A stretch of DNA of 30,638 nucleotides. Source: a virus (Duplodnaviria; Caudoviricetes). A program made the translations under genes and the position numbers. Below, piece after piece: positions 1 to 30,638 of the stretch. The notes beneath the pieces were generated by a model. That model saw only the letters and a program-made list of their open reading frames with translations, did no database searches and had not been told where the DNA came from. The DNA is taken from positions 1-30,638 of the IMG/VR virus record IMGVR_UViG_3300017903_002428; one strand, 5' to 3'. Within the stretch, counting starts at the first letter, position 1. Each line of letters opens with the position of its first letter.

Positions 1-141
1 GCCGGTATGTATGTGGTCATGCCGCGCCCCATGGAAAGACCCTCTGCCCACCATCTGACAGTCTTGGCAGCCTGTTGGTCCAGATGACCTCTGAAGACCG
101 CTTGCCACCGTTCTTGCTGGGATTGCCTTGAATAGTGGCAA
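1..141. repeat. Terminal direct repeat (circular assembly overlap), copy 1
   Basis: 1-141 is identical to 30498-30638. It cuts through the methylase/terL junction, and 141 nt matches a common assembler k-mer, so this is a circular or permuted contig rather than a biological terminal repeat. Confidence 0.95.
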
Positions 142-787
142 GTGTTCGAAACGGTAGCCATTGGGCCCCTTCATTTTCGCACACCATCACGAATCCATGA
201 CGAGACTGACACCACCTCCCCAAACTTTCGAAAGATGCCGGCTGATGCGGATAGTAGCTGCCTGCTTTGTTGGCGTACGGTGGATCGATGTGCCAAGTGG
301 CCTCTATATCTGGAGCGTCTGAATACTCACCATGAATGACCTGCCAGTGCCGGATGCTGCCCATCTGTTTTGCTATTCGTTGACGACAGGGGTGAGTCCA
401 CCCCTGCCATCCCCCATCCTGCATGTTTTCGCGCACCCACTTGGATGGGCGCTTGCACGGGTTCACTGTGCCATTGTTGCACCAGAACCCTGCGAGCCAT
501 CGAGCCTCTTGAGGCACCCATGCAGGCAGGTCATCCACACTGCCCCCATCCGGGATGTCTGGAATGGCCAACACCTCTGCTGCGCTTGCTTTGATGAGGT
601 ATCGCCAGATGCCCGCAATGATGGGCGACCGGTCCACAAGGATTACCTGCTTCCAGTGGTAGCGACAGCTGTACCCTGCAGCCCCAGCAAAGGGCTCGAT
701 GATGATGTCATGCTCAGGGGCAGGGTAGAGCTTCGCAGCCCTGTTCTTGCCCCCGTAGTATCGCCAGAATGGCTGTAGTCCTCTCAT
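17..787 (-). CDS. DNA N6-adenine methyltransferase (D12/Dam-like class)
   Basis: Motif X (YYGGK), SAM-binding motif I (EPFAGAAG) and catalytic motif IV (DPPY) occur in alpha-class order. GAGAGGACAAC RBS. The stop overlaps the terL start (ATGA). Confidence 0.9.
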   Translation of the reverse strand: MRGLQPFWRYYGGKNRAAKLYPAPEHDIIIEPFAGAAGYSCRYHWKQVILVDRSPIIAGIWRYLIKASAAEVLAIPDIPDGGSVDDLPAWVPQEARWLAGFWCNNGTVNPCKRPSKWVRENMQDGGWQGWTHPCRQRIAKQMGSIRHWQVIHGEYSDAPDIEATWHIDPPYANKAGSYYPHQPASFESLGRWCQSRHGFVMVCENEGAQWLPFRTLATIQGNPSKNGGKRSSEVIWTNRLPRLSDGGQRVFPWGAA

Positions 788-807
788 GTTGTCCTCTCAT
801 CTACAGC

Positions 808-1056
808 CTACCACTCTCCCACCAGGCTGAGCACGTTGCGCAGCTCCTCCACCTCCGGGGTGTCTGCTGTGGCTTCTGCCCGTTGCTGGGCTGCTGCCTT
901 GCTCCACTCGAGGACGCGCCAAGCAGTATCCATCCGTGCCTTGTTGGGTGTCTCCCTGCCCTGCAGTGTGGCCTCGATGCTGCTGATGGCCTCAGGGGCA
1001 AGCTGTGCCACTGCCTCGAGCAGCTCCTGCTCTGTCATCGTCTTTGTCTGTGGCAT
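808..1056 (-). CDS. Hypothetical helical protein (82 aa), candidate terminase small subunit
   Basis: Start moved to MPQTKT, which follows GGGAGA-N7-ATG. First gene of the leftward operon, upstream of methylase-terL. The terS call is positional only. Confidence 0.5.
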   Translation of the reverse strand: MPQTKTMTEQELLEAVAQLAPEAISSIEATLQGRETPNKARMDTAWRVLEWSKAAAQQRAEATADTPEVEELRNVLSLVGEW

Positions 1057-1096
1057 AGGTATTTCTCCCAAGTGAGGGGTATCTATTGACATGCCG

Positions 1097-1268
1097 ACCC
1101 TGCACACACCTAAATGCCCATGAATAGCCCCGAGTGCAGGGTGTGTCGGGTTTTCCGGTTTTCTTGTGTACTCAAGAAATAGCACATTTTCTGTGCAGCA
1201 GAAATGGGGGCTGAAGATGCACACCCTGCACTCTGCCCATGCCTGGCTTGTTTTGGTGTGTGCAGGGT
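1097..1268. repeat. Concentric nested inverted repeats in the divergent control region
   Basis: ACCCTGCACACACC 1097-1110 pairs with GGTGTGTGCAGGGT 1255-1268. GAGTGCAGGGTGTG 1132-1145 pairs with CACACCCTGCACTC 1220-1233. Both pairs are centred at 1182.5. Confidence 0.9.
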
Positions 1269-1324
1269 ACGCACGTCAAGACTTATGACCTGTGACACAA
1301 CAATGACCAAACTGTGACACAGGA

Positions 1325-1369
1325 TGGTACCATTGGCCCCACCGGTACCCTTGGCACCATTGGTACCAT
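1325..1369. repeat. Five tandem 9-bp units (consensus TGGYACCAT)
   Basis: Units are TGGTACCAT, TGGCCCCAC, CGGTACCCT, TGGCACCAT and TGGTACCAT. They follow two ATGACC..TGTGACACA direct repeats at 1285-1321. Confidence 0.8.
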
Positions 1370-1479
1370 GCGCTATGCTGTCTGTGCCCGGCGCGGAGCC
1401 TTCAAAGCCTCAAGCAAAATAGTTTGCTCGCTGGCACCGGATTCTGAAATCCGCGCCGGGCACTCATCGAGAGGACACC

Positions 1480-1731
1480 ATGACTGCACGCACTTTCTTT
1501 GTAGACATCTACGAGGGCCCTCACGTTGGATGGGAATCCTGCAACCCACTTGACCGGGACTTGAACGAGAAAGGGATCACTGAGAAAGAAGCGCGTGAGA
1601 GGGTTGCAGGAGAGCGGCGCCCATGGCGCCTGTATCAAAAAGTGAACGGCGCAATCGTAGCTTGTTGGGAAGGGGGCCAAAGCGTCGATGACGCAGACCA
1701 CGGTGCCTGGATCGCCTCGGTTTCTTACTGA
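1480..1731 (+). CDS. Hypothetical early protein (83 aa)
   Basis: GAGAGGACACC RBS; first ORF of the rightward operon. Confidence 0.75.
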   Translation: MTARTFFVDIYEGPHVGWESCNPLDRDLNEKGITEKEARERVAGERRPWRLYQKVNGAIVACWEGGQSVDDADHGAWIASVSY

Positions 1732-1753
1732 CCACAACACTTGAGAGGACACC

Positions 1754-1828
1754 ATGCAACAGCACATCGAGGACGCAGCAGGGGCAGTCATCATCTTTGC
1801 CCTCATCTTTCTGGCAATGAGCATCTGA
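1754..1828 (+). CDS. 24-aa single-transmembrane micropeptide (MQQHIEDAAGAVIIFALIFLAMSI)
   Basis: Not in the ORF track. It has the same GAGAGGACACC-ATG start as its neighbours and fills the gap between them. Confidence 0.65.
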   Translation: MQQHIEDAAGAVIIFALIFLAMSI

Positions 1829-1835
1829 GGACACC

Positions 1836-2045
1836 ATGACCCGTAGTATTCGAAAGGACGCATACAGCGACATCATTCAGACCCTGCAGAAGGTGGAGCA
1901 GTCTGCTGCCCGCCTGGCAAATGATGCACAGCACCTCAAGCACGAGGAGCTGCAGGCACGGGTCGACAACCATGAACGGGCTGTTGTCTTTGCCGTCATC
2001 GCCCTGACTGAAACCGTGCAGCGCCTGCAGCGGGGTGACCGATGA
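1836..2045 (+). CDS. Hypothetical helical protein (69 aa)
   Basis: GAGGACACC RBS; ATGA overlap with the next gene. Confidence 0.7.
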   Translation: MTRSIRKDAYSDIIQTLQKVEQSAARLANDAQHLKHEELQARVDNHERAVVFAVIALTETVQRLQRGDR

Positions 2046-2236
2046 CCACAGCAGCAGACTACCGCCCCCGCATGTCTCCCGAGCTTACCGCTGAGCTGAA
2101 GCTTGCTGCAGGGCTCGCAGGCCTGACTGTGCCTGAGTACCTTGACCAGGTTGTCAGGCCCTACGTCGCCACAGATGCACAGCAACGCATCGAGCGCAAG
2201 CACCTCCAGCGGGTCACAGGAACAGACACAGAATGA
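2042..2236 (+). CDS. Ribbon-helix-helix-like DNA-binding protein
   Basis: RPRMSPELTAELKLAAGLAGLTVPEYLDQVV fits the RHH pattern (strand, helix, G-x-T/S turn, helix). Coupled to the primase gene. Confidence 0.6.
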   Translation: MTTAADYRPRMSPELTAELKLAAGLAGLTVPEYLDQVVRPYVATDAQQRIERKHLQRVTGTDTE

Positions 2237-4500
2237 ACGCACAGCATCCTGATACCCGTGTGCGGTCTGTGTGGCCCACCCCTCCAGAAGGCTGCTGCTA
2301 TGTGGAGCAGTCCCTGAAGGGTGGTGACTACATCAGTACCGGCTACTTCCATCGGGGCACAGTGGACAGCAAGGGCAGGGGGCGCAGTGTCGAGAACTGC
2401 CAAGGGGTCACCTCCCTGTTCTTTGACCTTGACCTCCTCGGACTGGTGGATGCTGCCCGGCTTGCTCGAGGGCAGGCGCTGCCTGACAAGGCTGCAGACC
2501 GCAAGGCGCACATGTACCAGATGCCGGAAGAACAACGGCAGCAGTGGCTGGACCTGCTCCTGCAGGATGTGGGTGGCATCCTCGAGTCTGTCATGGGTGC
2601 GCCGCCCACCCTCACCATCTGCAGCGGGTGGGGCTACCACTTCCACTATGCAGTCAGTGAGCCCATGCGGACGGAGAAGGCTGCCCTGCAGTCCCTGCAT
2701 GCTGCTGTGGTGGATGAGTGCAACAGGCAGGCAAGTGAGGTGGGGCAGACGCTGCACCCACCCCTCACCACCTACCACAAAGCCTATGACCGCACCCATG
2801 ATGTGGGCGCAAGGCTTGCGCGCGCACCCGGTAGCCAGAACACCAAGTGTGCATGGCGCATGAGCTCGGTGGACATCATTGCCGCGTCTGACACCGTGCT
2901 GGATTCTGACACAGTGGGCAGACTCCGGACGCAGTGGGAAAGGCAGGGGCAGCTCACAGACAATGACAAGGCACGGGCCAAGGGCAGCCCTGTCCCCTCG
3001 AGGAAGCGCCCAAGGCAAGCAAAGTCTGTGGATGTGGATTTCCGGGCGCAGCGCCTTGCAGACGGCCGCTCATGGCAGCAGCTTGCAGATGCACTGGCAC
3101 CGGGTGAGCGCCTGAAGGTCATCTGCCCGTTCGGTGGCACCAGTGTGGGCAGTGGCTTCTTTCACAGGGAGCAGGACGGCCGCGTCCGGTACTACTCCTC
3201 CATGCAGGCTGTGACCTATTGGAACAGCTACCGTCCCAGCACTACACCCGGACTGGTGGACCTGCGACGGTCCCCACCCAAGAAGGACGGGACACAGGGA
3301 CGCATCCTCAACAGCGTCACCAACCTGCACACCATGCTCACCCATGACGCTGCCTTCAGCCTGTGGTTCGATGAGTTTCGGCAGCAGGAGATGGATGGGC
3401 ATGATGTGATCGATGACGGCATCTGGGTGCGCGTCATCACTCACATGGAGTCTGCCTATGACTGGCAGTGGCGTGTGGGCAAGGAGCTGCTGTTCAGCGC
3501 CGTCGAGTTTGTGTGCCGACAAAGCAGCAGGAACCCTGTGCAGGAGTACGTCAAGCAGCTCAAGTGGGATGGCTGCCCAAGGATTGACCGCTGGCTCCTC
3601 GAGGTCTGCAACACTGAAGACCTGCCCATCTACCGGGTGTACGCTCGCAAGTGGGTGCTGGGGCTCATGGCTCGACTGTTCAGCCCCGGATGCCAGCTAC
3701 ACACGTGCATGCTGCTGACCGGGCCTCAGGGATGGGGGAAGAGCAGTGTGTGGCGCGAGTGGGCCAACTGGCCCGGACAGACGGAGCTGTACTCAGACAC
3801 CAGATTCAACATCAAAGACAAGGACTGCTATCTGCAGCTGTACTCGGCTCTCATCTACGAGGACGCCGAAATGGCAGGGAGCTCCAACGCAGACCAAGAG
3901 ACTCGCAAGGCCTTCATCACTTCTGCTGTGGACCGCTTCCGCCCACCCTTTGGGCGCAAGATGCGCACCTACAGGCGGCACACAGTCATCACCATGACCT
4001 CAAATGAGCAGGACGTGCTCAGAGATCGAACGGGGTCAAGAAGGTACTGGGTGGTGCCTTGCTCGGGTGAGGCTGCAGGCCTGCGATGGCTGGGCAAGTA
4101 CCGCGACCAGATGCTGGCAGAAGCCTACGAGGAGTACCAGAAGGGTGAGCAGTGGTGGCTCACCCCGGATGAGTCAAAGATGCAGCGCAAGGCCAACGGG
4201 GTCTTCCAGTACCACGACTGGTTCTCGCAGTGCGCCCTTGTGGCATGGGATGCCAACGGCGCAGGCCGGCGCAATCGCTTCACAGTTGCGGAGTTTGCCG
4301 CAGCAATAGACCAGAATCTGTCCGTCCAACGGTTTGGACTGTCGCTATCTTCTGCCCTGCATTCTGCAGGCTTCACCCGGTACCGCTCAGGCGGTGCCAC
4401 CTACTACTACAAGACCGGTGACTCCACAGGCTCAGCCACCGGACTCCTTGCCATCAGGGGCCTGACCCGTTCCAGCCATGAGCAGCAGGCTGGACTTTGA
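2233..4500 (+). CDS. Primase-helicase: N-terminal AEP/RepB-type primase fused to a VapE-family SF3-like P-loop ATPase
   Basis: AEP motifs LFFDLD, SGWGYHFHY and D..ARLARAPGSQN. VapE signatures NPVQEY..WDG.PRID, Walker A GPQGWGKS, RPPFGR and TSN..L.DRTGSRRYW. Confidence 0.9.
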   Translation: MNAQHPDTRVRSVWPTPPEGCCYVEQSLKGGDYISTGYFHRGTVDSKGRGRSVENCQGVTSLFFDLDLLGLVDAARLARGQALPDKAADRKAHMYQMPEEQRQQWLDLLLQDVGGILESVMGAPPTLTICSGWGYHFHYAVSEPMRTEKAALQSLHAAVVDECNRQASEVGQTLHPPLTTYHKAYDRTHDVGARLARAPGSQNTKCAWRMSSVDIIAASDTVLDSDTVGRLRTQWERQGQLTDNDKARAKGSPVPSRKRPRQAKSVDVDFRAQRLADGRSWQQLADALAPGERLKVICPFGGTSVGSGFFHREQDGRVRYYSSMQAVTYWNSYRPSTTPGLVDLRRSPPKKDGTQGRILNSVTNLHTMLTHDAAFSLWFDEFRQQEMDGHDVIDDGIWVRVITHMESAYDWQWRVGKELLFSAVEFVCRQSSRNPVQEYVKQLKWDGCPRIDRWLLEVCNTEDLPIYRVYARKWVLGLMARLFSPGCQLHTCMLLTGPQGWGKSSVWREWANWPGQTELYSDTRFNIKDKDCYLQLYSALIYEDAEMAGSSNADQETRKAFITSAVDRFRPPFGRKMRTYRRHTVITMTSNEQDVLRDRTGSRRYWVVPCSGEAAGLRWLGKYRDQMLAEAYEEYQKGEQWWLTPDESKMQRKANGVFQYHDWFSQCALVAWDANGAGRRNRFTVAEFAAAIDQNLSVQRFGLSLSSALHSAGFTRYRSGGATYYYKTGDSTGSATGLLAIRGLTRSSHEQQAGL

Positions 4501-4512
4501 GAGGACACAACC

Positions 4513-5142
4513 ATGTTTGAACTATTTAGCGTCACCGACAAACGTGCAGACCTTGCCAAGGCCTTGGTCAAGGCGCAGGCCTCCATGGGGCCAGCCATCA
4601 AGGACAGCAAGAACCCACACTACCGCAGCAGCTATGCCAGCCTCAGTGCAGTCATCGGGGCTGTCATCCCTGCCCTCAATGAGCAGGGTGTAGCAGTCAT
4701 GCAGCTGCCCCACCTGGATGAGTCCTATGTGCAGCTCACCACCATCCTGATGCACACCAGTGGGCAGATGCTCAGCAGCACTGTGGCCACACCCATGGGC
4801 AAGAAGCAGGATGCACAGGCAGTGGGCAGCGCCATCACCTACCTGCGCCGCTATGCGCTGCAGTCCATCATGGGGCTGCCCGTCGAGGATGATGACGGCA
4901 ATGCCGCAAGCCGGCGCACTGTACAGCCCGTGCAGCGTCGGAGTCTCCCCAGCACACAGGACTGGGCTGCCCTCATTGCTGCGGAGCTCGAGGGCGCAGG
5001 CCTCACTGTGGATGCATTCAAGGTGTGGGCAGACAAGGCAGGCAAGCCCAACCTCGATGCCATGAAGCCCCAGCAAAAGAAGCTCTGCTACGAGTGGCTT
5101 GCCCATGGAAACGGCCTGCAAACCATCAAGAGCAGCAACTGA
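4513..5142 (+). CDS. erf: ERF-family single-strand annealing protein
   Basis: KNPHYRSSYASL and the ERF signature GSAITYLRRYAL..IMGL..EDDDG. Confidence 0.92.
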   Translation: MFELFSVTDKRADLAKALVKAQASMGPAIKDSKNPHYRSSYASLSAVIGAVIPALNEQGVAVMQLPHLDESYVQLTTILMHTSGQMLSSTVATPMGKKQDAQAVGSAITYLRRYALQSIMGLPVEDDDGNAASRRTVQPVQRRSLPSTQDWAALIAAELEGAGLTVDAFKVWADKAGKPNLDAMKPQQKKLCYEWLAHGNGLQTIKSSN

Positions 5143-5166
5143 CCACCACTGCAAAGAGAGGACAAC

Positions 5167-5658
5167 ATGCAGATTTCACTGAACATCCCAACATCCGAAG
5201 AGCTGGTTGACTTTGTGGACTCCCAACAGGGGCCACTGTCTACCGGTGACATTGCTGACCACTTTGGCCTGACCTACAAGGGGCAGACAGGCGGCAAGGC
5301 CTATGAGTCCCTGCGCAGCCTGTTGCATCACCTTGTGGTGACAGGGCAGGTGGCCTGCAAGCAGAAGCGGCCGGGCGCCCGGCGCTACTTCTACAGCATC
5401 CCCCGACTGGTGGAGGCTGTGAAGCAGGAGCAGGAGGAGAACGTCTACCGCTTCTCAGTGGGCCTGCAGCCCAAGCAGGGCGCAGCCATCAGCTTGGATG
5501 ACCTGAAGGCCAAAGCCATGGAGTGCCACAAGCAGATGCACCACCTCGCAGCGGAGCAGGAGCGCATTGAGCGCGAGCTTGCCCAGCATGCTGCCCGGCT
5601 GGATGTGCTGCTCAGCCTCATCGATCCCTTTGACTCCTCCTTTCGGCTGGGGGTCTGA
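5167..5658 (+). CDS. Putative winged-helix DNA-binding protein with C-terminal coiled coil
   Basis: PLSTGDIADHFGL helix-turn pattern, L..LV..G.V wing and heptad-rich C-terminus. GAGAGGACAAC RBS. Confidence 0.55.
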   Translation: MQISLNIPTSEELVDFVDSQQGPLSTGDIADHFGLTYKGQTGGKAYESLRSLLHHLVVTGQVACKQKRPGARRYFYSIPRLVEAVKQEQEENVYRFSVGLQPKQGAAISLDDLKAKAMECHKQMHHLAAEQERIERELAQHAARLDVLLSLIDPFDSSFRLGV

Positions 5659-6170
5659 TGTCTGACCCCTATGAGAATGCACAGGTATTCATCGGCATTG
5701 ACCCGGGCCCCAAGACCTTTGGGCTGATTGTCTACGCTGTCAAGCAGGGTGAGGCACTGGGGACTGTGGTGCTGGCAGACGGCAAGGCAGACCCCACCCG
5801 TGCCCGGTCTGTCATCGCTGCCCTTGCTGCTGACCATCCCATTGTGGTTCTCGAGCACACCCACCCCGGCCCACCCTCGTGGTCCATGGTGCACACCTCG
5901 GTGCAGCTCGGGCGCATCTGGGAGTATGCAGCCATCAAAGAGGTGCAGGTGTGGCCTGCTCATCGCAAGAAGGTCAAGGCCCTGCTGGGCAACAGTGACA
6001 GCGCCATCAGGCGCAGCATCTGTGAGCTGCACGGGTATGACCCGGACACCCTGCATCCTCGGCATGAGGGCAGGCTGCACGGGGTCTCATCGCATGCATG
6101 GCAGGCCTTGGCTGCTGTGCTCTACCACATCCACAACAACCACCACCCCATCACTGAGAGGACAGCATGA
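5658..6170 (+). CDS. RuvC-like (RNase H fold) Holliday junction resolvase homologue
   Basis: FIGIDPG..TFG, VVLE and K.VK motifs. The C-terminal helix SHAWQALAAV aligns with RuvC DAADALA. Confidence 0.7.
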   Translation: MSDPYENAQVFIGIDPGPKTFGLIVYAVKQGEALGTVVLADGKADPTRARSVIAALAADHPIVVLEHTHPGPPSWSMVHTSVQLGRIWEYAAIKEVQVWPAHRKKVKALLGNSDSAIRRSICELHGYDPDTLHPRHEGRLHGVSSHAWQALAAVLYHIHNNHHPITERTA

Positions 6171-6997
6171 CCATTCCCACCCCGGAGCAGACCGCAGCCT
6201 GGACAGATGCTGACTACTTCGCCTTCGATGCGGTCAATGCATCGAGCCTGAAGCAGCTGGCAAAGAATCCCCTCATGTACAGGCACCGGCTGCTAAACCC
6301 CATCCCCAAGACCTCGAGCATGGTGCTGGGGTCTGCCGTGCACTGCCTTGTCTTTGAGCCCTTGGAGTTTGAAAAGCGGTATGCAGTGACTGCCCTGAAC
6401 AGACGCACCAAGCTGTACAAAGAGTGGGCAGCGGAGCAGGGGGACCGTGACATCCTGACAGAAGCGGAGCATGACAAGGCGCTGCAGACTGCCCTGTGTG
6501 TCAGTGAGCATCCCATGATGTCTGAGCTGCTGGCCCACCCCGGTACTCAGGTGGAGCGTGCCATTGTGTGGCAGGGACTCTTCGGGCCGTGCAAGGCCAA
6601 GCTTGACCTGCTGCACTACAGTGAGGAACACGGGCTCATCATCATTGACCTGAAGACCACAAGCAGTGACCTCGATGAGCACACTCTGACGCACACCATG
6701 GGGAAATACCTGGTACACCTGCAGCTCTACCACTACCGGCATGCTGCCTGTGCCCTGCTGGACCTGCCCTACTATGCAGTCGAGAAGATGCGACTGGGGG
6801 CACTGTACGTGCAGACTTCTGCCCCACATGACACCGTGCTGTGTGAGCTGAGCCCCAACACCATCATGGCATCAGCTGACCTGTACAAAGACCTTGCTGA
6901 CCTGTACGAGGGCTGCAAGACCATGGGCCTGTGGCCCGGATACAACAAGGTTCGGACTGTTGACATCCCGGACTACTACACCACCATCAAGATGTGA
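6167..6997 (+). CDS. PD-(D/E)XK exonuclease, RecE/exonuclease VIII (DUF3799)-like
   Basis: NASSLK, GSAVHCLVFEP, CKAKLD, IIDLKTT and HLQL..Y motifs. Confidence 0.85.
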   Translation: MTIPTPEQTAAWTDADYFAFDAVNASSLKQLAKNPLMYRHRLLNPIPKTSSMVLGSAVHCLVFEPLEFEKRYAVTALNRRTKLYKEWAAEQGDRDILTEAEHDKALQTALCVSEHPMMSELLAHPGTQVERAIVWQGLFGPCKAKLDLLHYSEEHGLIIIDLKTTSSDLDEHTLTHTMGKYLVHLQLYHYRHAACALLDLPYYAVEKMRLGALYVQTSAPHDTVLCELSPNTIMASADLYKDLADLYEGCKTMGLWPGYNKVRTVDIPDYYTTIKM

Positions 6998-7006
6998 GAG
7001 GACAAC

Positions 7007-7390
7007 ATGCCAGCATTCATCACCATCACTGCCCGGCTTGCCCGCCCACCTGAGGTGCGCGACACCAACAGCGGTACCACCATCTGCAACCTGACCCTGC
7101 CCAATGATACGGGCTGGGGTGACAACAAGACCACGAGCTGGTGGACCTGCACCCTCTTTGGCAAGCGTGCAGAAGCAGCAGCCAAGCACCTGCAGAAGGG
7201 GCAGTGGGTCACTGTGAACGGGGAGCCCAGCCTGCGCACCTATGAGAAGCGTGATGGCAGCAAGGGCTTCAGCCTTGAGGTCAAGGTCAGTGACTGGGCA
7301 TTCTGTGGCCCCAAGGTGCAGCAGGATGCACAGTCTGGGCAAACTGCCCAAGGCTATGGCAGTCAGCCCTTGGGTGACTTGCCTTTCTGA
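7007..7390 (+). CDS. ssb: Single-stranded DNA-binding protein
   Basis: OB-fold SSB pattern (LFGKRAE...LQKGQ.VTVNG) and C-terminal DLPF tail. Confidence 0.95.
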
Positions 7391-7515
7391 GCCTTGCGCT
7401 TCCCCGCCTTGCTGAGGGCTATGGCCACGCTCTGCCGTTGGCTGTAGCCCTCCTTCTTGAGCTTCTTGATGTTGGCGCTGACCGTCTTGTCAGACTTGCC
7501 GGACTTGAGAGGCAT
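7363..7515 (-). CDS. Small basic protein (50 aa, [38 protein letters not shown]...)
   Basis: Not in the ORF track. The start abuts the upstream stop (TAGATG). It resembles, from memory, a widespread phage family MPLKKG.S...IS.NI...Q.QAVAIAL. Overlaps the ssb 3' end by 28 nt. Confidence 0.75.
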
Positions 7516-7743
7516 CTACCCCTCCACCTGGTCAAGGGCTTCCCGGATGCCATCGAGGACATCACCCCTGCCCTCGAGGATGGCACTGACCACATAGCCA
7601 ATGGCAATGTCACTGATGCGCTCCCACAGGGCATTGCGGGGCTCAATGACTGCATCCAGCACCTCCACAATGGTCTGTCGGTTGCCCACCACGATTGCAC
7701 GCCCAAGCCGGCGCAGCTTCTCACGTCTTTGCTCTTGTGTCAT
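7516..7743 (-). CDS. Hypothetical protein (75 aa)
   Basis: GAGGT SD; tiles between its neighbours; typical codon usage. Confidence 0.7.
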   Translation of the reverse strand: MTQEQRREKLRRLGRAIVVGNRQTIVEVLDAVIEPRNALWERISDIAIGYVVSAILEGRGDVLDGIREALDQVEG

Positions 7744-7745
7744 GG

Positions 7746-8093
7746 CTACCTCTTTGGGATGGCTTTGCTCTTGGCTCGCTTGCCTGCCCGTTTGGCAAAC
7801 AGCGCATCTTGTACGTCTTTCTTGCTGGCTCGGGTGTTGGGGGTCTTTGCCTTGCTGACCACCTTGGTGGGCCTGCAGTACTGGCTCTTCGCATCACCAC
7901 TGTGCCCACAGGGCTTGCCTGTCTTCTTGTCTACCCACTTTTCCCGTGCCCATCTGCGCAGGCTCTTGCCCTTCTCCCCCTTCCTGACCTGCCCTTTGCG
8001 CTTCCTGCACTTTGCCACGGCTTGAGAGGCACGGGCAGACGGCCACACCTTGTACCGGCTCTTGACCTCTTTGGTGCAGGCATCATCAGCCAT
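7746..8093 (-). CDS. Lys/Arg-rich, Cys-containing phage protein (115 aa)
   Basis: Start moved to MADDAC. DAC..VK.RYKVWPSA.AS and LRRW..EKWVD..TGKPCG resemble motifs I recall from aquatic phage hypotheticals. Confidence 0.75.
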   Translation of the reverse strand: MADDACTKEVKSRYKVWPSARASQAVAKCRKRKGQVRKGEKGKSLRRWAREKWVDKKTGKPCGHSGDAKSQYCRPTKVVSKAKTPNTRASKKDVQDALFAKRAGKRAKSKAIPKR

Positions 8094-8505
8094 CGAGGGC
8101 CACCAACTGCCAGTGCGGCCCATCTTTGAATGACTGCCAGTCCCCGCCCCACTCGAGGCGATGACCTGCACCCACCTTGCCCTGCTCCTGCAGACGCGCC
8201 CACACAGCTTTGATGTGGGCAGCAAGGGGATGGTAATAGTCCCAGTCCCACGAGATACCGCCCACATAGGGTGCTGCATCCACAGCCATGCTGGGGAACC
8301 GATTGTGGTAGCTGTTGGGCCATGACAGCTGTGAGGCACCGGATGCCTTCAGCTCATTCTGCTTGGCCTCATCCCGGTACCCCTCGAGGATGCTGATGTC
8401 AGACGGGCAGGCAGGGTCTGCCAAGGCCTCAGTCATCAACAGGATGAGGTCAGGATGACAGGACTGCAGGCGCTGCAGGCTTCTCGAGGAGTATGCCCAG
8501 CTCAT
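8086..8505 (-). CDS. Endolysin, peptidase M15 (L-Ala-D-Glu peptidase type)
   Basis: HPDL, EGYR...Q, S.H......AVD zinc motif and WGGDW..FKDGPHWQL. Start at MSWAYS (ATGA overlap). Confidence 0.92.
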   Translation of the reverse strand: MSWAYSSRSLQRLQSCHPDLILLMTEALADPACPSDISILEGYRDEAKQNELKASGASQLSWPNSYHNRFPSMAVDAAPYVGGISWDWDYYHPLAAHIKAVWARLQEQGKVGAGHRLEWGGDWQSFKDGPHWQLVALDG

Positions 8506-8759
8506 TTGGTCACCTTGCTCACAGGCTTCTTGCTCCACATCTTGCAGCTCCAGTACCGCGCCTTGTTTGGCGGCCCGGGCTCGCTGCAGTTGTGGCGGTC
8601 CCTGAAGGCCTTGCGCTTCTTGGGGTTGTCTCGCTTGATTTCCATGTCAGGGTCACCGAAGCGCACAGTGTACTTCTTGCCCTCGTAGGTGCCCTGCACC
8701 ACAAACTTCTTGCGCCCATATCCGGGCTCACCCTTCTTGATGCGACGTGGGCCGGCCAT
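8502..8759 (-). CDS. Small basic conserved phage protein (85 aa)
   Basis: VRFGDP.MEIKRD.P..RK.FR.RHNC...KARYWSCKMW motif, recalled from other phage genomes; function unknown. Confidence 0.75.
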   Translation of the reverse strand: MAGPRRIKKGEPGYGRKKFVVQGTYEGKKYTVRFGDPDMEIKRDNPKKRKAFRDRHNCSEPGPPNKARYWSCKMWSKKPVSKVTK

Positions 8760-9049
8760 CAGCTTGCATCCTTCAGGGACTCAATGCGAGCGTACAGCCC
8801 ACCCACTTTGCGCTCAATCCTGTCTTGCTGCTCTTTGGTCTGTGTCATGGTCTGCAACCATGCCTCGCGGTCCTTGGCATGCTCATCAAGCATCCGGTCA
8901 ACGCTTGCCAGATGTCGCTCCACATAGGCCTTGGTAGCTGGCACAATGGTGTGGACAAAGAACCGATACAGCCCCAGCCCCATACCAAGCAGCAGGATGA
9001 GGCTGGAGGTGGGGCCTGTGGCAAGGGTCAGCAGGGTGTTGTCATCCAT
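8759..9049 (-). CDS. Membrane protein with coiled-coil tail, holin candidate
   Basis: One N-terminal TM segment (LILLLGMGLGLYRFFV); located near the endolysin. Confidence 0.5.
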   Translation of the reverse strand: MDDNTLLTLATGPTSSLILLLGMGLGLYRFFVHTIVPATKAYVERHLASVDRMLDEHAKDREAWLQTMTQTKEQQDRIERKVGGLYARIESLKDAS

Positions 9050-9052
9050 TGC

Positions 9053-9283
9053 TCAGCCTGGTTCAGTGGTGCGCAAGGCATCGAGGACAGCCCGCGCAAT
9101 GATGCGGGAGTCAGTGGCATTGGGGCTGTACTGGTTGCCGGGGTCATACGATGCCAACCAGTCTGCCCGGTCTGAGTCAGGCAGCAGCACAGGGATGATG
9201 GTGACCGGCTGCACCTCCTCGAGCTGCTCCACAGTCACAATGGCTCGGATGACATCACCATCATTGATATACACAGTGGGCAT
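9053..9283 (-). CDS. Hypothetical protein (76 aa)
   Basis: Tiles the operon; GGAG SD. Confidence 0.65.
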   Translation of the reverse strand: MPTVYINDGDVIRAIVTVEQLEEVQPVTIIPVLLPDSDRADWLASYDPGNQYSPNATDSRIIARAVLDALRTTEPG

Positions 9284-9285
9284 GC

Positions 9286-10359
9286 TCAGGACTCCAGAAG
9301 GTCAGTGAAACGCATCACGGCGTAGTGCAGCTGAAAGGGTGTGCTGGTAGTGCCTGCAACCATGGTGTGGGTATTGTTCAAGATGCCCGCACCAAGGTAC
9401 ACATAAAGGTTGGCACTGCTGGTCTGTGTGTTCTGGTTGGCTGTGCGCGTGTTGTTCTCGAGCACTGCCCCGGTATCATGGCGCTGAGCAAAGAAGGTGG
9501 CAGTGCCCACCTCCTGCTTGCCCTTGGCGGCCCATCCGAACACGCTGTCTGTGTTTGCGTTGCTGTACAGCAGGTCATTGGCAAGGCTGAAGGCGCCCAC
9601 CTGGTATGTGGTGGCACCGTTGCTCTGTGCATGCACGATACCAAGGCCTCTCTGCGTGGAGACTGCACTTGCTGTGGGGTCGACAATCGTGCCCCACACA
9701 TTGATCTGCGGGTACCCACTCGATGGGTGGGTAGGCTCGGGCAGCACAATGCGCAGGGCAGTCACGCTGGCATCTTGCGCATCCACCTGCACCCCGGATG
9801 CCTTGGCCAACTTGTACCACCTCGGACCCGTAAAGTTGGTGCCCCCTCCGGGATTGTAGTCGGCCGACCCGCTAAACGCATTCCATGTGATGGTGTGGAA
9901 TCCATCAGCATCGATCGTGATGGTGTCCACAAGGCCATCAGGGTCTTCCAAGGTCCATGTGCCATCTGTGAGGTCCACCTGCTCAGTGGTGATGGCAGAC
10001 AGGCCCGTGCTGACCATACGCTCAGTAAAGCTGATGGAGGTGGTGAGTCCATCCTTGGTGGCACCCACTCGCACCTGCACCGCGTCCCCACCACTCGCAC
10101 CGCTTGGAGCAGTCCAGCTGGGAGATGTGGTGGTGCTGTCGGTCACAGTGACTGCGCTGCCATCGCTGGCGAGCTCCACAGTAGTGCTGAGCGTAGCCCC
10201 GTCCGGGTTGCTGATGGCGAGCGACCGCGCACCGGCAGTGACTGTGTAGGCCTCGCCGTCCGTGCGACCGGTGACAGTCAGGCCCGGGGGAGTGCTGCCA
10301 CCCGGAGCCGCGCCGCCACTGGCACCCGTGGTGGGGTCAAAGCATGGGGTGATGGCCAT
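9286..10359 (-). CDS. Putative virion fibre / receptor-binding protein
   Basis: Gly/Ser/Thr-rich, beta-rich sequence with an Ig/PKD-like PSWTAP segment and a lectin-like C-terminal half. Function is inferred. Confidence 0.5.
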   Translation of the reverse strand: MAITPCFDPTTGASGGAAPGGSTPPGLTVTGRTDGEAYTVTAGARSLAISNPDGATLSTTVELASDGSAVTVTDSTTTSPSWTAPSGASGGDAVQVRVGATKDGLTTSISFTERMVSTGLSAITTEQVDLTDGTWTLEDPDGLVDTITIDADGFHTITWNAFSGSADYNPGGGTNFTGPRWYKLAKASGVQVDAQDASVTALRIVLPEPTHPSSGYPQINVWGTIVDPTASAVSTQRGLGIVHAQSNGATTYQVGAFSLANDLLYSNANTDSVFGWAAKGKQEVGTATFFAQRHDTGAVLENNTRTANQNTQTSSANLYVYLGAGILNNTHTMVAGTTSTPFQLHYAVMRFTDLLES

Positions 10360-10362
10360 GGC

Positions 10363-10800
10363 TCACTCCTGCCAGAAGCATTCAGAACCCGTGAAGACAG
10401 GGTTGCTGGTTGCGTTGTCGACCTTGACAAACAGGTACAGGGTGCCATTCCCTGGTCCTGCAAGGTCTTGCCACAGGGGCATGTCCACCTTGAACATGGC
10501 ACACTTGGTGCTTGCAGTGGTGATGCCTGCCACAAGGTCTGCCTCAGTATCGGGCACCAGTACAATGTCACCGGCTGCATCTTCGCACAGTCGGATGGTG
10601 ACCTTGGTGGCACTGGTTGCACTGGTGAGCACAACCTGCAGCCCATTCACAATGCCTCGAAAGTTGACAGCCCGCATGCTGTCAGGCAGGTCAGCAAGCA
10701 GGTCATGGGCATGCACAGCAGTCAGGCTGAAAGCTGTGCCGACTGCTTCAGTACCCGTGACCGGGTTGTGGTGCAGAAAGTGGGTAATCTTGGTGGCCAT
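10363..10800 (-). CDS. Hypothetical beta-rich (probably structural) protein
   Basis: Strong GAGGAGG SD; tiles the operon. Confidence 0.65.
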   Translation of the reverse strand: MATKITHFLHHNPVTGTEAVGTAFSLTAVHAHDLLADLPDSMRAVNFRGIVNGLQVVLTSATSATKVTIRLCEDAAGDIVLVPDTEADLVAGITTASTKCAMFKVDMPLWQDLAGPGNGTLYLFVKVDNATSNPVFTGSECFWQE

Positions 10801-10836
10801 GCGTCTCTCCTCCTCATGGACTGACTACGCGCCCAC

Positions 10837-10845
10837 AGTCTATCA
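10837..10845 (-). promoter_or_regulatory. Candidate extended -10 promoter (TGaTAGACT)
   Basis: TGnTAnnnT in the short intergenic gap upstream of 10800; no convincing -35. Confidence 0.35.
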
Positions 10846-13800
10846 CTCCGCTGTCCCCATGACCTCAGCAATCTGACGCAGTTGCTCCCTTCTCACAGCC
10901 TCAGGGTCTGCCCTGCCTCGCTCGAGGGCAGCGCCTGCCACAGCCTGCCCGGCTGTCTTGGGCAGCAGGTCACCTGCATAGATGCGCTCGGGCTCCCTGC
11001 CCTCCTTGAGCTCGAGGCCTGCAGTGCCTCCCACAAGTGCCTTCTCGATCACCTCAGGGGTCAGGCCCCTCATGTACTTGAGCGTGGCAAGCCCATCCTC
11101 AGACGGCTTGAACACCTTGTAGAGGGGCAGCCCTCTCTCATCCCTGCCCCACAGCAGGTGCGGCATATCTTTGGGCGCCCGAGTCCAATACTGGGGAAGG
11201 GTAGGGTGAGCCAGCCCCTCAGGTGGTGGCTCATCTTCTGGCTTGAATACCCGCTCGAACCAGTCCCATGCACCGTGCTGCCTGCCCAAGTCTGTGCTGT
11301 GGGCATACAGCGCAGCAGCCCAGAACATCTGCTCATCACTCACAGGGGCAGCACCCTCGATGCCTTGCGTCTGATACTCAGACCCTGTGGCACGCGCCTC
11401 GAGGGCATCCTTGGCCCGCAGAACACCGGGCAGGGCTGCATCTGTCAGGGCTCGAGTCAGGGTCTCAGTGCCCTCCACCACCTGGTGGACAGTATCCCCT
11501 GCCTGCTGCGCACCACTGATGATGCGCTTGAGGTCAAGGTACAGCTGGTCTGCCTGCCTGCCCATGGTGAGGGCTGTTTCTGCAGGAGCAAAGACAGGCA
11601 CCTCAGGCCCAAAGTAGACCCCATCGCCTGCAGTCACAATGCCCAAGGTCTTGAGCGCCTTGTCTCCATGCAGGTTGTGCGGGTCTTGCGCTCGAGCCTT
11701 CTGAATCTGTGCCTTGAGCAGCATGCGAGCCTTGGCAGGGTTGGCCATGATGGCACGGGCAAGCTCTGTGTACAGCTTGGTGTTGCCGGCTGCTGTCGCA
11801 TAGACCTGCCCCAGCACATTGCGGATTGCTCCGGGTACCTCGGAATAGTCAAACAGTGCGCGGCGGGCATACGCTGCAGCAGCTTCCGGGGTGGCACCCT
11901 TCAGCAGCTGTGCCTCAAAGGCTGCCTGCCTCATGCTGTGCTCAATGGCTTCAGCCGTCCGGGTGTAGAAGCTCTTGTCAAGGGGGCTGAGCTCTCGCTT
12001 GACCACACCCTCAAGCGGTCCCTCTGCTGCCCGTCGAGCATCCCTGAGGATGTCATTGGCAATGCTGCCCACCCGTTCTGACTCCACTGTGGAGTACCCC
12101 AGCCCCAGCTCCTCACCCAAGTCCTTGAGCTGCTTGCCGGTGTAGTACACCCCATCATTGGTGGTCAGTCCCCCACCGTAGATGCGCCGCCTGAGCAGAC
12201 GTTCTGTGATGTCACCGGACTCCTTGAGTCCCACAGTGAGCAGGGGTGTGAGGGCTTGCCGGAACAGGGCAGCAGGGAACCCAATGACATTGGGGAGCAC
12301 ATAGCCATAGGTGGCATTGTTGATGATGTTGCGCTGCCCGGTGCCAAAGAGAAACTGCGCTACCTCACCCAGCACCGTCTGCAGCGCACCACGGGCACGG
12401 GGGCTGATGCCCTCGATGAACTCGGCAAACTCCTCCCCATTCTCTGCAAGCACTCGCTCAGCATGCGACTGCCGCACATCATAGACCCGCTGCCTTGGGA
12501 TGTTGCCCCTGCGCAGCCTTGGCACCTCTCGAGGGTCTGCCTCCATCAGCGCAGTCAGTACCCGTTCAGACCCTGCAGGCCTTTCAGCTGCTGCGCGTGT
12601 CACTGCCTCCACTGCGCTGCCCACCTGCTCAGTGTACCGGCCCTTGGCTGCCAGCGCCTTCTTTGTCCCCTCATCGACGGCCACCTTCAGCAGTGCCTTC
12701 TGGTAGTCCGGGGCAAGCCATGAGGTGAAGCGAGAGGTACCCCGCGCACCTGCAAGACCGGGCACATTGGCCTTCATCAATGCCTGGTCGACTGCCCGCA
12801 GGGAGTCCACTGTGGGCATGAACATCGGTGACAGGCCTGTGGTGGGTATGAGTCCCCTGTCTTTGGCAAGCTCCAGAAGCCTGACGCCTCGCTCCTCATC
12901 GCCATACACCACACCCATGACCTTGCCCCATGCCTCCTGTGTGTCCAGTGGCTTGGGTGCCTTGGCAAGCTCCTCCACAAGGATGCTGTCCACTGCCTCA
13001 TCTGCGTTGCCCAGTGCGCGTGCCTTGGCTGTCATGCGCTGCCCGATACGGCGCAGCTCCGTCTGTGCTGCTGCCCGGATGTTGGCACGGGCTCGGGCTA
13101 CCGCTGCAGTCTCCTCCTCGAGGCCGATACCGCGCCCCAGCACAGCCTTGACCCTACGGGCAGTGGGTGTCTGCAGCGCCCGGCTCTTTGTCAGCAGCTC
13201 GATGCCACGGGTCTGCCCCTCGAGGAAAGTCTGCGCTGCAGTCAGGTCACGAGCAAGCCTTGCCTGCTTGGGTGCCTGTGTGATGGCATGCGAGTCCTCA
13301 AGCAGGGTGGTGGCCTCCCTGCGCAGGCTCGCAGGCATGTCCGCCCATGAGTCATACCGGCGCACCTCATTGCGCACAGCATCCGGCAGACGGTCTGCCA
13401 CATCCTTGGGGCTGCCCCCAAAGACCTGCCTGCGAAACTGCCCAAGGGATGCCCGCATGGTGGGCTCGAGGGCTCGAGGCACACCCACATTGCTCGTCAC
13501 CATGACCACATCATCAGGCACATTGAGGGTGAGCTGCCTGCCAAAGTAGGCAGTGTTTTCCTTCAGGATGGGCGCCACATCCCGCACAATCTGGGCAGGG
13601 GTGTCACTGGTGGTCTTGATGGCCTTGATGGCAGCGTCTGCTGTGGCCTCATCGAGCGCCCCAGATTTCAGCACATTTTCAGCCACCTTTCTGGCTACCC
13701 GTCCGTCTGATGCCCTGCCCACAGTCACTGCTGCTGCAACGTCTGCCACGGGGTTGGCCACACCCAGTGCTGCTGCCTGTGCTGCCTTGGTGAGCCTGCC

Positions 13801-15192
13801 CTGAGGCTTTGCCTGCTGCACTGCATTGGTGGCCCGCACAAAGGCCTTGCCTGCTTCTGCTGCTGCCTTGTCGACCTTGGCCAACTTTGCCAGCCCCTTG
13901 GCTCCCTTGGCAGCGGTACCTGGACCTGCAGGAATGGCGATTTCAGACAGGCTGCCCGCATAGTAGGCTGCATCCGGGTCACCCCAGACCGTTGCATACC
14001 AGTCCCGTACAGCAGGGGCGTCCAGAAACTCATCGCCCATGGTGCGCCCTGCTGTCACGTTGCGAGCAATGCGCACCTGTTCAGCAGCCTTCCACCCCTC
14101 AAAGTCCTCGAGCGGGTTGGGCACCTCCACCACTGCCACAGTGCGCCGTCCCTCAGGGTCAAAGGTGGTGAGCTTCCGAGTCTGTGAGGTGGTGGCCACT
14201 CCGGGTGTGGGCACTGCAAGCTGTGGGATGGACCGCACAAAGTCCTCGAGCTTCTGCCCTGCCTCCTCATCGAGCATGCCCACAGCCTTGCGCAGGGGGG
14301 CTGTGGGAAGCTGCAGGGGATACACCACATCCGGGATGCCAAGGGTGCGCCGCGCCTGCGCAATGGCAAGCCCAAAGTCATCAGGGTCGACCGGTACGCC
14401 ATTGGCATCCACCTCGTACCCCAAGCCCCGGAAATAGCCCTCTGCAGCAAGGGCAGACACCCATCCCATGGTGCTGCGCAGGGCTGCACCCAGCTCCGTC
14501 TCCACCACACCCTTGGCCTCATCTGCCCGAGTCAGGATGCCGGACAACACAGGCCCTGCAAACTCGAGGGCGCTGACCTCTTCGCCTTCTGCGACGCGCC
14601 GGTCAATGTCTGCCTGCTCCGCTGCAATGCGCTCACCAATGGCACGGGCAGACTCAGCCCCCAGCAGTGGCTGCAGGGCAAAGGCCTCAATGGTCTCCTC
14701 CTCCGGGGTGGGTGGGCGCACCTCACCCTCAGGGGTGACAATCCGGCGCTCAGTCAGAAACTCACCGGAGGGCAGTACGGCAGGTATCTCCTCCTCGATG
14801 ATGCGGGTGGGGCGAAAGAAGGGCGCAGCCTCAGGGTCTACAGGTCTGGGCTCAGGGACACCAGGCTGCACAATCTGGGTGGCTTGCCGTACCTGCTGTT
14901 CGGTCTCTCGCTCGAGGAGTCGGGCACGCTCAGGGCTGCGCTCACCCTCAGGGATATACGCCTGCCTTGCCTCCATCTGCTGCTGTGCTGCTGTCCTTGC
15001 TGCCTCCTCCCGTGCTGCTGCGAGCTCCTGCGCAGGAGGGATGACAGGCGGTGGGATGACAGGAGGGGCTGCAGGTGTGGCAGGGATGCGCGGCGCAGGG
15101 ATGACTCCCTGCTGTTGGAGAATCCTGACCACCTCCTCCTGTGGGAGGTCATCGGGAAACTCATAGACGGTATCGCCTACCTCGTAGTCCAT
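10843..15192 (-). CDS. Large Ala-rich protein (1449 aa), probable internal virion/DNA ejection protein
   Basis: Start moved to MDYEVGDTVYEFPDD. Its size, helical composition and position as the last of three small-medium-large genes after the tail genes match podovirus ejection proteins. Confidence 0.6.
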   Translation of the reverse strand: MDYEVGDTVYEFPDDLPQEEVVRILQQQGVIPAPRIPATPAAPPVIPPPVIPPAQELAAAREEAARTAAQQQMEARQAYIPEGERSPERARLLERETEQQVRQATQIVQPGVPEPRPVDPEAAPFFRPTRIIEEEIPAVLPSGEFLTERRIVTPEGEVRPPTPEEETIEAFALQPLLGAESARAIGERIAAEQADIDRRVAEGEEVSALEFAGPVLSGILTRADEAKGVVETELGAALRSTMGWVSALAAEGYFRGLGYEVDANGVPVDPDDFGLAIAQARRTLGIPDVVYPLQLPTAPLRKAVGMLDEEAGQKLEDFVRSIPQLAVPTPGVATTSQTRKLTTFDPEGRRTVAVVEVPNPLEDFEGWKAAEQVRIARNVTAGRTMGDEFLDAPAVRDWYATVWGDPDAAYYAGSLSEIAIPAGPGTAAKGAKGLAKLAKVDKAAAEAGKAFVRATNAVQQAKPQGRLTKAAQAAALGVANPVADVAAAVTVGRASDGRVARKVAENVLKSGALDEATADAAIKAIKTTSDTPAQIVRDVAPILKENTAYFGRQLTLNVPDDVVMVTSNVGVPRALEPTMRASLGQFRRQVFGGSPKDVADRLPDAVRNEVRRYDSWADMPASLRREATTLLEDSHAITQAPKQARLARDLTAAQTFLEGQTRGIELLTKSRALQTPTARRVKAVLGRGIGLEEETAAVARARANIRAAAQTELRRIGQRMTAKARALGNADEAVDSILVEELAKAPKPLDTQEAWGKVMGVVYGDEERGVRLLELAKDRGLIPTTGLSPMFMPTVDSLRAVDQALMKANVPGLAGARGTSRFTSWLAPDYQKALLKVAVDEGTKKALAAKGRYTEQVGSAVEAVTRAAAERPAGSERVLTALMEADPREVPRLRRGNIPRQRVYDVRQSHAERVLAENGEEFAEFIEGISPRARGALQTVLGEVAQFLFGTGQRNIINNATYGYVLPNVIGFPAALFRQALTPLLTVGLKESGDITERLLRRRIYGGGLTTNDGVYYTGKQLKDLGEELGLGYSTVESERVGSIANDILRDARRAAEGPLEGVVKRELSPLDKSFYTRTAEAIEHSMRQAAFEAQLLKGATPEAAAAYARRALFDYSEVPGAIRNVLGQVYATAAGNTKLYTELARAIMANPAKARMLLKAQIQKARAQDPHNLHGDKALKTLGIVTAGDGVYFGPEVPVFAPAETALTMGRQADQLYLDLKRIISGAQQAGDTVHQVVEGTETLTRALTDAALPGVLRAKDALEARATGSEYQTQGIEGAAPVSDEQMFWAAALYAHSTDLGRQHGAWDWFERVFKPEDEPPPEGLAHPTLPQYWTRAPKDMPHLLWGRDERGLPLYKVFKPSEDGLATLKYMRGLTPEVIEKALVGGTAGLELKEGREPERIYAGDLLPKTAGQAVAGAALERGRADPEAVRREQLRQIAEVMGTAE

Positions 15193-15196
15193 GGCA

Positions 15197-17056
15197 TCAC
15201 TCGAAAGACTGGGTGGCTGGATTCCACTTGAGACGCTTTGGCGCAGGCTCGGGCGCAGGCTCGGGCGCAGGCTCAGCCTCACCGGCTGGGGCTGCTGTGA
15301 TGACGGTTTCCGGCAAGGTGGTCACCTGCCGCGCAGGCTCGGGCGCAGGAGGAGGGGCTGGGGGCAGGGGCTGCCCGCCTGCAAGCACCTGCTCAATGCT
15401 GCTGAATGCCCGGCTGCCCGGTGCAGCGAGGGTGGGCTGCTTGCCCTTCTCATACACCACATAGCCCCGGTCAGTCTGCCGATACAGGAAGTTGGGGTCT
15501 GTGGGGTCTGCCACAATCTCACTGACTCGGGCAGGCGCAGGGGCAGGCGCAGGGGCTGCAGGCTCGGGCTCATCGAGGTCAATGGGTCGGAACCGTTGGG
15601 CTACCGCTTCCTCTCGGGTCTCAGGCTTCTGCAGACGCTTCACAAAGAGGGCCTGCTGGTCAAGCTCCTGCTCCAAGTCTGCAGTGATTTCCGCATCTGC
15701 CTGCGCAGCCTGCTCCTGTGCCTTGGCTGCCCGTTCCTTGGCTGCCTTCTGCAGCTCACGCTGAGCAGGGGCCTGCAGGCCTTGGCTGTCGTATTCCTTG
15801 ACAGCAAGGGCAAAGGCAAGCCCCTCCTGCAGCTCCTCACCCTCAAGCACCTTGCCCAGTTGCCGTTCCACCTTCTTGAGGTCATACGGTCTGCCCGTGG
15901 CATCGAGCTGACGGATGAGGTCACGCGCAAGCCGTTGGGGCTTGCCTACAGCCTCAAGCTCTACGTCTGCGCTGATGATGTCATTGAGGATGTCATCTGC
16001 CCGCACCATGGCCTTGTAGTAGGGGCTTTTCTGGTACTGCAGAAACCGTCCTTGGTTCAGGTCAGGGTCATACCCTCGAGCAATCAACTCACGTTTGACC
16101 CGCTCAGTACCTGGGTCTTTGTACTGAGCGCCCGGTGCTTCTGCCCGTGCCTGCTGAAGCTGTGCCACCCGCTGCCTTGACTGCAGCACCTCAGGCTCAA
16201 AGTTGACCCTCTGGTCATTGCGGTATGCCTTCTTCGCCTTGGCCTCATCGTACATGGCCTTGGCAAAGTTGTAATCCTCCTCGCTTGCAAAGTCCTCCAC
16301 AGCAAGGACACCATCCTGCAAGGCACCAAGGGCAGCCTCAAGGGCATCCTGTTCCGTGCTGAAGCTCACACCCTCGGGCGCTGCAGTCTGCTCCCTGCGC
16401 TCCACAATGGCCTGTCCATCGTAGCCACCCCGGATGCCTGCAGGCCCTGCGAAAAATGCAGCCTCGAGCTGCTGCTGCAGTGCACGCTCAGCTGCCTGCT
16501 CCTCAGGGCTGACCGCTCGAGGTGCGCCACTGGGTGCCCTGCCCCGTGCCACTGCCTCAAGCTGCTGCCGCACCTGCTGAATCTCTGCTTCCTCGAGTCC
16601 ACCCCGCTCGAGGATGCGCACAAGTTGGGCGCCCTGCTCCGGGGTGGTGTCTGCAGTGATGGACTCGAGCGCAGTGCGCAGGGCTGTCTCAGGTTGTCTG
16701 CCTGCGCCTACAGTCAAGCGGGTGAGCTCCTGCACCTGCTCCCTTGGAAGCTGCAGGCCTTCTGCCCGTGCTACGCGCCCTGCTGCCACTCGTCGACGGG
16801 CAGCATCCTCACCGGCATACTGCTGCTGCAGCAAGGCCTGAGCACTGCCCAAGTCCTGAGGCCTGACCCGAAAGACCTCCTGCAGGTTGGTGAGGTTCTG
16901 CCGCTCGGACTGGATGAGGCTGTCGAGATAGTTGAGCCTGTCCTGCTCCGCTTGGATGTCGCGGGTGATGTCCTGATACCGCTGATAGCTGGCAACAGTC
17001 CGCGCGTATTGCTCGAGGTAGGTAGGCCGTCGACCGGCAAAGGATGTGGTGGGCAT
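15197..17056 (-). CDS. Helical Ala/Gln/Glu-rich protein, probable internal virion protein
   Basis: Start at MPTTSF after GAGGT SD; coiled coils; Pro-Ala-Glu-rich C-terminus. Confidence 0.55.
   Translation of the reverse strand: MPTTSFAGRRPTYLEQYARTVASYQRYQDITRDIQAEQDRLNYLDSLIQSERQNLTNLQEVFRVRPQDLGSAQALLQQQYAGEDAARRRVAAGRVARAEGLQLPREQVQELTRLTVGAGRQPETALRTALESITADTTPEQGAQLVRILERGGLEEAEIQQVRQQLEAVARGRAPSGAPRAVSPEEQAAERALQQQLEAAFFAGPAGIRGGYDGQAIVERREQTAAPEGVSFSTEQDALEAALGALQDGVLAVEDFASEEDYNFAKAMYDEAKAKKAYRNDQRVNFEPEVLQSRQRVAQLQQARAEAPGAQYKDPGTERVKRELIARGYDPDLNQGRFLQYQKSPYYKAMVRADDILNDIISADVELEAVGKPQRLARDLIRQLDATGRPYDLKKVERQLGKVLEGEELQEGLAFALAVKEYDSQGLQAPAQRELQKAAKERAAKAQEQAAQADAEITADLEQELDQQALFVKRLQKPETREEAVAQRFRPIDLDEPEPAAPAPAPAPARVSEIVADPTDPNFLYRQTDRGYVVYEKGKQPTLAAPGSRAFSSIEQVLAGGQPLPPAPPPAPEPARQVTTLPETVITAAPAGEAEPAPEPAPEPAPKRLKWNPATQSFE
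15240..15274. repeat. 12-bp tandem repeat (GGCGCAGGCTCG, about 3 copies) encoding EPAP linker
   Basis: Directly visible; a further partial copy lies at 15331-15349. Confidence 0.85.
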
Positions 17057-17063
17057 GGTTACC

Positions 17064-17714
17064 TCAGACGAGTCCGCCAAAGGAGCGGTCTGTAGTGGGA
17101 GCAGGGTACATGTTCAGCAGGTCAGCATCTGACAGCTTGGGCACTTGTGCCTCTGCAAGTTTGGCCTGGTGTGCCATCTGCAGACCTTGCATGCCCACCT
17201 GTGCTGCCCCACCCAACCCAAGGCTCACGATGGCAGCATTGGCAGCCTTGAGCGCCTGTTCTGCCCCAAGCTGCTGCTGCTCAAGGGCCTGAATCCGTGC
17301 ACGCTCCTCCTCGGCTGCTGCCCGGTCTGCCTCGAGGATGGCAGCCTGCTGCTGTTGCTGGATGCCCCGGAGGGTCTGCTGCTCAGCCTGCTCAGCAAGG
17401 AAGATGTCGCGTCCACTGACAGCCCTGCCCCCTGCCTGCTGTGCTGCCTGCTGGGTGAGCTGCATGGCCTCGAGCTCTCGGGTGACTCCTTGCTGTGAGG
17501 CAAGGAAGCGCCGGCGCAGTGCTGCCTCCTCGCGCCCTGTCAGCCCCAGCTCACCGGCACGCTGCCTGCGCTGTAGCCGTGCAAGCTCAGCCCGTTGTGA
17601 GGATGTCAGCTCTGCAGCCTTGGCAGCCCTGCGCTGCCCAATGCCTTGCGCGACCCCTCCGGCTGCTTGCATTGCTCCCAGTGCGATGAGTCCCGCACCA
17701 ATTCCGATGGCCAT
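17064..17714 (-). CDS. Probable small internal virion (ejection) protein
   Basis: Hydrophobic Gly/Ala N-terminus, Gln-rich coiled coil and a second Gly-rich hydrophobic stretch, as in T7 gp14/P22 gp7-type proteins. Confidence 0.6.
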   Translation of the reverse strand: MAIGIGAGLIALGAMQAAGGVAQGIGQRRAAKAAELTSSQRAELARLQRRQRAGELGLTGREEAALRRRFLASQQGVTRELEAMQLTQQAAQQAGGRAVSGRDIFLAEQAEQQTLRGIQQQQQAAILEADRAAAEEERARIQALEQQQLGAEQALKAANAAIVSLGLGGAAQVGMQGLQMAHQAKLAEAQVPKLSDADLLNMYPAPTTDRSFGGLV

Positions 17715-17722
17715 AGGTCACC

Positions 17723-18448
17723 TCAGAGGTAGAAAGTCTCGATTGATACGCCCCAGTTGACCACAGCCACCCGGTCAATCTGAGAGTGTGCGGCAAGGCC
17801 AAAGGTGGTGATGCCGTTGGGTGCCTCATACATGAAAGTGCCGTCCCTGCTCTGATAGGCGCCTTGGATGGTGTAGGGACGCAGGGCGCTCACCACTGAA
17901 CCATCCCAGCCGTTGGTGTCAGTGTTGATGTTGATGTTGTTTGCTGCCTCTTGGGCATGCATCCGGTACTGACTGTAGGCTGTATCCGGGGTGCCCACAT
18001 AGGGCGCTATCCAGACCTTGCGCTCAGCCTTGGTGCTGTTCTGCCCTGCGCCTGTGCTCTCATCTGGCCCTGCCTCCACCTCCCACCAATAGTGGAACAG
18101 CATGGTGCAGGCCCTGCGAGCATCCACAGTGATGGCTGTTTGTGGGATGGGGTGGAACGCATTGGAGCTCGTCCGCCCACCTCCTGACAGGTATTTTGTG
18201 CAGAAGGTCAGGCGCACCAGTCCGCTATCGCTGCCCCCTTGGTGTCCGCTGACACCGTGCTGCACTTGGCTGAAGGGCTCATAGACTGGGGGCTGGATGT
18301 GCCGGGTATCAATCCACTGCACATTCTCGATGTCACCCGCAATGATGCCCCCATGAAGATACACCCGCAGGGCCTGATAGTTGCCCTCGAGGTCTGCACT
18401 GGTGACCGTGGTGCCATCCACAAAGGTATTGGGCGGGCTGAAGCTCAT
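17723..18448 (-). CDS. Putative tail-associated structural protein
   Basis: N-terminal PNTFVDGTTVTSADLEGNY..L fibre-anchor-like motif; ATGA coupling. Confidence 0.55.
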   Translation of the reverse strand: MSFSPPNTFVDGTTVTSADLEGNYQALRVYLHGGIIAGDIENVQWIDTRHIQPPVYEPFSQVQHGVSGHQGGSDSGLVRLTFCTKYLSGGGRTSSNAFHPIPQTAITVDARRACTMLFHYWWEVEAGPDESTGAGQNSTKAERKVWIAPYVGTPDTAYSQYRMHAQEAANNININTDTNGWDGSVVSALRPYTIQGAYQSRDGTFMYEAPNGITTFGLAAHSQIDRVAVVNWGVSIETFYL

Positions 18449-19326
18449 GCCATCCTCTGCTTGATGACAGCAAGGTTGCCACCATTGTACTCAAGGGCTG
18501 CATCTGTGCTGAAGGTGGTGTCATGCACCAGATAGTTCGTGGTGCCCACATGCCACGGGTGCATGACTCCCTTGACCACAAGGCGCAGCCCGTAGATGGT
18601 GAGGTCACTGCCTGTGCGAGGGTAGTACCAGGCGCCCGACACACCGCGCCACTCAAGGTTTCCCGTCTCAGATGCGATGGGCAGGGTGCCTTGGTTGGGC
18701 GCTGCCATCCTGAGGTCTGCAGGCACTACGCTCGAGGCCTCACAGATGGACAGGGCGTTGCCTCTCTTTGCACCGATGACCGTGGTGAAATCCGACTGAC
18801 CGACCACAGGGACATAGTTGGTGCGGGCGCTACTGGTGATGTCCCACTCAAGGTAAAAGACCCAGCAGGCGCCCCAGGTGCTTGCAGGTTGTGCGCCGCC
18901 TGAACCGTTGTTGAAATCGTAGTAGGCAAGGCTGCCCGCAGTGTTCCAGTTGGTGCCATCATCGGGCTTCACACTGAGGTTCCAGTACACCCGCAGCACC
19001 TCACCGGGGCTGATGGTGAGGCCTGCCCCAAAGCTCATATCTGTGGGGTTGCCTGCTCCATCCTCGATGGGGTGAGCTGCTGCAGGCATGGCAGTCATGC
19101 CGTTGACTGTGACCGTGCTGCTGTGCTTCCAGTCATTGAGCCCAAGGGTGACCTGCTGTTGATAGGTCTGCAGCCACACCTTGGCAAACTGGGGCAGGTC
19201 ATGCGCTGCATCCCTGTGGTTGAACGCATTGAGGTCTGTCTGGGTGTAGTCGCTGAAACGGTCATTAAGTGACGCCGCATCGAGGGTGTCACCATCATTG
19301 ACTGCTGCCCGTACGATTCTGCTCAT
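18445..19326 (-). CDS. Putative tail-associated structural protein
   Basis: Start moved to MSRIVR (ATGA overlap); N-terminal DGDTLDAASLNDRF motif. Confidence 0.55.
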   Translation of the reverse strand: MSRIVRAAVNDGDTLDAASLNDRFSDYTQTDLNAFNHRDAAHDLPQFAKVWLQTYQQQVTLGLNDWKHSSTVTVNGMTAMPAAAHPIEDGAGNPTDMSFGAGLTISPGEVLRVYWNLSVKPDDGTNWNTAGSLAYYDFNNGSGGAQPASTWGACWVFYLEWDITSSARTNYVPVVGQSDFTTVIGAKRGNALSICEASSVVPADLRMAAPNQGTLPIASETGNLEWRGVSGAWYYPRTGSDLTIYGLRLVVKGVMHPWHVGTTNYLVHDTTFSTDAALEYNGGNLAVIKQRMA

Positions 19327-19988
19327 CTCCACCTCCCCACAGCCAAGTACCGCATGCCCCAAAGGTGCGCCTGTGGCACCACATCCCCTGCAGTAGTAGC
19401 AAGGGCATCATCCTCAGAAGGGCCGGTGAGGCGATACTGCAGGCGCACAGTGACATCACCCTGAGGCAGCAGCTTGCTGCCGATGACCCGAAAGGCCTCA
19501 TGGTATGCCGGTCCCCTGCGCTCAGCGATTGTGACACCGTTGGCAATGATGCGCAGATTGAGAAACTTGGGATTGTACGGGCGCTGGATGGTAGCCCCTC
19601 GAGCCATGCCACCCATGACATAGGCATTGCCTGCCCACTCGATGTGCAGCATGCCCCCTTTCCATCCGGTCAGGGTGATGCCTGAGGCAGAAGACACGTT
19701 CTGCCAGCCCCCTGCATACGCGCGGTATGCAGCTGCGTTCCATGCATTGTCGGGCACAGCAGCTGTGTAGATGCTCGTGTCCTGCTCTCCGTTGTCTGCA
19801 TAGTCCGCATCGACATAGACCCGCTGCAGGGCATAGTCTTTGACGCGCGTCTGGTTGGCATAGCCCTCAGGCAACTGCTCTCGGTCAAGGGTGGTGATGC
19901 TCGACTGCTGCGCCCGCAGCTCATCATTGACCGCAGAAGGGGAGACTGTGGCGCCCTGTGTGGCGTCTCTTTGTGCCCATCGCCTCAT
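19323..19988 (-). CDS. Putative tail-associated structural protein
   Basis: N-terminal QGATVSPSAVNDEL motif; ATGA coupling. Confidence 0.55.
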   Translation of the reverse strand: MRRWAQRDATQGATVSPSAVNDELRAQQSSITTLDREQLPEGYANQTRVKDYALQRVYVDADYADNGEQDTSIYTAAVPDNAWNAAAYRAYAGGWQNVSSASGITLTGWKGGMLHIEWAGNAYVMGGMARGATIQRPYNPKFLNLRIIANGVTIAERRGPAYHEAFRVIGSKLLPQGDVTVRLQYRLTGPSEDDALATTAGDVVPQAHLWGMRYLAVGRWR

Positions 19989-22177
19989 GCTCTCCGCCCC
20001 ATGATGACCTTGGCGCCCTTGGTGTTGTACATGTATTCGTGGCCCACAAGGATGATGTCTGCAGTAGTCTCGAGCTCAAAGCAGAACCATGCAGCAGACT
20101 GATGGGCCACACTGTAGCGCAGGGGCACCAGACGTTCTTTCTGGTATGTGGCAGGCGCACCCAGCAACGTGATGTCAAGGGTGGGCAGCACAGCAGCATC
20201 AGGAGGCTGTGCCAGATAGGTGCGCTCGAGCACAGGGGTGAGGCTGAAGTCTTTGTAGTGCCGCATGGTGATGCTGGCGTCACCCGTAGTCATCACCCAG
20301 ATGGTCACATAGGTGACCTCTTTCTGCAGCTGGGGGTCTCCTGCTGAATACCAGGCTGAGCGGTAGGTACTGGTGGGCGGGTCATCAAAGACCATACCCT
20401 GCTCTTGGATGGAGCTGCCCAGTGCACGCTTGCCCGAGAGGACAAACAACCCGCGTTCTGTGTTGGGGTCTCCTGATTCTGCCCCTGTGTTGTGACCGAA
20501 GATGACCGTGCCATCTGCCCGAGTAGCAAGGGCGCCCACAGGGAAGCCCCTGCGAGTGCTCCATGGGCTCAGGCGCTGAGAGTCCACAAGGGCAAGCCGG
20601 TCAAGGTGCAGCACCAAGCCAAGGTTGGGGCGGTCATTGCCGTTGGCAGGGAAGTACACATGGTATTCCCTGAGGGCTGCGCTGAAGACTCCCTGTGCCT
20701 TGGGCAGGCAGTCAGGGGTCATGCGCTCGATGACCTCATCCTGCCCCACAGTCAGGTTGACAGCATCCTGAATGGCACCACCCTGCAGGCCTCCTGTGAG
20801 GGCATAGACCCCATCCGTAGCAAGGAAGACCACACCCAGCCCCGGTACCGCTGCAATGCTGTGGGGACTCAGGCATGTGATGCTGTTGCTGATGGTGGTG
20901 ACTTGGAAGCCCTGCACAAAGTCACCGGTCACCACGTCGATGCCCTGCTCTCGGAAGACCAGAAGCGTTGTGTAATGGGCGAAGAGCCCGGTGACTGCCC
21001 CACCCTCACTGCTCAGCTGAATGAAGTTGGTGGCACCAAACTGCTCGATGAGTCCAGGCTGAGAGTAGTACAGGGACAGGCCATCATCAATGCCCCCATC
21101 AAGCCACAGGCTGCCACCGAACAGGGCGCTGAAGCGTGCGCGGGGGGCAGGCAGGGGACCAGTGGCAAGCTCAGCCTGAGGCTGCCCCAGTCCGGGTGAG
21201 CGCGTCGCATCAAAGAACAGGTCTTCTGTGTTGTTCCGTACAATATCGAGGAAGTACAGGGTGGTGTCCCCCACAAACTGCCAGTCGTCGCTGTAGTTGC
21301 GGGTGCGGTACAGCTTCCTTGCTACGGTCCCCTCAGGCCCCACAGGGAGCTGCACACCCACTGTGTGCCGGAAGCCTGCACTGTCCACCACAGGACTCCA
21401 TGCGACGGTACCCAGCTCGCTGGCAGGCCCCTCGCTGCCCGTGTTGGTGATGAAGCTGACCGCATAGGCAAACTGTGCCTGATTGTCTCCGGACTCAGCA
21501 CCTGTGCCTGTGTTGCCGGGAAAGCCCAAGCCCCATCTGCCACCGTCTGCCACCCCTTCAGGGTTGTCCAGATTCCAGATGGTGAGGGCAGTGCCCTGAG
21601 TGGTGGGGGTGTAGAAGGGGTCTGCTGCGTTCTTTGCAGGCATGGTCTGCACCGGCAAGGGCTCGGGAGCGATGGGCTGCCCAGCAAAGCCAAAGGGCCG
21701 GATGCATCGAGTGATGGCAGGAGATGCTTCTGCTGCGTCACCCAAGGGCCATGGGTTCACAATGACAGGACGGTCCACACCATTGGTGACGATGACCCCG
21801 TAGGGGGTATCCGTGAACCATGACCCTGCCTCTGTGGGTGTGGGGATGTGGCGCCCCTCTGCAAGGGTGAGCAGTCCGGGCACTGCAGGGGACTCATATA
21901 CATAGGACAGCTTGCCGTCTGCTTCGAACAGCACCGCCTGCCTTGCGCCGCCTGCGAGCTGCTGCGCAACATGCAGGGAGGTGACAGGGCCAACAGTCTG
22001 GAAGGGCTCCCAGTTGGGCTGCCCGGTCCTGTACTGTTCGTAGCCGATACGGCTGCTCCACCCACCGGATACCCGGTCAAGAGTCCAGTTCTGCAGGCGC
22101 CCTGCATCCTGAGGATTCTGGGGCAGGCGAGTAGCCAGCCCTCCTGCAAGCGGTGTCTGGTATTGGCTGCCATTCAT
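19985..22177 (-). CDS. Podovirus tail nozzle/stabilisation protein (P22 gp10 / T7 gp12-like)
   Basis: 730 aa, beta-propeller-like. N-terminal GGL...N..R.G pattern, LYYS..G..E.F segment, and position after the adaptor. Confidence 0.7.
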   Translation of the reverse strand: MNGSQYQTPLAGGLATRLPQNPQDAGRLQNWTLDRVSGGWSSRIGYEQYRTGQPNWEPFQTVGPVTSLHVAQQLAGGARQAVLFEADGKLSYVYESPAVPGLLTLAEGRHIPTPTEAGSWFTDTPYGVIVTNGVDRPVIVNPWPLGDAAEASPAITRCIRPFGFAGQPIAPEPLPVQTMPAKNAADPFYTPTTQGTALTIWNLDNPEGVADGGRWGLGFPGNTGTGAESGDNQAQFAYAVSFITNTGSEGPASELGTVAWSPVVDSAGFRHTVGVQLPVGPEGTVARKLYRTRNYSDDWQFVGDTTLYFLDIVRNNTEDLFFDATRSPGLGQPQAELATGPLPAPRARFSALFGGSLWLDGGIDDGLSLYYSQPGLIEQFGATNFIQLSSEGGAVTGLFAHYTTLLVFREQGIDVVTGDFVQGFQVTTISNSITCLSPHSIAAVPGLGVVFLATDGVYALTGGLQGGAIQDAVNLTVGQDEVIERMTPDCLPKAQGVFSAALREYHVYFPANGNDRPNLGLVLHLDRLALVDSQRLSPWSTRRGFPVGALATRADGTVIFGHNTGAESGDPNTERGLFVLSGKRALGSSIQEQGMVFDDPPTSTYRSAWYSAGDPQLQKEVTYVTIWVMTTGDASITMRHYKDFSLTPVLERTYLAQPPDAAVLPTLDITLLGAPATYQKERLVPLRYSVAHQSAAWFCFELETTADIILVGHEYMYNTKGAKVIMGRRA

Positions 22178-23523
22178 GGTGTGAACGTCAACTTGCCATA
22201 GGGGTTGCGCACGAACCGATACCCTGCAGTGGGTGTGCCCTTGATGATGCGGCGCGGCACCTCCTTGAGGTACCTCTGCTCCATGGCCTTGTACAACAAT
22301 GCCTTCTTGCGCTGATAGACCTGAGACAGTGCAGGGTTGGCTACCTTCAGGGTGATGTTCTCGAGCGCCGCATAGGCCACCATCTGCGCATAGGCAGCAG
22401 GCACAAGGGGCACGTCTTGGTCTTCCTGCATGCGGGTGGGTGCCACCACCATGCGCACATTGAGGTCTTGGTCTGCACTCGGATGGGGGTACAGCTCAAG
22501 CGCCTGGTACACAGCAGACTGATTGTACTGGTAGCGCACGGCCTCACTGTGGAAGGCCTGCCCTTCGAGGTGGCTGAGGGCAAGGTTGCTGGCAATGGTC
22601 ACACCGCCTGTGGGCGGGATGGTGTCCACCCCAGACAAGGACCGGACGCGCACCGGGGCCAGAATGCCTGCCTCAGGACAGGTGAAGTAGTACCGACGAT
22701 ACAGCCCCGTGGTGTTGGGGATTGTCTCGGGGGTAAACTCGAGCGTCTGGGTGTCGGTCAAGCTGAAGGTGGCCACCTTGCTCAGGGCAGACTCAAAGCC
22801 GCTGCTGACTGCATCCCTGTAGGTGGGGTAGTTTTGGGCATTCGGCCCCAGCACATTGACCATATACACATTGATGGTGCGGGCGCCCTGCCCCACTGCT
22901 GCAACTGTGGCCACACCTCGAGGGGCCTGAGGAGCTGCTACCCGTCTGCCCTCACTGGGCAGGTATGCCTCGATGGTACCCAGCAGGCTCGGGTCAAGGT
23001 TGGCGTCTTCCCGTTCCCACTTGCTGAGAAACAGGGCTTTGGCAGGGATGGTGCCCACATGAGGGTCACCCACATTCTGAAGGGTCATGCAGTCACTGGG
23101 TAGGTAGACCTCCCTGCGCTGCATTGTGGCTGTGTAGGTGCCTGATGCCCCCTCATACAACCGGTCAAGGTACAGGGTGGTGGCGTTCTCCACCCATCGC
23201 ACATGGTGGATGTGCTCCACCCCTGCGCTGTCTGTGAAGGTCAGCTGTGCCCCATCGAGGGTGCTGCCCGGCTTGACTGTGGTGCCAAAGCTCAGGCCTG
23301 TTCCTGTGGCATCTGCTGCGTTCAGTGTGAAGGTCAGGCTGAGGGTGGTGTCTGTCCACACCTGCAGCTTCCGGTCACTGCTTGCAAAGGACCAAGGCCT
23401 GTCTGTGAGACACCTGGTCTGTGCATCATTGAGCAGGCTGACCAACTGCTCTCGATACGTTGGGTTGCTCGGGTCATAGTCGAGGAGATTGCCGACAAAG
23501 TCCAGAAGGTCACCCAGATTCAT
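22174..23523 (-). CDS. Head-tail adaptor (tail tubular A-like) with large beta insertions
   Basis: N-terminal LNDAQ.....PWSF and C-terminal LELYPHP...P.....D.PLVP..Y..MVAYAA adaptor patterns. Confidence 0.65.
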   Translation of the reverse strand: MNLGDLLDFVGNLLDYDPSNPTYREQLVSLLNDAQTRCLTDRPWSFASSDRKLQVWTDTTLSLTFTLNAADATGTGLSFGTTVKPGSTLDGAQLTFTDSAGVEHIHHVRWVENATTLYLDRLYEGASGTYTATMQRREVYLPSDCMTLQNVGDPHVGTIPAKALFLSKWEREDANLDPSLLGTIEAYLPSEGRRVAAPQAPRGVATVAAVGQGARTINVYMVNVLGPNAQNYPTYRDAVSSGFESALSKVATFSLTDTQTLEFTPETIPNTTGLYRRYYFTCPEAGILAPVRVRSLSGVDTIPPTGGVTIASNLALSHLEGQAFHSEAVRYQYNQSAVYQALELYPHPSADQDLNVRMVVAPTRMQEDQDVPLVPAAYAQMVAYAALENITLKVANPALSQVYQRKKALLYKAMEQRYLKEVPRRIIKGTPTAGYRFVRNPYGKLTFTP

Positions 23524-23536
23524 GGCAATACCTCAC

Positions 23537-23575
23537 AGGGGAAAGCCCCAGCCCCTGAGCAGGAGGGACTGGGGC
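23537..23575 (-). terminator. Probable intrinsic terminator/attenuator of the capsid-cement transcript
   Basis: GCCCCAGUCCCU/AGGGGCUGGGGC 12-bp stem with a G-U pair that works only on the - strand, followed by UUUCCCCU (weak U tract, consistent with read-through). Confidence 0.7.
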
Positions 23576-23618
23576 AGGGCAGGGTGGGCGAGAGGACAGC
23601 AAGCCCAGCACCTGCCCC
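23576..23618 (-). ncRNA. 3' UTR hairpin with loop antisense to the phage's conserved RBS (candidate sRNA)
   Basis: GGGCAGG-ugc-UGGGC-[UUGCUGUCCUCUC]-GCCCA-c-CCUGCCC. The loop is the reverse complement of GAGAGGACAGCAA. Confidence 0.5.
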
Positions 23619-23628
23619 GGGGGGGGTC

Positions 23629-24102
23629 TCAGAATCGCTTGAGGATGTGGATGGCGACCTTGTTGGCGGTCGTCGCACCCTTGGCCTCGAGCGCCACAGC
23701 AAACAGGCCGGCAGTATCGGCAGCAGCTGCAGTCTCCACCTCACCCGCTGCAGTGGAAGCAGCAGACAGGGCGGCACCCGTCAGGATGGTGCCGTTGGTG
23801 CAGTTGACGTCTGCAGCGTAGCCACTGACCACAACCCGCACCTGCTCACCTGCACCGGCTGCAGCATTGAGCGCCACGCCGATGGCAAGCGGGTTGCCGG
23901 TTCCAACGTTGGCAGCCTGCTTGATGTACAGGACGCGGTCTGCGCCGGTCTTGGTGTTGTCAAGCCCGACCACATCACCGGCCACAATCGCAGCACTGGA
24001 GATGAAGGTCTCCACCTGTCGACGGTTGGAGGTGTCGCCTGCAATGGAGGTGGGGCTGGTGATGCCGTCACCCAGAAACTGAACGAGGGTAGAAGTAGCC
24101 AT
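23629..24102 (-). CDS. Capsid cement/decoration or head-fibre protein (DUF2190-like)
   Basis: Start moved to MATSTL after GGAGG. AIVAGDVV, AIGVALNAA.AG..V.V...G and AVALEA motifs; directly follows the capsid gene. Confidence 0.75.
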   Translation of the reverse strand: MATSTLVQFLGDGITSPTSIAGDTSNRRQVETFISSAAIVAGDVVGLDNTKTGADRVLYIKQAANVGTGNPLAIGVALNAAAGAGEQVRVVVSGYAADVNCTNGTILTGAALSAASTAAGEVETAAAADTAGLFAVALEAKGATTANKVAIHILKRF

Positions 24103-24107
24103 ATTTC

Positions 24108-25118
24108 TCAAGCCTCCGCATCGAGGAGGACACCATGCGAAGCAAGGTGACCGGTGACGAGCTGCATACGGCAAAAGACCATTGCAGCCTCAGTGGCAGT
24201 ACCAGGCACGGGCATCATGTCCGAGACCTCAAAGAAGCCATCGGTGTCAGCGTACAGCTGGAAGTTGCTGCTGCTCAGCACATAGGCGCTGACCGGCTTG
24301 GCAGGGTTCTGCGCCGTGAAGCCAAGGTTGGGCTCGACGTAGATTTTCGCGCCGCGCCACATGGCAACCATGTCACGGTCAAGCGTCTCACGGTCGCCTG
24401 CGCTGACATAGTTGACATACGACTGCTGCTGCTTCTGGAAGGCAGCGAAGCACTTTGGCGACATGAAGATGATGTCGGGGAACTCACCGGAGGGGTTCCG
24501 AATCTGGCAGTCAATCATCAACTGGTCAAGGTGCGACAGGTCGAAGTTGGCAGCAGAATCGAAGAAGTTGTTGAACCAGTTTTGTGCTTGGTAGGTGGCC
24601 TTGGAAAGACCGCCCACACTGTTCTGCTGGCTTGCAGCTGCAACACCCTCGAGCCAACCGGTGCCGGCTGCAGTGGTCATGCCGTTCAGGGTCTGCAGGG
24701 AGGTGAGGGTAGAGCTGTTGCCCACCATAACCTGCTTACTGACCTCTTTCTTAAGGCCGAGCATAACATTCTTCATCTTAGACTCGAGAATGTTTACTAC
24801 AGCAAGGTCACCCTTGTTAGCAGCCTTTTCCACAGCGCTTAGAATAATAGGCTGGGTAAAGTTACTATATTCGAACTTAGCGCTGTTAAAGGGGTCGGTA
24901 ACGGCCATAGAAACGGGTTCGAACCCATTAGAGAGCTCGGTGATAGAGCTGTGCTCTCCGAAAATTACCGGTTGCTCCACTCGCAGGCCACCACTGACCT
25001 TGACGAGGTTGCCGGCGGACTCGATGGCGCGAAAGAGGGGATGGGACAGGAAGCTGTTGTCGATAAGCTTATCGCGCAACAGCTGCAGCGTAGTGCTGAT
25101 AACTGACTGGGGTGCCAC
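24108..25118 (-). CDS. Major capsid protein (HK97 fold)
   Basis: 336 aa with GTG start and GGAGG SD. L.DN.F.SHPL, GG..V..P, PD.I.MS and LVT.....HGVL patterns; lies between scaffold and cement. Confidence 0.85.
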   Translation of the reverse strand: MAPQSVISTTLQLLRDKLIDNSFLSHPLFRAIESAGNLVKVSGGLRVEQPVIFGEHSSITELSNGFEPVSMAVTDPFNSAKFEYSNFTQPIILSAVEKAANKGDLAVVNILESKMKNVMLGLKKEVSKQVMVGNSSTLTSLQTLNGMTTAAGTGWLEGVAAASQQNSVGGLSKATYQAQNWFNNFFDSAANFDLSHLDQLMIDCQIRNPSGEFPDIIFMSPKCFAAFQKQQQSYVNYVSAGDRETLDRDMVAMWRGAKIYVEPNLGFTAQNPAKPVSAYVLSSSNFQLYADTDGFFEVSDMMPVPGTATEAAMVFCRMQLVTGHLASHGVLLDAEA

Positions 25119-25127
25119 GGTAGGCCT

Positions 25128-25205
25128 CCACTGTGGATTGATTGCTTGCGGTATAGGGGCGTGCAGTGGTCACCACTGTGCCGATAGCGCAAGCCTCCAC
25201 AGTGG
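25128..25205 (-). promoter_or_regulatory. Structured 5' leader of the capsid gene overlapping its SD
   Basis: Nested stems (+ coordinates): CCACTGTGGA 25128-37 / TCCACAGTGG 25196-205; GCTTGCG 25144-50 / CGCAAGC 25188-94; CAGTGG 25164-69 / CCACTG 25173-78. Confidence 0.7.
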
Positions 25206-25224
25206 GGTGGGCTCACATGAGGCG

Positions 25225-25233
25225 ACTATAGCA
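25225..25233 (-). promoter_or_regulatory. Candidate extended -10 promoter (TGcTATAGT) for the capsid operon
   Basis: TGnTATAgT just after the scaffold stop and about 20 nt before the leader stem, in a genome where TA is otherwise rare. Confidence 0.55.
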
Positions 25234-25238
25234 CGCTG

Positions 25239-26054
25239 TCACTTGCGGTGCATAGCCTGAGCGATGGCCAGAATATCTGCAGCACTTGCACGCTTCAGGT
25301 CACCTGCTGTGGGCCTGCCTTGAGCGCCTGCCCTGCGAGGGGTGCCCGTGGCTGTGAGGGCTGCCTGTTTGGCTGCCCGCCTCTTTGCCCGTCTGCTTTC
25401 CTGCTGCTCAGCCTGCTGCTGCTTGGCTCGCTTGCCTCGAGCTGCCCAGTAGGCTGTCTCCAGGTCAAGGCCATCGTTCTCCTCGAGGAGGTGCTGCACC
25501 TCTGAGCGCAGGCCTGTGTCACTCTCAAAGTCCGGGTGCTGCTGCAGGAACGTCCGGTAGTTGTCCTGCGCCTGCTGCTGTTCGTACTCAGCCTGCATGG
25601 GCTCGAGCACTTGCTGCAGACGTTTGGTGACCTCAGCCTCAATGCGTGCCTGAATGCTCGCCTCATTGAACGGGTCGTACTCAGGAATCTCATCGGGTGC
25701 CTGCAGGGCCTGCTTGCCCTTCATCAGGGCTTCACGCTCTGCAAGGAAGTCCTTGCGCTGCTCTGCGAGCTCCTGCGTCTTGCGGGTGTAGTCCGCTTGC
25801 ATGCTGCGCATCAGCTTGGCGATGTCTGGGGGCACAGACTTGACTGCCTGCTCCCAACTCAGGCCCCGCTTCTTTGGCTCCTCGCCTTCTGCCTGCTCCT
25901 CGATTTCCACCTCTGGCCCATCTTCTGCCATGGCATCCACCATGGCCTGCACCTCGGCAGATGGCTCGGGGGCTGCAGGCTCGGGCGCTACCGGTGTCTC
26001 AGGGTGGGCTGCTTGCACCTCGGCAAGCACCTGCTCAGCTACTGACTCATGCAT
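25239..26054 (-). CDS. Capsid scaffolding protein
   Basis: Acidic N-terminus, QADYTRKTQELAEQRK scaffold motif and basic C-terminus; upstream of the capsid gene. Confidence 0.85.
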   Translation of the reverse strand: MHESVAEQVLAEVQAAHPETPVAPEPAAPEPSAEVQAMVDAMAEDGPEVEIEEQAEGEEPKKRGLSWEQAVKSVPPDIAKLMRSMQADYTRKTQELAEQRKDFLAEREALMKGKQALQAPDEIPEYDPFNEASIQARIEAEVTKRLQQVLEPMQAEYEQQQAQDNYRTFLQQHPDFESDTGLRSEVQHLLEENDGLDLETAYWAARGKRAKQQQAEQQESRRAKRRAAKQAALTATGTPRRAGAQGRPTAGDLKRASAADILAIAQAMHRK

Positions 26055-26063
26055 GTTGTCCTC

Positions 26064-26540
26064 TCATTGCTTGAGCTTGATGGGTTGCCCCACTTGTCTG
26101 TACCAAGAGGGGTTCCAGCCTGGGGCAGTCACAAACTCCACAGGCCTGCCCAAGAAGGTGGTGCCAAGCTCGAGCACACTCACCCCTTGGATGCGATTGA
26201 CAAGGAAAGTCCTCCAGCCGGGCAGGCCGCCTGTGGCTGTGGCGGACTGGGGGTCAACATAGAGGTGCAGATAGGTGCGCCCGTTGGCTCCCTTCCAGAT
26301 GGCATGCGGGTTGCCCACACGCTGCCCCAGTGCACCTGGTGTCCCTTCTGGCTGCCACTTGTCCTTGTAAAAGAAGGTGACCGGCTGCTTGCGCTCGATG
26401 GCCTGCACAAGGTTGCCCATGACCCCACCCTCATAGGAGCGGTAGTAGGCCTGCGCCCGAGTGGCAGGCACTACGGATTTGGGGCGCTGCCCGAACCCGA
26501 ACAGCTGCGCCAGTCTCAGCCTGATGCTTGTGAAGGCCAT
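26064..26540 (-). CDS. Stand-alone WYL-domain protein
   Basis: LVQAIERKQPVTFFY...R..NPHAI.....TYL...WRTFLVNRI matches the WYL consensus (AI...V.F.Y, R...P, YL, R.F...RI). No HTH domain. Confidence 0.75.
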   Translation of the reverse strand: MAFTSIRLRLAQLFGFGQRPKSVVPATRAQAYYRSYEGGVMGNLVQAIERKQPVTFFYKDKWQPEGTPGALGQRVGNPHAIWKGANGRTYLHLYVDPQSATATGGLPGWRTFLVNRIQGVSVLELGTTFLGRPVEFVTAPGWNPSWYRQVGQPIKLKQ

Positions 26541-26549
26541 GGGGTGCCC

Positions 26550-27062
26550 CTATCGGCGCATGCGTTTGGCAAAGTCAAACTCTTCCTCTTCCTCTTCCTC
26601 CACCTCTCCATCCGGCATGATGGTGGTTTCCTCGGTGACCTCCTCAGCCTCAGCAGGGGCATCCAGAAACTCAGCAAAGCCCTTGTCTTTGCTCAGCTGC
26701 AGGAGGGCTGCAGTGATGGCAGTGAGCTCGGCATCACCCTTGATGTCAGACAGCTCCACAGGGAAGGGCTTGCCGTAATCGTCTGCAGCTGCTGCCATCA
26801 TCGAGAGGAAGCGTGCAACATCTGCATCCATCGCCTCCACAGGCCCGCTGTAGCTCTCGGGTGTGAGGTCAAGCCCCATGACCTTGGCTGCTGCTGCAAT
26901 GGCCTTGGTGAGGGCGCTGTAGACCTTGGCCGAGTAGGGGCGCTCCGGGCGCGGCACAAGGTCTGCCATCTCCTCACCGATGAGGGCATCCTGCTGCTCA
27001 GCGATGGCAGCAAGGTCTGCAGGCATGCCCTGTGGGGCTTCTGTGGCGATGACAAGGGGCAT
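26550..27062 (-). CDS. Acidic hypothetical protein in the head module
   Basis: AAGGA SD; typical codon usage; poly-Glu C-terminus. Confidence 0.7.
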   Translation of the reverse strand: MPLVIATEAPQGMPADLAAIAEQQDALIGEEMADLVPRPERPYSAKVYSALTKAIAAAAKVMGLDLTPESYSGPVEAMDADVARFLSMMAAAADDYGKPFPVELSDIKGDAELTAITAALLQLSKDKGFAEFLDAPAEAEEVTEETTIMPDGEVEEEEEEEFDFAKRMRR

Positions 27063-27074
27063 GGGTGGTTTCCT

Positions 27075-28958
27075 TTAGGCCTCAATGACCTTGGCTGTTT
27101 TCTGGCTTTCAATGGCTGCCATGAGTGAATCTGCACTGACTCCGGGGAAGGCAGACTGCAGGGTGACAAGTGCAGCAGTGCTCTCAATGGAACCGTCTGC
27201 AACAGACTTGAGGACATCCATGAAGGCAGCCACCTGCGCACCATTGAGGCCAACAGGCGCTTCAGGTACAGGCTCGGGCGCTGCCTGAGGTGCTGCCTCT
27301 TGTGGTGCCTGACCCTCACCCTGAGGAGCAAGGGGCTGGGGTTCCATGCGCTGAGCAAAGGACTCAGGCAACTGGTAGGTGCGGACGATTTCCGCAAGCA
27401 CTTGCTGGGGGTCTGCCCCAAGCTGCACAAGCAGTGGGGTCAGGCGCTCGAGGGCCTGCTGCTTTGTCAGGTCACTCATGGGCGTAGTGCCTGCATCGAT
27501 GGCCCAGTAGCTGAAGTCTCCGGTGAGGTCATCGGCAGACAGGATGGTGGGGCCTACAGGGTTGGGCAGGCTCAAGGGCTCCGCATCATCCCCCAGCACC
27601 ACAGACAGCATGATGTTGTAGGTCTTGGCAATCGAGGTGATGACTGCATCACGGGTGCGAGCCATGCGCCCCACCTCGCTTGAGGTGTAGGCGGCAAGGA
27701 GCTGCTGTTCGGTGGCTGTGCTCTTTGTCACCTCTCCACGGGTGAAGGGTGCCAGCAGGCCTGCCTGCTCAATGTCTGCCTGCACCGTCTGAGAGTACAG
27801 GGTGATGTCTGCAGGGATGGGCGCCTGAGGCACCGGCATCATGTTCCCCTCGAGGGGTGCGCCGGGTTGCAGGTCTACCTCGATAAACTCCCCATCCATC
27901 CCTTGGGAAATCTTCGCTGCCCCATCCTCGGACAGGAAGCCTGCCCGTACCATCCACTGCCTTGCCATGCGCCGCACACCCTGCGCTTGATAGGTGCGCA
28001 TGACGTTGAGCTCCCTGAACTGGTCAAGGCTGCGCCGGATGAGAGAGTAGCCGCGCAGGGGTGTGTCAGGGTCGCGCGAGAAGTACAGCGGGATGATGGG
28101 CACCACAGGGCGCCCGTTGGCGGACTTGTAGGGAATGCCCGTGGTCTCGTGTTCGATGTCACCCTCAGGGCGCTCAGTGTCTGCAGCTGCTTCCTCATCG
28201 AGGGCGCCCACTTGGACCTGCACACCTTCGAAGAGGTGCGCCTGCCCGGCCTGGTAGTCCGGTGACCAGACCACAAGGGCATCACCCAGCAGGTCATACA
28301 GCTCCACCACCTTGACCCACTGCTCCTCTGGTGGGGTCTGTGTGGGGTCACCCAGCCCAAGCATCTGGTCCTTGCCCGCAATGCCGGTGCTTTCTATCCA
28401 CTTGCTGTAAGCCCGAGACCTGAACTCATCGGGGGTCTTGCTGTACCGCTCGCAGGCCTCGAGGAGGGGCATGAGGTAGACGTGTCCCACATACCGCTGT
28501 TGCTCCCAGCTGGTAGCCGTCGCATCTACGATGACCTCCCATGGGGGCAGGGCTGCGCAGCTCACCCGCTTGAGCGGGTCAGCACTCATCACAGGGGCAA
28601 GCTTAATGAAGCCACAGGGGTAGATGAGGGCAAGGCGCGTGGCATCCTCCACCTGTTCCCGGACTGTGAGCAGGTACTGGTTGGCTGTGGCTTCTGCCAC
28701 CTCAGCGTTGCCACGGCCCCGAATGTCGGGCTGCACCTCGACCGCTGGGTTCTTTGCATACAGGCTGCCCAGATAGGACTCCACCACTGCATAGGCCTTG
28801 GGCACCTCAGTGCGCAGGATGCCATCGAGGTTGGGCTGCTGCGTCTGGAAGAAGCGAGTCATGTACAGGTTGCGCAGCTCGCGGAGCTCATCGCGCCTGC
28901 CATCCCAGTAGAGGTCATGCTGCTCACAGATAGACTGGCACTGCTCAGGGGTCAGCAT
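27075..28958 (-). CDS. Portal protein
   Basis: 627 aa immediately after terL. P22/T7-like portal features (SLY.KNP, G.IKL, RG....TATE..L, I.AG...P) and a Pro/Gln-rich tail. Confidence 0.85.
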   Translation of the reverse strand: MLTPEQCQSICEQHDLYWDGRRDELRELRNLYMTRFFQTQQPNLDGILRTEVPKAYAVVESYLGSLYAKNPAVEVQPDIRGRGNAEVAEATANQYLLTVREQVEDATRLALIYPCGFIKLAPVMSADPLKRVSCAALPPWEVIVDATATSWEQQRYVGHVYLMPLLEACERYSKTPDEFRSRAYSKWIESTGIAGKDQMLGLGDPTQTPPEEQWVKVVELYDLLGDALVVWSPDYQAGQAHLFEGVQVQVGALDEEAAADTERPEGDIEHETTGIPYKSANGRPVVPIIPLYFSRDPDTPLRGYSLIRRSLDQFRELNVMRTYQAQGVRRMARQWMVRAGFLSEDGAAKISQGMDGEFIEVDLQPGAPLEGNMMPVPQAPIPADITLYSQTVQADIEQAGLLAPFTRGEVTKSTATEQQLLAAYTSSEVGRMARTRDAVITSIAKTYNIMLSVVLGDDAEPLSLPNPVGPTILSADDLTGDFSYWAIDAGTTPMSDLTKQQALERLTPLLVQLGADPQQVLAEIVRTYQLPESFAQRMEPQPLAPQGEGQAPQEAAPQAAPEPVPEAPVGLNGAQVAAFMDVLKSVADGSIESTAALVTLQSAFPGVSADSLMAAIESQKTAKVIEA

Positions 28959-28966
28959 GGATACTC

Positions 28967-30517
28967 TCAGAAGGGCAGGTTGTGGGAGCGGATGCGCCGT
29001 GCACGGCTCGCCTGTATCAGGTCATCGATCCGGGTTCTGCCCGATTGTAGCGCATGGGTGCGCCATGATGACGGAATATCGCGCAGGCAGCGGTATCCTA
29101 ACGCCATGGCCATGGCGCTGTCATCATGTGCGCCCTTGGGAGCTTCCGGCGCTATCTTTCCTGCAGGGATGGTGAGGCTGCGCAGCTCCATCCAGGTCAC
29201 CCGGTCCATCACCTTGATTACCTGCAAGCTCTCGCGCAGGGTGTCAAAGGCCTCGAGCTTTGACTGCAGGGTGGTCACCCATGGCTTCTGCTGGGGGCTG
29301 CGCCACTGCTGCCGATAGCCACAGTGCGACACCTCGAGCAGGAAGGCATGCCCATGGTTGTTGCTCTCGGCAAGCATCAGGGCGCTGTTGTATCTGGTGG
29401 CCACCTGGATGCATCTGTGCGCCCATGCAGCAGGGGTCACCCTGTTGTTCCTCTCGGTGTACACCGGCTGCATGGTGCTGACCGAGATGACGCACAGGGC
29501 GCTGTAATCGCCTCCCACTCCGCCCCCGATGTCGACGCCCATGACGTAGCGATCGTGCGGGTGGGGCGCCTCCACCTCTCGCCCATGCCTGCTGCCGTGC
29601 AGCTCATGCTCGATGACGTGGATACCTTGCAGCACCTCCTCACCGTAGTACCCACCCTCCCTGCCAAGGAAGCAGTCATCGAGGCAGGCAGGGTACTCGC
29701 GCCGAAACTTGTAGGGGCCAAGAGTGGCAAGGTAGCGCCTGCGCCATGCAAGCTGCCCGTCTGACAGCCCGTAGGCCTTGACCAGCTCCTCCTCACCCTC
29801 AGTGTGCTCAAACTCCACAGGCTGGGGGTCTGCATACTTTGGCTCCTCCTGCCACCAGTGGGTGATGAGGTGCCAGCCATTCTCTGGTGCCCCTGCGATG
29901 AGCTCGCTGAAGCGGTCACCCGGATTGTTGGCTGTGCTCTCAATCATCAGCAGCCCATCACCCACAGCAGACAGCGCCTGTGCAAGCAGCTCCTCTTGGT
30001 CAAGGGCAAAGGCAAACTCAGACAGCAGCACAGCCTTGGGGCTGAAGCTGCGCAGGCCTGTGCTTGACCTCGAGGTGAAGGCCTTGAGGGTGGCCCCTGT
30101 GTCTGCAAGGCGCAGCTCACCCTTTGCCCGTGTGTCGAGCTGTCGCTGCAGCATCTTGGGCGGGTGGTGCATCCACCTCCTGTTGTCATCGAGGAGGGCA
30201 GTGGCAGACTCGGCCCGTAGGGACACAAGGGCAAACAGGGCACTGGTGGGGGTTGCCATCCACTGCTGATGCAGCACCATCTTGCAAGCTGTGGTGGCTG
30301 CCACCTGCCTTGCCTTGATGCAGATGATGCGTTTGTACCCTCGCTTGACAGCGTCGAATATTTTGACCTGCATGGGCAGCGGGTGGAACGGTATCTCCTG
30401 CTTGCTGTCCTTGTGCTGCACTCGATGCAAGCGGCAGAACAGGGCAGGGTCACCTACGAGGCCTGTGACCTCGGGGTGAAGCTCAGGAGGGATGTGCGCC
30501 GGTATGTATGTGGTCAT
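28967..30517 (-). CDS. terL: Terminase large subunit
   Basis: Q motif (PMQ), KARQVAATT Walker A variant, LLSEFAF Walker B, ESTAN coupling motif, nuclease MGVDIG and HDD..MA. Start at MTTY (ATGA overlap with the methylase). Confidence 0.95.
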   Translation of the reverse strand: MTTYIPAHIPPELHPEVTGLVGDPALFCRLHRVQHKDSKQEIPFHPLPMQVKIFDAVKRGYKRIICIKARQVAATTACKMVLHQQWMATPTSALFALVSLRAESATALLDDNRRWMHHPPKMLQRQLDTRAKGELRLADTGATLKAFTSRSSTGLRSFSPKAVLLSEFAFALDQEELLAQALSAVGDGLLMIESTANNPGDRFSELIAGAPENGWHLITHWWQEEPKYADPQPVEFEHTEGEEELVKAYGLSDGQLAWRRRYLATLGPYKFRREYPACLDDCFLGREGGYYGEEVLQGIHVIEHELHGSRHGREVEAPHPHDRYVMGVDIGGGVGGDYSALCVISVSTMQPVYTERNNRVTPAAWAHRCIQVATRYNSALMLAESNNHGHAFLLEVSHCGYRQQWRSPQQKPWVTTLQSKLEAFDTLRESLQVIKVMDRVTWMELRSLTIPAGKIAPEAPKGAHDDSAMAMALGYRCLRDIPSSWRTHALQSGRTRIDDLIQASRARRIRSHNLPF

Positions 30518-30638
30518 GCCGCGCCCCATGGAAAGACCCTCTGCCCACCATCTGACAGTCTTGGCAGCCTGTTGGTCCAGATGACCTCTGAAGACCGCTT
30601 GCCACCGTTCTTGCTGGGATTGCCTTGAATAGTGGCAA
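30498..30638. repeat. Terminal direct repeat, copy 2
   Basis: Identical to 1-141. Confidence 0.95.

Follow-up and report, generated by a model that had tools for sequence, protein, structure and literature searches.

The window, i.e. the whole stretch of 30,638 nt of viral DNA (Caudoviricetes) that was analysed, represents the complete, circular genome of a phage, its two ends overlapping by 141 nt. A plus-strand block codes for primase-helicase, ERF, resolvase, exonuclease and SSB, and the minus strand carries the genes for methyltransferase, terminase, portal, scaffold and capsid, with virion genes further downstream (Table 1). The gene 3′ of the capsid, here called ‘cement’, had no match when searched against PHROG and Pfam. 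As a lead to the host there is only the capsid of Myxococcus phage Mx9 (26% identity over half the length), which is too weak for naming a host. There is a divergent control region (1086-1279) with two TTGAC-headed inverted arms of 29 nt and four copies of ACCCTGCAC, which looks operator- or promoter-like; at 1324-1369 and 1384-1463 lie a palindrome made up of three repeats of the TGGTACCA type, and an inverted repeat with perfect arms of 14 bp that encloses 52 nt and sits just before the first early RBS.

The subject of this analysis is the 3′ UTR of the capsid-cement message, i.e. the minus strand of 23537-23628, which in the predicted fold consists, from 5′ to 3′, of a run of C residues, a first hairpin (hairpin 1) and a second hairpin (hairpin 2). 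A sequence-only reading of the same DNA had placed a hairpin with a 13-nt loop between the cement stop and the terminator, and the fold of the minus strand bears this out. The loop of hairpin 1 stays open when the full capsid-cement message is folded (global MFE), and in local folds the probability that its 9-nt seed is unpaired is about 0.5. The fold of the UTR is modest (z-score -2.09, with 7 of 200 shuffles folding equally well), and neither strand folds better than the other in the window genome (-50.0 vs -50.3). Hairpin 2 (12 bp at 23545-23576) is a strong, covarying hairpin, yet it has a weak U tract and is absent from the terminator-scan calls. It had also been said to expose CCCUCCU; this did not hold up, only 3 of the 7 nt being unpaired, and the motif was rejected as a second seed for the window genome with the other four bases paired. 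In sub-lineage A3 (L016, L018, L021 and L047) the loop of the terminator hairpin is a second anti-RBS copy (GUGUCC, GUGUCUUC), and the terminator loops of other clade A members are CUGCUC-like, without a clear target. In a scan of the window against Rfam, five matches came out at E<=5, all of them weak and far below the gathering score, and none over 23537-23628.

Table 1. Genes, UTR elements and predicted target sites in the window (strand as transcribed; energies in kcal/mol).
Feature	Position	Strand	Basis or remark
Methyltransferase-like gene	17-787	-	stop overlaps terminase start across the 141-nt terminal overlap
Target RBS, methyltransferase	790..798	-	9-nt Watson-Crick run; ranking; motif directly at terL in relatives without the insertion
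Target RBS, small early gene (83 aa)	1469..1477	+	9-nt run; ranking
Target RBS, short early ORF	1743..1751	+	9-nt run; ranking
Weaker 7-nt site, small early gene (69 aa)	1827..1833	+	-5.5, below the gap in the ranking
Target RBS, ERF annealing protein	4499..4507	+	9-nt run; ranking
Target RBS, 163-aa gene (weak HTH-like leads)	5156..5164	+	9-nt run; ranking
Target RBS, exonuclease	6156..6167	+	12 bp; -15.5, rank 1
Target RBS, SSB	6996..7004	+	9-nt run; ranking
Hairpin 2 with pyrimidine tail, terminator-like or 3′-protecting stem, loop CCUGCUC	23537..23576	-	fold
Hairpin 1, presenting the seed	23577..23618	-	fold and covarying stem
Open 13-nt loop UUGCUGUCCUCUC, anti-RBS seed, core GUCCUC	23590..23602	-	fold
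Unpaired C-run directly after cement stop	23619..23628	-	found in most close-clade UTRs
Gene 3′ of capsid, ‘cement’	23629..24102	-	ORF; label positional, from the sequence-only reading
Major capsid protein	24108..25118	-	phrog_9953, E 3e-19
Structured capsid leader	25119..25216	-	conserved across the family; covarying arms
Extended -10 promoter-like site TGCTATAGT, just past scaffold stop	25225..25233	-	consensus match only
Scaffold gene	25239-26054	-	label positional, with a weak atlas lead
Target RBS, scaffold	26057..26065	-	9-nt run; -12.4; covariation
Stand-alone WYL-fold protein, head operon, just upstream of scaffold	26064-26540	-	Pfam E 0.0015, below cut-off

The loop of hairpin 1 is complementary to GAGAGGACA, a motif that precedes eight genes of the window, and the target sites lie 2-9 nt upstream of start codons. 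The Watson-Crick runs are exactly as first counted, with 12 pairs at the exonuclease RBS, nine at seven further RBSs and seven at the site at 1827. GAGAGGACA occurs ten times against 0.34 expected, i.e. at the eight RBSs, in the loop and once within a CDS (20436), and when the UTR was shuffled 2000 times with its dinucleotides preserved, the 9-mer turned up in four of the shuffles. The CDS copy at 20436 had been pointed out beforehand as a sign of chance hits and is indeed there, but a 7-nt antisense copy in the capsid CDS (24126) had been missed; both were set aside as codon-derived, because genomes that lack the motif regulon have such copies too. The idea that the inverted motif serves a plus-strand ORF was also dismissed, given that no start follows it in the window and none is conserved.

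When 36 hand-picked gene starts were ranked by ungapped helices with the accessibility of both partners, the genes preceded by GAGAGGACA took ranks 1-8 (-15.5 to -10.5 kcal/mol, the next at -7.6), and the starts of capsid, cement, portal, adaptor and primase-helicase scored zero. A preference for motif-bearing genes, on which the sequence-only reading depended, is therefore what the ranking returns, its top eight of 36 being exactly the eight motif genes. An accessible seed that is complementary to the SD regions of its targets, as found here, is a hallmark of trans-acting anti-SD riboregulators. Because the methylase overlaps the start of the terminase, and terL itself carries the motif in relatives, the target set contains two late units, terminase and scaffold. 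Both in the window and in the clade B genome G017 (L078:4036), terL is separated from the motif RBS by the insertion of the methyltransferase-like gene, which has taken over the putatively regulated start.

Clade A was defined as those fetched loci with a capsid identity of at least 88.5% (n=79), of which 61 include the UTR, in 33 distinct sequences. All 33 have the core GUCCUC, and in 27 of them the MFE fold leaves every base of it unpaired. For the outer seven pairs of hairpin 1, over the 26 of these sequences that were aligned, 99.5% of cells are paired and six of the seven pairs show compensatory changes, whereas slid controls are 42-58% paired. The late strand folds better than its complement in 41 of 43 UTRs (G·U pairs 124 vs 66), a set made up of the 33 clade A sequences and ten that were picked after their pairing had been seen, and the window genome is one of the two exceptions. 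Clades B and C/D differ from clade A in that the seed is the loop of the 3′-terminal hairpin itself, and in a quick version of a capsid tree the clades A, B and C/D are separate, with loop-less lineages in between. The cement gene is much more variable within clade A than the capsid (47-95% vs >=90% identity) and its C-terminal types are common to several clades, which suggests from sequence comparison that this gene may be a swapped module while the UTR stays.

Both a scaffold start and the UTR are available for 124 loci, 68 of them distinct, and here loop and RBS can be followed together. In clade A each of the 21 members pairs with the RBS of its own scaffold gene, at <= -9.8 kcal/mol (with UTR accessibility only), and the sub-lineages have their own loop/RBS versions, namely GUCCUCUC/GAGAGGAC, AUGUCCUCUU/UAGAGGACAA and CGUGUCCUC/GUGAGGACAC, the pairing reaching 14 bp in L155; in G007 a loop C lies opposite an RBS A beside the core, with eight pairs left. 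Ten distant members among the 68 pair by means of other codes: UUGCCC(U) in the loop with AGGGCA(A) at the RBS in clade B, CUUCUCUCC/GGAGAGAAG in L077, UUUCCAGUU/AACUGGAGA in L132, CCCUGUA/UACAGGG in L133 and L139, and GCUCCUUGU/ACAAGGAGU in L138. The remaining 37 of the 68 are without such pairing (weaker than -7.3), and it is therefore dispensable in most lineages.

Own pairs were compared with other pairs in a permutation test over all 68, for which each capsid cluster was represented by one randomly drawn member. The own pairs were the stronger ones at 38, 20 and 6 clusters, with a worst p of 0.0096 (-5.32 vs -3.84 at 20 clusters, p 0-0.0096; -9.05 vs -5.33 at 6 clusters, p<=0.007). Within clade A the difference is seen at 12 clusters (-13.8 vs -11.8, p<=0.0003) and is borderline at five coarser ones (p 0.01-0.10), and control RBSs (capsid, cement, portal, g158 and terL) are not significant (p 0.18-0.79). 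The co-variation of loop and RBS among relatives, which had been put forward as a check, is thus present: the core is invariant in clade A, and loop and RBS motif change together. A seed that lies in a covarying structure and itself covaries with its targets is, again, a property of anti-SD riboregulators.

A count of 7-mers before ATG (GAGGACA at 12/15 in the window, the clade B motif ranked 256) was swamped by spurious ORFs, and for this reason the regulon was scored on homologous starts. In 17 clade A records, which are related to each other and of which six used the loop of a neighbouring locus (the UTR of G004 itself being cut off), the starts of terL, scaffold, ERF, g163, exonuclease and SSB reach a pairing of 7 nt or more, with wobble allowed, in 62 of 63 cases, one of the 62 (the window terL) being a chance wobble run outside the RBS; the figure for other starts in the same records is 19 of 187. 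Capsid starts reach seven pairs with wobble in 7 of the 17, and primase-helicase (2/12) and resolvase are mostly spared. True substitutions in the core number three, in terL and SSB of G007 and in terL of L168; all are A→G opposite a loop U and keep a G·U pair, and the three cases come from one lineage.

The complete clade B genome G017 has AGGGCA(A) before the inserted methylase-like gene, terL, scaffold, ERF, exonuclease and SSB, as well as before one early gene and one virion gene, and judging by these motifs clade B is the same target set under a different code. In the clade C genome G021 the only targets found were the scaffold and one opposite-strand early gene. In loop-less genomes, where few early genes were mapped, the scaffold RBS motif does not recur at such a gene set. 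A search of eight loop-less genomes or loci for relocated anti-RBS loops, by a 7-mer rule that also missed the 6-bp seed of clade B, returned scattered matches and one hairpin-loop candidate: at L126:940 (plus strand), far from the capsid, a hairpin loop contains CUUCCUU, complementary to the scaffold RBS of the same genome, and may be either a relocated copy or chance.

The capsid and cement genes are likely, from their sequence signals, to form a 1.7-kb unit of their own ending at hairpin 2. Of the seven extended -10 matches that the genome contains, the TGCTATAGT site is the best and the only one with 5/6, and most close relatives have a similar site. The leader that follows has no match in Rfam; its 5′ arm is predicted by folding to pair over the capsid SD, and on this model it could possibly be a translational switch that couples coat synthesis to a ligand. 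Visual inspection of the final 78 nt of the cement gene, a widely varying stretch, revealed no conserved promoter-like motif. In loop-less L042, L051-L069, L122 and L130, TACACT or TACAAT is found just before the terminator hairpin of the post-cement UTR, and resembles a -10 box that would serve the virion genes downstream.

The reading that we prefer, to which a probability of roughly 0.6 can be given from the sequence comparisons, is that the loop of the capsid-cement 3′ UTR base-pairs in trans with a lineage-specific RBS motif and acts as a protein-free dosage brake. An extended -10 promoter of its own would drive the capsid-cement message, which would end at hairpin 2, and the message or a stable 3′ fragment of it would accumulate with genome copy number. 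By pairing, it would keep ribosomes from loading at the terminase unit, at scaffold, ERF, exonuclease and SSB, and at several small early genes, so that the accumulating message would damp the recombination and DNA-binding proteins and cap terminase and scaffold relative to the coat protein. That pairing over the SD blocks initiation is inferred by analogy, from what the papers on icaR (PMC3868564), C4 (PMC5320573) and CyaR (PMC11795201) describe. Trans action would be required for ERF, exonuclease and SSB because these genes are on the opposite strand, and since capsid and cement have a putative promoter of their own, pairing with the scaffold RBS, too, would for the most part take place in trans.

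The sequence-only reading had proposed a late RNA that silences early genes. Its anti-RBS pairing is supported by conservation, covariation and ranking, but the early-to-late switch built upon it is too simple, as the target set includes the late terminase unit and the scaffold, with primase-helicase and resolvase mostly spared. With terminase and scaffold required late, and primase-helicase largely left alone, a brake that scales with the abundance of the coat message would fit better than an off switch. To form helices of 8-9 bp, a closed loop may depend on a chaperone. The WYL-fold protein, whose gene is conserved across the family and whose fold matches are CapW, PafBC, BrxR and DriD (Z 9.9, rmsd 3.3 and 91 aligned for DriD), could be a cofactor, but loop-less lineages have its gene as well.

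One competing explanation is coincidence, in which a pyrimidine-rich loop of a terminator region happens to match purine-rich SDs. Many relatives do have C-rich loops without strong pairing, and there are the coding-derived antisense copies at 20436 and 24126; nevertheless, the own-versus-other permutation is significant with null control genes, both partners are switched in clade B, and the core is kept in 33/33 while the stem varies. Coincidence is largely refuted by the permutation test and the clade B code switch, and is very improbable. Covariation would also be expected if loop and RBS motif were inverted copies of a site for a DNA- or RNA-binding protein of the phage (or the plus strand made a decoy RNA), the two drifting together with the specificity of the protein, and both the stand-alone WYL-fold gene just upstream of the scaffold and the equal folding of the plus strand in the window genome would suit such a site. 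However, the sites lie 2-9 nt before start codons, the single inverted copy sits in the loop of a covarying stem, the late strand is favoured in 41 of 43 folds, the pairing runs into the flanks gene by gene (14 bp in L155, 12 bp at the window exonuclease) and the WYL gene occurs both in lineages that have the loop and in lineages that lack it. The consensus of CsrA is GGA, and as clade B is without GGA, a reading of the CsrA type cannot be general either. We regard a protein-read site as improbable.

Other explanations accept the pairing and differ on what it does. It could be neutral or positive (through nuclease protection, RBS opening or co-localisation of messages), or act mainly in cis on scaffold and terminase in read-through transcripts, in the manner of icaR. 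Scaffold and terminase are indeed located upstream on that strand, no partner is as consistent as the scaffold RBS, and few other targets were found in clade C/D (scaffold and one early gene in G021), but the helix covers the SD itself and the opposite-strand ERF, exonuclease and SSB keep the motif in clades A and B, which leaves this account quite unlikely. Finally, the same pairing could serve as an immunity or carrier-state repressor, like that of P1/P7 C4: a host-type promoter would make capsid mRNA constantly, the leader would prevent translation of the coat, and packaging and recombination genes, whether of the resident phage or of an incoming sibling, would be shut off by the tail, the lineage codes being immunity groups. 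This would agree with a sigma-70-type extended -10 before the capsid, a leader predicted to pair over the capsid SD, a code that diverges between lineages and, in C4 (PMC5320573), loops that confer target specificity. Against it, there is no integrase or repressor among the proteins scanned and no relative in the prokaryotic genome collection, and the near absence of primase-helicase from the targets (2/12) would be an odd gap for a silencer; such a role is unlikely.

A capsid-UTR loop that was swapped between lineages together with a matching multi-gene RBS motif is a rare case of natural compensatory evidence for a trans RNA regulon, here in a small phage with regulon targets of its own. The case also (i) makes a testable claim on how the ratios of coat, scaffold and terminase are set, (ii) offers in clades A and B ready-made RNA-RBS pairs that are predicted to be mutually orthogonal and (iii) provides a simple genomic signature with which other phages can be screened. 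A broader proposition, to which we would give somewhat less than even odds, is that genes on both strands share an RBS barcode that the tail of the coat mRNA reads, that both are rewritten in each lineage so as to meter packaging, scaffold and recombination proteins, and that this design recurs in unrelated phages as an unrecognised class of control.

The timing and stoichiometry of phage gene expression are usually credited to proteins, such as sigma factors, RegB and scaffold autoregulation. The RegB endoribonuclease of T4 acts on a class of the phage's own mRNAs that is marked for shut-off by GGAG; RegB is a protein nuclease, whereas the reader in the capsid UTR is predicted to be RNA. In P22, the autoregulation of the scaffolding protein is post-transcriptional and the scaffold protein itself acts; the likeness lies in limiting scaffold relative to coat, the candidate limiter in the window phage being the RNA of the coat message. 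RNAIII and RsaE have C-rich hairpin loops that target SD regions. In CyaR (PMC11795201), a pyrimidine-rich hairpin seed pairs with SD regions and is followed by a terminator. CyaR, RNAIII and RsaE read a near-generic SD sequence in bacteria, unlike the capsid UTR, whose predicted targets have an RBS motif of their own that changes along with the loop from one lineage to another.

Hairpin loops of a phage RNA that pair in trans with the phage's own mRNA, partly covering an RBS, and in which the loop sets the specificity, are described for C4 of P1/P7 (PMC5320573). However, C4 is a three-stem RNA that is cut out by RNase P and serves immunity, whereas the capsid UTR has two hairpins and one seed loop, has 6-9 predicted targets on both strands and is without an Rfam match to C4; neither the three stem-loops nor the a′ and b′ loops of C4 are found in it. 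In the icaR 3′ UTR of Staphylococcus aureus (PMC3868564), a 3′ UTR motif pairs with an SD and blocks initiation, but the SD is that of its own message and the target is one. The capsid UTR spares the SDs of its own message, the capsid and cement starts being without interaction, and is predicted to target other genes; icaR-type pairing between 5′ and 3′ UTRs was thus not found at these starts, although in read-through RNA the scaffold may be paired in cis. The phage sRNAs covered in the opening parts of a 2025 review (PMC12197685) are mostly cis antisense RNAs or host-directed sRNAs. A full-text literature search, with subscription papers mostly outside its coverage, found no anti-RBS regulon of a phage capsid UTR, and the motif had no match in the part of the supplement searched for the IMG/VR structured-RNA catalogue (PMC10690425), which may hold the hairpin without an anti-RBS reading. 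By these tests the hairpin would work like an anti-SD riboregulator and is no member of C4, of the icaR type or of any Rfam family. What is new here, as far as sequence comparison indicates, is a putative anti-SD RNA control with a lineage-specific RBS code that is both conserved and covarying.
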